Source: a virus (taxonomy: Duplodnaviria > Caudoviricetes). Taken from it: DNA of 64,000 bases. Of this stretch, positions 1 through 64,000 are shown piece by piece. Position 1 is the stretch's first letter. Every line of letters begins with the position of its first letter. A model generated the notes under the pieces. It was not told the DNA's origin. It made no database searches and saw only the letters and a program-made list of their open reading frames with translations. A program made the translations under genes and the position numbers. The DNA lies in IMG/VR virus record IMGVR_UViG_2974528084_000001, positions 1-64,000 of that record; one strand, 5' to 3'.

Positions 1-359
1 GTGCATCTTTATTCAGACCTCACCCGTTGTCAGATAACGAAAGCGTAACATTTTGTTGCGTGTTGCATCTGATAACGTTGCAAGTCGCAACTAAATCGAC
101 GCCGACCAGAGCAAGGTAAGGCTATGCTAACTTTGCTAGCGTGGACGTGGGATGCAACTTTGGAAAAGGGATGTGCTAGCGTGAAGCTCTCTGCTCCATT
201 CTACGCCGATAGCAAAAAGAAACTTTACTAGGTAGTACCACCGTCGAAGATTTAATTCCCAGTGAATGCACCAAGAACGTGTATGTTCCGGCCATTGCAT
301 TGCCATCCAGGAAAACAATCAGTTGACAATTCATACAGACGAACATGTGTTCGATGTTT

Positions 360-620
360 ACAGTAGTTTATGGATTTTTATGGTTATTATGCGTTCTACC
401 TGGGGTTATATATATACTGTAAACTATAATTACTATAATTACTATATACTACTACCTAAGTCCCCTAAGATCAGCTACCCCCTACTAGTACCACGGGCTG
501 CCCACCCGTATAGACCCCGTTTCTTTTTATACGAGTATGTAACTAACCCCGATTTAGGTTTGCGGTTTTATTTTTACTCAAAAACCGCCCCTGACCTGCG
601 GTTATGTTCCATAAACCGGC
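360..620. other. AT-rich non-coding region, candidate replication origin
   Basis: Strongly AT-rich relative to the rest of the window; TTATATATATA run, tandem ACTATAATT and repeated TTTATGG boxes; next to the primase/helicase module. Confidence 0.45.
423..446 (+). repeat. Tandem 9-mer ACTATAATT (2 full copies + ACTATA)
   Basis: Direct reading: 423-431, 432-440, 441-446. Confidence 0.9.
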
Positions 621-707
621 TCCGATTTCGCGTTTAGTGAATTACGGTATCCCCGCATTTCCGCAGGTCGCCGTGTCTGGACCACTCTCCCTGGCTGGAT
701 GTGCGGG

Positions 708-816
708 TACTATCATGGGAAGCCGGGGCGGCTGAACCAGCTAACCGTAAACCTACGTTTATGGTTTTTATGGTTTACTGAGAGCTAGCCCCGCCGGATA
801 GTACCGGCGGGGCTAG
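708..816 (+). ncRNA. Candidate structured small RNA
   Basis: -10-like TACTAT 708-713 followed by hairpins at 721-733, 743-766 and 785-816; no useful ORF. Confidence 0.25.
785..816. terminator. 13-bp perfect hairpin, probable terminator for the leftward operon
   Basis: CTAGCCCCGCCGG-ATAGTA-CCGGCGGGGCTAG just past the stop at 831. Confidence 0.7.
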
Positions 817-830
817 GGTGTGTTCTGTTG

Positions 831-1283
831 TTAGTGCTTGGGGATGAACAGCTTGCTACCGCCTCGCTTCAGTGCTGCGGGGTAGCTCAATCCCTCCCCG
901 GTGAAGATCTGCTCGATCGAGGCCGGCTTGCCCGCGTCATCGCTCATCACATGCTCGACCACCCAGCTCAGCGCCTTGGCCGCACCAGCGGTCTCGCTGA
1001 CCCCAACCGCGATCTGCGATTGCTTCGTCGGGTCGGTCTCGAGCTGGAGCTTGACCGTGAGCTGCTGGTAGATGTGATGGAAGTACTCGCTGCCGTTGAC
1101 CAGGAGCTTGACTAGCTGCTGGATCGACTCGAGCATCTCTTCCTGCGCTGGCGTGTTGATCTCGGCGCTGATCAGCGCCACCGCGCCCTCGATCTCCTTG
1201 TAGTGCCAGTCGTCGGTTGCGCCATTCTCGGCAAGCTGGATTAGACGGTCCAGCGCCTCGCCTGCGGTTGCGAACTCGCTCAC
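831..1283 (-). CDS. hypothetical protein (150 aa)
   Basis: ORF with 4-bp GTGA overlap to the upstream gene. Confidence 0.75.
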   Translation of the reverse strand: MSEFATAGEALDRLIQLAENGATDDWHYKEIEGAVALISAEINTPAQEEMLESIQQLVKLLVNGSEYFHHIYQQLTVKLQLETDPTKQSQIAVGVSETAGAAKALSWVVEHVMSDDAGKPASIEQIFTGEGLSYPAALKRGGSKLFIPKH

Positions 1284-1543
1284 GGTCGGAGCTCCTTTAC
1301 CTTGTTGTCGAGCTCCTCGTAGACATCTCGGAGTAGCTTGCGGGCGTTGTCGAGGTGCGAATAGGCTGCGCCTGTGGTGATCCGCAGCCAGTCGTTGTCG
1401 TTGATCTCCGGGTGGACACCCAACCGCTCGCTCGAGTCCCGGAGGTCTATGACCTTGGAGTACAGCTTGCGCACATCGGCTGCGGCGGTGCGTAGCCTGG
1501 CTAGCTCCTGGTATATCTCTTCTTGTGTGGTCTGGTCGCTCAC
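1280..1543 (-). CDS. hypothetical protein (87 aa)
   Basis: Start moved to GTG 1543 (GTGA overlap with 1540 stop, purine-rich RBS). Confidence 0.7.
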   Translation of the reverse strand: MSDQTTQEEIYQELARLRTAAADVRKLYSKVIDLRDSSERLGVHPEINDNDWLRITTGAAYSHLDNARKLLRDVYEELDNKVKELRP

Positions 1544-1812
1544 GCTACCTCTGTTCCCTTCTTGAGTGACTCTTGGTATTCGGCCAACCTCTGCTCGAGG
1601 TATGCGTCGCGGATCGGGTTCGAGGCCTTCATATTCTTGTTCTGGCTTCTGATTCGATCCCGGTGCTGCTTGAGGCATAGCGGCCCCTTGCACCCGTCAG
1701 CATACCCGATTGGTCGGCCGTGCTTGTGTGCAGCGATGTTTGGGCTGGCGAGCTCGGCGTCCACCTGAGCTTTCAGCTTAGCGATGTACTCCTCGATGGT
1801 GTCGCCGCTCAT
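1540..1812 (-). CDS. small protein with degenerate HGxxxGYxxGCxxxxC metal-binding-like motif
   Basis: KHGRPIGYADGCKGPLC; coupled overlaps on both sides. Confidence 0.7.
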   Translation of the reverse strand: MSGDTIEEYIAKLKAQVDAELASPNIAAHKHGRPIGYADGCKGPLCLKQHRDRIRSQNKNMKASNPIRDAYLEQRLAEYQESLKKGTEVA

Positions 1813-4076
1813 TTCGATCCCTTGCTCTTGTTGTTCTTGTTCTGTACCACCTTCAATGCTGGGCTGCCCGGCAACACATACCTGTGCCCCTTCGGCCCGC
1901 GAGCTGCAGTTCTTGGATCAACGACCAGCTCACCATACTCGACCAGCTTCTCCACCTTGCGACGGAAAACGTCTTGGTCCCACCCCTTCTTCTTTCCTGA
2001 CGACCTCAACCACAGGTCGCCGCCGGTGGCGTACCCCTTGTCCTTGTAGGCGATTGCACCAGCTGCGGCAACCAGGATGGCATCCTCCATCTCATTGCCC
2101 TCGCTGGTCACAGTCTTCTCTGCGGTCATCGAGGTAGTGCGATCGAGAAACTCCATGATCCACTCTGCGGAGCGTACGTCCTCAAGCATGATCTCGGTCC
2201 GACCACTGTTGATTGCGAACAGCAGGCAGAACTTCCTGAACTTGAGGTCGAACCTCGACTTGGCGTCGGACGTGAGTTTGAGCTTCTGCATCTTGTAATT
2301 GATGCGATCGAACTCATCTTCACACTCATCGTTGAAGGGGATAACGGTGAGGTGTCGCTTCTCCTGGTCACAGCCGTTCAGGTACTTCTGAGCGATGTCA
2401 ACGTAGAGCTCCTGGGCATAACTCAGGTTGACCGGCCTGTGCCTGAACGACTTGCGCTCAGGTGCGCGGTTGCCCGTGACGATCTCAAAGCGCGCCATGA
2501 GACCATTGCCGATGTTACCTGCACCCAGGAGCCGACCAAGCACCGCCGCCTGGGTACCAGCACTGATGATGACGTTCGGGTTCACCGCTTTCTGCTCACC
2601 CATGCCCATCGACCCGGTGCTGATCGAATGGTTCACTCCGCCCGAGTTGTCGAACTTCTGGATCGTGGTGATCAGTGATGAGCCCTTGATGGCACCCTTG
2701 CTCATCAGCTGTGCGAGTTCGTCGATGTCGAGGTGCATGGTGACATCGCGGACCTTGTGAACACCACTGTCGTTCTTGACCTGCGACAACACCTGAAGCA
2801 AGTACTCGCCCGATCCGGGGTCGCGGAACTGCTTGACCCCAGAGTGCCACATGTGCTGGCCGGTCGTAGGGGAGAAGGTTCGCCAAGTGTAGGCGTCGTC
2901 GTCGAGCACTGATGCAAGATACTCGTTCGACTCCGACTTGCCCGCGCCCGAACTAGCGATGAACATGCACGCCAATGAAGGTTTGAACTGGCGACCAGCC
3001 ACATACCCACGAACGTAGGCGCCTGCACTAAGCGCAAGCAGCTGCAGGCCCCGGAAGAGCAAAAACTCCTTCGGTGTGGCCAGGTGGTTCGTCGCGTACA
3101 TGAACTCATACAGAGGCGTGTCCGGCGGGATGTTGTCGAAGATGCCTGTGATCTCGGGCAGCATCTCCGGTGCGTCGAGGTCTTCCTCTTCCTCTTCGGA
3201 GACCTCGGGCTGGGGGACGGAGTGGAGTGCCGGTCTCTCGATTGAGCTGGGCGGCGATGCCACCAGACTGGGTGGAGGATCGCGTTGTGGCTTGACCTTT
3301 GCCACTTCGACGCCGGACCCGACGCCGAACTCGGAGCGGTCGAACTTGGTAGCTCCGATGCTGGGAAGGTCATCATCCACAGCATCTAAGCTAAAACCCA
3401 GCTCCTTCGCCACCTCCTCCCCGGAGACAACATGACTCTTCATTTCTTCAACAACTTCTTCGACCTGCTGTACATACGAGGCCTCGAACTCCGCTGCCTC
3501 CCGCTGCTGGGTCTCGGGAGACTTGCCGATGTACACCTTGCCCTGGCGAACGAACTGCCAGCCGCACATCTCCTCGAGGGTGATCTGCTTGGCCTTGGCG
3601 AACTCTTTGCCCTTCGCGGCCTGACCATAGGGCAGTCCGTGCGCAGCTGCCACCATGTCGATGATCCCGCCGCCGTTGTCGCACTGGCCATAGCAGACCC
3701 ATGTGTTCTTGACGGTGTTGATGCAGGCGGCCTCGGTGTTCGAGTTGTCATGATCCGCCGAAGGGCAGAACACGAGTATCTCATTCCTGCCGCCCGAGCG
3801 CTTGGTGTCGACCTTGCGGCCGGTCAGGCGTTCGTAGACATCGCGAACCTTGAGGCGCTTGAGTGCTTCGTCCTCTTCGTTCTGACGCTCGGCCTTCTCC
3901 TTGCGCCAGTCGTGCTCGTCGTCCCAGACTTCAGGAGCGGCCTCGGCGAACTCGGATGGAACCTCGGCGTCAGACTCGACAGTCTCCAGCTGTGACTTGG
4001 CTGCCGCCTCGGCTTCTTCCCTTGCCACCTTCTCCTTGAGCATCTCAAGGATCGGGTTTGGCTTCTTGTCACTCAT
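1809..4076 (-). CDS. Zn-binding domain + DUF3987/YfjI-like P-loop NTPase (putative replicative helicase)
   Basis: N-terminal CPSADH...WVCYGQC (CHC2-like), acidic linker, Walker A ASSGAGKS and HLDIDEL Walker B. Confidence 0.7.
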   Translation of the reverse strand: MSDKKPNPILEMLKEKVAREEAEAAAKSQLETVESDAEVPSEFAEAAPEVWDDEHDWRKEKAERQNEEDEALKRLKVRDVYERLTGRKVDTKRSGGRNEILVFCPSADHDNSNTEAACINTVKNTWVCYGQCDNGGGIIDMVAAAHGLPYGQAAKGKEFAKAKQITLEEMCGWQFVRQGKVYIGKSPETQQREAAEFEASYVQQVEEVVEEMKSHVVSGEEVAKELGFSLDAVDDDLPSIGATKFDRSEFGVGSGVEVAKVKPQRDPPPSLVASPPSSIERPALHSVPQPEVSEEEEEDLDAPEMLPEITGIFDNIPPDTPLYEFMYATNHLATPKEFLLFRGLQLLALSAGAYVRGYVAGRQFKPSLACMFIASSGAGKSESNEYLASVLDDDAYTWRTFSPTTGQHMWHSGVKQFRDPGSGEYLLQVLSQVKNDSGVHKVRDVTMHLDIDELAQLMSKGAIKGSSLITTIQKFDNSGGVNHSISTGSMGMGEQKAVNPNVIISAGTQAAVLGRLLGAGNIGNGLMARFEIVTGNRAPERKSFRHRPVNLSYAQELYVDIAQKYLNGCDQEKRHLTVIPFNDECEDEFDRINYKMQKLKLTSDAKSRFDLKFRKFCLLFAINSGRTEIMLEDVRSAEWIMEFLDRTTSMTAEKTVTSEGNEMEDAILVAAAGAIAYKDKGYATGGDLWLRSSGKKKGWDQDVFRRKVEKLVEYGELVVDPRTAARGPKGHRYVLPGSPALKVVQNKNNKSKGSK

Positions 4077-4300
4077 GCGTACTCCAGTCGGCTGATCTTG
4101 ATGCGACCTTCTGGTACGCCGAGCGCCAACGAGGCGGCCCGCGTTGCGGTCATGGTGACATTGCTCTTGTGGTAGCAGCCGGTCGCGACCAGCATTCCAC
4201 GATTGTCGTAGCAGTGTATGACGAAGCCATCGAGATCGCGCTGAGCTCTGACGCGAATCTCGATACGGTTGCCTCGAAACTTATCCCTGCGATTCGGCAA
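4073..4300 (-). CDS. hypothetical protein
   Basis: TTG start at 4300 after GAGGAGG; part of track ORF 4073..4333. Confidence 0.5.
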   Translation of the reverse strand: MPNRRDKFRGNRIEIRVRAQRDLDGFVIHCYDNRGMLVATGCYHKSNVTMTATRAASLALGVPEGRIKISRLEYA

Positions 4301-4424
4301 TTGCCTCGGCCTCCTCTCGGGTCCGAACGACACCCAGCTCCTGCTGATAGGCGAGAGCCCGCTCCCTGGTCGGAACGACCTCGTCGGCGGGGGTCACGGT
4401 GACTTCGTCTTCAGGATTCGACAT
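4281..4424 (-). CDS. hypothetical protein (47 aa, below the ORF-track cutoff)
   Basis: MSNPEDEVTVTPADEVVPTRERALAYQQELGVVRTREEAEAIAESQG*; fills the operon gap. Confidence 0.55.
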   Translation of the reverse strand: MSNPEDEVTVTPADEVVPTRERALAYQQELGVVRTREEAEAIAESQG

Positions 4425-4605
4425 GTCCACACTTTCTGCAGGGGCTGGGGTTTCTGTCGGGAAAGAGTACGACGGAGCCGTAGCCGTCCAGTGAGAGACT
4501 CTGCGCGAACGCGTTGAGTCGTGCGCCCACCTCGGTGACCTTCTCGAGGTCTGGGTTGGCGTACAGCAGAATCACTGACGGGTCACGCTCTTCACTCGAT
4601 GCCAT
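4411..4605 (-). CDS. hypothetical protein (64 aa)
   Basis: ATG 4605; C-terminal CxxC. Confidence 0.55.
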   Translation of the reverse strand: MASSEERDPSVILLYANPDLEKVTEVGARLNAFAQSLSLDGYGSVVLFPDRNPSPCRKCGHVES

Positions 4606-5530
4606 AAGGGTCCTCACTCGGGTCAACGAAGGGATCGCCGGTCTCTAGTAGTACAACAGGCGAGGGGTGCGGCTTGAGCTCTCGGGTAGCCAGCCGTTGG
4701 TCGATGAAGAACGTCGGGTCTTTCTTGTTCTTTAGATTGACGCCGAGGGGGAGTCGGCAGAGGTTGCCGAGGTCCTTGTCCTTCATGGAAGCCTGCTTGG
4801 GGAATATCTCCACCGTCAGGTTCTGGTAGTTGTAGTACGGGTCGGTCTCCATGTGCTTGAAGAAGTTGTCGCCGTGCACAGCTTCGAAGCCTGCGTTCTG
4901 CGATATGAGCTTGCCCGCAAACTCAAGCGTCATGAGCGCGGCGGCGCGGGCCACCTTGGCGTCGATGGGTTCCGGGAAGAACGCGTAGACGTGGCAGCCC
5001 TTGTTGCCGGAGTAGGCAGCGGCCGACTCCAGCTGAAGGTGGTTCTGGATTGCAGATGTGAGGAAGTCACACATCGAGCGCATCTGGTACTTGAGCCAGG
5101 GGCGCGCAGGACTGCGGCGGTCAAGCCATGCAGACCGGGGATGCAGCGGGTGAACGTACTGCGCTACGACTTTGTCAAAGTCGGCATCGGTGGTCTGCGC
5201 GAGAACCTCGTCGGGCAGATTGACGTAGGTGCCGTGGCCGCGCTCGCAGCAGGGCGGAAGGGACTGGTCCTTCTTGCGCTTGTTGCAGTAGCCGGTGTCG
5301 AGGTCGATGTCGAACACGATGAGCTTGGTGAGCCCGTCCGCGTCGCAGGTGTAGTGGCCGAAGGTCTGCTCCTTGGTGACATGCGACACGAGGTCGCCCA
5401 TCTTCCAGGGTTCGCGCACAGGGCGGTATCCGCCGTCTGCGATCTGTACGGCCTTGACGTCCTTGCGTTGGATGAATCTCTTTGCGAGCAGTTTGGCGAG
5501 CGTGGCATCTCTTGCGTCTACCTCAGGCAA
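4592..5530 (-). CDS. archaeo-eukaryotic primase (AEP)-like primase/polymerase
   Basis: Motifs VFDIDLD, YSGNKGCHVY, GNLCRLPLG; TTG start at 5530 after AAAGGAG. Confidence 0.75.
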   Translation of the reverse strand: MPEVDARDATLAKLLAKRFIQRKDVKAVQIADGGYRPVREPWKMGDLVSHVTKEQTFGHYTCDADGLTKLIVFDIDLDTGYCNKRKKDQSLPPCCERGHGTYVNLPDEVLAQTTDADFDKVVAQYVHPLHPRSAWLDRRSPARPWLKYQMRSMCDFLTSAIQNHLQLESAAAYSGNKGCHVYAFFPEPIDAKVARAAALMTLEFAGKLISQNAGFEAVHGDNFFKHMETDPYYNYQNLTVEIFPKQASMKDKDLGNLCRLPLGVNLKNKKDPTFFIDQRLATRELKPHPSPVVLLETGDPFVDPSEDPYGIE

Positions 5531-5580
5531 GGTATCACTCCTTTCCACAGGTGTCCCGGTGTGTCCGGGGCACGGTGTGC

Positions 5581-5610
5581 ACCGTATCACATCATGCTAA
5601 CAATTGTCAA
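5581..5610 (-). promoter_or_regulatory. sigma-A-like promoter of the primase operon
   Basis: TTGACA (5610-5605)-18 nt-TACGGT (5586-5581). Confidence 0.55.
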
Positions 5611-5663
5611 ACACACGCCTGAGCTGCGCGTTTGCCCGGCACGCGGGCGCGCGCAGGTCTAGA

Positions 5664-5672
5664 TGGTACTAT
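5664..5672 (+). promoter_or_regulatory. extended -10 promoter (TGG-TACTAT), probably giving a leaderless mRNA
   Basis: TACTAT 5667-5672 ends 6 nt before ATG 5679; no RBS and no -35. Confidence 0.55.
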
Positions 5673-5678
5673 CGGTCC

Positions 5679-7082
5679 ATGCCGAAACTGCATCAGGGGA
5701 GACGCTACGATCTGTGGTGGCAGAACCCATTCAAGTATTATGAACACTTGAAAGACTCTGGAGAGTCGCAGGTTCTTTTCGATCACTCGCTGCTTCACAA
5801 GTACAAGGTCAATCCTCGCGAGTTCATGCTTCAGCACTTTCGTGGACTGTCGTGGCGGTGCTACATTGTCAACGAAGACTGTGCCACGTTGATCGACAGT
5901 ACGTGCGGACCTGAGCAGACCCGCGGCGCCTGGGCGGTGTGGGATGCACAGAAGCACAACCTCGAGGAACTCAAGGAGCTCATGGAGGTTCCGTGGAAAG
6001 ATCGTCCGATCTCCGAGTACGCCGACTGGTACGATATTCCTCACCCCGCTCAGCAGCATCGAGTGTTTATCAAGAACATGATTGCTGGCAGAACCGATCC
6101 AATCTGGAGAAAGCGTCGACAACGTCTGACAAAGATTCAGCGACTCTATCCCGAGTGTGAGATGTTCATCAAGCCCAAGCACTTCGGAATGGGGCTTGCA
6201 TTCGGAGCTGGGTTCAGTGCGTCGTGCCTCGATCCGTACGAGTACAGATGGATTGAGCGTGGCAAGATAGTTTTGCCTAACGGTCGCAAGGTTCACCTCG
6301 AGAGGGTGGAGGAGTTCGCCCAGGAAATTGAGCACCTAGGCTTTGATCCGTACGAGGTGCGCTACGATCAGGATGTCGGATTGCTTTACTGCATCGCGGC
6401 GATCCGCTACGCTGCCCATCATTGGGACGATCCGACCGGACCTTTCTACAGGAAGAACAGCTACCTCGACGGTCCGGACTTCAAGAACCCTGACATGTAT
6501 GCGCAGATGCCATCGTACGACAGGGTGGTTCGACCGCTCGATAAGATCAAACCAACCGACCAGATTCTATGCGACTCGTGTTCGCTGTGGCGTCTGTGTC
6601 CAGCCTATCGCGCCGAGGAGGTGTGTGGATTGCCCAGCTCAGAAACCAGCCGACTCGCCAAGCTGGCATTGTCTCGCAACGCTGACGATGTTGTCGAGAT
6701 GCTCGCGTCCGTTCTCAGCAAGCAGGCCGAGCGTGCCGAGAACGCGATCGAGGAGGAAGAGGAGACCGGCAAGGCTAACCCGCAGGTTGACAAGATGCTC
6801 AACAACGTATTCAAGAACGGCACCACACTCGCCAAGCTCCGCAACCCCGCGCTTGGTCGGCCAGCGGTGCAGGTCAACATCGGCGCGGCTGCACAGCAGG
6901 CCCAGGCTGTCGAGGCTGCCGACCCCCGCGCGCTCGCGATGACGGTCATCACAGACCTCGAGCAGCGGGGTGTGCCGCGGGATGAGATCACACAGGAGAT
7001 GATCGAGGCTCACATGCAGGAGCACTACGCGCCGAAGCAGATCGAGTCCAGCGTGGTTGACGCGGAGGTATCGGATGACTGA
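5679..7082 (+). CDS. large protein upstream of TerL; possible terminase small subunit fused to an unknown domain
   Basis: Overlaps the TerL start; CDSCSLWRLC...C motif then a helical C-terminus. Confidence 0.6.
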   Translation: MPKLHQGRRYDLWWQNPFKYYEHLKDSGESQVLFDHSLLHKYKVNPREFMLQHFRGLSWRCYIVNEDCATLIDSTCGPEQTRGAWAVWDAQKHNLEELKELMEVPWKDRPISEYADWYDIPHPAQQHRVFIKNMIAGRTDPIWRKRRQRLTKIQRLYPECEMFIKPKHFGMGLAFGAGFSASCLDPYEYRWIERGKIVLPNGRKVHLERVEEFAQEIEHLGFDPYEVRYDQDVGLLYCIAAIRYAAHHWDDPTGPFYRKNSYLDGPDFKNPDMYAQMPSYDRVVRPLDKIKPTDQILCDSCSLWRLCPAYRAEEVCGLPSSETSRLAKLALSRNADDVVEMLASVLSKQAERAENAIEEEEETGKANPQVDKMLNNVFKNGTTLAKLRNPALGRPAVQVNIGAAAQQAQAVEAADPRALAMTVITDLEQRGVPRDEITQEMIEAHMQEHYAPKQIESSVVDAEVSDD

Positions 7083-9048
7083 TCCCGTCTTCGAAGAGAT
7101 CATGTGGCTGAAGGACAATCCAGAGTTTCGCCTTCGGCCAGCGAATATCCGTGAGTTCTGTGGACCCGGATACCTCAAGGAGCGCAACGTGCGCCCCGGC
7201 ATCATGGAAGCTTTGCTTGAGACATTCGGAGAGGAGGTGAACTCTTATGCGATTAGCAATAAGCGCCGGGCTCTGCTTACTGGAGCTATTGGTATTGGTA
7301 AGTCTACTTATGCTGCCATTGCCCTGAGCTACATGGTGCACTGGATCAAGTGCCTGAACAATCCGAAGGAGTTCTACAATCTCTCGGACGATTCGGTGAT
7401 AGGCTTCATGATGATGAGCACCACCGAGAAGCTTGCGCAGGAAGTCATCTTCCAGAAGGTCAAGAAGCGAATCCAGAACTCCGCATGGTTCGATCGCTAC
7501 GCACCACTCGCCGAAGAGAACAAGCGCCTGCAGAAGCAGATGCGATTCGAGGGTGACATCTGGATCGTGCCCGGTTCGTCACTCGAGACTGCGTTCGAGG
7601 GCTACGACATTCTCGGCGGGATTGTGGACGAGGGTGACTCGCACAACGTCACCGACCAGAAGGACTACGCCGAGGCTGGCTACAACACTATCGAGTCTCG
7701 TATCGAATCTCGGTTCACCGATTTCAAGACTGGACAGCATCGCGGCCTGATGATCTGTATTGGCCAGGCCAAGCGCAAGGGCGGGTTCATGCTCCGCCAC
7801 TACGACGAGTTCTCGAAGGACCCCGACTCGGTCGCCGTGCGTATGACCATCTGGGAATCCTTCGGGTGGCACAACTACACCAAAGACAAGAACGACATCG
7901 AACTCGGGAAGGAGACGGCCGAGCGCGATAGCTTCTACTACGACATCCAGAAGCGCGAGATGTATTCGAAGGAAGCTGCGCAGCTCATCATGAACAAGAA
8001 CCTCATTGAGGTTCCGGTCCAGTACAGAAAGAGCTTCGAACGTGATCCGGTTAAAGCGCTCCGAGACCTTGCGGGAATACCTCCGGAGGTCGACGACCCA
8101 TTCATCTCCCGCCCCGACTTCATTCTCGAGAACCAGAATCTCTGGCACGAGCGCTACCCGGACTACACTACGCCTGTGGGTACCGAATCTCGACTCGATC
8201 GCATCGTTCTGCCTGATTGGTTTCTGCCTGATAATCTGGGCGGGCCTTACCGTAGGGTCATTCATATTGACACGGCTTACTCTCCAGACGGTGATGCTCT
8301 CGGGTTCGCGATGGCTCACGTCCCGGAGAAGGTTGACCAGTACGGAGAAGAACGACCCGTCATAGTCTTCGACCTGCTGCTGCGGATCAAGGCTACACCA
8401 GCCGTGGAGATCAACTTCGGAGAGATTCGTAAGTTCATCTACATGCTGCGCGATGACTATGGGTTCGAGATCGACATGGTCACCATCGACGGCTTCAACT
8501 CGTTCGACTTCATTCAGCAGTTGCGGAAGAACAAGATCAAGGCTGACTACCTATCGGTGGACAAGGGCAAGGCGCCGTACGAAGATGTTCGCGAGGTCAT
8601 CAACGACAAGCGCTGCGAGATGCCGATGTACATGGTGCACTACAAGCTCGGTGACACTGAGGTTGTGAACATCGCGTACAAGGAGCTGTCCGAGGTTCAG
8701 GACACAGGCAAGAAGATCGACCACCCGAAGGACGGAAGCAAGGACATTGCCGACGCCATCACCGGGTGCGTGCACAACCTCGTGTCAAACACGAAGTACA
8801 TTCGCGAGGCGCGCACGGTCGAGCGAAAAGGCGCGGCTGCTGCGAAGCAGAACATCGTCACCAGTGGTGAAGACTTCTTTGGCAGCTCGCCCAGCACCGA
8901 CCCGATGAAGCAGTCCATCGAGGCGAACTCTCCTATCTCGTTCGAGGAGTTCACCAAGGCGCAGAACGGCCTGGTCGGAGGTACACTGAACCTCGACATA
9001 CTCATGAATGGCAACGGCCCGCCTGGATTTGAAGATCGCATGTGGTGA
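7075..9048 (+). CDS. terL: terminase large subunit
   Basis: Walker A GAIGIGKS, Walker B IVDEGD, nuclease IHIDTA...KDIADA; start moved to ATG 7075. Confidence 0.9.
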   Translation: MTDPVFEEIMWLKDNPEFRLRPANIREFCGPGYLKERNVRPGIMEALLETFGEEVNSYAISNKRRALLTGAIGIGKSTYAAIALSYMVHWIKCLNNPKEFYNLSDDSVIGFMMMSTTEKLAQEVIFQKVKKRIQNSAWFDRYAPLAEENKRLQKQMRFEGDIWIVPGSSLETAFEGYDILGGIVDEGDSHNVTDQKDYAEAGYNTIESRIESRFTDFKTGQHRGLMICIGQAKRKGGFMLRHYDEFSKDPDSVAVRMTIWESFGWHNYTKDKNDIELGKETAERDSFYYDIQKREMYSKEAAQLIMNKNLIEVPVQYRKSFERDPVKALRDLAGIPPEVDDPFISRPDFILENQNLWHERYPDYTTPVGTESRLDRIVLPDWFLPDNLGGPYRRVIHIDTAYSPDGDALGFAMAHVPEKVDQYGEERPVIVFDLLLRIKATPAVEINFGEIRKFIYMLRDDYGFEIDMVTIDGFNSFDFIQQLRKNKIKADYLSVDKGKAPYEDVREVINDKRCEMPMYMVHYKLGDTEVVNIAYKELSEVQDTGKKIDHPKDGSKDIADAITGCVHNLVSNTKYIREARTVERKGAAAAKQNIVTSGEDFFGSSPSTDPMKQSIEANSPISFEEFTKAQNGLVGGTLNLDILMNGNGPPGFEDRMW

Positions 9049-9051
9049 CGA

Positions 9052-9088
9052 CGACCCCGCGTCTAGCGTAATGCTGGACACGGGGTCG
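9052..9088 (+). terminator. extended hairpin after TerL
   Basis: CGACCCCG-c-GTCTAGC-GTAAT-GCTGGAC-a-CGGGGTCG. Confidence 0.6.
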
Positions 9089-9104
9089 CTTCGTACTGTA
9101 GTGT
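9075..9104 (+). promoter_or_regulatory. candidate promoter for the portal gene
   Basis: TGGACA 9075-9080, 18 nt, TAGTGT 9099-9104. Confidence 0.35.
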
Positions 9105-9165
9105 CCCCGGCTAACTTCAATGCAGCGCTTCGCATCAGTGCGATCCCCTGCCGACAGGAGACGAG

Positions 9166-10890
9166 ATGAGTTCAGGACTGCTTGGCCCCAATGGCCAGCC
9201 AATCGACAAGTATGTCGAGTTCGCGGGGAGACCGAAGAATCCCAAGCCGGTTGTTGGTGACGCTTACTCTGACTGGGGTGGGCTGAGCAAGGACTTCATG
9301 CATCTCCCTGGCGGCGGTGTGATCGGCTTCGATACGTCCAAGCTCGGTATCCGAGACTTCCGGCGTATGCGTGAGCACTACCAGATCGGCTCGAGTCTCC
9401 ACGTTCTGACGTTCATGCTCCACCAGCTGGACTGGCGTGTTGAGTGTGACGATCCCAAGGTTGCCGAATGGTGCACCATAAATCTCGAGATGATCTGGAC
9501 TCGTCTCATACGAGCCATGTCTACTGCGTTCGCATTCGGGTTCAGTGCGAACGCGGTGGAGTGGGAGAACGACACGAACGAGGGTAAGCTTCGGCTCAAC
9601 AAGATCAAGGACCTCGTTCCCGAAGAGTGTGAGGTTGCTTGGAAGTATGTTGACTCCGCGCTCAAGCCCGAGGGTCATGTCGCTGCTCCGAAGGTTCCGA
9701 TCTTCGACGGCATCTCCAAGCGAGACACGTCGTACAAGATCGAGGTCACGAACAGTCTGTGGTACCCGTTGCTCATGGAGAACGGAAACTACAAGGGGCG
9801 TCAGCTACTTCGGACTGCGTTTCAGCCGTGGTTCTTCAGCACTCTCATTCACCTGTACCAGAACAAGTACTTCGAACGGTTCGGCGAGCCGGTTCCCATT
9901 GGACGCGCGCCTTACAATGACAAGGTCACCAAAGATGGAAAGACCATCTACGGATACGACCTGATGGCAAGCATCCTCGGCAACATTCGTTCTCGCAGTG
10001 CGGTGGTCCTTCCCAACAGCCGCAGCAAAGAGGGAATGAACGACCAGCCCGAGTACGACTACCAGGTCGAATACCTCGAGTCGCAGATGCGTGGTGCAGA
10101 CTTCGAGCGCTACCTCACCCGCCTCGACGAGGAGATGTCCCTTGCACTCTTTACTCCCCTTCTGCTGTTGCGGACTGCAGATGCAGGTGGATTTAACCAG
10201 GGGATTGCTCACACTCAAATGTACCTGTGGATGCTCAACGCTGTGGCGGGTGACATGGCAGAGTATATCGACAAGTACGTTCTGCGGTACATGGCGATCT
10301 ACAACTTCGGACCGAAAGCCAAGCTCCCACGAATCCGCTTTCGGAAGCTAGGCACCGCGCAGCAGGAGACCCTGCGAGCAATCGTACAGGCGCTGATCAG
10401 CAAGGGGACCGTCAAGCCAGACGTGACCGAGCTGGGTCAGCATATCGGCCTCACCCTCGAGGAAGTCGAAGAGGTTACCGAGCCAGTCGAGGACCCGGAC
10501 TTCCCGCCGAATGATCCTGACGATGACGAGAACGGCAACAAGGACGGACGAGTCGGCCGGCCTGAGCGGCTCAAGGATCAGGACGGAATCAAGCCGGGGT
10601 CTACCACCAAGCAGATCAGCTCTCGTATCGCGGATCAGATCAGGCGTGCATACAAGAAGAACGATTTGCTCGAATGGCAACCGGCCCCCGGGTTCGCCCG
10701 TCAATTGACCGGGGAACTACAAGCAATGGGGCACATGGACGCCCGGCGCGCGGCGTCGGTGTTCAATGACACGGTGATCGGTACGCTCGCGGAAACAGCA
10801 AAGCTCGACTGGGATTCTGCGGATGATTTCGTAGCTTACGCAGAAGGAATCATCAAGGCCGAAGGAGAGAAGCTCTATGCCTCTGCCTAG
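9166..10890 (+). CDS. portal protein (DUF935/Mu gp29-like)
   Basis: Follows TerL; ERFGEPVPIGR and YLTRLDEEMS segments typical of DUF935 portals. Confidence 0.85.
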   Translation: MSSGLLGPNGQPIDKYVEFAGRPKNPKPVVGDAYSDWGGLSKDFMHLPGGGVIGFDTSKLGIRDFRRMREHYQIGSSLHVLTFMLHQLDWRVECDDPKVAEWCTINLEMIWTRLIRAMSTAFAFGFSANAVEWENDTNEGKLRLNKIKDLVPEECEVAWKYVDSALKPEGHVAAPKVPIFDGISKRDTSYKIEVTNSLWYPLLMENGNYKGRQLLRTAFQPWFFSTLIHLYQNKYFERFGEPVPIGRAPYNDKVTKDGKTIYGYDLMASILGNIRSRSAVVLPNSRSKEGMNDQPEYDYQVEYLESQMRGADFERYLTRLDEEMSLALFTPLLLLRTADAGGFNQGIAHTQMYLWMLNAVAGDMAEYIDKYVLRYMAIYNFGPKAKLPRIRFRKLGTAQQETLRAIVQALISKGTVKPDVTELGQHIGLTLEEVEEVTEPVEDPDFPPNDPDDDENGNKDGRVGRPERLKDQDGIKPGSTTKQISSRIADQIRRAYKKNDLLEWQPAPGFARQLTGELQAMGHMDARRAASVFNDTVIGTLAETAKLDWDSADDFVAYAEGIIKAEGEKLYASA

Positions 10891-12412
10891 TATCTCCAAC
10901 AACCCGATCACCTACGGCAAGGTGATGTGGACTGCCATCGTCTCGGTTCTGGACTCGGCTGACCCCGATGACATTCCAGACCTTGACGAGCTCGAAGGTA
11001 ACATCATCTTCAAGCCCAGCGCCCGGTACCTCAAGACGCCGGCCTCGGTCCCGCCGCTCACAATCGCGCTGATGAACAGAAACGTCAGCCTCGAGGATTC
11101 TCAGATCGACGAGCAGGGCCGCAAGTTCATCAAGCTCGAAGCGAGCTCGGCGGGCGTGGTGCCCGACGTGTTCACCTGGACGGCGACATTCAACCTGTCC
11201 TATAAAGGTGTCATGGTCAGTATCCCTGATACCACCTTTCAGTTGCTGCCGGATGATGAGATCGACCTCACCGATTACATCGCTCCGGCAGCACCTGTCG
11301 CTCCGGTGTCGCCCACGATTGACGAGATCTTCGCAGCCCGCAACCAGGCTGTCGCAGCTCGCGACGACATGGTGACGATGCTCGCGGGTATCGGATTCGG
11401 CAGTGCAGAGTTCGCGAGCATCACTCGCGACTACGGGGCGCTCAATGATGGCAGTGGAAACGCGACAGGAGCGTTCGCCGCAGCGCTTGCTGAGCTCAGC
11501 CAGGGCGGCGGCGGTACGCTGATTGTTCCGCCTGGTGTGTACTCGGTTGACACTGTCGGGCTTGTTGATCCTGTCGAGAACGTCGACATCATCTCGCCGT
11601 ACGGCTCGGCATTCATTCGTTCGCGGACTGATGCGCCGCCGCTGAGTGGCTCTTGGTATCGCAGTTCGATCAGCGGTTTGATCTTCGATGCATACAACCT
11701 CGGCGGCTACGGCGCGAACGTGCATATGGTTGAGTCCAAGATTATGGACTGTACGTTCATGGGCTGGACCGGCAGGGGTATGTCGCTCAACGATGGAACG
11801 TACGGCGACCTGGGCCTGCTTAATTACATCTTGCGCAACCATATCATCCAGAGCAGCGGCATCGGAATCTTCCAGACGTACCGCTTCGTTGACTCGTGGA
11901 TCGACTACAACAACGTAGGCTCAACGGACGCGAATATCTCGCTTGAGGGCGGGCCGTTGCGTGTAGGGTTCAATCACTTCAATGGTGCTCCACTGCGGAA
12001 CATTGACCTTCGGGGCAACAGGCGAATCACCATCGTCGGTAACATCGGCGAGGGCGCTCGCGAGGAAGCTGTTCGATACGTCATGCCGCCGTGGCTGACG
12101 GAGGACTCGCCCCAGGTGCAGCTCGTTGCGAACAGCTTCTCCAATGGTGGCAAGGCGGCGGCGGGCGTGCATCCAGCCATCCGAATCCAGGGTCGCGCGG
12201 AGGGCATGAGCACCAAGGGCTTTCTTATCTCGGCAAACAACTTCGGATGCGAGGACGCCGGCTCTGGGTGGAGCAATATCATTCACGCTACCGACGTGAC
12301 TGATCTCAGTATCGTCGGCAACCAGTGGGAAGGCGCATACATGGTGTCTCCACTTTCCGGAACGAGGGTTACGAACTTCATCTCATCTGGAAACTCCAGC
12401 GGTAACACATAA
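10877..12412 (+). CDS. virion protein with right-handed beta-helix (pectate-lyase-3-like; tailspike/depolymerase-like)
   Basis: DYGALNDG...GGGTLIVPPGVY entry motif followed by Gly/Asn-rich parallel beta repeats. Confidence 0.7.
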   Translation: MPLPSISNNPITYGKVMWTAIVSVLDSADPDDIPDLDELEGNIIFKPSARYLKTPASVPPLTIALMNRNVSLEDSQIDEQGRKFIKLEASSAGVVPDVFTWTATFNLSYKGVMVSIPDTTFQLLPDDEIDLTDYIAPAAPVAPVSPTIDEIFAARNQAVAARDDMVTMLAGIGFGSAEFASITRDYGALNDGSGNATGAFAAALAELSQGGGGTLIVPPGVYSVDTVGLVDPVENVDIISPYGSAFIRSRTDAPPLSGSWYRSSISGLIFDAYNLGGYGANVHMVESKIMDCTFMGWTGRGMSLNDGTYGDLGLLNYILRNHIIQSSGIGIFQTYRFVDSWIDYNNVGSTDANISLEGGPLRVGFNHFNGAPLRNIDLRGNRRITIVGNIGEGAREEAVRYVMPPWLTEDSPQVQLVANSFSNGGKAAAGVHPAIRIQGRAEGMSTKGFLISANNFGCEDAGSGWSNIIHATDVTDLSIVGNQWEGAYMVSPLSGTRVTNFISSGNSSGNT

Positions 12413-12426
12413 CAGAAATTGGTGCC

Positions 12427-12732
12427 ATGAAACCAGAGTCGAGACACCCACTGAGGTGTACGTGCAGGACACAGCCGCTGTTGGCTTACTACGGCAGGAA
12501 CAACCGAGGTCGAGCGTTCGTTCATGTAGCTTCATTCAAGAACAAGCGGCCGATCTCGCAGGTGTACACGACTGCACCCATATCAATCTGGTGCCCGTCG
12601 TGCGGGAAATGGTGGAACATCTTCGTGAAGAACGAGAAGCTCACCGCGGAAGAACGACAGAGTGCTCCCCCGGTTCCCGAGCAAAAATCCAAATCGCGGG
12701 TATTGCTGGACAACCCGCCGGATGACCAGTAA
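12427..12732 (+). CDS. Zn-ribbon protein (Mu Com-like)
   Basis: LRCTC...ISIWCPSCGKW. Confidence 0.55.
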   Translation: MKPESRHPLRCTCRTQPLLAYYGRNNRGRAFVHVASFKNKRPISQVYTTAPISIWCPSCGKWWNIFVKNEKLTAEERQSAPPVPEQKSKSRVLLDNPPDDQ

Positions 12733-12735
12733 GGT
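12707..12735 (+). promoter_or_regulatory. candidate capsid-operon promoter
   Basis: TGGACA 12707-12712, 17 nt, TAAGGT 12730-12735; ATG at 12747. Confidence 0.45.
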
Positions 12736-12746
12736 TTGGTGACATT

Positions 12747-13982
12747 ATGACAACGGCCACGCTATCGCCCGCGCAGAGACGGAACTGTGTCTTTGTCCGT
12801 AACCTCGGAGCGCCGACGAAGTCCTACACCAAGCAGGTGGACGACAAGTCGGGCAACGGCGGAACGGTCGAGGCGCTCATTGTCGAAGGCAAGCCGATCT
12901 TCCGGAGCGGTACCTTCTCCGACAGCATGGGCATCGAGCACACATGGGAAACGCTGCACATGAACCAGATGGTGGATCATGCGTCGCTGCTTTCCAGTCG
13001 TGGCATCTTCGAAGACGTTCCGGTTCGCAAGGGCCATCCCGACTGGGGTGGCCTGTTCAGTGATCCGGTTCGGAACGCGATGGACGAGCTCATCGGATAC
13101 ATGGGCAACTTCCGTACCGAGGAGCGGGTCAATCCGGCAGACGGACAGACCTACACATACTTGCTCGCCGACCTCGAGATTCTCCAAGAGGACGCGATCA
13201 AGAACATCAAGTCCGGTCTCTGGCGGAACGTGTCCGCCGAGATCAGCACATACGTCACCAACGGTAATGCCGAGTACTGGCCTGTCATGTATGGGGTGGC
13301 CTACGTAGACATCCCAGCTGTTGAGGGCCTCAAGGCTCAGCACTCCAAGGCGGCGAATCAATTCAGCATCATTCTGGAGGAAGACATGGGACCGACGCCC
13401 AACAACCCCAACCCGCCTGTTCCCAACGAACAGGGCGGCAGCGGGGATCAGAACAACAACGGTGGTGCGAGCAACCACAGCGCACCGACCCCCACCCCGG
13501 CCCCGGCTGCTCCGGCATTCTCGTTCAGCATCGGCGGCCAGCAGACCACCGACTTCTCCGCCGTGCAGGCCCACATCACCAACATCGAGACCGAGAACAA
13601 CTCGCTGAAGCAGTTCAAGCGGGAGTCGGTCGAGGCCGGCCGAGTCGCGTTCGTCAATGGCCTCGTCAAGGCGAACAAGATCTCCGCCGCCGACGAAGAC
13701 AAGTGGGTCGAGTACGCGAAGAAGCAGGACGACGAAGGCTTCGCGCAGTGGAAGGCTCTCATGGAGGGCGTGCCCGCAATGCCGGTCACCAACCCCCAGG
13801 GTGCCGGGTTCTCGCAGAGCCACGACCAGACCCAGCAGACCGATGCCAAGACCGAGCGCATCGACGTGCTCAAGTCCATCGTGTCGGCGCACCAGATGGG
13901 CAACCGCATGACGACCGCCCAGATCATGGAGCAGCCCTCGTACAAGGAGCTGCTGCAGCTCGAGCCGTCCTTCACCCTCTAG
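12747..13982 (+). CDS. capsid maturation protease/scaffold (Mu gpI-like)
   Basis: GHP...WRNVSAEI protease-like N-terminus, Pro/Asn linker, scaffold-like C-terminus; precedes the capsid genes. Confidence 0.75.
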   Translation: MTTATLSPAQRRNCVFVRNLGAPTKSYTKQVDDKSGNGGTVEALIVEGKPIFRSGTFSDSMGIEHTWETLHMNQMVDHASLLSSRGIFEDVPVRKGHPDWGGLFSDPVRNAMDELIGYMGNFRTEERVNPADGQTYTYLLADLEILQEDAIKNIKSGLWRNVSAEISTYVTNGNAEYWPVMYGVAYVDIPAVEGLKAQHSKAANQFSIILEEDMGPTPNNPNPPVPNEQGGSGDQNNNGGASNHSAPTPTPAPAAPAFSFSIGGQQTTDFSAVQAHITNIETENNSLKQFKRESVEAGRVAFVNGLVKANKISAADEDKWVEYAKKQDDEGFAQWKALMEGVPAMPVTNPQGAGFSQSHDQTQQTDAKTERIDVLKSIVSAHQMGNRMTTAQIMEQPSYKELLQLEPSFTL

Positions 13983-14018
13983 GTTCGCGGCCACCCTCAA
14001 CAAGAAGGAAGAAACACA

Positions 14019-14489
14019 ATGGCTGATTTCGTCAAGGGTCGCGAAGAGTACGCGGTCCACGGCAAGCGCCAGATCCTCCGGCACGCTCACCCCGGCTCGT
14101 TCACGGTGGTCTCCAAGACCATCTCGCACGAGGCTTTCCCGGTGGCCGAGGACGCGGACGGCAACCCCGACTACGTGCTGCAGGAGGGCGAGGTCCTCGT
14201 CAACCTGACCTCCGGCCCGCACGCGGGCAAGTGCGTTCCGTTCCAGCTGGACCCGACGACGCCCTTCACCGACGGACGCTCGACCACCGCCAACCTGGTC
14301 GGCGTCTGCAAGGACTACTTCGGCTGGGAGCTCTCCGAGCGCGATGTCGAGGCGGGCGTTCTGGATCGGGGTCACCTGGTGCAGAACTGGTGCACCATCC
14401 GCGATGCAGATGGGAACCGGGTCACCCTGACCAACACGGTAGCCGACGCGCTCCGTAGCAAGAAGAACCTCGACATCCTCTTCTCGTAA
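14019..14489 (+). CDS. head decoration protein
   Basis: Size and position between scaffold and major capsid genes. Confidence 0.65.
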   Translation: MADFVKGREEYAVHGKRQILRHAHPGSFTVVSKTISHEAFPVAEDADGNPDYVLQEGEVLVNLTSGPHAGKCVPFQLDPTTPFTDGRSTTANLVGVCKDYFGWELSERDVEAGVLDRGHLVQNWCTIRDADGNRVTLTNTVADALRSKKNLDILFS

Positions 14490-14501
14490 GGAGACGAACA
14501 A

Positions 14502-15701
14502 GTGACCGCATCACTGGGCATGTTCAACAAGCCCCAGCCCAACGCCTACGGCGCGCAGCCGCTGGACAAGCTCATCCGCAAGGAGGTGGCGCTCGGCGTC
14601 ATCAAGGAGATTGTCAAGCCCGAGGATCACCTCGGCCTGACCCTCTTCCCCTTCAAGGACGTGCCGACCGACGACTACATCTTCTCGTATGTCAAGGGTC
14701 TGACCACCGGCCTGGCCCCCGCCATCGCCGAGTCGGCCGAGTCGGAACTGGCCCAGAAGGACAGCGGCCTGGCCAACCAGGGCCGCGCGTCGATCATCGA
14801 CTGGCGCCTCAAGGATCACTACGACGCCGCCGACGTGCAGCGTTTCCTGGACCTGCAGCTCCTGGCTGAGGCCAACCAGTTCGGACCCTACGGTCTGCCG
14901 AACACCCTGATGGGTGACATCAACCAGCTGCCGCAGCGGATGCAGCGCGACACCGAAGAGCGTCGCCGCCGCCTCGACAACCGAGCCGAGTGGCTCATCA
15001 TGCAGTCGCTGTCCAACGGCGGCATCGCTTACAACGACGGGAACATCAAGTTCTCCGTCGACTGGAAGCGTCCGGTCGACCAGCAGGCGCAGGCCCCGTC
15101 CTCGGGCACCTACGCCTCGACCACCCACGATCCCATCGGTGACATCAACAAGATCAAGCGACTGATCTACAACCGCTACGGCGTCCTGATCACTCGCGCG
15201 ATCTGCTCGAACAAGTTCCTGTTGAGCCTCATCAACTCGGACAAGTTCATCCTCCGTGCAGGACTGGGAACCGCAGCGAACTCGGGCATCGGTCAATCGG
15301 ACATCCCCTACCTGATCAACGGCTGGGGTCCGCAGGTTGCCATCGACATCGTCGAGCAGCAGACCGGCATCAAGTTCATCGAGTACGATTCGGGCTACCG
15401 CAGCAAGCCAGACTTTGCTCAGGGGCCGGTGACCTTCAACCGGTACCTGCCCGAGACGCGCGTCATCTTCATGCCGGACGACAACGCGATGGCCGAGTAC
15501 GACTCCTCGGACATCGGCCTCGGCAAGATGCTGACCAGCCCGCACAGCATGGGCAACGGGTCCGCAGGGTTCTACATGTGGGAGCAGGACACCACGGACC
15601 CCTGGGGCAAGAACGTGGGCACCGGGATCAAGATGTTCCCGCTGTTCCCGCACATGGAGCTCACGTACACAATGGACGTGACCCTCCCCGCCGATCTCTG
15701 A
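14502..15701 (+). CDS. major capsid protein (Phage_cap_E-like)
   Basis: 399 aa, strongly biased codons, RRLDNRAEWLIMQSL signature, position. Confidence 0.85.
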   Translation: MTASLGMFNKPQPNAYGAQPLDKLIRKEVALGVIKEIVKPEDHLGLTLFPFKDVPTDDYIFSYVKGLTTGLAPAIAESAESELAQKDSGLANQGRASIIDWRLKDHYDAADVQRFLDLQLLAEANQFGPYGLPNTLMGDINQLPQRMQRDTEERRRRLDNRAEWLIMQSLSNGGIAYNDGNIKFSVDWKRPVDQQAQAPSSGTYASTTHDPIGDINKIKRLIYNRYGVLITRAICSNKFLLSLINSDKFILRAGLGTAANSGIGQSDIPYLINGWGPQVAIDIVEQQTGIKFIEYDSGYRSKPDFAQGPVTFNRYLPETRVIFMPDDNAMAEYDSSDIGLGKMLTSPHSMGNGSAGFYMWEQDTTDPWGKNVGTGIKMFPLFPHMELTYTMDVTLPADL

Positions 15702-15719
15702 TCGAAAGGAGTTAGCGAC

Positions 15720-15914
15720 ATGGCCTCGAAGAGCACCGTCGTCGTGAAGAAGAAGGGCGCCCGAGGTGGCGTCAACCCCGGCACTGCGGGCACCGGGGCA
15801 GGCCTCCTGCCCTACGGCGCGCAGACCGGTGGACAGTCCAGCGCCGATCCGGTCAAGTCGGTGAAGGCAACGCAGGACAAGAACCGCCGGGCCATCGGGT
15901 ACGGCGAGCGCTGA
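15720..15914 (+). CDS. small basic hypothetical virion-region protein
   Basis: RBS GAAAGGAG, biased codons. Confidence 0.7.
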   Translation: MASKSTVVVKKKGARGGVNPGTAGTGAGLLPYGAQTGGQSSADPVKSVKATQDKNRRAIGYGER

Positions 15915-15920
15915 CAGACT

Positions 15921-15963
15921 CTACGCCGACCGAGTGGCCTTCCCTAGCACTCGGTCGGCGTAG
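15921..15963 (+). terminator. 16-bp perfect hairpin
   Basis: CTACGCCGACCGAGTG-11 nt-CACTCGGTCGGCGTAG. Confidence 0.75.
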
Positions 15964-15986
15964 TCTCGCATCCGCAAAGGAGAATC

Positions 15987-16304
15987 ATGGCAGAGAACAC
16001 CGAGGCTTCGGTCAAGGCCGAAGCCGACGACAACAAGCCGATCGGCCGTCCCGACTCGCCGAACGCCGAAGAGCCCGCCAACGAGGTAGACGCCATCGTC
16101 TACTCGGACGAGGAGCGCGAGGACTACGAGCGCTTCGGGGCAACTCCGCCGCCCGAGCATCCGAACTTCGGAGCTACGTACTTCGACAACAAGTCGGAGG
16201 ACGAGGACTCGGACGAGGGAAAGAAGAAGGAAGAGCCGAAGCAGTCCACGCCGTCGAGCCCGACTGCGCCGCCTGCTCCGCCCGCTCCGAGCGCAAAGGC
16301 CTGA
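15987..16304 (+). CDS. acidic/Pro-rich hypothetical protein
   Basis: RBS AAAGGAG; 105 aa. Confidence 0.7.
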   Translation: MAENTEASVKAEADDNKPIGRPDSPNAEEPANEVDAIVYSDEEREDYERFGATPPPEHPNFGATYFDNKSEDEDSDEGKKKEEPKQSTPSSPTAPPAPPAPSAKA

Positions 16305-16311
16305 TACAGAA

Positions 16312-16830
16312 ATGCCGGCAAACCGCCCCGTGTACTGCACGACAGCGTCTATCCAGACTCACGTGCAGAATATCAAGCTGCCTCAGGGTGCTACCTGGGA
16401 CAGCTTGGCCGAGACCGCTTCCAACGAGGTGGACTCGAATCTCGGTGTGCGGTACGTCACTCCATTTCAGGTCTCGCCCAGTGATCCAGCTCAGCGCGCC
16501 GCCGCCTTCTGGTTGCAGAACGTAACCAGTATGATTGCGGCGGCGCGCCTGATGCTGTCGATCTCGGCGCCCGGTTCGCAAGACAACGCAAACAGCTACG
16601 GTCAGTACTTGCTGCAGAATGCAACGCGACTGATGAACGATGTCATCAGCGGCAAGGTTGATCTCGCAGGAGTAGAAGAGATCGGAGCGAATGACTCCGT
16701 CATTCAGGGTCCGACGATTCTAAATGAAGACGCATTCTCTCAGGTCGATGTCTTCTATGACAACTTCGCACCAGAGGGAATCATGCCCGGCCTTCGGCCC
16801 CGCGAGAAGGGTACGCCGTGGCCGAGATAG
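16312..16830 (+). CDS. head-to-tail adaptor (Mu gp36-like)
   Basis: YCT...ASNEVDSNLGVRYVTP pattern; position. Confidence 0.65.
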   Translation: MPANRPVYCTTASIQTHVQNIKLPQGATWDSLAETASNEVDSNLGVRYVTPFQVSPSDPAQRAAAFWLQNVTSMIAAARLMLSISAPGSQDNANSYGQYLLQNATRLMNDVISGKVDLAGVEEIGANDSVIQGPTILNEDAFSQVDVFYDNFAPEGIMPGLRPREKGTPWPR

Positions 16831-17315
16831 TTCTCGAGACGATCGTTGACGTAAGCCGTCCGACTCTCAGAATCAAGGCTTACCAGGACAGGGTAGAGGG
16901 CGCATCCCTTGCTGCATTCATGCAGGGATTCGCAGCCCCACTCCTCCAGGACCGTGCACATGACCGCTTCGAAGGTGAAGGCGATTCGGCGTCGGGGAAG
17001 TGGAAGCCACTGCAGCCCTCGACCATCGCCCGCCGTGAGAAGGCTGGGCAGGTGCCAATCAAGATCAACGACAGGACCGGCACCATGCGGGCCTGGGTGG
17101 AGAGCGCGCAGGGTAGGATCACCGCCGTCAAGTATGCGGCAGTGCTTGAGTGGCCAGGCACTCCGTCCAACCGGACGATCGGCAAGAAGCTCAAGGTTGC
17201 GCAGATGGGCTTGCCTACTCCGTACACGCCGCCTCGTCCTGTAGTGGCAATCGAGGGTGAGGACTTGCTAACCATCCTCGTCGCAATGGAGAACTGGATT
17301 GGAGCAGTGCCGTGA
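16818..17315 (+). CDS. virion morphogenesis/neck protein (Mu gpG-like)
   Basis: RFEGEG...WKPLQPSTIARR...PPRP pattern. Confidence 0.65.
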   Translation: MAEIVLETIVDVSRPTLRIKAYQDRVEGASLAAFMQGFAAPLLQDRAHDRFEGEGDSASGKWKPLQPSTIARREKAGQVPIKINDRTGTMRAWVESAQGRITAVKYAAVLEWPGTPSNRTIGKKLKVAQMGLPTPYTPPRPVVAIEGEDLLTILVAMENWIGAVP

Positions 17316-17797
17316 TCGAGAGTCCCGGCGATACTTTCTTTCCGTACAACGCGATCGAGGCTCTCGAGAATGGAACTCGAGCCTACATCGACCCGACGCT
17401 GACGTTCGAGCGTCGCAGACTTCTGGTGACGGACCCCAATGACACTGTTGGCATTGTTCCAATCAGTTGGAATCCGGCAGCAGGAGAGATCGGAAGGGTT
17501 GAATCTTCGATCCAGCTTTACACGATCTACATTCAGACGTTGATCGTTGATCCCGACGAGGCACGAGGACTGCAGACGCACTCCTACTTCGCGAAGCGCA
17601 TGAGGGAAATGCTTGTGCGCAACCCGGTCCTTCGTGTAGCGTTGGGGAAACTCGAGACGGTTGACCCGGCGGGCGTGAAAGAAAAGACTTCAAACGTCAC
17701 TGTTGGCGAGCAAGTCTTCCACAACCAGGAGACCGACGGTAACTGGCGGTACCTGAGTACGCTTGAGCTTCGGCTCGAAACCCAGATCAGTAACTAG
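17312..17797 (+). CDS. tail terminator/completion protein
   Basis: Position before the major tail gene; GTGA overlap. Confidence 0.55.
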   Translation: MIESPGDTFFPYNAIEALENGTRAYIDPTLTFERRRLLVTDPNDTVGIVPISWNPAAGEIGRVESSIQLYTIYIQTLIVDPDEARGLQTHSYFAKRMREMLVRNPVLRVALGKLETVDPAGVKEKTSNVTVGEQVFHNQETDGNWRYLSTLELRLETQISN

Positions 17798-17810
17798 TAA
17801 GGGAGTTGTA

Positions 17811-18161
17811 ATGGCTGAAGCGCCAACCCCCGAAGAGCTCGCCGCCAAGCGCCGCGAGCTCCAGGAGCTGCGGCAGCAGAACGCTGACACGCAGTCCGGT
17901 CGGGACCAGAAGGCTGCCGAGGAGCGTCGTCGTCGTGAGTACGAGGCGATCCAGGCGGACATCAACTACGAACTCCAGGCCCAGGCGATCCTCGAAGGCA
18001 AGCCGCTGCCGGACTTCAACGAGCCGCCCACCAACGAGCCACCGGACACCGCGAGCGTCCCGGCCAACACCGACCAGACCCCCGATCAGTCGGCACCTCA
18101 GACGCCGACTCCTCCGCAGGTCAACCTCGGCGGGGACGACGACAACCAGGAAGGGGCGTAA
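17811..18161 (+). CDS. hypothetical protein (coiled coil + Pro-rich)
   Basis: ATG 17811 after AAGGGAG. Confidence 0.65.
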   Translation: MAEAPTPEELAAKRRELQELRQQNADTQSGRDQKAAEERRRREYEAIQADINYELQAQAILEGKPLPDFNEPPTNEPPDTASVPANTDQTPDQSAPQTPTPPQVNLGGDDDNQEGA

Positions 18162-18164
18162 GTC

Positions 18165-19184
18165 ATGGGCGTCAGTTCACAGCAGGGCGTCTTCGGGCTG
18201 AAGACCCAGACCTCTCGTGGCGTCGCTGCCACCAATATCGGGACCACCGGCCTCGCGATGTATCGCACCGGCGGCTCGATGACTCCGAACCGGGAACTCA
18301 TGATCCCGGACGCAGAGATCGGCGGCGGTCGCGACGTGCCCGACGCGCTGCTCGGACCCATCTCGTTCGGCGGCGACATCGAGTACTACACCCGATTCAA
18401 CTCCATCGGCATCCTGTTGAAGGCCGCCCTCGGTGCCCCGGTCAGTGCAGCGGGCACTGCCACCGGCACCAACGTGCATACCTTCACTCCGACGGATGCA
18501 ACCACGCTTCCGTTCCTGACGGTGTACGAGCGCATCGGTGCAGACCTCGAGCGCATTCTGTACACTGATGTCGTGGTGAACACCCTGCACCTCGAGTCGG
18601 ATGCCGACGGCTACCTCACCGGCACCGCAGGTCTCATCGCCTGCCGTGGCCTGTTCGGCACCCCGGACGTGGACGTCTCGGACGTGCTCGACGAGACCAC
18701 GATCACGGTCGGCACGAACATCCAGGTGCTCTACGACGGCGCGAACATCAAGCCGAAGTCGTTCAGCATCGACATCAACAACAACTTCGAGGACGACGAC
18801 TTCCGTCTCGGCTCCTTCTACCTGGAGGACCTCACCCCGAAGCGCCGCGAGGTCAACGGGTCGCTCACCCTGCGGCACGAGACCAAGGACCTCATGCGGC
18901 AGGCCCTGCTCGGCTCGTCCTCGGCCACCCTGGCCGGCGGTCTCACCACCAAGAAGCCGATCGAGATTCAGATCGACACCTACGGTGAGATCGAGGGATC
19001 GGCTCCGGCCACCCCGTACTCGCTGAACCTGGAGTTCGGCAAGACGGTGTTCGAGCCCTTCGGGTTCGAGCCCTCGGGCGATGACATCCTGGAGTCGGAT
19101 GTCACCTTCCAGGCCCTGCGCCCGGTCGCCACCGATCCGGTGATGACTGCGACCCTGACCAACGGGCTCGCAGCCATCCCGTAA
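18165..19184 (+). CDS. major tail (tube) protein
   Basis: 339 aa, biased codons, Phage_tube_2-like pattern, upstream of chaperones and tape measure. Confidence 0.85.
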   Translation: MGVSSQQGVFGLKTQTSRGVAATNIGTTGLAMYRTGGSMTPNRELMIPDAEIGGGRDVPDALLGPISFGGDIEYYTRFNSIGILLKAALGAPVSAAGTATGTNVHTFTPTDATTLPFLTVYERIGADLERILYTDVVVNTLHLESDADGYLTGTAGLIACRGLFGTPDVDVSDVLDETTITVGTNIQVLYDGANIKPKSFSIDINNNFEDDDFRLGSFYLEDLTPKRREVNGSLTLRHETKDLMRQALLGSSSATLAGGLTTKKPIEIQIDTYGEIEGSAPATPYSLNLEFGKTVFEPFGFEPSGDDILESDVTFQALRPVATDPVMTATLTNGLAAIP

Positions 19185-19210
19185 GCACCCCGGTTACCTC
19201 CTGGGGGAAC

Positions 19211-19256
19211 CAGGCTCCCGCATCGAGACCGGCGAACCTCTCGGTGCGGGAGCCTG
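19211..19256 (+). terminator. 18-bp hairpin directly before the tRNA
   Basis: CAGGCTCCCGCATCGAGA-10 nt-TCTCGGTGCGGGAGCCTG (one G:U pair). Confidence 0.7.
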
Positions 19257-19260
19257 TCCA

Positions 19261-19334
19261 TGATCCATAGCTCAATTCGGCAGAGCGCCCGACTGTTAAT
19301 CGGGTGGTTGTAGGTTCAAGTCCTACTGGGTCAG
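19261..19334 (+). tRNA. trnN: tRNA-Asn(GTT), CCA not encoded
   Basis: Cloverleaf: acceptor TGATCCA/TGGGTCA, D-arm GCTC/GAGC, anticodon arm CCCGA-CTGTTAA-TCGGG, T-arm GTAGG-TTCAAGT-CCTAC. Confidence 0.93.
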
Positions 19335-19374
19335 CGCAGTACAGATGTCAACTAAGACCAGTGAAAGGGTCACC

Positions 19375-19968
19375 ATGACACACGCAGGAATCCCGACCGC
19401 CACGCAGGACACCAGCGACTTCGACGGTCGCCCCGAGGTGGAGCGCGCCAATGCGGCAGCCGTCGCCGCCGGGGAGAAGATCGAGGAGAAGCAGTTCGTC
19501 GATTACTTCGCCGCGCCCCTTCCGCAGCGCTGGTACCTGCCCGATGGCGTCCAGTACTTCGAGTTCCAGGAACTCCGCGAGGGTGGCAAGTCGGCTTACG
19601 AGAAGCTGACCAACAAGGACATCCGCGTCCAGCGCTCCACCGGCGACGCGCGCCTGTCGGTCGATCCGGCGATCCAGCGCCAGTCACTGATCCGCCTGTC
19701 GGTCACCGATGTGTACCTCCTACAGAAGGACTCGGGCGGGCAGCCGCAGCCCATGCCCTTCAACAAGGAGCGACCCGGCAAGTTCTGGGAGAACCTGTTC
19801 ACGTTCTTCCCCGCCGCCCTCATCGACAAGCTCCACCGCGAGATCGTCGACATCAACGCCTGGCTCGCCGCCGACGACGATGTCGATGCACTCAAGGAGG
19901 AGCGCGAGCGTCTCGATGAGCGCATCGCCAAGGCCGAAGAGGAGCAGGCAAAAAAGCTCTCCTTGTAG
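19375..19968 (+). CDS. tail assembly chaperone (G-like)
   Basis: Between major tail and tape measure; ends just after slippery A_AAA_AAG. Confidence 0.85.
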   Translation: MTHAGIPTATQDTSDFDGRPEVERANAAAVAAGEKIEEKQFVDYFAAPLPQRWYLPDGVQYFEFQELREGGKSAYEKLTNKDIRVQRSTGDARLSVDPAIQRQSLIRLSVTDVYLLQKDSGGQPQPMPFNKERPGKFWENLFTFFPAALIDKLHREIVDINAWLAADDDVDALKEERERLDERIAKAEEEQAKKLSL

Positions 19969-20243
19969 AACAGGCCGCCGACTTCGTCAAGGGAAATCGG
20001 ATAGCCAACCCTCACCCCGCCCTGCTTATCTACGGCAGACTCGAGGCGATGAAGTGGTCGATACCCTACACGCCAGGTGGGCTTGAGGATCAGAGCGTGA
20101 TGCTGCTGAGATGCTTCGATGTCATTAACCGCGTCAAGGCAGAGCACGAGCGACAAGAACAAAAGAAACGCGAACAGGAATCCAAGTCGAAACGACCCAA
20201 CCCAAGGGGCGGGTCTCGACCAACGGGCCGTCGCAAGAAGTAA
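19375..20243 (+). CDS. tail assembly chaperone, -1 frameshift product (GT-like)
   Basis: A_AAA_AAG at 19950-19956; the -1 frame is open from there to TAA 20243 (contains track ORF 20049..20243). Confidence 0.85.
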
Positions 20244-20280
20244 CAACGAGGGCGGTGCTTGCGGGCACCGCCCTCGTTGT
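20243..20280 (+). terminator. 16-bp perfect hairpin between chaperone and tape measure genes
   Basis: ACAACGAGGGCGGTGC-TTGCGG-GCACCGCCCTCGTTGT. Confidence 0.7.
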
Positions 20281-20287
20281 GTATTAT
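20259..20287 (+). promoter_or_regulatory. candidate tape-measure promoter whose -35 is the hairpin loop
   Basis: TTGCGG 20259-20264, 17 nt, TATTAT 20282-20287. Confidence 0.5.
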
Positions 20288-20348
20288 GATCAGCACTCAA
20301 CGGGCACACGAGGCCCATACTATTGGACCTCGAAGTCTGGAGTAAGCG

Positions 20349-23300
20349 TTGAACACGACTGCGGCGAATATCCTCGTCACCGCACAGGCCCGCCAGGCTC
20401 AGGCAGTTCTGGCTCGCGCACAGGCTGCGCTTCGGGGTCTGCAGTCTACCGCACAAGGTGCGAACGCTGCCCAGGCTACCGCCGCGAACGCTGCTGCAAA
20501 GCAGATCGACGCGGCCGAGGCACGCAAGGCTTCGGCGGCTGCCAAGGCATCTCTGGCAATTGAACAGGCGAATCTTCGCCAGATCAAATCTGAACAAGCG
20601 GCGTCTGTAGCCGCGGCCAGATCGGCAGCCGCCATATCTCTCTCTCAAACAAAGGCGGCCGGTGCCGCCGAAGCGTCCGCCGCCAAGCAGGCGGCAGCGG
20701 CAGCGAAGATGTCGGCGGCAATGGAGCTCTCCGCCATGAAGCAGCAGGCTGCTATGGCGCAGCTCACGCTGGTTCAAATGCGTCAGCTCGCGCAGATGGA
20801 AGCGGCCTCGGCTCGTCAGATCGCCGCCGACAACCGCGCCGCGATGTCTGCAGCCAAGTCCGCTGCGCAGCAGGCTGCCGCACGCGAGTCGCTCACCATC
20901 GCTACACTCCGTGCAGTCGCCCGCGAAGAGGCTGCATCGGCACGCAAGATCGCTGCCGATGCACGGGCTGCACTGCAGGCACAGGTGCTGGCGAATGCCG
21001 AGACCGGCAATCAGAATCGAGTAGTCACCGCCCGCCTTCGCGCCGCAGCGCAGACCGCGTCTGCCAACGCAGCGAAGATCAACTCGGACAACGGCGCTGC
21101 CATCGCTGCCGAGGTTGCCGCCAACCGCGAGATGAGGGCAGCTCGCGAGGCTTCGCTCGCCGACATGGATCGCGCCATGAAGGCGCAGGCTGCGAACGCA
21201 CGTAAGGCGGCATCGGACGCGCAGGCTGCAGTTAACGCGCAGGCAAACGCGATCAAGGAAGCTGCGGCAATGTCTGTCGCCGACACCGCGCGCATCAAGA
21301 GTGCCGCAGTAGCCGCAGCCGAGAACGCACGTAAGATTGCATCAGACGCCGCCGTGGCAAACACGGCGGCTATGACCGCTGGCCGCGAGTCGGTTGCGAA
21401 CGCGCAGGCCGCTGCATCCGCCCGCATCGGCGCGCAGCAGAAGGTTGTCGCTGACGCACAGGCCAACGCCTCGCGAATGAATGCAGCAGCCGTTGCCGCC
21501 GCCGAGGCTTCGAAGATCGCTGCCGCCGAGGCGCGCGCCGCCGCCGCAGCCGAGAAGGCTGCTATCCAGATCACCGCCGCCAAGCAGCGCGAGATCGCAG
21601 CGAACTCTGCGGCTACCGCATCCAACCGCTCCTGGTCGGCGAGCATGACGGCCTCCGGTTCTCGTATGCAGTGGATCGGTCGCCAGCTGTCGCAGAACTT
21701 CACGGCACCGATGCTGCTCGCTACGGGCATTGGCGTCAAGTTCGGGCTGGACATGGAGAAGTCCATGACCCGGCTCGAGAAGGTGTACGCCGACCAGGCG
21801 CTCATCCGCGAGGCGGAAGCCAAGGGGATCAACCTCGTCAAGAATGAGACCGAGGCTCTCGAGAAGGCGTTCATTGCACTCTCGAACAAGTACGGAGTGC
21901 AGGCCGACGAGGTTGCCAACGTCGCTGCCGAGTGGGCTGCGGCTGGCGCATCGGGCAAGGCGCTGGCAACCCAGACTGACCTGACAATGAAGACGATGGT
22001 CCTTGGTGAGATGGATGCCGAGGAAGCCACCAAGGCTCTCATCGCAATTCAGGCACAGTGGGGCGCTGTCACCGAGACCAACCTGGATCAGCAGAACAAA
22101 CTCTCTCTCGGCACCTCTGGTCTAGCCAACGATCAGCTCAGCCTTACCTCGATTCTCCGACAGCTCAACGCAGTGGAGAACGAGACCGGCACCACAATGA
22201 ATGACCTCGTCGTTGCGTTCTCTCGCGCATCGGGTGTCGCTCGAAGTGCCGGCTTTGATACGGCCCACCTTGCTGCCGCCGTTGCTGCACTCGTTCCCGC
22301 CGCAGGCAGTGCGGCCGAAGCAGGTAACGCACTCAAGACAATCATCAGCCGTACTCTGACGCCTACTCGTGAGGCTTCTCAGATCATGGAGCTGATGCAG
22401 ATACAGACCGAAAAGGCCGCATGGCAGAGCATGAACGCTGGCCAGCGTCTCGAGGAACTGGCTAAGCGATTCGGCACATTGACCGGCGCACAGAAGGCGC
22501 AGGTTGCTGCGTCTCTCGGTTCGCGCTACCAGGTTAACAAGCTCGAGGTTCTGTTCTCCTCGATCGCAAACAAGGCCGGCTACTACCACAAGGCTTTGGA
22601 GAAGCTCGCCAACGAAGCCGACGTGGTGAAGATCGCCGAGGACGAGCTCAACACCGTCCTCGAGTCGCAGCCTCAGATGCTCAAGCAGGCTGGCGTCATC
22701 ATTCAGAATAGTCTCATGAAGACTATGGTTCCTCTGATTCCGGTTGTCATTCAGATAACCCAGTGGATCGGCAAGGCGTTTGATGCCTTTGCTAATCTGC
22801 CGACCGGCGTGCGAACCACCCTTATTGGACTCGGACTGTTCCTTGCGACAGTCGGTCCCATCATCATCTTCCTGGGAATCTTTAAGCTGGCACTCGGTCA
22901 GCTCACTCCAGTGTTCTTGATGCTCGCTCGGGCGATGCTGTTCCCAATCACTATCTTCGGCAAGTTCGGCGCATTGCTGCTGAAACCGATAATGGGTCTC
23001 GCGAAGCTGCGCGCTGCACTTGCACTGACTGCGCGTGCGTTTGCCCTGATCCCAGCCGCAGCCGTACTCATGACGCGGATCGTTTCGTTCGCCCTCATGG
23101 GAATGCAGGCCACAGTCGTAGTCGGCATGGCGGGACTGCGTGCATCATGGACTGCAGCCTGGGTCGCAATGGTCGCAGTCCAGACTGTATCTGGCGTCGC
23201 AATGACCACGACCCAGAAGGTCATGTTCATGGTGATGCTCACCGCACAGAAAGTGTGGGCTGGAGCATCACTACTCATTCAGCGTGCGTGGGCTACCGCC

Positions 23301-26300
23301 AGTGTTGCAGTACATGCAGCCTGGGGCGCAGCCGCAGCGATGGTCACTGCAGTCGGGCAGGCTATCATGCTCGCCCGCCAGCGCGCCTGGGCGGCGGCAT
23401 GGCTTGCGATAACTGTCGGGTGGGCCACCGCTAGCCTCCTGCTTCAGAAGACCTGGGCCGCAGCCTCGATCCTGCTGTCCGGCGCTTACTGGAAGCGCAT
23501 GTTCGCGATCTTCGCGGCAGGTAACAAGGGTCTGCTTGCAATACTTGCAGCGGGTGGCAAGGCGATCGTCGCGCTATTCTCTTCGCCCTGGGCTATTGCG
23601 ATTGCAATTGTCATCGGACTTATCGTCATGTTCCGTGAGCAGATTGCTCAGGCGTGGAACAACGTCGTCAATTACTTCAGGAACATTCCGAAGGAAACTT
23701 CGGCAGCCCTGTCGCCGCTGACAAACATCTTTGTTCGGGCGCGCAACGCTGTTGTTGGTGCGTTCAACTCCCTGCCTGAGGGTGTCAAGGGTGCACTGCT
23801 CAAGGTGGTTGCGATCGTTCGCGCAGCCGCTATGAAGGTGTACGAACTCTTCAGCTACCTCAACCCGTTCGCGCGTCACTCGCCTTCGCTGGTGGAGAAT
23901 GTCACGAACGGCATGGCTGTCGTCAACGCTCAGTTTGCCAACGCGTCTCGCAACGCACAGAAGCATGTCGGGCAGCTGCACAAGTCGATCAACAAGTTGC
24001 AGAGTCTTTCCGCGCCCATGACTGCGCAGAACGACAAGGCGAAGGACGACGAGTTCCGTCAGACTGCAACCAAGGCGGGCGCGGCCAGTTCACTGCCTGC
24101 GTACGACGCACTCAACGCTGATGTCAAGGCAGCGAAGAGTTACATGGACCAGCTCAACAAGTCCATGGAAGCTCACGAGGCGCAGCTGAAGAACATCAAG
24201 GCTGGCGTCGAGGCGTACGACGCCGCTATCGAGCAGATGAACTCTGCTCTCGAGGTCACCAAGGCTATCCAGTCGGACGTGAACCGCGCCCTGGATGGAG
24301 CGAAGGCTCGGTTCGACCGCTACTCCAACGCGCAGATCAAGGGTACGCGCGCTGCTGAAGATGCCATCTTCGATAACGAGATGGCACAGAAGCGGCTGCA
24401 GCTGCAGATCGCGAAGATGGAGGAAGAGGCTGGCACTGTTGACAGTGTCACCGACTCGTATTCAAAGCTGCAGGGCGAGATCGAATCGCTGACCGCCAAG
24501 CAGACTGAACTTCGCAAGGCTGGCGCAGGGTCGGACGTGCTCGGCACGTACGACAAGATGATTGCCGACCTGAAGAGTCAGCAGTCGGGACTGATGACCG
24601 GCGGTACCGACAGTCCAGCCGGCAAGATAGCTGCACTCAACACATCGCTTCAGGCTCTGCAGAAGCAAGCGGACATCATGGACCTCGAGAAGTCCTTGAA
24701 GTTCGATTCACTCAATCGGAAGATTGAGCAGTTCAGCAGCAATGTTGAAGAGATGCCGTACGGTCAGATCATGTCTGGCATGGACTCTTCGCGCACCTCG
24801 ATCAATGCATTGCAGTACTCGTATGACCAGCTCGACATGGTCATGGCGGGGCAGCAGGCTCGCATCGACGCCACCCAGGCCCAGCGCGACGCACTGCAGC
24901 AGACCTACGACTCCGAGGCTAAGCGACTCGAGACCGTTCGTGCTAAGTACGAAGAGGTAGAGCAGGCCGTTCGCAGCGGCGAGGAAGCTCTCGAATCATT
25001 CTCGTCGGCATCCGAAGAGGTTGTGCGACGCCAGGAAGAAGCTGCGCGTGCCGCGGAAGAGGCAAGCAAGAAGCTCAAGAAGAAGAAGGGCGGCGGCGCT
25101 GGTAGCGGAGACGAGCTCACCCCTGGCGCTCAGAACTTCATCGACGGCGCGGCGGGAGACTTCGAGACCTTCGGTGGCACCGACACGATCGGTCGCGAGG
25201 GTGCTGGCCTGGATCAGTCTTCACAGATCGACGAGTTCACCAAGGGGCTGACCGACGACCTCGAGAAGCAGCTCGGTGGGCTCAACCCGTTCTCGGGATT
25301 GAAGAACGCTTGGAACCGAACCGTCAACTGGTTCAAGGGTATGATGCCTGGGTTCGGCGACATCTTCAAGAACGTCGGCAATGGTATCGGTTCTGCATTC
25401 TCGTCCGACAAGAACGAGAACGTCAAGCGCTTTGGTGATACCATATCAAAGGGTGTCGAGTCTCTTCGTAACATCTGGGGCTGGATTCAGAAGGTCGGCC
25501 AGATCATAGGTAAGCTGTTCGGGCCTGATCTGCAGTCTACCATGCAGGGCCTCGGTGACGGATTCAAGACCGTCATGGACAAGATCAGTGGCCCACTGTC
25601 TGAGCTCGGCAAGACTGTTATGCCGTTCTTACAGACTGCGTTCACTCATCTCATGCCGGTGATCGCACTGTTCGTTGGTGCACTTGAGGTTGTCTGGGAA
25701 GTTATCAACGGGGCTATCGGTCCGGTATTCAGCTGGCTTGGCGACATCATTGGCGCGGTTATCACCGTAATCACTGGAATAATGAAGGTCTTCATGGGAC
25801 TCATGAAGGTCATCCAGGGCGTGGTTATGGTTGTGGTGAATATACTCAAGGGTATATTCACCTTCATCAAGGGACTGTTCTCCCTCAAGTTTGACTTGTC
25901 AGGGTTCGGCGGAATTGGTGAAGCTCTCAAAAAGATCTTCGGCGGGTTCGGAGACATGTTCGGCGGCATCGTCGACATCGTCAAGGGAATCTTTGTTGCC
26001 ATCTGGAGTACGATCAAGAACTCTGTCAAGCTGATCTGGAATGTAGTCTGGGGTCTCGTCAAGGGTATCATCGACTTCTTTAAGACCTTGTGGGATGTCC
26101 TCGTCGGACACTCGATCGTGCCCGATACGATCAACTCGATCATTGACTGGTTCAAGGAGCTGCCCGGCAAGCTGCCCGGCATGGTGTGGGGTCTCATCAC
26201 CTCGCTCATTGGCTTCTTCCTGAAGATGCCGATCATGATTGGCCAGGCGCTGCTCAAGCTCGGCGGGTTCCTGTTCGGAGCGTTCACGTCTGCAATGGCG

Positions 26301-29300
26301 TGGCTTCTGCCGAAGCTTCCGGGGTTCATCTGGAATATCGTCAAGTTCTTCGCGACCTTGCCGTTCAAGATCATCGGCGCACTCGTTGGGTTCGGCGCGA
26401 AGCTCCTCGGCTGGCTCGGTCAGGCCATCGCCTGGCTGGTGCCCCAGCTCCCAGGCATCGTCTGGGACATCATCACCTTCTTCGCAACGCTCCCGTTCAA
26501 GATCATTGGAGCACTGCTCGGGTTCGGCGCAAAGCTGTTCGAGTGGGCTAAGAACGCATTCATCTGGCTCGCACAGAACTTGCCTGGTGTGATCGGCAAC
26601 GTAATCAGCTTCTTCGCTGGCCTGCCAGGGAAGCTGATCGGAGCACTCCTTGGACTCGGCTCGAAGCTGTTCGAGTGGGCGAAGAATGGGTTCATCTGGC
26701 TAGCTCAGAACCTGCCGAATGCCATCGGCGCAGTGCTTGACTTCGCCAAGGAGTTCCCCGGTCGAGTCATCCGAGGGTTTGGCAAGTGGGGTTCCTTCAT
26801 CTGGGAGTGGATGAAGAAGGGCTGGGACTTCCTGGTCAACGAGATGCCAGGTATCGTCGCTGGATTCCTGAAGTGGATCGGCGGCATTCCCGGAATGCTG
26901 CTCGGCAAGCTGGGTGACGGCGCCAAGGTGCTGTACGACTACGGCAAGGACATGATCCAGGGCCTGATGAATGGCACCGCGGGTCTGCTCAAGAAGCTCG
27001 GCGACTGGTTCCTCGACAAGATTCCAGGCTGGATCAAGACGCCGTTCAAGAAGGCGCTCGGCATCGCATCGCCTTCGAAGGTCTTCGCTGGCTACGGCGT
27101 GAACATCGGCGAAGGTCTCGTCAAGGGCATTGGTAGCATGGAGGGCCAGGTCGAGCAAGCCTCGATCGCAATGGCTGCCGCAGCCGACAAGGGCGAAGTC
27201 GGAGGCATGGCTATCTCGGCCGTTGCTGACACTTCATCGGTGGGTGGCTCCGTGTCCGCACTAGGGGACGCCGTTGCAGCATCCGGGCCGGTGGCGGTCG
27301 ATACGGCGGCGGAACCGACCGCCGACATCCAACCGATGCTCGACGCAGCCGAAGCAGCGTTCGACGCTTTCGATGCATCTATGCAGACGAAGATGGCAGC
27401 CTTCACTGCCGCAGTGACTCTTATGTTCGCTGCAATGGTGACGGGCATTTTGTCGTCCCTCGATCAGGTTACGATCGGAAGCGGTACCTCGTTTGCCGCA
27501 ATGCAGGCGACTGTCGTCGGAATCGTGACCGCGATGGTGGCAGCTGTTCAGGCGCAGCTCGCGCTACTGATCAGCCACGTTACTCAGTTCGGACTTGCAT
27601 TCACTGCGGCGTGGGCTGAAGCTTGGAACGCATGGAAGTCCGAGACCAGCCTCGGCGTCGATCACACTCTGTCCGAGTGGGAACGCATGGCGCAGGGTAT
27701 GCGCGACATCTTCGACGGCGGCATCGCGCCGATCTTTGAAGACATGGCAAAGATGTACACCACCCTGGAGGGTGCAACTAAGACGACCGTCGATAACGTC
27801 GGTACGACTTGGGCTGACATCGAACCCAAGACAAAGCGCCCCGCCGGTATCGTCATTAACGAGGTCTACAACAACGGCCTGCGCGGAGCGTGGAACAAGT
27901 TCAACAGCTTCCTTGGTGTCGCAGAACTCCCGGCGTTCACCGTCGCATACGCAACAGGTGGTCCCGTCCACGGACCCGGCACCGAGACCTCGGACAGCAT
28001 TTACGCGAAGCTGTCGCGCGGTGAGCACGTCATTACCGCCGCCGAGGTTCGAGGCGCGGGCGGACACCAGGCCATCATGGCGCAGCGTCAGGTGTGGGCC
28101 GGACGTAAGCGGATGCAGGGTGTGGATCAAAGTATGCCAGCATTCGCTCGCGGCGGTCCGGTCGACCCGAAGGCTCCGCCGTGGCCCGGTGAGTCGAATC
28201 TGAAGCCTGCGGCTATTCTGGCTCGACGCAACATCCACAAGTACTGGCCGATGATCGGCGAGATCGGCGGCTACCGCCCGAGTGACCCGTATCCAGACCA
28301 TCCGTCGGGCCTTGCGCTCGACGTCATGGTCGGAGTCGGCAACCCGGTTGGCGACGAGGTCAACGACTGGCTCCACAGGAACATGGTTCCGCTGGCGCTG
28401 AACTACACCATCTGGAAGCAGTTCTACAAGCCAGCCGGTGGTGGCGGTAACCTCATGGGCGACCGAGGCGACCCGACGCAGAACCACATGGATCACGTGC
28501 ACGCCTTGTTCAACAACAACGGCGTTCCCGGTATCACGACTGGTGGTATCGGTGGTTCGAGTGGTGGCGCTCCTATCGACTACAAGAAGATAGTCCAGGA
28601 GTCCTTTAAGGCGGACATGGACGAGGTTCGCAAGAACCTCCCGGCTATCCCCGGCGGCATCGGCCAGTGGCCGAAGATCAGCGCCGATGTAGCCGAGAAG
28701 ATGGCGCTGAAGAAGCTCCTCCCGCTCGCGGAGAAGATGAGCATCTCCAGCGGGTCGGCTGCGTCCGCCTGGGCGGGAGCGCCTGACGCCTCCGTTGTGA
28801 CTAAGGTCAAGGAGGCGATGAAGACTTATGGCTGGGACCAGGGCGCTGAATGGGAAGCACTCAACCAGCTGATCGGCCACGAGTCTTCGTGGAACCCGAA
28901 CGCGCAGAACCCGAGTTCTACCGCGTACGGTCTGTTCCAGTTCCTCGATTCTACCTGGGCAAGCGTCGGCGGTTCCAAGACCAGCGACCCCTACCAGCAG
29001 GCAATCTACGGCGGACGCTACATTAAGAACCGCTACGGCTCGCCGTCTGCAGCGTGGGCATTCTGGCAGAACCCGCAGCCGAATCCTTATGGTGGCAACT
29101 GGTACGACAATGGTGGAGTTCTTCCGCCCGGGCTCACGCTGGCCAACAACCAGACTGGCGGACCTGAGGCTATCCTCACGGCGGCTCAGTGGAGCGCGAT
29201 GTTCGACATCGCCACCAAGCCACCGCTTGACGAGGACACCATCCAGGGCGCGGTCGAGGCTGCCAACATCGCGACGGGCAACACTGACGATGCGACCACC

Positions 29301-30308
29301 GCAGCAATTATGAAGGGCATGGATGTCTGGTCCGCGGCCTGGACGCCAGCGATGGTAGACTCTACCGATGCAGCTACGGCGGCGTCGGAGAAGGTTGCAG
29401 ATGCTGCCGACAAGCAGAGCTCCAGCACGGTCCTACTGAGTAAGAGCCTGGGCAAGTACGATCAGCAGATCGCATCGCTGTCTAAGGTGCTCACGGCGTT
29501 CTCGAACAGTGCACAGCAGTCGGTCAAGGTTACGGTCAACGTGACCAATGGCACCGCTACGACTGGCAACACCTCAACCGTCGGCACGAACGAGAAGGGT
29601 GAGCAGACCATCACGGTCGAGCAGCCCACGTTCGAGCAGTGGGCACCCACCCTGAACGCACTGGCGGACTTCTTCGACACGCTCCCGTATGCAGAACGGG
29701 ACTGGCTGGCAGACAACCCGGTCGCAGGCGAAACCGAGCAGCAGCGCAAGATGCGTCTGGCGCAGAACAACCTGACCAACTTTGCAAAGGGCGGCTACAA
29801 TGTCCTGCGCGATGTCGGCCCGGTAATGCTGCGTCACACTGCAATCATCGGCACCGCAGTCGAACGCCTGGTAAAGGAAGATGGACCGGCCTGGAGTGCA
29901 GCGCTGGCAGCTATCGCGTCGAACAACCCAGCGGGTTACGCTGTTGCCGTGATGCTAGTACTGAAGGAAGTGGCAACCTTGCTACCCTTGATCCTAGCTG
30001 CCATCATGGACATTGTGCCCGCGTTGATCCGTGCTATCGTTAGGTTCCTCACCCAGTTCATGCCGGATTCAGTGTTCGCCTATGCGGACATGGCAGCTGC
30101 CGAAGCTGCGGTTACCGAGCAGCAGGCTGGTGGAGCGGTCGCGATGGGCCAGGGTCAGCGGTACCCGACTGATGCAATGTCAACTACGAGTGGCAACGAA
30201 AGTATCACATTGAACATGTACGGAGACTTGGTCATGCCGAACGTCAGCGATGGCAGTGATGCAAACGACTTCGTCGAGCAGCTCAAGCTGTTGGCGGCGG
30301 GCTCATGA
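20349..30308 (+). CDS. tape measure protein (3319 aa) with C-terminal peptidase-like and lytic-transglycosylase-like domains
   Basis: Ala-rich helical repeats, TP901-like core, hydrophobic 40-aa repeats, DHPSGLALD...HMDHVH and HESSWNPNAQN...YGLFQF motifs. Confidence 0.95.
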   Translation: MNTTAANILVTAQARQAQAVLARAQAALRGLQSTAQGANAAQATAANAAAKQIDAAEARKASAAAKASLAIEQANLRQIKSEQAASVAAARSAAAISLSQTKAAGAAEASAAKQAAAAAKMSAAMELSAMKQQAAMAQLTLVQMRQLAQMEAASARQIAADNRAAMSAAKSAAQQAAARESLTIATLRAVAREEAASARKIAADARAALQAQVLANAETGNQNRVVTARLRAAAQTASANAAKINSDNGAAIAAEVAANREMRAAREASLADMDRAMKAQAANARKAASDAQAAVNAQANAIKEAAAMSVADTARIKSAAVAAAENARKIASDAAVANTAAMTAGRESVANAQAAASARIGAQQKVVADAQANASRMNAAAVAAAEASKIAAAEARAAAAAEKAAIQITAAKQREIAANSAATASNRSWSASMTASGSRMQWIGRQLSQNFTAPMLLATGIGVKFGLDMEKSMTRLEKVYADQALIREAEAKGINLVKNETEALEKAFIALSNKYGVQADEVANVAAEWAAAGASGKALATQTDLTMKTMVLGEMDAEEATKALIAIQAQWGAVTETNLDQQNKLSLGTSGLANDQLSLTSILRQLNAVENETGTTMNDLVVAFSRASGVARSAGFDTAHLAAAVAALVPAAGSAAEAGNALKTIISRTLTPTREASQIMELMQIQTEKAAWQSMNAGQRLEELAKRFGTLTGAQKAQVAASLGSRYQVNKLEVLFSSIANKAGYYHKALEKLANEADVVKIAEDELNTVLESQPQMLKQAGVIIQNSLMKTMVPLIPVVIQITQWIGKAFDAFANLPTGVRTTLIGLGLFLATVGPIIIFLGIFKLALGQLTPVFLMLARAMLFPITIFGKFGALLLKPIMGLAKLRAALALTARAFALIPAAAVLMTRIVSFALMGMQATVVVGMAGLRASWTAAWVAMVAVQTVSGVAMTTTQKVMFMVMLTAQKVWAGASLLIQRAWATASVAVHAAWGAAAAMVTAVGQAIMLARQRAWAAAWLAITVGWATASLLLQKTWAAASILLSGAYWKRMFAIFAAGNKGLLAILAAGGKAIVALFSSPWAIAIAIVIGLIVMFREQIAQAWNNVVNYFRNIPKETSAALSPLTNIFVRARNAVVGAFNSLPEGVKGALLKVVAIVRAAAMKVYELFSYLNPFARHSPSLVENVTNGMAVVNAQFANASRNAQKHVGQLHKSINKLQSLSAPMTAQNDKAKDDEFRQTATKAGAASSLPAYDALNADVKAAKSYMDQLNKSMEAHEAQLKNIKAGVEAYDAAIEQMNSALEVTKAIQSDVNRALDGAKARFDRYSNAQIKGTRAAEDAIFDNEMAQKRLQLQIAKMEEEAGTVDSVTDSYSKLQGEIESLTAKQTELRKAGAGSDVLGTYDKMIADLKSQQSGLMTGGTDSPAGKIAALNTSLQALQKQADIMDLEKSLKFDSLNRKIEQFSSNVEEMPYGQIMSGMDSSRTSINALQYSYDQLDMVMAGQQARIDATQAQRDALQQTYDSEAKRLETVRAKYEEVEQAVRSGEEALESFSSASEEVVRRQEEAARAAEEASKKLKKKKGGGAGSGDELTPGAQNFIDGAAGDFETFGGTDTIGREGAGLDQSSQIDEFTKGLTDDLEKQLGGLNPFSGLKNAWNRTVNWFKGMMPGFGDIFKNVGNGIGSAFSSDKNENVKRFGDTISKGVESLRNIWGWIQKVGQIIGKLFGPDLQSTMQGLGDGFKTVMDKISGPLSELGKTVMPFLQTAFTHLMPVIALFVGALEVVWEVINGAIGPVFSWLGDIIGAVITVITGIMKVFMGLMKVIQGVVMVVVNILKGIFTFIKGLFSLKFDLSGFGGIGEALKKIFGGFGDMFGGIVDIVKGIFVAIWSTIKNSVKLIWNVVWGLVKGIIDFFKTLWDVLVGHSIVPDTINSIIDWFKELPGKLPGMVWGLITSLIGFFLKMPIMIGQALLKLGGFLFGAFTSAMAWLLPKLPGFIWNIVKFFATLPFKIIGALVGFGAKLLGWLGQAIAWLVPQLPGIVWDIITFFATLPFKIIGALLGFGAKLFEWAKNAFIWLAQNLPGVIGNVISFFAGLPGKLIGALLGLGSKLFEWAKNGFIWLAQNLPNAIGAVLDFAKEFPGRVIRGFGKWGSFIWEWMKKGWDFLVNEMPGIVAGFLKWIGGIPGMLLGKLGDGAKVLYDYGKDMIQGLMNGTAGLLKKLGDWFLDKIPGWIKTPFKKALGIASPSKVFAGYGVNIGEGLVKGIGSMEGQVEQASIAMAAAADKGEVGGMAISAVADTSSVGGSVSALGDAVAASGPVAVDTAAEPTADIQPMLDAAEAAFDAFDASMQTKMAAFTAAVTLMFAAMVTGILSSLDQVTIGSGTSFAAMQATVVGIVTAMVAAVQAQLALLISHVTQFGLAFTAAWAEAWNAWKSETSLGVDHTLSEWERMAQGMRDIFDGGIAPIFEDMAKMYTTLEGATKTTVDNVGTTWADIEPKTKRPAGIVINEVYNNGLRGAWNKFNSFLGVAELPAFTVAYATGGPVHGPGTETSDSIYAKLSRGEHVITAAEVRGAGGHQAIMAQRQVWAGRKRMQGVDQSMPAFARGGPVDPKAPPWPGESNLKPAAILARRNIHKYWPMIGEIGGYRPSDPYPDHPSGLALDVMVGVGNPVGDEVNDWLHRNMVPLALNYTIWKQFYKPAGGGGNLMGDRGDPTQNHMDHVHALFNNNGVPGITTGGIGGSSGGAPIDYKKIVQESFKADMDEVRKNLPAIPGGIGQWPKISADVAEKMALKKLLPLAEKMSISSGSAASAWAGAPDASVVTKVKEAMKTYGWDQGAEWEALNQLIGHESSWNPNAQNPSSTAYGLFQFLDSTWASVGGSKTSDPYQQAIYGGRYIKNRYGSPSAAWAFWQNPQPNPYGGNWYDNGGVLPPGLTLANNQTGGPEAILTAAQWSAMFDIATKPPLDEDTIQGAVEAANIATGNTDDATTAAIMKGMDVWSAAWTPAMVDSTDAATAASEKVADAADKQSSSTVLLSKSLGKYDQQIASLSKVLTAFSNSAQQSVKVTVNVTNGTATTGNTSTVGTNEKGEQTITVEQPTFEQWAPTLNALADFFDTLPYAERDWLADNPVAGETEQQRKMRLAQNNLTNFAKGGYNVLRDVGPVMLRHTAIIGTAVERLVKEDGPAWSAALAAIASNNPAGYAVAVMLVLKEVATLLPLILAAIMDIVPALIRAIVRFLTQFMPDSVFAYADMAAAEAAVTEQQAGGAVAMGQGQRYPTDAMSTTSGNESITLNMYGDLVMPNVSDGSDANDFVEQLKLLAAGS

Positions 30309-32836
30309 GTCGCATCATCCATCGGCCGAACCAGGCTGTAGACTACGGCACGGTCGAGACGAACGGTTCTGGCAACGTACTCGGCGACAACAACAATGAC
30401 ACTCGGAAGCAGTATTACGAGGACTCGGGCAGCATCCTGCTGTACCCGACCTTCGATCCGACTGTCATCCCGCCGGGCCGGGAGATCATCGCAGTGCGCG
30501 AAGGTCACCGGCACGAGCAGGGTGGGTCGCTGATCGCACTGCACAACGGCTGGGTCATGGGGTTCCTGCGCATCTCCAACCAGCGGCTGGCCAACTCGCG
30601 AGGCTACAAGCAGGACGGGTACAGTACCACAGCTCGTGCCGTCGAGGGTCCGGCGATCTACAACTCGGCCTTCAAGCCCTGGGCGGCGTCCGACATCAAC
30701 AAGATGACCACCGATGTCGGCGCAGCCACCGGCGAGTTCGGGCCGAACAAGAAGAAGCTGTGGTGCATCGCCACCGAGGCGTACATCGTTCTCGTCCTGA
30801 ACGATGATGTCGCAGTGCCGACGATCAACTACCCAGCGAACAACGCGACCATTGCGACCAGCTCGGTGGACTTCAAGGGTAACGTCACAGTCACCCAGGA
30901 AGAGCAGCCTGTCGCTTGCGTGTTCCAGGTCAGTCGTTCGTCGAGTTTCGATGACGACACTGTGGACACCTTCGTTGGCGGCTTGGTGCAGACCGCAGGC
31001 CAGACGAGCAACTACGACTCGATCGTAGGCAGGGACTCGTACACAAACCTCGGTCCCGGCAAGTGGTACATACGAGTCAAGGGCAAGGACTACCGTGGAG
31101 TAGAGTCGGCGTGGGGTGCAACGACTTCGTTCACCATCACTCACGCTGCGCTGCCTGCTCCGCAGATGACCAACCCTGCTGACGACGCTGTTCGCAATAC
31201 TCCGTACGGCTATCGCGAGGCGAACATTCCGAGCACGCCGCCGGGTGAGCGCTACGTTGGCATCGAGTGGCAGTTCTGTCAGGCGTCCGACTTCACCGGC
31301 ACGATCGTGTCGTGGAAGAACAACAAGGTTGGGCGCTACAACGCAGGCGTCATCGGATACTTCTCCGACCCTGATCCCGAGGTACAGCCGGGACAGAACG
31401 GCGACAAGGTATCGACCGACGACCCGGATCAGTACCTGAAGCAGGGCACTTGGTACGCGCGTGCCAGGTGTGTTGACGTGTGGAATCAGTCGGGAGCCTG
31501 GTCTACGGTCATCGACTTCACCGTCTCGCACCCTCCGGTTGTGAACGAGCCCTGGCCCAGCGGTGGCGCAGGCTTCGATGACGACGCGTTCCCTGTGCGG
31601 TGGCAGTTCGGCGACGCATGGAAAGGTGATACGCAGAGCGCCTACCGTGTGATCGTTCGCGACCCCTCGAACACCACAGTCATTCACGACACCGGCAAGG
31701 TTGAAAGCCCTTTCAATAACGTGAAGGTGGTCATCCCCGACAACTGGAAAGAGCAGACGCTCAACCTGTCTATCCAGCTGTGGGATCGAGATGGTGTTGC
31801 CAGCCCGGTGTGGACCGGCACCTTCCGTCACTCGACCGCGCCAGTCATCACGCTGCCGTACCCAGCCGCCGACGAAGTCGTAATCACCGGCCAGCCGAAC
31901 CTAACCTGGTCGGCGGTCTACGCTCCGGGGCAGTCGCAGAAGTCTTACCACATCGCGTTCATTCGGCGTGACACTGGTGTTGTCGAGTGGAAGACAACCA
32001 CTCATCAGCTGTCGACGAACAACTTCTGGAATGCGCCTTCGGTCGTACTCAAGAACGTCTCGGCATACCAGCTGGCACTGACGATCACCGATACGCAGGA
32101 CTTGTACACCACCCTGCTACGGAACTTCAGTACGGACTACGTCCGGCCTCCGATGATCTACTGCTCGGCGTACATCAGCAACTACGAAGAGGATGGCTAC
32201 GTCAACATACTGTGGCCAGCTACTGAGGTTGCTCCGCAGTTCGTTGAGTTCCGTTTGTACAGGCGAAACGTCGACATCCCCGGCTCGGACTGGGAACAGA
32301 TCGGAACGGTCACCGACCCCGAGGTGTGGGAGTTCCACGATTGGAGCAGCTCGGGCCACTACCGCTACCAGTACTCGATCACGCAGGTGGTCATGCTGTA
32401 TGGCGCGCTCGTCGAATCCCTGCCGGATGAGTACGGTGAGATACTTCAGATTCAGTCGAGTCATTACTGGTTGATCGCGCCGGATAACGAGTCGCTCAAT
32501 ACCAAACTGTACCACATCACTGACGACAAGTACGTTCGTAAGATCGAGAAGAGTCGGCACACCATCATCGGTGGTGGCGAGCGATTCAACTTCGGCAAGC
32601 CCATCGGCATCGAGGGTACGCTGTCGGGCCAGATCAAGGGTGGCTCGCCGGTGACCGTGCGCCAGGCTCGTGAGCGAATCGAGCGTATGCAGCTGGAGAT
32701 GAAGTACTGCTACCTTCGCGACCCATTCGGCAACTTCACTAAGATTGTGATTGACGATGTCTCGGTCGGCCGCATTGCAGGTGTTGGCACCTCAGAGTTC
32801 GTTGACATCGAGATTCCTTACATCGAGGTGAAGTGA
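30305..32836 (+). CDS. minor tail protein (FN3/Ig-like repeats, distal-tail-like)
   Basis: Follows tape measure; WYxRVK...SAW FN3-like repeats. Confidence 0.75.
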   Translation: MSRIIHRPNQAVDYGTVETNGSGNVLGDNNNDTRKQYYEDSGSILLYPTFDPTVIPPGREIIAVREGHRHEQGGSLIALHNGWVMGFLRISNQRLANSRGYKQDGYSTTARAVEGPAIYNSAFKPWAASDINKMTTDVGAATGEFGPNKKKLWCIATEAYIVLVLNDDVAVPTINYPANNATIATSSVDFKGNVTVTQEEQPVACVFQVSRSSSFDDDTVDTFVGGLVQTAGQTSNYDSIVGRDSYTNLGPGKWYIRVKGKDYRGVESAWGATTSFTITHAALPAPQMTNPADDAVRNTPYGYREANIPSTPPGERYVGIEWQFCQASDFTGTIVSWKNNKVGRYNAGVIGYFSDPDPEVQPGQNGDKVSTDDPDQYLKQGTWYARARCVDVWNQSGAWSTVIDFTVSHPPVVNEPWPSGGAGFDDDAFPVRWQFGDAWKGDTQSAYRVIVRDPSNTTVIHDTGKVESPFNNVKVVIPDNWKEQTLNLSIQLWDRDGVASPVWTGTFRHSTAPVITLPYPAADEVVITGQPNLTWSAVYAPGQSQKSYHIAFIRRDTGVVEWKTTTHQLSTNNFWNAPSVVLKNVSAYQLALTITDTQDLYTTLLRNFSTDYVRPPMIYCSAYISNYEEDGYVNILWPATEVAPQFVEFRLYRRNVDIPGSDWEQIGTVTDPEVWEFHDWSSSGHYRYQYSITQVVMLYGALVESLPDEYGEILQIQSSHYWLIAPDNESLNTKLYHITDDKYVRKIEKSRHTIIGGGERFNFGKPIGIEGTLSGQIKGGSPVTVRQARERIERMQLEMKYCYLRDPFGNFTKIVIDDVSVGRIAGVGTSEFVDIEIPYIEVK

Positions 32837-35064
32837 TGCCGCAGCCACCTCGGGAAGATATTCAGCGGGCATTTGTTGCGCCTACAGTTCAGGTCATTCG
32901 ACGTATCGAGATCTATGAAGAGGATGGTACGACACCCTGGAAGCAGGAGCTCTGGGATGACATACTTATCAACGGTACAGTGAGTCTCGACTACAACCGT
33001 GACGAGCGCCGCGCACTGGATTGTGAGCTCGACAACTCCTATGGCGACCTCGATCCGCAGCACGGTGGGCTGTGGTACGACAAGCGATTCAAGCTGTTCT
33101 ACGGCATAGAGCTCGACCAGGATGACCGTGGAGTTCGGGCGGTGATCGTGGAGGAGTACCTCGCACCCGGCCAGGCGGCGGCATTGAAGCAGCACCTGTC
33201 AGCGCATGGGATCAGCGAGGTTCACTTCCTGCCTTCGGCCACTGACTATGCGCACGTTCAAGATTACGACGTGATCGTCGCCATCTCTTCGACGAGCCTG
33301 CAGAAACTTTCCCTACTTAATCAGTGTTACAGCAAGGGTAAAGGAATTGTTACCTTTGCTAATGACCAGACATCCGCGTCGATGCCGTCTATGATAGGTA
33401 GTGCGGGCGCGGCAACGGTCCTCGCTGGCCAACAGCTTGCCTATGCTCCAATCAACGGGGCATCCGACCTATCCGTGGGGTGGGACGGTTGGAGTTCGAG
33501 TGACGATTCAGAGAACCTGGTCACATGGGGTGGTAAGGGGTTCGAGGATTTCAACCTTGGATTCCCAGGGGCAGGCGGGGCTGGCGCAACTATTGTGCAG
33601 ATTCCCGATGGTCCTTTCGGGAATACCACAAAGGTGTATAACACTCCCTCAGCGGGGGCTTACGTCTCGAGCCCGGCACTGTTCACCTACAACGGACTCT
33701 CGAGTGACACATTTTACTTTGAGGCGTGGGTAAGAAAGACGACACCTGGGGTCACCGGCGGCATTGCGCTTGTCCGCAGGACGACAGAGCCTGGCGGTGC
33801 GAACCCTAACTACTCTGCTATCGGCATGAACCTGAGCGCTATGGTTCAGAATCAGTGGTACAAGTTGTCGGGTACTGTGTCGATGAGTGTGACACGCACA
33901 GTCCTGAACCCTTATGTTCAGGTGGGGAACAACGTTCCGGCGGGCGAGATCATTCAATGGGATGACGTTTTCGTGAAGAAGATTGATCCCGAGGATTCGT
34001 ACCGTAAGATTCTGTCACCGGCCGCAGGGGCGCAGACCGTCGCAACACTGAGTGATAGCGTCAACGGAGACTCCGTTGGAGCTGTGTCAAGGATTGGCTC
34101 AGCGGGGCAACGCTGGGTCCACACTGTCGCGTCGGACTTCACCGCACCCACCCTGGCTGGAGACTACGAGAGCTTCGGCCGCTATGTTTCACGCATCGTG
34201 TCGTGGGCCTCGTCATACGAGGCGCTCGATTACTGGGAGATTCAGCTCGGCGAGTTCATGGCCGACTCTATCTCACTCGGAGGTTCCTATGCAACGGTCT
34301 CGATCTCAGGACGCGATCTCACCAAGCTGTGCCAGCAGTCGAAGTTTGTAGCCTCGACTACGTTCACCAAGAACACGCCTATTGAGAGCGTCGTCAAGAC
34401 CGTCGCAACGAACGCAGGGATTTCCAAGTTCAAGCTGCCGATCACCGGCAAAGTCCTAGATAAGGATATGACTTGGGAGCGAGACACTGCTCGCTGGGAT
34501 GTGATTCGTGATGTATCAAACTCAAACAGCTACGAGGTATTCTTCGATAATGAAGGCTATCTTGTTATGCGTGAGTTCCGTGATCCACTCACCACTCCGG
34601 CCACTCTTGAGCTTAGCGTTGGTGTGGGAGGTAATCTCATATCTCGTGGTGGGAAGACCTCCGACGCAAATCTTTTCAATCACATTGTTGTTGTTGGCGA
34701 ATCTTCTGATTCATCGACTCCACCTGTCTACGCAGAGGCAATTAATACTGCAGCGACTTCGCCAACCAGTGTGCAAGAGATTGGCGACCGGGTCTCCATA
34801 ATCACATCGAGCCTGGTTACCAGCATCGCGAAAGCTCAAGAGTACGCCAATGCACTCCTCGCCGTGTCGGCGCTGGAGGAGTTCGAGCTCTCTTTTGAGT
34901 CGACCCTTCTTCCGTGGATTGAGGTCGGCGACATAGTCGAGATGAAAAATTCTGATGATCGTTACTGGGGACCAGACCGTTACTTGATGACAAGTCTGAC
35001 GTTCCCGCTTGACCTGAATCCCATGTCAGGTGCAGGTAAGAGAACGGAAAAGGTGGAGGGGTAG
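32833..35064 (+). CDS. minor tail/baseplate hub-like protein with inserted carbohydrate-binding-like domain
   Basis: Hub-like N- and C-terminal parts; central FYFEAWVRK...WYKLSG...WDDV jelly-roll pattern. Confidence 0.7.
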   Translation: MMPQPPREDIQRAFVAPTVQVIRRIEIYEEDGTTPWKQELWDDILINGTVSLDYNRDERRALDCELDNSYGDLDPQHGGLWYDKRFKLFYGIELDQDDRGVRAVIVEEYLAPGQAAALKQHLSAHGISEVHFLPSATDYAHVQDYDVIVAISSTSLQKLSLLNQCYSKGKGIVTFANDQTSASMPSMIGSAGAATVLAGQQLAYAPINGASDLSVGWDGWSSSDDSENLVTWGGKGFEDFNLGFPGAGGAGATIVQIPDGPFGNTTKVYNTPSAGAYVSSPALFTYNGLSSDTFYFEAWVRKTTPGVTGGIALVRRTTEPGGANPNYSAIGMNLSAMVQNQWYKLSGTVSMSVTRTVLNPYVQVGNNVPAGEIIQWDDVFVKKIDPEDSYRKILSPAAGAQTVATLSDSVNGDSVGAVSRIGSAGQRWVHTVASDFTAPTLAGDYESFGRYVSRIVSWASSYEALDYWEIQLGEFMADSISLGGSYATVSISGRDLTKLCQQSKFVASTTFTKNTPIESVVKTVATNAGISKFKLPITGKVLDKDMTWERDTARWDVIRDVSNSNSYEVFFDNEGYLVMREFRDPLTTPATLELSVGVGGNLISRGGKTSDANLFNHIVVVGESSDSSTPPVYAEAINTAATSPTSVQEIGDRVSIITSSLVTSIAKAQEYANALLAVSALEEFELSFESTLLPWIEVGDIVEMKNSDDRYWGPDRYLMTSLTFPLDLNPMSGAGKRTEKVEG

Positions 35065-37061
35065 TGGCTACAGGGTTTGGCGACTGGGGTAACAGCGTCA
35101 AGGTTCATAGTGTACTGCGCGAGATTGCCAGGAAGGAAGTGGAGCGACTCCGTCCTGCACCACGCCTCGCTGAGGTTGTGAGTATTGACCATGATGAAAA
35201 GAAAGTCATGGTCAAGTTCATTGGCGAGACAAACGTGGTGCCCGTTCCATACACCTCTACAGCCCCGGCTAACAATGGGCAGTGGGTTCGAGTCAACGGT
35301 ACAACGCACGACCGATACATAGAAGATGTCATCGGCCAGAGCGACACCGACCGCCGACTAGAGTTTGCCGAGGGCCAGATCGACGAGCTACTCAAGCAGG
35401 TCGTCGGGCCGGATTGGAAAGAAGAGGATGACGGTCAGCTCGGCGTAACGATCGGAGACTTCTTCGAGAGCATAGGCGGCGAGGCCGACCTGGGTGGACT
35501 CGAGCAGGCTGTCGATGGCTCGTACGAGGGCGAAGATGAAAACCTGAACAACATTCAGGGCGTCATTGCTCGACTACGCAGGCTTGCGGGCGGCATTATC
35601 AACCCGAGTCGTGTGCCACAGTTGCCTGTTGGTTCTATCTCAAACGAGCCCGGACCCAACCTGCTGTCGAGCTTTGGTGGATTCAGCTCGGCTGATACAA
35701 TCAGTGGCGACGGCATTTGGACTTACGATGCCACGACTGGAAACACTGCACCGGGTTCAGCGAAGGCTGTAGCTGACGGCACCCTCAAGATACTCTCGTC
35801 TGAGGCGATCGCAGTGGGCGCAGGGCAGACACTTCAGATTGGGGGCTGGGTTCGATGGTCTGGTGTTGCAGCCACGGGGTCAGCGTTTCGGCTCTTGGTG
35901 ATACCCTATGTCGATGGTGCCGCCCAGTCCCCGGCGGAGATTGCCAAGGTAGACTCGCCGGCCGCGAGCGGGCAGACTACCCTTGGCCTCGTCAACTGGG
36001 TGGTACCGGCGAGCATCACCTTCGTTCGAGTACGCGTCACCATTGAAGCTGTCGTTACTGCCGGCGAGGTGTGGTGGGATGACCTCGTGCTTCGCAAGGC
36101 AGGCACAACAATACCACAGACCTTCGTCGGCGGACTCGCGCAGAAGCTGACCGACCTCGATGAGAACGACACCGGTCTCGACGACTCTATTGGGAACCTT
36201 GCTAAGAATATCAACGACGCTGTGACCGCTACGGTCGAGGATATTGGCGAGGGTGCGGGAGATATTCTCAACGCATTCTTTACCATCTTTGATCTCAACC
36301 GCACAACCCAGGCGGCCGAGAAGGCTGCGCTTGAGGCAAAGCAAATTCTCGCCGCGATGAACAACCAGGAAGATACCGGCGGTGACGGTATGTCTTGGTC
36401 GACAGACTTTGATGCAGCGAACGGTCAGCCCCTGAATCCTGCCGATTGGCAGAACGTGAACAACATCTTGCAGCGACAGGGTGGTGCGGGTGTGCCGGAC
36501 TCGGGCGGGACCTTTGGTGCTACTGCGGTGACGGTTCGCAACACCAACTCAGACTCGCAGAAGTGTTCGTTCATTATCTCTAGGATTCATGGACAGAACG
36601 CTTACTCGGGCGCGTACGTGAGGGCCTCGGCCACCCTGTCCTCGGGTGTGAGGTGTATTGTCAACGAGAACGGAGACCTTCAGCTCTCGCGTGTTGGGGG
36701 TTCCACCTTTTTGAGTGTTAACCACGCAGCAGGCTTCAAGGTTGGCGATCAGATCGAGGTAAGATGTAATAGTACTTACTACTACATTTACAAGAATGGC
36801 AAACAGATCTACTCGTACAACGACGTTGCGAACTCGGTTCCGACTGGAGCTTTGTATCGTTTCTGTGCTATGTACATGTCTCGAACTGGAAATGTTCTGT
36901 ACTACTACGAGTCGCCGCGCTTCGCTTCGTTCTATATGTCGGACTGGTATATCCCTCCGGGTGGGCCGGTCAACGCCTTTTGGCAAGGCACTTTGATTCA
37001 GTACAATTCGCTTGCCACCAAGCTGGATAACGCCGTCTACTTCATACTTCCGGCGACGTAG
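35064..37061 (+). CDS. minor tail protein (receptor-binding candidate)
   Basis: CBM-like WWDDLVLR domain, coiled segment, C-terminal lectin-like domain. Confidence 0.7.
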   Translation: MATGFGDWGNSVKVHSVLREIARKEVERLRPAPRLAEVVSIDHDEKKVMVKFIGETNVVPVPYTSTAPANNGQWVRVNGTTHDRYIEDVIGQSDTDRRLEFAEGQIDELLKQVVGPDWKEEDDGQLGVTIGDFFESIGGEADLGGLEQAVDGSYEGEDENLNNIQGVIARLRRLAGGIINPSRVPQLPVGSISNEPGPNLLSSFGGFSSADTISGDGIWTYDATTGNTAPGSAKAVADGTLKILSSEAIAVGAGQTLQIGGWVRWSGVAATGSAFRLLVIPYVDGAAQSPAEIAKVDSPAASGQTTLGLVNWVVPASITFVRVRVTIEAVVTAGEVWWDDLVLRKAGTTIPQTFVGGLAQKLTDLDENDTGLDDSIGNLAKNINDAVTATVEDIGEGAGDILNAFFTIFDLNRTTQAAEKAALEAKQILAAMNNQEDTGGDGMSWSTDFDAANGQPLNPADWQNVNNILQRQGGAGVPDSGGTFGATAVTVRNTNSDSQKCSFIISRIHGQNAYSGAYVRASATLSSGVRCIVNENGDLQLSRVGGSTFLSVNHAAGFKVGDQIEVRCNSTYYYIYKNGKQIYSYNDVANSVPTGALYRFCAMYMSRTGNVLYYYESPRFASFYMSDWYIPPGGPVNAFWQGTLIQYNSLATKLDNAVYFILPAT

Positions 37062-37063
37062 TC

Positions 37064-37666
37064 ATGGCAGCACCAATCGAGACCGGTTCACGTACCACAG
37101 CGGGAGCGTACTCGTTAGCTGTTCCCTCGTGGGCTTCGGTGATAGACTACTTCCTACTCGGGGGTGGCAAGTCGGGTAGCGATGGAAGCAACTACGGCTC
37201 AGGCAGTAAAGGCGACGATGGCAAGTTTGTTTCTGGTTCGGTCAGGGTTAAGCCAGGCTCGTCGCTGTCGTGTTCTATAGCTGGAGCAAGCGCCGAAACT
37301 ACTATCAATCTCGGCGGGACCGTGTTTACTTCAGGAACTGGGACAACCAAGCCATCCAACAACACGCTGTCCAGATCAACACTTGTCGAGGGCGACCCCG
37401 CCGTGGCATCACCCTGGTCGGTGAGTGTAGGTTCTCGCGGTGACGGTGGTGCGGGTGGCAGTAGAGGTTATACAACCACTGATCCGCCCACCCCTCCGGG
37501 GGAGGGCGAGCCTGGTACAGGCGGCGGACTGTACTGGCGCTTTAGGCAGGCCGCTCAGATACCTCGCATTGGAAACATACCAGCCGTTGACGTCAAGAGC
37601 GGAACAAAGCAGGTTCAGGCCATATACATAGGCACCAAAAAGGTCTGGGACAAGTCAGCAAACTAG
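37064..37666 (+). CDS. glycine-rich minor tail protein
   Basis: GGG/GDGGAGG repeats; C-terminal IYIGTKKVW. Confidence 0.7.
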   Translation: MAAPIETGSRTTAGAYSLAVPSWASVIDYFLLGGGKSGSDGSNYGSGSKGDDGKFVSGSVRVKPGSSLSCSIAGASAETTINLGGTVFTSGTGTTKPSNNTLSRSTLVEGDPAVASPWSVSVGSRGDGGAGGSRGYTTTDPPTPPGEGEPGTGGGLYWRFRQAAQIPRIGNIPAVDVKSGTKQVQAIYIGTKKVWDKSAN

Positions 37667-37675
37667 GAGGTAGCA

Positions 37676-37843
37676 ATGACAGACATCAACTTCACTCATC
37701 CCGATGCTCCGGGTGTGACGTTTACGCTCAGCTCGTTGGGCACTGGGGCAGATATGTTCACGCTTCTCGCACACAGCGACACAATCACTGACGATCTCGG
37801 CAACCCGAAGCTGCTCACCGACGTGGGGTTCCCGAGGCCATGA
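37676..37843 (+). CDS. hypothetical protein (55 aa, below the ORF-track cutoff)
   Basis: RBS AGGAGG, ATG 37676, ATGA overlap with 37840. Confidence 0.65.
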   Translation: MTDINFTHPDAPGVTFTLSSLGTGADMFTLLAHSDTITDDLGNPKLLTDVGFPRP

Positions 37844-38742
37844 CAGGATGGTCACCAGAGGGGCCGCCAATTGAAGGATACAGTGCAACCTGGGCTGCAG
37901 GAGAGGGGCCGGGCGAGGTAGGGTGGGAAGTCGGCTGGGGTAACATCTTTCCCGCCACGGCCTCCGACGAGTTCGTAATCGAGGATGACGTCTCAATCAG
38001 GGGCAAGGTGTCCATTGTAGACGAGATTGTATTCGAGGACCTTGTGTGGATCAGTCGTATGCCATCATCGTTCTTGGAAGAGATCTTGTTTGAAGACTCG
38101 GTATCAGCCTACATCTCTCGACTGCCTTCGTACTTCGAAGACGAGTTTGTAATCGAGGATTCCGCCAGCGCTCAGTTTACGCCGATGGCTCCGCAGTCCA
38201 CCACTTACTCTACCGTTGGCACTTTCACCTACACCATACCACCTTGGTGCAGGTATATCGACGGAGTGGGAATAGGTGGAGGCAAGGGCGGGCAGACCGG
38301 CAACGGAGCAAACAGCGCCGTGGGGCGCGGTGGACTTCCCGGCCAGTGGGCGGCCACCACCCTTGAGCGTGGGGTTCATATTCCCTGGAGTGAATCACAG
38401 CTTACAATAGTCGTTGGCGCAGGTGGGGCTGGCGGTGCTAACTCGGATCACGCAGCAGGCCAGAATGGATCACCCTCTTCTATCACCTCGTCAGCTGGAA
38501 CACTCACCGCTCCTGGAGGTACCGGAACCAGTAGCGCAACACTTGCGCGCGATGGTGTGGCCGCTGGAGACTATACCTATCTTGGAATCACCTACACCGG
38601 AGGCGGCACGGCAGGTGAGAATGGCGAAGCTGGAAAGCCGCCCGGAGGAGGCGGTGCCGGTGGCAACGGTGGTATCTTTGGCATGAGAACCCGTGGCGGC
38701 GCGGGCGCGAGGGGGCAGGTCAACATGAGGGCGTACCAGTGA
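37840..38742 (+). CDS. glycine-rich minor tail protein
   Basis: GGGKGG...GAGGAGG domain typical of actinophage minor tail proteins. Confidence 0.75.
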   Translation: MTGWSPEGPPIEGYSATWAAGEGPGEVGWEVGWGNIFPATASDEFVIEDDVSIRGKVSIVDEIVFEDLVWISRMPSSFLEEILFEDSVSAYISRLPSYFEDEFVIEDSASAQFTPMAPQSTTYSTVGTFTYTIPPWCRYIDGVGIGGGKGGQTGNGANSAVGRGGLPGQWAATTLERGVHIPWSESQLTIVVGAGGAGGANSDHAAGQNGSPSSITSSAGTLTAPGGTGTSSATLARDGVAAGDYTYLGITYTGGGTAGENGEAGKPPGGGGAGGNGGIFGMRTRGGAGARGQVNMRAYQ

Positions 38743-38987
38743 TAGTATCTGGCATAGCTGTTATGGACGCGAGCTATGGTCCCATCATAATCCCACTTGG
38801 CTCTGCGCTTGTAGGCTCAAGCCATCCTGAGTTTTCCATTCAGTTCGAGTATGACTACGGACCCTTCATAAACCCCGACGCGCCAGCCTTCGAGTTTCTA
38901 GCAGACAGGCTCGAGGTAGATGGAACAATCACACGTAACCTGGAGTGTATCAGCTACCCAGGGCGATACACAGTAGAGAAGGTATGA
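38739..38987 (+). CDS. hypothetical protein
   Basis: GTGA overlap; 82 aa. Confidence 0.6.
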   Translation: MIVSGIAVMDASYGPIIIPLGSALVGSSHPEFSIQFEYDYGPFINPDAPAFEFLADRLEVDGTITRNLECISYPGRYTVEKV

Positions 38988-38988
38988 G

Positions 38989-39354
38989 ATGGCAAAAACG
39001 AATGCCCACAAGCGATCACTGGCGGACGCCGCAGCGGCGCTAGGCAACAGGGTCAAGCTGCACTCGGGCGACCCAGGCACCAATGGGGCTAACCTTATCA
39101 CCACGAGCCCGGCCTACGCCAATACCACCTGGCCGGCGGCTGTCGATGGCTCTGGCGGAGATGCCGGCAAGGCTGTTGTCGTGGGCTCGGCGGTGAGCTT
39201 GCAGATTCCGGTCAGCACGACCGCAACTCATTACGGGATATACTCTTCGGGAGACGTATTCCTGCGTGGAGGCCCACTTGCGAATGGCCCCATTTCATCC
39301 ACCTCGGCCGGGGCTGTCACCATCGACGTAACACCAGTACTCAAGGTCTCGTAG
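38989..39354 (+). CDS. small tail-associated virion protein
   Basis: VKLHSGDPGTNGAN...THYGIY pattern seen in actinophage tail-tip proteins. Confidence 0.6.
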   Translation: MAKTNAHKRSLADAAAALGNRVKLHSGDPGTNGANLITTSPAYANTTWPAAVDGSGGDAGKAVVVGSAVSLQIPVSTTATHYGIYSSGDVFLRGGPLANGPISSTSAGAVTIDVTPVLKVS

Positions 39355-39371
39355 CCAGTAGAGTTTAATGC

Positions 39372-39401
39372 TTGACCTGTAGTACCAATGCCTGCTATCA
39401 T
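39372..39401 (+). promoter_or_regulatory. lysis-cassette promoter
   Basis: TTGACC 39372-39377, 18 nt, TATCAT 39396-39401; AGGAGG RBS downstream. Confidence 0.65.
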
Positions 39402-39425
39402 GGGCAGATCTTACCAGGAGGTAGT

Positions 39426-39893
39426 ATGACCAACAACTTGCCACAGGCTCCCGGTTCGGTGCCGGTTGTCGGACCGAACATCTTCAACATCCGCTCGAAG
39501 AACGACTTCATCGGGCTGATGTACTACGTCATCCCACTCGTCATGGGACTGCTCGTTCTCTACGGAGCGCTCGACAACAATACGGCGCTCTTCTGGGGCG
39601 GCGCAGCCACCTCGCTGATCCAGCTGGTGTTCCAGTACACCCGCACACAGGAGTTCGCAAGACGTGCGATCTACCTGGTGCTGAACCTCGTGAACGCCGG
39701 ACTGCTGATCTACGTCGCGGGCTGGAGCCCGCAGCATCTCGAGAACCTCATGCCCCTTCTGTCCCTCATCCTGGGCGGCAGCGCCGCAGGTATCGCCAGC
39801 CAGAACGTGAACACCTCCGGTGACGGCACTGTCGTCCGCGTGGTCGAGGGTTCAGTGGTCGACGAGCCCCCGAACGCCTCCGGACTGTACTAG
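39426..39893 (+). CDS. holin-like multi-TM membrane protein
   Basis: About four hydrophobic segments; first gene after the lysis promoter. Confidence 0.65.
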   Translation: MTNNLPQAPGSVPVVGPNIFNIRSKNDFIGLMYYVIPLVMGLLVLYGALDNNTALFWGGAATSLIQLVFQYTRTQEFARRAIYLVLNLVNAGLLIYVAGWSPQHLENLMPLLSLILGGSAAGIASQNVNTSGDGTVVRVVEGSVVDEPPNASGLY

Positions 39894-39906
39894 TCAAGAG
39901 GTACCG

Positions 39907-39947
39907 AACAATCGCGGATCAGGTCCCCTCCCTGATCCGCGATTGTT
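39907..39947 (+). terminator. 17-bp perfect hairpin between holin-like and endolysin genes
   Basis: AACAATCGCGGATCAGG-7 nt-CCTGATCCGCGATTGTT. Confidence 0.75.
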
Positions 39948-39970
39948 CTATCAACAGCTAGGACAAAGAC

Positions 39971-40294
39971 ATGATCGTCTATCACAGAAACAACTACAAG
40001 CCGGACTCGTACCCCGAGACCGAGGATCACGTTCGCCAGCACATCTCGTCGGTGGCCAGCGAGACGGATGATCCGCGAGAGTTCTACGACGATGTCGAGA
40101 TCGAGACCAGCGAGCTCGACGGCGGTGGCATCCGTGTCTACGGACAGCTCGACCGCGATCCTGCCTGCGACTACAGCGTGCCGGATGACTTCGAGATGCC
40201 CGACGAGTCCCAATACCAACAGGGCTTCGGCGTTCGCGAGATGACTCCGGTCGAACTCGAACAGCACTTGATCGAGAAGGAGAACCGCAAGTGA
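39971..40294 (+). CDS. acidic hypothetical protein coupled to the amidase gene
   Basis: 107 aa; GTGA overlap with 40291. Confidence 0.7.
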   Translation: MIVYHRNNYKPDSYPETEDHVRQHISSVASETDDPREFYDDVEIETSELDGGGIRVYGQLDRDPACDYSVPDDFEMPDESQYQQGFGVREMTPVELEQHLIEKENRK

Positions 40295-40923
40295 ACGGAG
40301 TCGCAATCGTCGGCGCCATCGCGCGCAGGTTTGTCGAGCTTGGCGGCAAGTCCGTCTACACGCGGGGCTGGGAAGGTCGAGGTAACGGACAGTCACCCGC
40401 ATACAAGGGCCTCGTTATTCACCACACTGCCGGAGGTCGCAATGTCAACATCGACCAGATCCTCATCGACGGACGCTGGGACCTTCCCGGTCCGCTTTGC
40501 AACTTCTGTATCATGTATGACGGAGACCTTGGCGTCATCGCTGCGAACCCTGCGAACCACGCTGGTGCGAGCGGCGGCTGGGATACTGCGCCGCTACCGC
40601 GAACAGGGCTCTTCAATCGGGAAGTTCTGGGTTGCGAAGTCCAGTACCCAGGCGTCGAGCCGATGGCCCAGGTTCAGTACGAGTCGGCCAAGCGTCTCTC
40701 CGTTGCAACGATGGAGGTGCTCGGTCGCCCCGGCCAGTTCGACCGGGTGAAGTTCCACCAGGGCACATCCATCGAAGGAAAGTGGGATCCTGGTTACGCA
40801 AACGGGAAGACCTACGGCATCACCCAGTTCCGCAACGATTGCCGAGGTATGCGTCAGGGCGAAGACGAGAACAGCGCAGACTGGCTTGACAATCAGCGTC
40901 AGCTGTTCGGGTACCCGCAATGA
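40291..40923 (+). CDS. endolysin, N-acetylmuramoyl-L-alanine amidase (Amidase_2) domain
   Basis: LVIHHTAG, NHAG, GCEV, KFHQ...GKWDPG. Confidence 0.85.
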   Translation: MNGVAIVGAIARRFVELGGKSVYTRGWEGRGNGQSPAYKGLVIHHTAGGRNVNIDQILIDGRWDLPGPLCNFCIMYDGDLGVIAANPANHAGASGGWDTAPLPRTGLFNREVLGCEVQYPGVEPMAQVQYESAKRLSVATMEVLGRPGQFDRVKFHQGTSIEGKWDPGYANGKTYGITQFRNDCRGMRQGEDENSADWLDNQRQLFGYPQ

Positions 40924-41756
40924 CCACGCGCTACCACCCCCTAAAGAAAGGGTACGTGGTAACCAGCCCGTTCGGCTGGCGTGCATGGGACAACGCAGTG
41001 CATTACGGAATCGACTTCGGAGCCTCTAACGGCACCGCCGCCGGATGGGACGTGTATGCCATACAGGCTGGCACGGTGTTGCATTCGGGCGCAGCGATCG
41101 GCTACGGTGGCCCGGACCCGGCAGGCTGGATCGTGATTGATTCGGACGACTCGCAGGGCAGTGGCGTGTTCGAGTACGGCCACATCATTCGCGAGAGCTG
41201 GGTCAGGCCAGGAGCCAGGGTCTCTGCCGGTCAGAAGATCGGCCGGGTCAACGGATCGAAGCTGACCAACGGCAACGTTGACCCTCATCTCCACGTCTCG
41301 TACATGCCCTACGAGTACAACCCGAGCAAGAAGAAGGACTTCGCCCCGCTACTGCGTGAAGCGAAGTACGCGGGCACCGCGCCCGCTCCAGCGCCAGCTC
41401 CCAAGCCGGTGCCGAACGAAGGAGGAACCGTGAGTCATGCATCGGATGTTCGCATCCAGCTCCGAGGACCAGGCGACAACGGGTGGACCGGTCTGGCTCC
41501 ACAGCCCGACGAACAGGGCAACCGTTTCAGCATCTTCAAGGGCAAGAACGTCACCGCCCAGACGGTGGTCGAGGGTCTCGCGACCGTGATCTTCGAGCTC
41601 ACCTACCGACTGCCCAAGGCAGGCCGGGGCTTCGACGACTACAGCAAGCGCAAGGGTGACACCGTCCTCGGCCTGGCCGGAAATGCCGCAGCCATCGCTG
41701 CCGAGAACCAGGTGATCCTCAAAGACATCCAGCGCAAGCTCGACACGCAGGGGTAA
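40920..41756 (+). CDS. endolysin, M23 peptidase + C-terminal wall-binding-like domain
   Basis: HYGIDFG, YGHI, PHLH. Confidence 0.85.
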   Translation: MTTRYHPLKKGYVVTSPFGWRAWDNAVHYGIDFGASNGTAAGWDVYAIQAGTVLHSGAAIGYGGPDPAGWIVIDSDDSQGSGVFEYGHIIRESWVRPGARVSAGQKIGRVNGSKLTNGNVDPHLHVSYMPYEYNPSKKKDFAPLLREAKYAGTAPAPAPAPKPVPNEGGTVSHASDVRIQLRGPGDNGWTGLAPQPDEQGNRFSIFKGKNVTAQTVVEGLATVIFELTYRLPKAGRGFDDYSKRKGDTVLGLAGNAAAIAAENQVILKDIQRKLDTQG

Positions 41757-41759
41757 GGG

Positions 41760-42206
41760 GTGGCCAGGGGGGTTGGGCCATTCAAGAAAGTCCCGGAGGC
41801 TCGCGATAAGGTAGACGCCATGCGGGTCTTTCTCGTGATCGAGGCCTATGCACTTTGCCTGTTCGCCATTTACTACGGCATACTGACATTCAGGTTTAGC
41901 GATAGCCTGTGGCCTCCGAATAGGAGTGCATCGTCAGTGCCGTGGGCCCCAGAGTCTTGGGGTACTGCGGTAATCATCATCGCCGTGCTTACCATGATCG
42001 CCTCCTCGCGGAGGTTGAAGTGGTCTAAGTACGTGTCATGGACAATGAGAACGATGTGTCTCGTGTGGGGAACCTTCTCCATCACGTTCTTCATTGACAT
42101 CATGGATGGAGCGCCACCAACAGCTTACCCGCCAATGGGATCGTACCTCCTCCTGGCAGTGGTGTGCGCTAACAGAGCAAGCCTGGAGGATCAATGGAGA
42201 GAATGA
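41760..42206 (+). CDS. membrane protein (lysis cassette)
   Basis: About four hydrophobic segments. Confidence 0.7.
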   Translation: MARGVGPFKKVPEARDKVDAMRVFLVIEAYALCLFAIYYGILTFRFSDSLWPPNRSASSVPWAPESWGTAVIIIAVLTMIASSRRLKWSKYVSWTMRTMCLVWGTFSITFFIDIMDGAPPTAYPPMGSYLLLAVVCANRASLEDQWRE

Positions 42207-42745
42207 AGCGCGCCATACGTGCTGGCGCAGGTACATTTCGCAAGACAATACGAGCTGTATTTGGTCACACGAGGATCGTTGCTTCAGGCTCATACCCGCT
42301 GTACAGATTGATCTGCATTGCGGGAATTGTTTCAGCTGTACTCACCTTTTCATACAGGTCATGGCCCGCCTCGTTCACCGAGACGACAGATGGCAACGTG
42401 GTCGCCGGGATACTGTTCGGTGCGATGCAGCTGATCGGATGCTTGTCGGTGCTCACCGGCATGTACTTCCATGCAGACACTGATCCGCTGCCGTCGAAGG
42501 TGCAGACGTCACTCGCGATCGAGCGATTCGGAACCTGGCTTCTGATTCCAGTGATTGCGGTGTACACCTACGGGGTAGCCAAGTCCAACGGTGGACCACC
42601 CACCACTTGGGCAACGCTTGCTTTGTTTGCCTTCGGTGTTTACCTAGTGCTCCGATCCATCGAGATCAAGGGGGCGCTCGAGGAGGTGCAGCGTCCAATT
42701 GAACAGTGCGACGGACACGACTGCAAGGAGCTGAGGAGTGAATGA
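42194..42745 (+). CDS. membrane protein (lysis cassette)
   Basis: About four hydrophobic segments. Confidence 0.7.
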   Translation: MERMKRAIRAGAGTFRKTIRAVFGHTRIVASGSYPLYRLICIAGIVSAVLTFSYRSWPASFTETTDGNVVAGILFGAMQLIGCLSVLTGMYFHADTDPLPSKVQTSLAIERFGTWLLIPVIAVYTYGVAKSNGGPPTTWATLALFAFGVYLVLRSIEIKGALEEVQRPIEQCDGHDCKELRSE

Positions 42746-43070
42746 CATCATCACTTTGCTGCTTGGCGGGGGGCTTGCCGCGAGTGTCATCGAAGCAATC
42801 AAGTTCGTTACAACACGCAGACAGGTAAAGCGCAAGGATGAGGCCGCTTCCCAGAACGAGGAGGCCTCAGCTCAGGCCACCATCGGTGGGGCGTGGAAAG
42901 ATCTTTGGCAGACCAACGATCAGTGGAACCAGCAGCTGAACGGTTTGCTGCAGAAGGAAAGGGAGAAGGGCGAGCTGTACGTGGATATTATCCAGGCAGC
43001 AGCCGACCTTCTCCCTCCCGATAAAGCTGATCCGATACTCGATCGGATGTACGCAGTGCGTCGGACCTAG
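42738..43070 (+). CDS. single-TM + coiled-coil protein (accessory lysis/holin-like)
   Basis: N-terminal LLLGGGLAASVI then amphipathic helix. Confidence 0.65.
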   Translation: MNDIITLLLGGGLAASVIEAIKFVTTRRQVKRKDEAASQNEEASAQATIGGAWKDLWQTNDQWNQQLNGLLQKEREKGELYVDIIQAAADLLPPDKADPILDRMYAVRRT

Positions 43071-43306
43071 TATTCAGAATCCAGTTGATGGCGAGGCCGA
43101 GGGGTCTCGTCTCGAACGAGCGGGCCACGGCGGCTGAAGTCGTGGCCCGCTTCTTCTGTGCACGGCTTCTCGGTACCCTCGATCCGGCCGCAGTGGCTGC
43201 AGTACTTCTTCATAACTGTCACCCCCAATGCCCGGTTGAGGAACGTACCAAGGACGCACATGCCTCCGATGATACAGGCATAGAGTACGACGGTGTACCA
43301 GTTCAT
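43067..43306 (-). CDS. small membrane-anchored protein with CxxC
   Basis: Hydrophobic N-terminus, CSHC...C...H; stop overlaps the convergent gene. Confidence 0.6.
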   Translation of the reverse strand: MNWYTVVLYACIIGGMCVLGTFLNRALGVTVMKKYCSHCGRIEGTEKPCTEEAGHDFSRRGPLVRDETPRPRHQLDSEY

Positions 43307-43308
43307 TA

Positions 43309-44514
43309 CTACTCCTTGATGAGCCGCTGCACAATCTTTGGCTTTGGCTCGCCGATGCTCTCCTGGACGGACGATCGTAGCCTGGACTTCTGGGCTGCGT
43401 TCAGGGCGTTACCATTCAAGAGCTTGTCAATTTCACTGTTGTTGATCTTGCCAAGTGAAGCGAAGAGGTTATCCCCGATTATCTCTCGCACCGTCGCTGG
43501 ATCGTAAGACTTCCGGCGGGACGACTTGAACACGACATGGTAGTCATCCGTATCGTATTCGATCTCGTCGTTCTCCATTGCATCTTCGAGCAGCTTTTCC
43601 ATCACTTCTTCGATGGCGTACTTGATGGCCTTCTGGGCTCCCTCAAGTTCCACGTAACGCTTCGCCATCTCGTTGCGGTCGCCAGCCAGGGCCATGACCC
43701 CGCCTGCCTGTACGTTCTTCGTGAGAACGGGGCACGTAGCTTTCACTACGCAGAACTGGCATTCCGAGTTGAGCGTGCGCTTGCCGGGCACAGGCTCGGC
43801 AATGATACGCTCGGCCACCTTGCGAACGTACTTCCAGGTGGCGACGTTGTCGTCGCGGGTGAACTTCACCTCGACGGGATCGTATCGGAGCTGATCGAAG
43901 CACACCCAGACCTCGTCGGGGTTGAGCTCGAACCCCAGCTCCTTGGCGATCTCTGCCTTGGCGAGCATGATAGCCAGACCGTACAGTCGGCCTTGCGCTT
44001 TCTGTCGCAAACCCTGCGGGGTGAGATGCTGACGCCAGGTCTTGTAGTCCACCACGCGGACGATGGTCTTGCCGTTCTCCTCGAACATATCGAGACGATC
44101 GAAGATGAATGTGTACGGCACCTCGCCGATGGAGGTCTTGATGGTGACCCGAATCTTGCGCTCGACCATGAGCACCTGAACCTTGTCGAGGTCGGTGCGT
44201 GCGAACCAGCGTTCGAGCATCTCAATGCCGTCGTTGTACAGGTCGTCCTTGGCATCTGGAATGCGCATGAACTGCTTCATGAACTCTTGCTTGAAGTAAG
44301 CGACGAGTACATTCCAGTCTAGTTCCTCGCGGGTCTTGCTGATGTATACCTCGTCGACAATCCGCTCGAGTGAATCGTGCACGGCGGTGCCCAGCTTGGC
44401 TGGGTCCGAGCTACCCCCTGGGCTCGGCGTACGTTCAACCATCTCGGCGTGGTACCTGAAGGTGCAACCCTCGAACACCTGGATGGAGGATGCCGAGATG
44501 GTTCTGAGTTCCAC
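43309..44514 (-). CDS. Cas4/RecB-family PD-(D/E)xK exonuclease
   Basis: SASSI...C, GTAVH, FDRLD...VVDYKT, ECQFC...C (4 Cys); GTG start 44514. Confidence 0.85.
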   Translation of the reverse strand: MELRTISASSIQVFEGCTFRYHAEMVERTPSPGGSSDPAKLGTAVHDSLERIVDEVYISKTREELDWNVLVAYFKQEFMKQFMRIPDAKDDLYNDGIEMLERWFARTDLDKVQVLMVERKIRVTIKTSIGEVPYTFIFDRLDMFEENGKTIVRVVDYKTWRQHLTPQGLRQKAQGRLYGLAIMLAKAEIAKELGFELNPDEVWVCFDQLRYDPVEVKFTRDDNVATWKYVRKVAERIIAEPVPGKRTLNSECQFCVVKATCPVLTKNVQAGGVMALAGDRNEMAKRYVELEGAQKAIKYAIEEVMEKLLEDAMENDEIEYDTDDYHVVFKSSRRKSYDPATVREIIGDNLFASLGKINNSEIDKLLNGNALNAAQKSRLRSSVQESIGEPKPKIVQRLIKE

Positions 44515-44927
44515 TACTTGCTTCCCCTCTTCGTAGTAATGCCGCCCCATATGCCATCGGTCGAACCAGTGCGCTCGCGATAGTCGAGGCACTCGAGCTT
44601 AACGGGGCAGCTCATGCAAATCTTCTTCGCGCGATTAGCGCGGGCCGCTTGTCCCCGGCCAGGGAAGAACGCGTCTGGGTCGTGATACCCTACACAGAGG
44701 GCGCGTCGGGTCCACTCTTCGGGGACGAGACTGAAGGAGGCTTCGGGGGCGTCGGCGCCTGGGTCTCCGTACTCTTCTCCTTCTCCGCAGTCGCAAGGCT
44801 CTCCGGTTCGGTCGGGTCGAAGAGCGAGGGCTGCGCAGATTCCGTTGCACCTAAAGGGAGGCGCCCCCCGGACATCTCGAGCTCGAAAGCCGTCGTCGGC
44901 TCTTCGCCATCGAGCAGTTCGTCGGCG
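44514..44927 (-). CDS. whiB: WhiB-family transcription factor domain; no start codon upstream of the domain, reachable by -1 frameshift
   Basis: Frame missing from the track: EEWTRRALCVGYHDPDAFFP...AKKICMSCPVKLECLDY...DGIWGGITTKRGSK*; TAG overlaps the GTG of the exonuclease. Confidence 0.85.
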   Translation of the reverse strand, partial: RRRTARWRRADDGFRARDVRGAPPFRCNGICAALALRPDRTGEPCDCGEGEEYGDPGADAPEASFSLVPEEWTRRALCVGYHDPDAFFPGRGQAARANRAKKICMSCPVKLECLDYRERTGSTDGIWGGITTKRGSK

Positions 44928-45112
44928 TCAGCTTGCGCATCAGCCTTGGCCTTCTGCTCCGACTGGAATGCCGTCTGCTGTAGGTGTGCTTCGAAGGCGG
45001 TCTGCGTGGGGGCCTTGGCTCGAAAGTCTTGGAACCCTTCCTGATCCATCCCTCCGCGCACCGGGTGCAACTCGTTGGGGCCAGCGGGCATTTTGAACTG
45101 CTGTTCAGTCAC
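44690..45112 (-). CDS. hypothetical protein (140 aa), frame-0 partner of the WhiB frame
   Basis: GTG 45112 after AAGGAG; contains C_CCT_TTA (44858-44852) and QPSLF. Confidence 0.7.
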   Translation of the reverse strand: MTEQQFKMPAGPNELHPVRGGMDQEGFQDFRAKAPTQTAFEAHLQQTAFQSEQKAKADAQADADELLDGEEPTTAFELEMSGGRLPLGATESAQPSLFDPTEPESLATAEKEKSTETQAPTPPKPPSVSSPKSGPDAPSV

Positions 45113-45155
45113 TGCATTCTCCTTGTAGGTAGTGCTAGGCGGCGTGCTATACGTT

Positions 45156-45184
45156 AGCATACCGCACGGGTTTTACCCCGTAAA
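45156..45184 (-). promoter_or_regulatory. candidate promoter for the 45112/WhiB/exonuclease unit
   Basis: TTTACG (45184-45179), 17 nt, TATGCT (45161-45156). Confidence 0.4.
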
Positions 45185-45304
45185 CGCGGCGCGTCGCTCT
45201 ACGATGTCCCAGAAATACTCTTGCATGAAGGCGGTGACCATGACCTTGGCCCGCCTCTCTGGCGAGGTCCACCAGTGCTGCTTGTGCTTGTGTCGTCTGA
45301 ACAT
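45173..45304 (-). CDS. hypothetical protein (43 aa)
   Basis: TAATG overlap at 45304. Confidence 0.55.
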   Translation of the reverse strand: MFRRHKHKQHWWTSPERRAKVMVTAFMQEYFWDIVERRAAFTG

Positions 45305-45684
45305 TACTTCGCTTTCGATACGCCCGACGGCCCCTTTGGGGGACGACGGTTTGGCCCTGGGGGAGGGTTGTGTGTGGGGAACTTGAACAAGGTGAAGCGT
45401 CCGTTGATATTGATATTGCGACTGTTCATGTACTTCTTGCGCAGTCGCCTGGCCTTGCGACGATCTCGCCAGGTCATCTCCGACTCGTGCCACCATTCGC
45501 CCTTGGCGATGAACACTGACCCGCACTCGGGGCACAGCCAGAACGAATCACGCGGAGCCTTGGGCTCAAAGAACGGGTGCCACAGTCCGAACTCGTCTTC
45601 AGCTTTGTCGCCCCACGTTGGCGGCTTGCAGTTCTCGCCTGGGTAGCGCTCTACCTTCTTTTCGGGTGACCATACGATAGGCAT
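45304..45684 (-). CDS. hypothetical protein with CPEC motif
   Basis: ATG 45684 within track ORF 45304..45882. Confidence 0.65.
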   Translation of the reverse strand: MPIVWSPEKKVERYPGENCKPPTWGDKAEDEFGLWHPFFEPKAPRDSFWLCPECGSVFIAKGEWWHESEMTWRDRRKARRLRKKYMNSRNININGRFTLFKFPTHNPPPGPNRRPPKGPSGVSKAK

Positions 45685-45686
45685 GA

Positions 45687-45782
45687 TTACTTCCAAGCGG
45701 AGACAGCCAGGCCCACGCAGATAGCTGCGACGAGCATCAGCACACTCAGCTTGAGGACCACGCCCCATGTCAACCAGTCCAT
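45687..45782 (-). CDS. 31-aa single-TM peptide
   Basis: MDWLTWGVVLKLSVLMLVAAICVGLAVSAWK after GGAGG RBS. Confidence 0.5.
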   Translation of the reverse strand: MDWLTWGVVLKLSVLMLVAAICVGLAVSAWK

Positions 45783-45916
45783 TACAACCTCCCCATCTTT
45801 CGTAGTCGTTCGATCTCGAACACGCCGAGCTGTCGCCAGCCCGCCATGCGCTTCCAGTGGGAACCGCAGACGGGGCACTCAACTACAGTGCCCTCATCCT
45901 CAGTCTCGCGTGCCAT
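45782..45916 (-). CDS. small CxxC protein
   Basis: VECPVCGSHW. Confidence 0.5.
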   Translation of the reverse strand: MARETEDEGTVVECPVCGSHWKRMAGWRQLGVFEIERLRKMGRL

Positions 45917-45935
45917 GACTACCTTGTCACAGCAC

Positions 45936-46658
45936 TCACGCAAAGTCGGCGAACATGTCATCGCCTTCTTCCTCCAGCTTCTTAGCGGACTCAAGGAAGT
46001 TGCGCTCGTCTAGCTCGATCGCAACGGCATTGCGACCACAGTTGCGAGCGGCTCGCACGAGGCTTCCTGACCCACCGAAGGGGTCCACGAGGAACGCACC
46101 CTCCTGGGTGGAGTGCTTGATAAGAGTCTCCAGCAAAGCCGGTGGCTTCTCGTGCGGATGAATGAGCTCATTCGGCCGGAGCTGCGAGAAATGCAGTACA
46201 CCGTTGCGTCGCTTGGCGTAGCGAGGCGCACGACCCTTCTTGAAGAAGATGATGAACTCATGACCCTGTCCCCATGATTCAAGATCGCCCATTCCAGGGC
46301 CATCTTTCTCCCATACCAGGACAGCCTTGCGAACAAAGCCGAACTGCGCACAGAACTCGTCGAGCATGACCAGCCAGTCCGAGAGGACCTGGTACGCAGT
46401 AAAGACGTAGAGGTCGCAGTCGGGCTTGGTCTTGGTGAGCAGGACCGACATGACCTCCTTGAACACCTTGATTGCGATCTCGGGGGACTCGTCATTGGCG
46501 ATCTTGCGTGCATACTTCTTGCCGCCCTCCGTGACGGCCATGTTGGAGAGGTTGTCTACCCCAAAGGGTGGGTCAGTGATGATACAATCCACCGACTCCT
46601 CCTTGAAGCGCTGGCACATCTCGACGGAATCGCCGTGCCAGATCTGATGAATCTTCAT
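45936..46658 (-). CDS. DNA methyltransferase, N4C/N6A beta class
   Basis: IITDPPFG motif IV before HPHEKP and VDPFGGSGS motif I. Confidence 0.9.
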   Translation of the reverse strand: MKIHQIWHGDSVEMCQRFKEESVDCIITDPPFGVDNLSNMAVTEGGKKYARKIANDESPEIAIKVFKEVMSVLLTKTKPDCDLYVFTAYQVLSDWLVMLDEFCAQFGFVRKAVLVWEKDGPGMGDLESWGQGHEFIIFFKKGRAPRYAKRRNGVLHFSQLRPNELIHPHEKPPALLETLIKHSTQEGAFLVDPFGGSGSLVRAARNCGRNAVAIELDERNFLESAKKLEEEGDDMFADFA

Positions 46659-46750
46659 ATCACCTTCTCGTTATAAGTGGTATGTGCCGGCCTTGCCCCT
46701 ACCGGCTCGTGTGTACCCTCAACTTCCACTTTACACACCGCCCAGCACGA

Positions 46751-47029
46751 TCAGTCGTCGATCTCGATCTCTTCGTCTTCTTCGATCTCGAGCTCGACGA
46801 GCTTGAACTCGGCGACCTGTCCGCCGAGGTAGTCGGTGAGCGACTCGGTGATCTCCGGACCTTCGCTGTCGAGGAAGTCCTCGAGCGTAGCGGTCGCGAC
46901 CTCCACCTTCTGGTCGGTGGTCAGCTCGTCGGTGTCCTCGATGTCGTTCTCGGCCATGAGGTCCTCGAGCAGGTCGTCATCGAGGGTGATGGCGCCTTCT
47001 TCGACCTTGATCTTCAGGGTGACAATCAT
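46751..47029 (-). CDS. highly acidic small protein
   Basis: D/E-rich throughout; RBS GGAGGT. Confidence 0.7.
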   Translation of the reverse strand: MIVTLKIKVEEGAITLDDDLLEDLMAENDIEDTDELTTDQKVEVATATLEDFLDSEGPEITESLTDYLGGQVAEFKLVELEIEEDEEIEIDD

Positions 47030-47030
47030 T

Positions 47031-47258
47031 TCAGTTACCTCCTGTGTTGGTTGCGATCTCGTCAACAGACAAGACCTTTACGGTGACATCGCCACCGAAG
47101 TTGTAGATGACATCTTCGAGCGCCACTTCGCCAGCCTCGAACATGTCGAGGTCGTACTTGACGGCCTCTTCCGGGGTTGTGATCGGAGTCTCCGAGCACT
47201 TGTAATGGTCGAGGTCGATCTTCGGCTCGTCGATCTCGACAATCAGGTTGATCTTCAC
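47031..47258 (-). CDS. acidic hypothetical protein
   Basis: GTG 47258 overlapping the lysin B stop. Confidence 0.65.
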   Translation of the reverse strand: MKINLIVEIDEPKIDLDHYKCSETPITTPEEAVKYDLDMFEAGEVALEDVIYNFGGDVTVKVLSVDEIATNTGGN

Positions 47259-48115
47259 TAGAGCTCCTTGGGTTCCATGTCTGCGAGCTTGCGTGCGATG
47301 TCGTTGGCGATCCACTCGGGGACCGTTACGCCGTCCACCTTGTACTTGCCGTACGAAGTATGCACGTTGCTCGTTATGTACTTGATCCCCCGGTCAATGG
47401 TGCGCTTGAGCTTGGACCTGAATCGCAGGTAGCCGCCCAAGCCTTTGTATCCGTACTCGTCGCGAATCTTCTTCTGGAAGCTCGCACTGTTTAGAACGGA
47501 CAGCGAGTACCCAACCCAGCCGAGCACGTCACCAACCCAGAACTTGTTGGTGAACACGCTGATCTCCTGGAACAGGTCCAGGCCTGGGTCCGAGCTGGCG
47601 ATGATGTCGCCCGGTGCGCAGAACTGGAACACCCGCCCGCGTGCCCAGCGCCAGTCTCCGCGCTCCCCGGTGATACCCTGCCCGCCAGGGTCCGGGCCGA
47701 CGACCTTGTCGTTGTGGTTTCGGCGCGGGTCCGAGATGCCATAGTAGGAGACGAGGTTGTTGTCGAGCTCGGGGTCCGGGTGACTGTCCAGAACCCACTC
47801 CATGAACACGTCTCCGCCGATGGTGGCACCTTGCGAATATCCCACGATGAAGACTGGAACATTCGGCGGGATGGCCCTGAGCATCTTGCGCAGGTTTGTC
47901 ACGCCCTTGTGAACCGAGCTCTCGTAGCTCGCCTTGTCGCCGTATCCCGAGGTGTACGGCACAGACCAGTGCGTGATTGCCCACTTGTGGTCCGTCTCCA
48001 TGAGGCGACCGAGCGCGGAGCTGATCAGCTTGGTCATCCCGGTGGGCGGCAATGGACTCGGAGCGTCATGCGTCTCTGAAGTGCCGGGCACCAGGATCAG
48101 ATACGCCTCTCTCAT
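47258..48115 (-). CDS. lysB: lysin B (cutinase-like alpha/beta hydrolase)
   Basis: VPGTSE, GYSQGA nucleophile elbow, SDPRR, CAPGDII. Confidence 0.85.
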   Translation of the reverse strand: MREAYLILVPGTSETHDAPSPLPPTGMTKLISSALGRLMETDHKWAITHWSVPYTSGYGDKASYESSVHKGVTNLRKMLRAIPPNVPVFIVGYSQGATIGGDVFMEWVLDSHPDPELDNNLVSYYGISDPRRNHNDKVVGPDPGGQGITGERGDWRWARGRVFQFCAPGDIIASSDPGLDLFQEISVFTNKFWVGDVLGWVGYSLSVLNSASFQKKIRDEYGYKGLGGYLRFRSKLKRTIDRGIKYITSNVHTSYGKYKVDGVTVPEWIANDIARKLADMEPKEL

Positions 48116-48633
48116 GCGATCTTGCCGTGCTTGAAGGGGCGCGACTGGTTGTAGCGCAGCTTGTAGATCACCGCTTCCGCCAGTGAGGCGTTGGCACCGG
48201 AGCGCTGGAGCTCCTCGGCCGAGTCTCCGAGGCGGATGATGATGTCTGCGAACTCGGAGAAGATGCCTTCGGCCTTGCGGATGGTGCCATCGGAGTTGTA
48301 CGGGTCGGGATGACGAGCCTCGTCCTTCTTGACGCCGACCTTCTTGTCATTGAACCAAAGCGGCGGCTCGTTCTCGCGCCATGATTCGAGGCCTTCGCTG
48401 ACCTCGGAGTGGAGTAGTGCGGTGACCAGGCCGAAGTTGCGGGGCTCGCCGTTTTCCTCGTGGAAGCCGTGGGCATCGGTCGCTGTCCAGCAGCAGGCCT
48501 GAATCAGGTCCAGCGCTGTGGCGATCAGCGACTCGCCCTCGGTGGTCAGCTGCCCCGTCTGGTGGTTGTACAGATGGTCGACGGGCTGACCTGCCAAGAA
48601 CGCCTCGGCCTGATCATGGGTGGGGTATGTCAT
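48112..48633 (-). CDS. MazG-like nucleotide pyrophosphohydrolase
   Basis: LLHSEVSEGLESWR, EFADIIIR, KLRYNQSR. Confidence 0.75.
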   Translation of the reverse strand: MTYPTHDQAEAFLAGQPVDHLYNHQTGQLTTEGESLIATALDLIQACCWTATDAHGFHEENGEPRNFGLVTALLHSEVSEGLESWRENEPPLWFNDKKVGVKKDEARHPDPYNSDGTIRKAEGIFSEFADIIIRLGDSAEELQRSGANASLAEAVIYKLRYNQSRPFKHGKIA

Positions 48634-48635
48634 TC

Positions 48636-48800
48636 TTACTTCTCCTTAATCACAACGTGTCCGTTGATCCTGTTGAGGTATCTCTTCTGCCCCTTGTAGA
48701 TGCCGTGCATTACGTCACCCTCGGGAGCCAGTAGCCACCGATGCAGAAACTCGAAGCGTTGCAAGAACATTCCAAGTCGATCGCGCTTCGAGTACGGCAT
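48636..48800 (-). CDS. hypothetical protein (54 aa)
   Basis: TGATG overlap at 48800; fills the gap. Confidence 0.55.
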   Translation of the reverse strand: MPYSKRDRLGMFLQRFEFLHRWLLAPEGDVMHGIYKGQKRYLNRINGHVVIKEK

Positions 48801-49363
48801 CAGGGCTCCCACTCGTTGTTGGCGATTTCTCCACCGCCGAGCTCATTCTTCAGCATGGCTTCCCATGCCTCCTGTCCCTCCGGGGAGAACAGTTCTTCGA
48901 TCGGACAGATCGCTGTTTCCTTCGGACGGAAGCCTTCGATGCTGTGGCGTATCTCAATCACCACATAGGGCCAAGTCGTAATCTCTTGCGACGACACCAG
49001 GCGCGACATGTTTTGGATGACCGCGCGGTCGTTGGGCAGGAACACCCCCTGCAGGGCGTCCTCCGTTCCCTTTTGCATGTTGGTCACATCGGCCCAATTG
49101 CGGGTTACAGTTTTCGAGCGCGTCTCGTATTGGGTGCGCTGTCGGCTAAACGAGTACCGAATTGAGTAGTACGGACCCGGCAGACTTTCCGCACCGCCCT
49201 CGAGTAGCTCCGCAACCAGCGCGTCCTGGTAGGACTTGAGGGTTTTGTTCGGTGTCACCTTAGGCCAGGGCTTGCGACCCTTGGTGATGACCTGAACATC
49301 TCCCATTGCCCACGGCTCAGGATTGAGATTCAGTGCCGCTGCCACGATGTTCGGGTAGCCCAC
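48800..49363 (-). CDS. rusA: RusA-like Holliday junction resolvase
   Basis: DVTNMQKGTEDALQG...NDRAV. Confidence 0.7.
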   Translation of the reverse strand: MGYPNIVAAALNLNPEPWAMGDVQVITKGRKPWPKVTPNKTLKSYQDALVAELLEGGAESLPGPYYSIRYSFSRQRTQYETRSKTVTRNWADVTNMQKGTEDALQGVFLPNDRAVIQNMSRLVSSQEITTWPYVVIEIRHSIEGFRPKETAICPIEELFSPEGQEAWEAMLKNELGGGEIANNEWEP

Positions 49364-49472
49364 TGTTCACCTCCTTCTCCGCAAGGAATCTTGCATATCC
49401 CTGCGGGTACTCGTCGGGCATACTCAGGGCGATCTCTCGAACGCGTTGCTCAAACTCATCTTCATTAGACAC
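49317..49472 (-). CDS. hypothetical protein (51 aa)
   Basis: GTG 49472; fills the gap between DUF4406 and RusA genes. Confidence 0.45.
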   Translation of the reverse strand: MSNEDEFEQRVREIALSMPDEYPQGYARFLAEKEVNSGLPEHRGSGTESQS

Positions 49473-49827
49473 GAGTGTCTCCGTACTGTGTGCGCACGAG
49501 CTTGAAGGTCTCGTTGATCTTCCATACACGCATGTGCAGAAAGACTGCGATGTCGAGTTCCATCTTCGCCCCCCGCGAAGCACCCCAGCCAGGCATGAGG
49601 ACGAGGTCGGTGCACTCCAGCATGGCCTTGAGATCGGCGCGAACGTAGTCCTGGTAGGGCAGATCGCCGGGTTCGCCGGGAAGTGTGCGCGCAACCTCTG
49701 CTGGGCTGACCACATCGTAGCCCTGATTGCGCAGTTCCTTGGCGAACAGGTCAAACTTGGCGAAGTTGTGCCCTTCGATGCCGGTCATCGGACCTGCGAT
49801 GTAGAACTTCCGCAGCAATTCAACCAT
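49465..49827 (-). CDS. DUF4406 / nucleoside 2-deoxyribosyltransferase-like protein
   Basis: YIAGPMTG...HNF...LMPGWGASRGAKME. Confidence 0.8.
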   Translation of the reverse strand: MVELLRKFYIAGPMTGIEGHNFAKFDLFAKELRNQGYDVVSPAEVARTLPGEPGDLPYQDYVRADLKAMLECTDLVLMPGWGASRGAKMELDIAVFLHMRVWKINETFKLVRTQYGDTRV

Positions 49828-50960
49828 TACTTGTCGCCCCTATCTTTCGGAATGTCAACGCGAGGCATAACGCACGCCTCGAACCCCTCGTCGGCCGTGA
49901 ACTTGACCATCGACGTGGTCTTAGAGGGGTTGTAATGCAGTGTGATTGTCTTGCCTGGCGCCTTGGAGACGACATCGGTGAAGGTCTCGAGTGAGAACAG
50001 ATACTTCACCGGATCATGAGTCGATTCAACCTCAAGCATCAGGGACTCTTCGATCTCTTCCGCAGAATCGCGGTCCTTGATTGCGAGTGTCAGCATGTCT
50101 CCGGCGATCCACACGTCTAGTGCGATCTGCCGATCAGACGAGCCGATCTTCGACACCCTAGATAGTACACCGACGATAGTTTCTTTGTCAAACGAACACG
50201 AGTCCTCGTGCGGTTTGTCCATCATCCGACTGACCGGGTCGAACTTCTCCTCGAACAACGAGCACTTGATGTAGATGTCCTCGGTTGGTGAGATGACGAG
50301 GTTCGGACCGAGCACTCCGACCTCGCACTCCTCAATTGAACGCAGGATCGGGCCGATGAGGTGATAGGGAATCACTACATTGTTGCGTCCGTCTGCAAAC
50401 TTGTAGTCGTTCGGCACCCGCATGGCGACCTTGCCGTTCGAGGAGCACAGGTACTCCTCGTCCATGTAGAGGCCGGCCCTGGGCGGAAGGCCGTCGTTGT
50501 TCACTCCCCACCCGATCAGTTCCATTCGAGCCCCGAGACCCTTTGTTGGGTACATTCCGTCAGGATCGAACATGAACTCCTCGCGACTCGGGTAGTCGCC
50601 ACCCCTGAGGAAGGGTGTGCTAGCCCTCATGCGTCCGCTTGTGATGCGGAGCTTGCCGCCCTCGTCAATGAACTTGGACTTGCCCGACAGCGGAAGTGCA
50701 GTCACGATGCCATGAGTCGAGATCGAGGACACCCGCCAGGTGACCGGGGCTTCGCACTCGATGGAGAGGGGGTAGAGGAACTCGGTGTAGTACAGCGAGC
50801 CGTTGGTTGTCCTCAGGGTTACGTACTCATCGACCGGATTGGCGTCGATAACGAACCCCTTGAACAGATCGAAGTCACGACCGCGAGTCGGGGCCACGAT
50901 ATTCGCACGCTTGAAGGCATCCGCAAGCGTTGCGTTGTTGAACTCGATTGTGGTTCCCAC
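49827..50960 (-). CDS. dnaN: DNA polymerase III beta sliding clamp
   Basis: 377 aa with a three-domain clamp pattern; ends ACVMPR. Confidence 0.8.
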   Translation of the reverse strand: MGTTIEFNNATLADAFKRANIVAPTRGRDFDLFKGFVIDANPVDEYVTLRTTNGSLYYTEFLYPLSIECEAPVTWRVSSISTHGIVTALPLSGKSKFIDEGGKLRITSGRMRASTPFLRGGDYPSREEFMFDPDGMYPTKGLGARMELIGWGVNNDGLPPRAGLYMDEEYLCSSNGKVAMRVPNDYKFADGRNNVVIPYHLIGPILRSIEECEVGVLGPNLVISPTEDIYIKCSLFEEKFDPVSRMMDKPHEDSCSFDKETIVGVLSRVSKIGSSDRQIALDVWIAGDMLTLAIKDRDSAEEIEESLMLEVESTHDPVKYLFSLETFTDVVSKAPGKTITLHYNPSKTTSMVKFTADEGFEACVMPRVDIPKDRGDK

Positions 50961-51587
50961 TCAGGCTCCCGTCAGGTCAGCGCACGCAGCCGCTGGGCCG
51001 GTGATCCACTTCTCGATGCGGCGCTCCATGTCGATGGAGTGCATGAGATCCTCGAGCGCGCGGTGTGTTGCCTTGTCGGGCGGGCTGACGTACTTCGTAG
51101 GATCGGTGTCGATCTTCTTCCACAGATCAGGACGCGTTGCCTTGAGCCGCTCCATGTCCGAGCTCGAGTCGACCACCCGGTAGTGGAAATACTCGTTGAG
51201 CTTGGGCATCTTCTGCTCGAGGAACTTGCGATCGAAGTGCACCGAGCTACCCCACACCGGCAGGCCCTTGATCTGGAACCCGCTGATGGCATCGAGAATG
51301 CGTGTCTCGATCTCCTCGTACTCGCGGGTCGGGAGTTTGCGCTCCATGAACCCGCGCAGCTTGGGGAACAGTCCATTCTTGTTGTGCATCTCACGCACAG
51401 GCTTGACGAAGCTGTTGTCGGCTAGGCGCTGGACGACCTGCGGGGTATAGAGGATGCCCGACAGAGTCTTGCCTTCGACCGGCGTCCAGGTCGTCGTGTC
51501 CACCACCACGATGGCGAACTCGATGATCTCCTCTGTAACCGGGTTCAGGCCGGTGGTCTCGAGGTCGATGAATACTGCATTGCTCAT
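50961..51587 (-). CDS. orn: oligoribonuclease-like DEDDh exonuclease
   Basis: IDLETTGL, GSSVHFDRKFL, HYRVVDSSS, HRALEDL; ATG 51587 after AAGGAG. Confidence 0.85.
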   Translation of the reverse strand: MSNAVFIDLETTGLNPVTEEIIEFAIVVVDTTTWTPVEGKTLSGILYTPQVVQRLADNSFVKPVREMHNKNGLFPKLRGFMERKLPTREYEEIETRILDAISGFQIKGLPVWGSSVHFDRKFLEQKMPKLNEYFHYRVVDSSSDMERLKATRPDLWKKIDTDPTKYVSPPDKATHRALEDLMHSIDMERRIEKWITGPAAACADLTGA

Positions 51588-51784
51588 TGGGTCTCCTTCT
51601 CTCGGCTGACGATGTAGTTGTGCACGTCCTGGCGTGGGATCAGGTACCCCTTGCCCGGACGGTGGGCGTTCGGGAACTTCCCCGCCTTCACCAACTCCCG
51701 AACGTGGTTGACTGTCACCAGCAGGATCGCCGCCACCTGGTCGGTCGTCAGGTTGTCGTTCTCTGGCGCGATGTTCACGGTCAC
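51584..51784 (-). CDS. excisionase-like helix-turn-helix protein
   Basis: LTTDQVAAILLVTVNHVRELVKAGKFP. Confidence 0.75.
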   Translation of the reverse strand: MTVNIAPENDNLTTDQVAAILLVTVNHVRELVKAGKFPNAHRPGKGYLIPRQDVHNYIVSREKETQ

Positions 51785-52046
51785 TTCTTTCGTAGTATCT
51801 GTCTATCAAGGCAGATTCCTTGATGTCGCTCTCGGCAAGGACTTCTACTTGATCCACACAGTTCTCGCATATGGATCGAGTTCGTATCTGAGACGGCGCA
51901 TTCCTGTAGTGCCTGTCATACTCGATCCAGTATGTGAACTGAAACACACCTGCATGATACTCGATACGAGCTGGGGTTATTTCTGCGTACCGATCACGCG
52001 GAAACTTGCAACCCCTGCGTTTCCACGCGCAGCCCGCAGCCCTCAT
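51781..52046 (-). CDS. Cys-motif domain whose frame does not stop and continues into Orn (track ORF 50961..52046)
   Basis: ATGA overlap at 52046; CAWKRRGC...CENC; no in-frame stop before 50961. Confidence 0.5.
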
Positions 52047-52327
52047 GCCCCCGCATGAACTCGCTGCATGATGGCATTGAGGTCTTTCTGTAGCGAATCA
52101 ACCACCTTCAGGGTGGCCTTGTGCACCTCGTACTTCTCCAGGGCTTGGTCGATCTTCACCTTCGACTGGCTTTCCTTGGAGGCCTTTCTGAGATCTGCTT
52201 CAGCTTGTTCTACGTGCGCCCGGCTGTCGATCAGCAGGTCCATGAGGCGCTGCTCGAACAGGTCGAGCACCCGTCTGTTGCGGTCCTCGAACAGCTTGCC
52301 AACGTTGACCAGTACAGTACGAATCAC
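52043..52327 (-). CDS. coiled-coil hypothetical protein
   Basis: GTG 52327 overlapping the helicase stop. Confidence 0.65.
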   Translation of the reverse strand: MIRTVLVNVGKLFEDRNRRVLDLFEQRLMDLLIDSRAHVEQAEADLRKASKESQSKVKIDQALEKYEVHKATLKVVDSLQKDLNAIMQRVHAGA

Positions 52328-53892
52328 AGTGTGCCCTCCAGTGCATCGTTGAGCTTCTCCATGAAGCTCGCGTCCACGGAACCCTTGGCTCCGTTGCGAA
52401 TGATAGTATCGAACGAGAACTCTTTGTCTTTGATGATCTGTTCGACACGGTACTCGGCTGAGTTCTTCACCATGTAGTCGAACACCTGGATCGAAGGGTG
52501 ATGCTCCGATCCGACTCGGCGCATACGGCCAACACACTGGTCGTTCAAGCCGGGGCTGAACTCCTTGCCGATGAACTGCCCGTGATTAGCGGCAGTCATG
52601 TTAAGGCCCACGCCCATAGCTTTGATGATCCCGATGATGACTCCCGGCTCCCTGTCCGCCGTCCAGTCCTTCACCACCTGCTGACGCTTGTCCTTGTTTA
52701 CCTTGCCGTGAATCTGGTAGACCGGCGTGCCGGGCCGAGCCTCCTCGAGGCGCCGCATGTAAGCGGTGATGATCGGCATGAACTGGGTGAACACAATGAG
52801 CTTGTGTCCGTTGTCCAGTATCTCGCACGCGTCCTCGATGGCGAGGTCTAGCTTGGGCGACTCGTCCCAGTCCGGGAGCAGTGTGCATGTGGATGCACAG
52901 ATCTGACGCAGGCGCAGCTGCCGAACCATCGGCCACTCGAGCGCTTCGTCCTGTTCGTCGGTGAACGAGGGGACGTACTTCTGTAGCTTGTGTTCGGTAG
53001 CCAGGTAGTTGTACATCTCACGAGGCTTGTCCACCAGCGACACCATGCGCTTGATAACCTGCACCTCGGGCAGGTCGATCACGTTGTCGATCTCACGACG
53101 CAGCATGACCTGAGACAGACGAGCCGCCAGCTGTCGTTCGTTCTTGACTGCCGTGACCTGCTTGCCGTTGAACCCACCGAGTACACAGTACTTCGCCTTG
53201 AAGCCTGCGAACGTGCCCCATTGACCGGGGGTCACCCAGTCGAGGAGAGTCCATAGATCGTCCACTTGGTTGGTCATCGGCGTCCCACTCATGGCGAGGC
53301 GACGACCGGAGGCCAGCTGACTGATGTTCTTGTACGCGTTGGTCTCGCGGTTCTTGATGATGTGAGCTTCGTCGGCCACGAGGTAGTCGATGTTCAGCGA
53401 ATTGAGCTGCTGGATGTGATCTTCAAGCGCCTCGTAGTTGATGACCAGAATCTTGTGGTTGTCGATGCGCTTGAACTCTTCAATCTGCTTGAAGCGATCA
53501 ATGAGCGTGCCGGTCGCTACGCAGTAGTCGAGCTTGGTGAACTTCACGATCTCGTCGGCCCAGTTCATGCGCAAGGAAGCTGGCACAACGGCGATCATAA
53601 CGCACCGCTTCTGTGGGTCCTTCTTCACCGACGACCAGATGTGCATACCGAAGGTGAACAGCGCCTGGATGGTCTTGCCGAGACCCATCTCGTCGCCAAG
53701 GATCGCACCCTTCTTGTTCTTCAGCCACCGAACGCCCTCCTCCTGGTAGGGCTTGAGCTCAATCTCGGGGCGAATCCAGTAGTCGAGTGATCCTCTACTG
53801 CGTGGGCCCTGCGTACCCGAGAGCGTGTTCAGTTTTTTCGCTGAACCTGCGCTCAAGGGTACTGACGAAGGGCGTTCGTTCACCGTTGTCAC
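52324..53892 (-). CDS. SNF2-family helicase/ATPase (start uncertain)
   Basis: GDEMGLGKT, VADEAH, SGTPMTN, GVGLNMT, CVGRMRRVG; GTG 53892 after GGGAG, or a +1 shift from the upstream ORF. Confidence 0.85.
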   Translation of the reverse strand: MTTVNERPSSVPLSAGSAKKLNTLSGTQGPRSRGSLDYWIRPEIELKPYQEEGVRWLKNKKGAILGDEMGLGKTIQALFTFGMHIWSSVKKDPQKRCVMIAVVPASLRMNWADEIVKFTKLDYCVATGTLIDRFKQIEEFKRIDNHKILVINYEALEDHIQQLNSLNIDYLVADEAHIIKNRETNAYKNISQLASGRRLAMSGTPMTNQVDDLWTLLDWVTPGQWGTFAGFKAKYCVLGGFNGKQVTAVKNERQLAARLSQVMLRREIDNVIDLPEVQVIKRMVSLVDKPREMYNYLATEHKLQKYVPSFTDEQDEALEWPMVRQLRLRQICASTCTLLPDWDESPKLDLAIEDACEILDNGHKLIVFTQFMPIITAYMRRLEEARPGTPVYQIHGKVNKDKRQQVVKDWTADREPGVIIGIIKAMGVGLNMTAANHGQFIGKEFSPGLNDQCVGRMRRVGSEHHPSIQVFDYMVKNSAEYRVEQIIKDKEFSFDTIIRNGAKGSVDASFMEKLNDALEGTL

Positions 53893-54118
53893 TGAGGATC
53901 TCCCACTTGATTGGAACTGATTCACCGAGATCGTTGGTGCCTTCGATGAACTCAATGCGACAGTCAGGGAAGTGCCGCTCGACCCAAGCGATGTAGGCGA
54001 TTGCTTCGCTAACTGTTCGGGGGACAGAAGTGTTCCAGACTTCGGACAGACCTGCCTCACGATAGCGGTAGGCCTTGTAGGTACGGTGTACGTCTTCTGC
54101 TTTCGGAACAAACTTCAC
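53795..54118 (-). CDS. hypothetical protein, possible N-terminal domain of the SNF2 helicase
   Basis: GTG 54118 (GTGA overlap); overlaps the helicase frame across GAAAAAAC. Confidence 0.6.
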   Translation of the reverse strand: MKFVPKAEDVHRTYKAYRYREAGLSEVWNTSVPRTVSEAIAYIAWVERHFPDCRIEFIEGTNDLGESVPIKWEILSDNGERTPFVSTLERRFSEKTEHALGYAGPTQ

Positions 54119-54789
54119 CCCCACTTCGTCTTGTTCTGACACCCCTTGCACCCCCCATCTCGGTCGATATGCTCTCGCATGTCCGCGACCGAGGCGTATG
54201 GCTTCTCGCAGGCCGCACACTTGAGTGGTTGCTTGCCGACCTTGACTCCGGTCACGCCGTGATTGAAGCTGTAGGTCTCTGTTTCCGGCGGCTGCGATAC
54301 AGCCATCAGCGGCTTGGGCTTGGGCAGTACCTCGCCGATGTCGATGTCGCTCTCCGAGAACTCGCCCGCAAGTCCGCCGATGTAGTTTAGTCCAGACTCG
54401 GCTTCGCTTGGCTCGCCCTCGGGTAGCTCGTCGATCGCCTTCATGATGTTGTCGTAGACGTGGGGGTCTGGGTCTTCCTCGCCTCCGTCCAGGCCTAGGG
54501 CAGCCTCGTAGGTCTGCCCGTCCACCATGCGGCCTCGGCGGTAGACCCGAGCTCCGACGATGATGCCCTGGAGCTTGAAGGCATACGCCGTTTGCCCGAG
54601 CTCGCCGATCAGCTCGTGCACGAAATCCATCTGGTCATCGGTGAGCTCGTCGATGAACGACGTGAAGGCAGCGAGGTCAGCGTTGTGACTCTCCTCCTTC
54701 TTGCGCGCGTTCTCCTCGTACTGCTTCTGCTGGAACTTCTGGAATTGCAATGCTTGCCGGAACTCTTCGGGCAGGTCTTCGTCGGGCAT
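54115..54789 (-). CDS. acidic protein with C-terminal Zn-finger
   Basis: CAAC...H...CKGC; ATG 54789. Confidence 0.75.
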   Translation of the reverse strand: MPDEDLPEEFRQALQFQKFQQKQYEENARKKEESHNADLAAFTSFIDELTDDQMDFVHELIGELGQTAYAFKLQGIIVGARVYRRGRMVDGQTYEAALGLDGGEEDPDPHVYDNIMKAIDELPEGEPSEAESGLNYIGGLAGEFSESDIDIGEVLPKPKPLMAVSQPPETETYSFNHGVTGVKVGKQPLKCAACEKPYASVADMREHIDRDGGCKGCQNKTKWG

Positions 54790-54813
54790 GTGTTGTTCCT
54801 TCCTGTGGGCACC

Positions 54814-54855
54814 ATAGTAAGGGGGCTGCAACCACAGTAGCAGCCCCCTTACTAT
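54814..54855 (-). terminator. 16-bp perfect hairpin containing a TACTAT -10 box
   Basis: ATAGTAAGGGGGCTGC-10 nt-GCAGCCCCCTTACTAT. Confidence 0.7.
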
Positions 54856-54906
54856 CCTGGCCCTTCTGATCGACGGGTGATTGGCACCCTAGCAGGGGAA
54901 GCTCGA

Positions 54907-56010
54907 TCAGAAGGGGGGTTCTTCGTCCTCGTCGATCTGCACGGTGCCTGCGGCAGGTGCGGTGTTCGACAGAGGCTTGACCTTGCCCTTGGTGGAGATG
55001 ACCTGCTCCTCGGCAGGCGGTGAGGGCGGGGTCGGCTCGGGCGTCGGCTCCGGCTGGACCCGAGTCTGCGCTTGCGGCGGTGCCGGTTGCGCGGGCTGCG
55101 GGGTAGGAGTCGGCGTCGACTCCTCCGGCACCACGTCAGCGTCGATGACGTTGCCCTCGATGTCGCCGTCCGGGACGGTGGCAGCAGCCTTCGCGGCAGC
55201 TGCTTCCTTGTCCTCGTCATCCCTCGGCATCGGGTACTGCAGCAGGAACCCCTGCGCCGACTTGAAGGAATCGAAGTAGTCCTGGTAGGACTCGGGGTTG
55301 GTCTTGGCGACCTTGGTGAAGATCGGCGTGCAGAACTTCACCATGCCACGCTTGTTCACGTCGAGCGTGAGCTTGGTTGCGACCGTGAAGATCGGGGTCT
55401 TCTTGGAGGCGAACGGCGTGACGTACTGACGAGCCGGCTTGATACCCGACCGGCGGATGGTGAACAGGGCGGGCACCCAGACCTCGGGGTCCTCCGGGTC
55501 CTGGTACAGGAGGGGGAAGGTCCACTCCTCGGAGCACCAGGGCTTCTTGCCCGACGGGTCGGTGTTCCACTCCTTGAAGTGGCAGTCCTTGCACCCGATG
55601 CTGGGCATCGTGAGCAGGTTCTGTTCCGGCCCGACGAACAGAGGCGATGCATCGTCCGGCCCGTAGACATCCTGAGCTTCCCAGGGGAACTGCTTGCTCG
55701 TGGGCAGCTCGGTGTCCATGTTCGGAAAGCCGTTGCGCATGTCGGGCGACTTGCAGAGCGGCGGGTCTTGGTCATCGCCGTCGCTCATCTCGCCCCACAT
55801 GATGCGAGACTTGTGGAGGCCGAGGAGGATCACGGTGAGCTCGTTGAAGAGCTCGTCGGTCTGACTGTTCTTGAATGCCGCCTCGGGATGGTCGATCGAG
55901 AGGCGGGGCATCGTCAGGTCGTTGGTATCGAAGTCCTCGAGGCCGGTCTCCATACCGTCCCAAGCCACGACATCGGTACCAGTCGTCTGACTGGGCTGCA
56001 AAGAAGTCAT
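54907..56010 (-). CDS. putative ssDNA-binding/recombination protein
   Basis: Cys cluster (C..CKDC..C), Pro-rich linker, acidic DEDEEPPF tail typical of SSBs. Confidence 0.55.
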   Translation of the reverse strand: MTSLQPSQTTGTDVVAWDGMETGLEDFDTNDLTMPRLSIDHPEAAFKNSQTDELFNELTVILLGLHKSRIMWGEMSDGDDQDPPLCKSPDMRNGFPNMDTELPTSKQFPWEAQDVYGPDDASPLFVGPEQNLLTMPSIGCKDCHFKEWNTDPSGKKPWCSEEWTFPLLYQDPEDPEVWVPALFTIRRSGIKPARQYVTPFASKKTPIFTVATKLTLDVNKRGMVKFCTPIFTKVAKTNPESYQDYFDSFKSAQGFLLQYPMPRDDEDKEAAAAKAAATVPDGDIEGNVIDADVVPEESTPTPTPQPAQPAPPQAQTRVQPEPTPEPTPPSPPAEEQVISTKGKVKPLSNTAPAAGTVQIDEDEEPPF

Positions 56011-56089
56011 GTAGGTAGACTCATTTCTTTGTTGTCTTGCAGGTTCATCGGTTCGCTGTTTTGCTATCGGTATCCCTACCGATCTCTAC

Positions 56090-56118
56090 ACATTACTACA
56101 TATGCGGATCGTTGTCAA
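56090..56118 (-). promoter_or_regulatory. strong sigma-A-like promoter
   Basis: TTGACA (56118-56113), 17 nt, TAATGT (56095-56090). Confidence 0.75.
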
Positions 56119-56438
56119 CCGAATCTTTGTGGACGTTTCTTTGCCATCAATCGCGCGTTGCGCTGCTCGCTAAACCTGATCCCCTTCGTCTTGAGCCAGA
56201 GCTTGAAGTCCGTTTCCGACACACGCCAGATAGGCTTCTCGTCCGGGGCCGATATGTTGACGACCCTGATCCTGCCCTTCATCGAGCCAGTCGATCGGCC
56301 GGCGAAGTACAGGACACGTTCCTCGAGGTACGACCGAGAACAGTCCAGCATCAGGGCCACCTGCTGCACTGTGTAGAAGAACTCCCGCGCAGGGAAGTGC
56401 ACCTCGGAGGTCATGATGTCCTCTTGGAACGAGCTCAT
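56115..56438 (-). CDS. helix-turn-helix DNA-binding protein (excisionase/MerR-like)
   Basis: FYTVQQVALMLDCS...WRVSETDFKLWL. Confidence 0.75.
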   Translation of the reverse strand: MSSFQEDIMTSEVHFPAREFFYTVQQVALMLDCSRSYLEERVLYFAGRSTGSMKGRIRVVNISAPDEKPIWRVSETDFKLWLKTKGIRFSEQRNARLMAKKRPQRFG

Positions 56439-56788
56439 CGGATAATCGCGGACTGGTCGGCAGTACGAATCGGAGTCCAGTTCCGTGAGCGCACCTCGTC
56501 CATGATCGAGCCACCCTTGGTGACACCAAACATGAGCGCATTGCAGTACGACTTGATCTGTTCCGCCACCCAGGGGTTGACGAGCAGGGCGTACGCGCCG
56601 TGCCCGGTCTCGCGAAGGCCCTTGTTGTGGATGCCGTGAAGCTCGACCATCATGTCGACGATTGACTGCGGCGCACCGAGTGCCACTGCGTGCGACTCGA
56701 AGCGCACGTACACGTACTTGCAGTCGAGGAACGTCTCGGTGCCAGACCAGACCACATTGTCGGGCGCCTGGGGAATGGTGAGTGTCAT
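56435..56788 (-). CDS. hypothetical protein
   Basis: RBS GGAGGT; ATGA overlap. Confidence 0.7.
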   Translation of the reverse strand: MTLTIPQAPDNVVWSGTETFLDCKYVYVRFESHAVALGAPQSIVDMMVELHGIHNKGLRETGHGAYALLVNPWVAEQIKSYCNALMFGVTKGGSIMDEVRSRNWTPIRTADQSAIIR

Positions 56789-56800
56789 ACTGATTACCTC

Positions 56801-57064
56801 CTAGTTGACGTACTTGGCTGCGTTTGAAGGGGTAGACGTGAAGGCGAGGGACTTATCGCGTGGTGTTGCGCCGATCAGCCACTGGAAAGACTCGGGCGTG
56901 TCGGGTAGCAGCGCATCCACCGACTCGACGGCCTGCTTGGGACTGTCGAACGAACCGACTGACTCGGCCTGTCCGTTGCCCTTTGCGTCGGTGATCCGCC
57001 AGTACCAGCGGTGAGCGGCGGGTCGGCTGTGAGTGCCACCCCGCTCGATCCGCACCCGCCTCAT
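56801..57064 (-). CDS. YegP/DUF1508-like protein
   Basis: WYWRITDAKGNGQAESVGSFDSPKQA. Confidence 0.55.
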   Translation of the reverse strand: MRRVRIERGGTHSRPAAHRWYWRITDAKGNGQAESVGSFDSPKQAVESVDALLPDTPESFQWLIGATPRDKSLAFTSTPSNAAKYVN

Positions 57065-57195
57065 CGACCCGTCCGCTTCCGCTTGGCCCGAGCCTTGCGC
57101 TTCTTTTTGAAGAACCGTTCGGCCCGCTGCTCGGTCTTGCGGTCCTCCTTTTCGATCTTCTTGATGTACTCGTCGTAATCGCCATCAAAGCTCAT
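57061..57195 (-). CDS. small basic protein (44 aa)
   Basis: ATGA overlaps at both ends. Confidence 0.6.
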   Translation of the reverse strand: MSFDGDYDEYIKKIEKEDRKTEQRAERFFKKKRKARAKRKRTGR

Positions 57196-57818
57196 CGGGA
57201 CTTCGCCTTTCGTCGGAGGGCTTCGAGCCCGTCGCGCATACCCTCGACGGTGTAGTGCTGGAAGTACAAGGGCTTGCGGTGAATCTTGGCGTAGCCGATG
57301 GTCTCCCAGCGATTGAACACTGCGCCGATAGCTCCGGTGCTCGGCGGGTTGTCCGGGTTGATCAGCAGTGCGATCGCTTGCGGCGTCATGAGCTCGTCGA
57401 ACTCGCCCATCATGGCTCGATGACACACGGCCTGCACTTCGGATTCCAGCTGTCCACGTTGGCGCTGCCCGGTCGGCGTGCCGGTGTAGACGGGTGCTAA
57501 TTCCAATAGGCCAGGAGCCGATTCGCTCGGACGTTCGCGGGGCACGCGGGTCGGTGCACCCCCCACCAATGAAGCACCCTCGAGTTCGACTGTTGGCCTC
57601 AGGTACTCCGACATGTCCGGGTACTGATACGGCACGTAGTTGGGGTTCTCGTGGAGCCTTCGCTCCGCGTTCGCCATCTTGTACATGCGATCGAACTTGG
57701 CATGGCACTCGCACTTGCACAGCTCATGTGCGGTGCACACCTTCATCGGCTTGCCGGACGGGCTGACCGGCGCAGTGCCTTCGCAGTGGCCGATGCCACA
57801 GAAGCCTGTCTTGTACAT
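57192..57818 (-). CDS. Cys/His-rich N-terminus + winged-helix-like C-terminus protein
   Basis: CGIGHC...CTAHELCKCECH; RBS AAAGGAGG. Confidence 0.7.
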   Translation of the reverse strand: MYKTGFCGIGHCEGTAPVSPSGKPMKVCTAHELCKCECHAKFDRMYKMANAERRLHENPNYVPYQYPDMSEYLRPTVELEGASLVGGAPTRVPRERPSESAPGLLELAPVYTGTPTGQRQRGQLESEVQAVCHRAMMGEFDELMTPQAIALLINPDNPPSTGAIGAVFNRWETIGYAKIHRKPLYFQHYTVEGMRDGLEALRRKAKSR

Positions 57819-57830
57819 CAAGCCTCCTTT

Positions 57831-58388
57831 CTAATCGTCATCCTCTGGGGAGTCGGCGAACCCGGTGTCTTCATCCAGGTCCTGACTGACGGTGGTCTGG
57901 TACACGACAGGTGCGTGCGACTTGGACACTACCTCGGGGTGCGGACCCTCCCATCGCTCGTCAAGGTAAGCATACTCGGCAGACCATCGCTCACCTTCCC
58001 GCTTCCATAGCACAGCCGGGTCACGGAAGGATCGCGAGTAGTCAGCTTCACCACTCTCGAGCGCTTGCATTGCGTGCTGATCTCGGATCGCGCAGGTGCG
58101 GTACGCGTGTGCGAAGGCGAGATCGAACACACCCTTCAGTGCGGTGAGCTCATCGACACGCAGTCCGGTCAGCTCTAGCGTTGTCTTGCCGAACTGATTG
58201 CCGACCTCGATCTTCACATCGGGGCCGGGCTCCACTCCACCAGGCTCAGGGAAGAGCTTCATCACCGCCTGGGTGGTGAACACCTTCGTCCAAGCCCGCC
58301 GAGTCTGGCCGAACACACCAGGCGCGTGACCCTTACGCTTGATCGAGTCGGCTTTCTTTTTCCCTGGCCCTCGCTGCAGCGGCGGCAT
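57831..58388 (-). CDS. hypothetical protein
   Basis: ATG 58388 within track ORF. Confidence 0.65.
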   Translation of the reverse strand: MPPLQRGPGKKKADSIKRKGHAPGVFGQTRRAWTKVFTTQAVMKLFPEPGGVEPGPDVKIEVGNQFGKTTLELTGLRVDELTALKGVFDLAFAHAYRTCAIRDQHAMQALESGEADYSRSFRDPAVLWKREGERWSAEYAYLDERWEGPHPEVVSKSHAPVVYQTTVSQDLDEDTGFADSPEDDD

Positions 58389-58596
58389 TGCGCATCCTTT
58401 CTGCGCGCGAGACATCGCGCGGGTAGTTGTAGTCAGGGTCTTTGCCGAGGCAAGAGTCGCACAGCCAGTCGACCACCCTTGATCTGAACACGGTCGTGGC
58501 ATTGCCGATGCCTGCGAATAGAACCTTCTTACTCGAGAGCTGATCTCTCGGAAGGTCCTTGCCGCACCGAGTGCAGGCATACATTGGTTCGGGCAT
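58333..58596 (-). CDS. Zn-ribbon protein
   Basis: CTRC...CDSC. Confidence 0.65.
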   Translation of the reverse strand: MPEPMYACTRCGKDLPRDQLSSKKVLFAGIGNATTVFRSRVVDWLCDSCLGKDPDYNYPRDVSRAERMRNAAAAARAREKESRLDQA

Positions 58597-58607
58597 GATC
58601 TCTCTTT

Positions 58608-59480
58608 CTACCAGGGTTGGGGTACTGAACTAGGGAACTTCGGGGGCTCCATCTCCAGGCACACCCGACATACTCCCATCGTCGACAGCAAGGCGCGGTC
58701 GCTACTGGCTGCATCGAGCGCAGAGTAACTGACGTTACACTTGCTGCAATCGTACTCGAAGCCGATGCCCAGGTCGATCACTCCGTCCAGGGCCGCAATG
58801 TAGCCTCTGATCAGGAGGTCGGAGGTTACCCAGAAGTCCAGGGGAAACTCGCCGATATTGAGCGTGATCGTATCAACCACCTGGATCGGAGCCGACGGGG
58901 GCTGTGGGTCTTCGAAGGTCGGGCGACACAGTGCAATGATCTTGCACGTCTTGCTATCCCAGTTGATCTTGGCGCGGAAGCGCGCATACCCTGTTGCGTT
59001 GTTGCCGTAGATGTCGCGACCAGATGCGACAGGCCAATCGAAGAAGCACTCACTGGCGATCATCCCCTTGATTGCCAGGTTAGATAGCGGCGCCCACTCG
59101 CCACCGTTCTGGAGGAGGTCGCAGGAGAATATGGGCACACCCGCTGCGTGCCCAAACGCTCGGGGGTACATATCTGCAATGAACTTCTTGTTCACCCCGG
59201 TGTGCATCACTCTACCCAGACTCATGATGCACTGGGGTCTGCTGTTGGTGGTGGTCAGTGTTATGGAACCATCACCAACGGAAGTTTCTTTTCGGTGACG
59301 CTCGACAGGTCCGCTGCCAAGCTCTTCCTTCACAGAGATCGTTGCGCCAGTATCGGGCGCATGTTTCTTCATGAAGCCCACAAGCGTGGAGATAACCCCG
59401 GACGCCTCGTGGTGCTCGCGCACATCGTAGAGCGGCTCCTCAAGACGGGCTATCGCTTTCTTCAGTCCATCTATCGACAT
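58608..59480 (-). CDS. hypothetical protein with C-terminal CxxC...CxxC
   Basis: ATG 59480 after AAGGAGGT; frame also open up to 59855. Confidence 0.6.
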   Translation of the reverse strand: MSIDGLKKAIARLEEPLYDVREHHEASGVISTLVGFMKKHAPDTGATISVKEELGSGPVERHRKETSVGDGSITLTTTNSRPQCIMSLGRVMHTGVNKKFIADMYPRAFGHAAGVPIFSCDLLQNGGEWAPLSNLAIKGMIASECFFDWPVASGRDIYGNNATGYARFRAKINWDSKTCKIIALCRPTFEDPQPPSAPIQVVDTITLNIGEFPLDFWVTSDLLIRGYIAALDGVIDLGIGFEYDCSKCNVSYSALDAASSDRALLSTMGVCRVCLEMEPPKFPSSVPQPW

Positions 59481-59904
59481 GTTCGTCACCTCCTTCGATG
59501 TGTGCTGCGACAAGTCCCCCTGATAGGGGAGGGGAGAGACAGTCACTGAACCGTCTCTGCTCACCGCTGTCAAGTAGCCCTGATAAGTTAAGATTTTGTA
59601 TTGCTCGTAGCTCCGCAATGGGTCTACCCCCGCGACGACGGGAGCGCCTTGATGTAGTCCTGCTATTATCGGACCAGAGGTTGGATCCCACTTCCTCAAC
59701 TGCTGGTTCCGGTTGGACTTGTCCGCCTTCTTCTTGCGGGGCTTCTTCTTTTGTTTCTCCCCCTCTAGCAGGCGCTCTCTTTCCTGCTGCCTTTGTTGCG
59801 CGCTTTCTTGGAGCTGCTTTCTTCGCCTTCGGTTTGGCGACCCCATCGCATTCACAGGGCGCCGCCTCGCAGAACATGCATAGCTCCGGACCTTTCTTCG
59901 GCAT
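59440..59904 (-). CDS. hypothetical protein, N-terminal CxxC...CxC and basic linker
   Basis: TGATG overlap at 59904. Confidence 0.5.
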   Translation of the reverse strand: MPKKGPELCMFCEAAPCECDGVAKPKAKKAAPRKRATKAAGKRAPARGGETKEEAPQEEGGQVQPEPAVEEVGSNLWSDNSRTTSRRSRRRGGRPIAELRAIQNLNLSGLLDSGEQRRFSDCLSPPLSGGLVAAHIEGGDEHVDRWTEESDSPS

Positions 59905-60074
59905 CACTCTACCGGCTTGATGAGTGCTACGTTCTTGCCGTCGATCCGCTTGAAGTCTCCGGTGGGCTCGAATACCTCGTTGTTCTCTGCGTCCACCAGA
60001 TACACCGGCTCGGTTCCCGAGCGATGCTTGCAGGCGAGCTTGACCAGCTCCTCCTTGAAGTCGAACAGTCTCAT
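59904..60074 (-). CDS. hypothetical protein (56 aa)
   Basis: ATGA overlap at 60074, stop at 59904. Confidence 0.6.
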   Translation of the reverse strand: MRLFDFKEELVKLACKHRSGTEPVYLVDAENNEVFEPTGDFKRIDGKNVALIKPVE

Positions 60075-60334
60075 GCTGGCCCTCCCATCTGCATCGTGTG
60101 GTACCCGGCTGCATACCCAGCCAGGCCTACAGCCTCCGCGTGCGTGCCTCCGATCAGTGTCGATCGGTACTGCTCCTGCGTGTCGAACGGGGACGACAGT
60201 CGCAGCGAGATCACCATGCTGGCAATCACATGCGAGTCGTCGGCAGCCTCTGCTGCCATGAGGTATGCGTGCACCGCTTCTTGCACCTTGCGCTCGTGCT
60301 CTTCCAGGTTACTCAAGTGTATGGCCTCCTTCAA
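60071..60334 (-). CDS. hypothetical protein
   Basis: First gene after promoter 60347-60376. Confidence 0.65.
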   Translation of the reverse strand: MKEAIHLSNLEEHERKVQEAVHAYLMAAEAADDSHVIASMVISLRLSSPFDTQEQYRSTLIGGTHAEAVGLAGYAAGYHTMQMGGPA

Positions 60335-60346
60335 GTCGGTAAGTGA

Positions 60347-60376
60347 ATGGTACCATACGCGGTACTAGTTTGTCAA
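60347..60376 (-). promoter_or_regulatory. sigma-A-like promoter
   Basis: TTGACA (60376-60371), 18 nt, TGG-TACCAT (60352-60347). Confidence 0.7.
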
Positions 60377-60380
60377 ATCG

Positions 60381-61109
60381 TCAGAGCTTGCTGACCTCGT
60401 GGTCGTACTGCTCCTGGCTGATCTTCAGCATCCCGATGATCGCACCAGCGGGAATACCCTTCGCGTGCATGTTGGTCAGGTGCGTGCGCTCGTCGTCGGT
60501 CAGCGCCTTGAACTTGCCCGTCTTGGGGTCCGACGCAGGCGAGCTGGCCTTGGGCTGCGGTCGCGCCGACTTGATCTCCCTGGATGGAGGGGGCATCGGG
60601 TTGTACCCCTGACACCCCGGCGTATCCATGAAGTCCATCTCGCCGGTGTTCATGCGGTACCGCTTGAGCGACCACTTGCTTACTTCGCCGACGTTCGCGA
60701 AGTGTGGGAAGCTCATCATCTGAATTGCGATGGCAAGTCCCATTGCCTGGCCCTGGAGTTTGAAGTAACCCTCGAGTTCCTCGGCAGTCATCTCGTCGTT
60801 CTTGAACCGGGGTCGCTGCTCCATGATGCCCTTGGTCACACGGTCCAGCTCATCCCACATCTTCTCCAAGATGCTTGGTCCTCTTGCCACCAGCTTTCCC
60901 TCCTCGCCTATTGTGTACACCGGACCGAGGTACGGGCACTGGTCATTGTCGTGATGGCGCTTCTTCTCTGCGCGAGCGCCTTCCTTGCTGCGGTGGTAGG
61001 TCATCCACCGGCAACCGGGAGCACCACACTCGAAGGTGTAATCGAGGTGGTGCTCATGGTCCGGTTGGTTCAGGGTTGGATAAACCTCCGGCCAGGTGGG
61101 GTACGTCAC
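60381..61109 (-). CDS. hypothetical protein with C2H2-like motif and C-terminal HTH-like segment
   Basis: FECGAPGC...HH; RBS AAAGGAGG. Confidence 0.7.
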   Translation of the reverse strand: MTYPTWPEVYPTLNQPDHEHHLDYTFECGAPGCRWMTYHRSKEGARAEKKRHHDNDQCPYLGPVYTIGEEGKLVARGPSILEKMWDELDRVTKGIMEQRPRFKNDEMTAEELEGYFKLQGQAMGLAIAIQMMSFPHFANVGEVSKWSLKRYRMNTGEMDFMDTPGCQGYNPMPPPSREIKSARPQPKASSPASDPKTGKFKALTDDERTHLTNMHAKGIPAGAIIGMLKISQEQYDHEVSKL

Positions 61110-61118
61110 CGTCCTCCT

Positions 61119-61262
61119 TTACCAGAGCTCGTTGATGATCTCTTCCTCGTCTGGCGTGAGCGGGACGCTCAGGTCACCCCAGTACTCGGAGTGCCTGAGC
61201 ATCTCGCCGTCGAACTCCCACTCCTCTTCGGTAAGAGGATAGTAGTAGTCAGGCCCCAGCAT
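61119..61262 (-). CDS. acidic hypothetical protein (47 aa)
   Basis: TAATG overlap at 61262. Confidence 0.55.
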   Translation of the reverse strand: MLGPDYYYPLTEEEWEFDGEMLRHSEYWGDLSVPLTPDEEEIINELW

Positions 61263-61684
61263 TAGATGCAGTAGGTGAACTCGCCGCCACTGCCGCCGAT
61301 GTCGCTGGACTCGCTGACCATCCGCCCGTTCTGGTAGATCGCGCAGTAGATCTTGCCCGGCTTGAACGACTCGATGCTCGCCGAGAGCCCACCGAACCCG
61401 CCGTCAGCGGCGACGGTGTAGTCCCAGGTCGCACACTTCCAGCCGGGGATCGAGGTGCTGCCGATGATGTCGACGTGATCGGTCTCGTCGTTGCCGTACT
61501 GGTTCGTGCGCTCGAGGACCACCGGGTTGGTGCGTGCCTCGGTGCAGGTGACGATGCGGATGCTGTCCCACTCGTCGACGATGACTGCCTCGGCGGGCGC
61601 GCTGACGAGGGATGCCCCGGCCAGGACGCCCACGAGAGCACCGGCGGTGACGAGATGGGTCTTCATGTTCTTCAGGATGCTCAT
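61262..61684 (-). CDS. secreted protein, MmpS-like C-terminus
   Basis: Sec signal peptide ending AEA; YCAIYQNGRMV...YC. Confidence 0.6.
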   Translation of the reverse strand: MSILKNMKTHLVTAGALVGVLAGASLVSAPAEAVIVDEWDSIRIVTCTEARTNPVVLERTNQYGNDETDHVDIIGSTSIPGWKCATWDYTVAADGGFGGLSASIESFKPGKIYCAIYQNGRMVSESSDIGGSGGEFTYCI

Positions 61685-61730
61685 TGTGTACCTTCTTTCA
61701 GTTGGTGTGGATCAGTACCGGGGCGAGGTG

Positions 61731-62036
61731 TCAGTCCTCGGCCGGCTCGTCGGTCTCGGGCTCGTCGAAGTAGGTCGGGGCTTCGTAGGTGTACTCAGGT
61801 CCGTCGAAGGGCAGGTCGCCCATGTTGATCGGCTCGCTGTTCGCGTCTCCACCGATGGGCTGGCCACTGGTGGAGACGATCGGCGGCGGGCAGGGTGCGT
61901 TGCCGGTGGGAGTGACGATGGTGCAGCCGACGTTGACCTGGGCCGGAGCCGGGGTCGGGCTGGCGATTGCTGCTGCGGGTGCGCCGAGTGCGAGGGCGAA
62001 TGCCGATGCGAGTGCTGCCTTCTGGAAGACGTTCAT
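61731..62036 (-). CDS. secreted Pro-rich protein
   Basis: Signal peptide ending AIA; one Cys pair; acidic tail. Confidence 0.65.
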   Translation of the reverse strand: MNVFQKAALASAFALALGAPAAAIASPTPAPAQVNVGCTIVTPTGNAPCPPPIVSTSGQPIGGDANSEPINMGDLPFDGPEYTYEAPTYFDEPETDEPAED

Positions 62037-62089
62037 GTGGTACTCCTTTGTTCGGTGGATGAGATAGAACTGGTACTACTAGGTGGCGG

Positions 62090-62130
62090 AACTAAGCCCG
62101 AGCCGTGATCCATACGGCTCGGGCTTAGTT
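62090..62130 (-). terminator. 17-bp perfect hairpin
   Basis: AACTAAGCCCGAGCCGT-7 nt-ACGGCTCGGGCTTAGTT. Confidence 0.75.
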
Positions 62131-62143
62131 CACCCTGACACAG

Positions 62144-62179
62144 ACTCGCGAGTGTACCAATTGGGAGTGACTCGCAAGT
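62144..62179 (-). promoter_or_regulatory. pair of palindromic operator-like boxes flanking an extended -10
   Basis: ACTCGCGAGT 62144-62153 and ACTCGCAAGT 62170-62179; TGG-TACACT on the minus strand. Confidence 0.4.
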
Positions 62180-62186
62180 ACTGCGG

Positions 62187-62615
62187 TCAGCCTTGGGCTG
62201 ACTCTTCCTTGGCCTTGGCCTCGTCCTTGTTGGCGGGCGGGTCCGCATGGAAGTGAGACAGCGGAGTGTGGTCGATGCTGTCGTGGAAGCCGAGTGCCTG
62301 CTCCGGGGCCATCGCATTGATGTCTGCGAGAGCGTAGCCGTGGCGGTCCACGAGGTGACGCTTGACCGAGTCGAGGTTGACGAGGTTGAGGCGGCGCGCC
62401 TTCATGTCCACCTCCGCCTCGGGTGCGATGCGGATGTCTGCGATCTGCTCGGCAGGCACGAGGGTTAGGGACGAGCGCCCCTTCTCCTTGAATGCGATTG
62501 CCTGCGGCGAGGCCGAGGCGACGGTGCCGATGACCGCTTCCTCTGCGCCGACGGTGAGAAGTTCGACACGCTTGTCTGCGTAGTCGGCGAGCGCGAGCTC
62601 GGTTGCTGCGGTCAT
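62187..62615 (-). CDS. hypothetical protein
   Basis: RBS AGGAGGA; strongly biased codons. Confidence 0.75.
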   Translation of the reverse strand: MTAATELALADYADKRVELLTVGAEEAVIGTVASASPQAIAFKEKGRSSLTLVPAEQIADIRIAPEAEVDMKARRLNLVNLDSVKRHLVDRHGYALADINAMAPEQALGFHDSIDHTPLSHFHADPPANKDEAKAKEESAQG

Positions 62616-62671
62616 TGTGTCCTCCTATGGTGCGTTTCCGGTGGTCAGGGCGGTGTGCGCCGTACCCGTTC

Positions 62672-62701
62672 ATAGTACCACGGGCACGGCGCCACCCGCA
62701 A
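62672..62701 (-). promoter_or_regulatory. sigma-A-like promoter
   Basis: TTGCGG (62701-62696), 18 nt, TGG-TACTAT (62677-62672). Confidence 0.65.
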
Positions 62702-62729
62702 CCCCCGAAAACCCCTCAACTTTCGGGGG
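62702..62729 (-). terminator. 9-bp hairpin abutting the promoter
   Basis: CCCCCGAAA-10 nt-TTTCGGGGG. Confidence 0.55.
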
Positions 62730-62736
62730 GACGAAC

Positions 62737-63300
62737 TCACACGCCGCGCAGGACCTCGAGAGTCTTGAGACCTTCGAGCCCCATGAACTTCACGAGCTCG
62801 GCCCACGGCATGGGCGCGGTCGTACGTCTGCCCGACGAGACGTACCACATCTGCCGGAACTTGTAGATGTTCAGGTACGGACTGTCTGGGTTCTGGGTCA
62901 CGTACTCCTCGGCGATCCCGACGGCGACGAAATCGTAGAGCTTCCCGGACTTGTCATTGGAGTAACGCTTGCTGAACGCAACGACCGGGGTCTGGCCGGA
63001 GGTGTTGGGCTTCGGCTCGCGGCTGAGCATCTCCCGCGTCAGCGCTTCCTGCGCCATCTCGGCGTTGCGCTGGTGCTCCTCGACCCGCGCCTCGGCGTAA
63101 CGAAGGGAGTCGAGCGACGACGCCAGCAGGTTGGCGAGCTGTCCGATGCTCATGCCGTCGCCGGTGGTATTCATGCCCACCTCGGCGGTAGCCATCTGCT
63201 CCTTCTCCTCCTTGAAGGTGTGCTTCGCCTTGCACTTGGCACGCTCGTGCGAGGTTGCGGGGTGCTTGCAGTCCTTGTGACTCATTCGTTTGGTTGCCAT
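62737..63300 (-). CDS. hypothetical protein
   Basis: N-terminal HKDCKHPATSHERAKC, coiled coil, globular C-terminus. Confidence 0.7.
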   Translation of the reverse strand: MATKRMSHKDCKHPATSHERAKCKAKHTFKEEKEQMATAEVGMNTTGDGMSIGQLANLLASSLDSLRYAEARVEEHQRNAEMAQEALTREMLSREPKPNTSGQTPVVAFSKRYSNDKSGKLYDFVAVGIAEEYVTQNPDSPYLNIYKFRQMWYVSSGRRTTAPMPWAELVKFMGLEGLKTLEVLRGV

Positions 63301-63306
63301 GTGTGG

Positions 63307-63528
63307 TTACCTCCTTGGTCGTTCGGCCTGGAGTCTGATCTTCAGACCCAGGTATTCACTCGACGGGAGCTCTTCATACTTCCCCGTCTCGTCGTTCTTC
63401 TTCTCGATGATCGTGAAGATGTAGCGGTCATCTATCTCAATCATCGCACGCACAGCATCTTCAAGCTCCGGCCAGGTGTTCGGGGTCACGAGCTTGTAGG
63501 GAGTGTGCGTGATGGCGCAGCGGTACAT
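63307..63528 (-). CDS. hypothetical protein
   Basis: ORF in the operon. Confidence 0.6.
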   Translation of the reverse strand: MYRCAITHTPYKLVTPNTWPELEDAVRAMIEIDDRYIFTIIEKKNDETGKYEELPSSEYLGLKIRLQAERPRR

Positions 63529-63532
63529 CAGT

Positions 63533-63721
63533 TCAGTTATCCGTAATCATCTTCGCAGTGGCAGCTGCCCTCTCTTCCTTGGTCTGGAGTGCGGCGAGAT
63601 TCCCCATCACACTGGCACCCAGCCTGATCAGATCGTCCGAGCTCAGGTCTTTGCGGCTGCTGAACAGCTCGACCCGGAACTCGTCGTCGCTGTCGTCTTC
63701 CATCTCAAACGTGATTCGCAT
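63533..63721 (-). CDS. hypothetical protein
   Basis: ORF in the operon. Confidence 0.6.
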   Translation of the reverse strand: MRITFEMEDDSDDEFRVELFSSRKDLSSDDLIRLGASVMGNLAALQTKEERAAATAKMITDN

Positions 63722-64000
63722 TCAGTTCTCCTCGATTCGTCTTGTCTGGTTGCGGTACTCAGGTGGTGGTAACAGGCGCTCGTCGTTAGGATCAACACGC
63801 CGAGGCCAGGGCTTGATGCCAGGTCCGGTGATTGGGCCACCGATGGGATAGCTGCCCACCAAGGCTTCTTTCTTCTTGCGCCTGGCAATGATCCGCCTGC
63901 CCCGCTTGTTCCTGCCCTGCTCGGCATTCATTCGCCTGAGCCATTGGCTTTCGGTCTCGTCATACCAGCGACCGATCTCCTTTGGTCCCACCCAGATGGT
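63722..64000 (-). CDS. hypothetical protein, probably 5'-truncated by the window edge
   Basis: Frame is open to the window end upstream of GTG 63991. Confidence 0.55.
   Translation of the reverse strand, partial: TIWVGPKEIGRWYDETESQWLRRMNAEQGRNKRGRRIIARRKKKEALVGSYPIGGPITGPGIKPWPRRVDPNDERLLPPPEYRNQTRRIEEN

Follow-up and report, generated by a model that had tools for sequence, protein, structure and literature searches.

A WhiB-like regulator frame in a Gordonia phage that is probably expressed by programmed -1 ribosomal frameshifting at C_CCU_UUA

Among the closest described systems, the OrfA/OrfAB pairs of IS3-family elements (IS911, IS150) and the tau/gamma pair of Escherichia coli dnaX use a -1 shift to set the ratio of forms with or without an extra domain on a shared N-terminal part. 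IS911, IS150 and dnaX shift at A_AAA_AAG, with an upstream Shine-Dalgarno sequence and a downstream hairpin or pseudoknot. In E. coli copA, a -1 frameshift at C_CCA_AAG shortens the product to a small chaperone, CopA(Z). The G/GT tail chaperones of lambda and the actinophages share a further layout: a short gene with an X_XXY_YYZ heptamer near its end, a start-less -1 extension, a shared N-terminus and conservation of position. To our knowledge, slippery-site rules have hardly been measured in high-G+C actinobacteria.

Here we analyze a locus in a Gordonia phage genome in which a zero-frame gene, ORF0, overlaps a start-less frame encoding a WhiB-like (Wbl) domain, and in which an X_XXY_YYZ heptamer lies where the two frames would be joined. 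The window, meaning the whole stretch of DNA that was analysed, is 64 kb long (64,000 nucleotides).

Anatomy of the locus

The features of the locus are as follows.

45112..44690, minus strand: ORF0, the zero-frame gene, 140 codons, GTG start at 45112, TAG stop at 44692-44690
44864..44869, minus strand: G6 run inside Gly-Gly codons, Shine-Dalgarno-like, 5 nt 5' of the heptamer
44858-44852, minus strand: slippery heptamer C_CCT_TTA, the proposed -1 slip site, CCU occupying the P site and UUA the A site
44852..44514, minus strand: -1-frame part, 112 codons that begin with the A at 44852, which is read twice, and end at 44517; TAG follows at 44516-44514
44778..44849, minus strand: Cys-rich linker, with Cys-x-Gly-x-Cys at 44849-44835 and Cys-x-Cys-Gly-Glu-Gly at 44795-44778
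44529..44714, minus strand: WhiB (Wbl) domain, C-x25-C-x2-C-x5-C plus GIWGG
44613..44615, minus strand: internal ATG, the first ATG of the WhiB frame, between Cys2 and Cys3
44512..44516, minus strand: TAGTG overlap, in which the G of the WhiB-frame stop TAG (44516-44514) is also the first G of a downstream GTG

The GTG of ORF0 follows an AAGGAG ribosome-binding site at 6-nt spacing, and its position agrees with the ATG starts in relatives. ORF0 matches PHROG 6890; a Pfam search of ORF0 and its N-terminal region gave no family, and the N-terminal region has no relative in the PDB and no match in the Atlas. Its AlphaFold2 model (pLDDT 64) contains three helices, the remainder being unstructured. 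A protein search returned ORF0 homologues of 116-174 aa, none with a WhiB domain. At the other end of the locus, the downstream GTG opens a Cas4-family exonuclease gene (43309-44514, minus strand) whose start is annotated likewise in relatives; stop/start overlaps such as TAGTG are typical of translationally coupled genes. The locus sits in the early/replication arm of the phage genome.

Relative to ORF0 the WhiB frame is shifted by -1, and it stays open between 44927 and its TAG. The complete four-Cys WhiB domain that the initial annotation read in this frame matches Pfam PF02467 (Whib) with an E value of 2.6e-16 and 60.3 bits, where the gathering cut-off is 23.6 bits, over profile positions 1-60 of 65. 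No lineage departs from the ligand-pattern residues Cys55, Cys81, Cys84 and Cys90 (numbering of the -1 part), which align with cysteines in the solved chain 8dy7_H of Streptomyces WhiB, and the domain matches solved WhiB, WhiB1, WhiB3, WhiB4 and WhiB7 chains. The GIWGG turn is followed by a basic tail, ITTKRGSK. As was also first described, no ATG, GTG, TTG or CTG lies in frame 5' of the first WhiB Cys, where a single ATC is the only near-cognate codon, and the ATG at 44615 falls between the second and third Cys.

The ORF0 codons CTC CCT TTA set CCCTTTA in X_XXY_YYZ phase, at the coordinates originally given. A -1 slip at this heptamer would enter the WhiB frame and give a trans-frame product, join(45112..44852, 44852..44514), of 87 + 112 = 199 codons, in agreement with the earlier estimate of about 199 aa; the first 87 codons (45112-44852) are common to this product and the ORF0 protein. 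The shifted product would gain RCNGIC...CDC and with it the second cluster of four Cys noted at the outset; the Cys-rich linker that holds them probably forms a second site for metal binding. AlphaFold2 modelled the -1 part with a pLDDT of 42, and neither this model nor that of ORF0 was strong enough for fold searches.

CCCTTTA occurs a single time in the window, counting both strands, and shuffles expect 2.2, so its presence alone is unremarkable. Chance does not account for its phase, for its location at the sole place of entry to the -1 frame or for its invariance in relatives. TTA was said to be rare, and it is indeed the rarest Leu codon in the window (19 of the 2113 Leu codons in long ORFs). 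The U_UUA tetramer is weakly shifty in E. coli, at 1.8- to 3.6-fold over background (PMC4066793). The G6 run lies where the initial annotation placed it. It is not kept as a run, since relatives carry GGTGGC, GGAGGC, GGGGGC or GGTGGT, and this lack of conservation argues that it is neither an artefact nor a required signal. The upstream GGNGG, about 7 nt from the P-site codon, is variable among relatives.

Folding of the 90 nt 3' of the heptamer gave stabilities within those of shuffled sequences (z -1.3 to +0.9). A candidate long-range stem (44839-44782) starting 12 nt 3' of the heptamer is 84% paired, a level reached by 91 of 500 shuffles, and two explicit stem registers were indistinguishable from controls. 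RNAalifold predicted a long hairpin from four close sequences, a candidate that was discarded when it was lost on the wide sequence set.

Conservation and selection on both sides of the heptamer

Conservation among related phages had been proposed as a check on the heptamer and the two-frame overlap. The in-phase CCCTTTA, the two-frame layout and the linker are kept in all 20 close-family loci examined, which come from Montyvirus, Woesvirus, Tinduovirus, Getseptimavirus, Demosthenesvirus and five metagenomic contigs and whose ORF0 proteins are 52-96% identical. At least 80% of the -1 segment is held in one frame by 106 phage records. Six distant phages of Rhodococcus and of other Gordonia genera (ReqiDocB7, Gmala1, Orchid, Jumbo, Mbo2 and GMA3) have the same succession of ORF0, -1 linker and WhiB, with C_CCA_AAA at the same site. 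Altogether, the heptamer site and the overlap are conserved in 26 of 26 loci examined, spanning about 11 phage genera or groups and metagenomes. One metagenomic contig carries C_CCT_TTC, and in the contig of a wastewater relative the heptamer is intact while adjacent bases differ. Residues invariant over both heptamer classes are Pro1, Arg3, the four linker Cys, Gly-Glu-Gly and the four WhiB Cys.

The point of entry into the -1 frame is further delimited by stop codons. In three loci (L014, L016 and L018) the upstream stop of the -1 frame lies 18 nt 5' of the heptamer, and in Gmala1 and Orchid a -1-frame TGA stands immediately 5' of C_CCA_AAA, which pins frame entry to the heptamer itself.

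The coding signal, and the purifying selection that goes with it, changes frame at the heptamer. Upstream of it, pN/pS is 0.36 in frame 0 versus 1.4-1.9 in the off frames, and over the WhiB domain it is 0.23 in frame -1 versus 1.6-1.9, so that each frame is under purifying selection on its own side. Over the linker, frame -1 has a value of 0.72, against 0.98 for the other frames. The codons of the invariant linker Cys, Arg and Gly residues vary synonymously in the -1 frame (TGC/TGT, AGG/AGA, GGN), with changes that are silent in that frame and alter the frame-0 residue. Synonymous divergence is halved over the 14 codons after the heptamer. The profile of GC by codon position did not discriminate between frames.

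The initial annotation had held that a homologue with both parts in one continuous frame, or an ordinary start just before the WhiB domain, would speak against a frameshift. As to the first, a profile of the -1 part searched against 1.84 billion representative proteins revealed no single-frame fused homologue, with nothing at E < 1e-30 and no match over the full length, and the search for ORF0-homologous proteins likewise contained no such fusion. Searches for the fused homologue returned only cellular WhiBs from genome contigs and only chance motif matches from JGI metagenomes. One protein (P0021) with an apparent Met of its own before CxCGEG was set aside; this Met is a gene-caller start inside an Orchid-type -1 frame. 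As to the second, the Demosthenesvirus and C_CCA_AAA lineages have an annotated start a few codons before Cys1, as considered below.

Proposed mechanism and alternative explanations

We propose, with considerable confidence, that one mRNA gives two proteins by programmed -1 ribosomal frameshifting at C_CCU_UUA. Ribosomes would initiate at GTG 45112 and read ORF0, and a fraction of them would slip back one base at the heptamer. The slip could occur by re-pairing of tRNA-Pro from CCU to CCC together with that of tRNA-Leu from UUA to UUU. It is also possible that tRNA-Pro alone slips while the rare UUA awaits its tRNA. After Arg84 of ORF0, the tandem slip would give Leu-Pro-Leu-Arg and the P-site slip Leu-Pro-Phe-Arg. 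Slipped ribosomes would read the -1 frame to the TAG at 44514 and complete a 199-aa product consisting of the 87-aa N-terminal region of ORF0, the linker, in which four Cys are invariant, and the complete WhiB domain, whereas non-slipping ribosomes would end the 140-aa ORF0 protein at the TAG at 44690. The claim, made at the outset, that ribosomes get to the start-less WhiB through a -1 shift gains strong support from the invariance of the heptamer, the alternative heptamer, the upstream stops, the synonymous linker codons and the switch of frame. The same phage has A_AAA_AAG at 19950 in its tail chaperone gene, extended to 20243, and we count this -1 shift as support for one at the WhiB locus. 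The sequence comparisons establish the anatomy of the locus, its conservation and the purifying selection on each frame, whereas the ribosomal nature of the slip, its efficiency and the role of the fusion are inferred.

Wbl family members carry a [4Fe-4S] cluster and contact region 4 of host sigma-A. By family membership, the fusion is presumably an Fe-S Wbl regulator that would act on the host sigma-A holoenzyme in early or middle infection, and its dose is presumably set relative to that of the ORF0 protein. A more speculative extension, which we consider doubtful, is that the slip rate varies with the A-site wait for the rarest host tRNA, tRNA-Leu(UAA), a role that AAA would take in the sister lineages, so that the balance between WhiB fusion and ORF0 protein would report the translational or growth state of the host and time the early-to-middle programme, with the ORF0 protein competing with the fusion. 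The C_CCA_AAA of the sister lineages and the C_CCT_TTC of one metagenomic contig weaken the sensing of tRNA-Leu(UAA) as a general principle.

A change of frame at the same place could in principle take another route, such as RNA polymerase realignment, a +2 shift or a hop, and the present data fit RNA-level and ribosome-level events alike. Transcriptional slippage, however, requires long A or T runs; the runs here are just C3 and T3, with a G6 that is not conserved. Moreover, CCCTTTA and CCCAAAA both obey the X_XXY_YYZ rule of dual-tRNA re-pairing in the right phase. We regard such a route as very improbable.

We judge it very improbable that WhiB is made alone by initiation within the -1 frame (at a non-canonical codon, by reinitiation after ORF0 or at ATG 44615), with the heptamer incidental. 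GenBank annotators do call a 33-aa product from ATG 44615, but this product is without Cys1 and Cys2 and so cannot be a Wbl protein, and the Met itself is missing in Hollow and in a second locus (L012). The Demosthenesvirus and C_CCA_AAA lineages have an annotated in-frame GTG or ATG 5-8 codons before Cys1, from which a short WhiB could also arise in those lineages; these starts, however, are without a Shine-Dalgarno sequence at working distance, and 15 of the 17 loci compared have no ATG, GTG or TTG in the -1 frame 5' of Cys1. Internal initiation would also leave unexplained the roughly 50-70 open codons between heptamer and WhiB, with their eight invariant residues and synonymous variation, and the presence of a canonical heptamer always at the 5' edge of the -1 frame.

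That a sequencing or assembly error at the G6 run created the split, or that the WhiB frame is a decaying pseudogene, has a negligible probability, and error as the cause of the split is excluded by the comparative data: dozens of independently sequenced isolates agree, the layout recurs in isolates from three continents whose independent sequencing goes back to 2011, the G run differs among relatives while the frames stay constant, the probable source run yields an identical contig at a depth of 669 with no indel, and the pN/pS of the WhiB domain indicates strong purifying selection.

Significance and comparison with known systems

If the proposed frameshift operates, it would be, within the searchable literature, the second conserved recoding event of actinophages after the tail chaperone shift and the first for a WhiB-like regulator; our literature search found no paper linking WhiB with frameshifting in phages. 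The ORF0 and WhiB frames are not joined in any record examined. GenBank records of relatives show a 33-aa 'WhiB family transcription factor' from the internal ATG, a shortened WhiB or nothing, and PHROG 11832 is a 33-position profile built from these 33-aa stumps. With ATG 44615 between Cys2 and Cys3, the 33-aa start is an annotation artefact, and a correction would extend to roughly a hundred public phage records. The locus should also offer a natural protein pair with a shared N-terminus and a simple system in which to study how C_CCU_UUA and C_CCA_AAA promote -1 frameshifting in high-G+C actinobacteria.

Set against known systems, the locus most resembles the tail chaperones in its layout. 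Those are structural, late-gene products routinely joined by SEA-PHAGES annotators, whereas here the early/replication arm is involved, a transcription-factor domain would be added and the heptamer is C_CCU_UUA or C_CCA_AAA. The IS3-family elements and dnaX, which resemble it in the ratio of forms, have defined stimulators, and none was demonstrated here in folding tests. With copA it shares a CCC-type P-site heptamer, C_CCA_AAG differing little from the C_CCA_AAA that the sister lineages use, but the copA shift truncates and the shift proposed here would extend the protein into a regulator domain. The Wbl family itself (M. tuberculosis WhiB1-7, Streptomyces WhiB and phage WhiBs such as that of TM4) has the same four Cys, GIWGG and basic tail. 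Whereas each known Wbl protein has a free-standing ORF, about 60-130 aa long and provided with its own start, the WhiB fusion would represent a new Wbl architecture, in which an N-terminal region from another frame and an extra invariant four-Cys module precede the WhiB domain.

Arrangement of the WhiB locus

We propose that the WhiB domain of this Montyvirus-type Gordonia phage, whose top DNA matches are Diabla and RoyalG (93–94% identity), is very probably expressed through a −1 frameshift at a CCCTTTA heptamer. This reading, put forward in the initial annotation as a start-less WhiB reached by a shift at C_CCT_TTA, is supported by conserved heptamers and by selection that switches frame. 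Two overlapping frames are involved:

45112–44690, minus strand: ORF0, the zero-frame upstream gene, GTG to TAG, 140 aa, AAGGAG 6 nt before the start
44927–44514, minus strand: WhiB frame, one base back from ORF0, open to TAG 44514

Because ORF0 reads CTC CCT TTA at 44858–44852, the heptamer lies in X_XXY_YYZ phase. Every element of this layout was correct on re-reading, including the position of a G6 run 5 nt upstream of the heptamer. The WhiB domain is complete, as first noted (Pfam PF02467, E 2.6e-16), and solved chains of WhiB, WhiB1, WhiB3, WhiB4 and WhiB7 align with it at the four cysteines (Cys1–Cys4) and at GIWGG. The claim that the frame lacks a start of its own also stands: the window's WhiB frame contains no ATG, GTG, TTG or CTG ahead of Cys1, and its earliest ATG, at 44615, falls between Cys2 and Cys3. 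A −1 slip at the heptamer yields 87 + 112 = 199 codons, in agreement with the predicted length of about 199 aa. The stop of the WhiB frame overlaps the GTG of a Cas4-family exonuclease gene (TAGTG), which fits the frame being translated.

Conservation of the heptamer and selection by frame

The close-family set comprises 20 loci: the window, 11 GenBank phages (Montyvirus, Woesvirus, Tinduovirus, whose host is Tsukamurella, Getseptimavirus and Demosthenesvirus), three further Demosthenesvirus phages, and five metagenomic contigs located via ORF0 homologues of 56–67% identity. CCCTTTA is in phase in all 20, and in each the −1 frame runs from the heptamer through Pro-Phe-Arg-Cys-x-Gly-x-Cys ... 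Cys-x-Cys-Gly-Glu-Gly into WhiB; the heptamer and two-frame overlap, which the initial annotation proposed to follow in relatives, are thus both kept. The upstream stop of the −1 frame lies just 18 nt before the heptamer in three lineages. In Gordonia phage Niagara (locus L030, ORF0 601–1074), a 21-nt tandem duplication in the overlap leaves both frames open, with seven residues repeated in each. The low-coverage metagenomic contig L020 (1755–2015) has C_CCT_TTC then CGC, retaining slipperiness and the −1-frame Arg with altered frame-0 residues; it diverges after CxCGEG and ends without a recognisable WhiB, which may reflect faulty assembly or loss of the domain in that lineage.

When the 114-aa −1 part, the segment read after the slip, was used as tblastn query, 131 phage records matched, 106 of them with at least 80% of it in one frame. 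Six distant loci, from Rhodococcus phages ReqiDocB7 and Mbo2 and Gordonia phages Gmala1, Orchid, Jumbo and GMA3, follow the same plan with an in-phase C_CCA_AAA at the equivalent position, after which the −1 frame reads Pro-Lys-Arg-Leu-x-Cys-x-Gly-x-Cys ... Cys-x-Cys-Gly-Glu-Gly ... WhiB. In Gmala1 and Orchid a TGA in the −1 frame stands immediately ahead of the heptamer, so that this frame can be entered at the heptamer only. Pro1, Arg3, the four cysteines of the linker (the stretch between heptamer and WhiB domain), Gly-Glu-Gly and the four WhiB cysteines are invariant in both heptamer classes. That one homologous position carries two distinct canonical slippery heptamers is what a selected frameshift site would be expected to show.

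pN/pS by frame, computed on 12 representative sequences
Upstream of heptamer: frame 0, 0.36; other frames, 1.4–1.9
First 14 codons after heptamer: frame 0, 0.72; frame −1, 0.55; other frames, 1.11
Linker: frame 0, 0.98; frame −1, 0.72; other frames, 0.98
WhiB domain: frame −1, 0.23; other frames, 1.6–1.9

Linker codons vary synonymously (Cys TGC/TGT, Arg AGG/AGA, Gly third position) with constant residues, and these substitutions alter the frame-0 residue (e.g. Gly/Asp, Ala/Val). Over the 14 codons that directly follow the heptamer, synonymous divergence drops from ~0.68 to ~0.3 and frames −1 and 0 both seem constrained, so the stretch is either dual-coding over a short distance or an RNA element.

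Other routes to the WhiB domain

Of 17 loci, 15 have no ATG, GTG or TTG ahead of Cys1 in the −1 frame; the ordinary start that would have undercut the initial proposal is mostly absent. The Demosthenesvirus and C_CCA_AAA lineages do have an in-frame GTG or ATG 5–8 codons before Cys1, annotated as the start, but without a Shine-Dalgarno sequence at working distance. In these lineages a short WhiB could additionally be made, but such a product would leave the conserved open linker unexplained.

A single continuous ORF in homologues, also named at the outset as counter-evidence, did not appear: in protein and profile searches no homologue joins WhiB to the N-terminal region within a single frame. 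When 1.84 billion representative proteins were searched with a profile of the −1 part, none matched at E<1e-30 and none over the full length; gene callers never call this ORF. P0021 seemed to have a Met of its own shortly ahead of CxCGEG, but this start was placed by a gene caller within the −1 frame of the Orchid type.

Sequencing error can be rejected, since GenBank records of relatives share the two-frame layout and the G run varies among them (GGTGGC, GGAGGC, GGGGGC, GGTGGT) while both frames stay conserved; the contig assembled from the probable source run is identical at depth 669 and shows no indel, but is not independent evidence. With this variation the G6 run does not hold up as a conserved element, and the upstream GGNGG is likewise not constant. 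Diabla, Jellybones, Monty and Woes carry a 33-aa 'WhiB family transcription factor' annotated from the internal ATG, stumps from which the 33-position family PHROG 11832 is made, and no WhiB gene is annotated in this place in RoyalG, Chelms, TIN2, TIN3, GTE7 and HayZem.

Proposed mechanism, products and relation to known systems

For the proposed frameshift, a classical −1 ribosomal slip is most likely: tRNA-Pro would occupy the P site and move from CCU to CCC, UUA would stand in the A site, and the shift would occur by tandem re-pairing, or by P-site slippage while the rare UUA codon awaits its tRNA. In the window CCT makes up 13% of Pro codons and TTA 0.9% of Leu codons. That −1 shifting works in the host follows from the phage's own tail chaperone gene:

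19345–19968, plus strand: tail assembly chaperone ORF with a canonical A_AAA_AAG at 19950, near its end

The −1 extension of 97 codons ends at 20243, shortly ahead of the tape measure gene (20349–30308, 3319 aa). A single tRNA-Asn(GTT) gene at 19261–19335 (plus strand) lies directly upstream of the tail chaperone gene, and the window contains no tRNA-Leu gene.

The U_UUA tetramer is weakly shifty in E. coli (PMC4066793), so efficiency at the WhiB heptamer may be low or dependent on host tRNA supply. Supply of tRNA-Leu(UAA) may tune the product ratio. No stimulator could be demonstrated. Local RNA folds are no more stable than shuffles; a candidate stem that begins 12 nt past the heptamer and pairs codons of both Cys motifs is 84% paired versus 36–70% in slid controls, but 91 of 500 shuffles reach this figure. 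Gly-Gly-Arg-x-Pro (44859–44873, minus strand) abuts the shift site and is invariant in all CCCTTTA lineages. It loosely resembles nascent-chain arrest motifs of the Arg-Ala-Gly-Pro type, and a pause mediated by the peptide is a speculative lead.

ORF0 relatives are 116–174 aa long without a Pfam domain. Conserved in ORF0 are three Thr-Ala-Phe repeats, an [FY]xDFRxK motif and the Gly-Gly-Arg-x-Pro just before the shift site. The ORF0 structure model has three helices and is otherwise mostly unstructured (pLDDT 64); with neither a Pfam family nor a PDB relative, its 'endonuclease' label (RefSeq, PHROG 6890) is unsupported. Soon after the heptamer, the frame-0 tail carries Gln-Pro-Ser-Leu-Phe (44813–44827, minus strand), which resembles a beta-clamp-binding motif. 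Montyvirus, Woesvirus and three metagenomic lineages retain it; the TIN phages have Asp or Glu in place of Gln, and the motif is missing in GTE7, Demosthenesvirus and the homologous locus L012; it falls within the 14 codons where frame-0 pN/pS is 0.72 versus 1.11 in the control frame. The linker plus WhiB model is poor (pLDDT 42). From its family membership, the WhiB domain would be expected to carry an Fe-S cluster and to bind sigma-A.

Full-text literature searching found no paper linking WhiB with frameshifting in phages, in line with the initial annotation, to which no such description for a phage WhiB was known. In these searches 'WhiB' did not occur in the announcement of the Hotorobo, Woes and Monty genomes or in the 2017 Gordonia phage survey, and neither 'WhiB' nor 'Gordonia' occurs in the PRFect paper. 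The proposed −1 frameshift mechanism is of a kind known from tail chaperones, dnaX, IS3 OrfAB and copA; new here are the family of the gene, its setting in the genome and the protein architecture that results.
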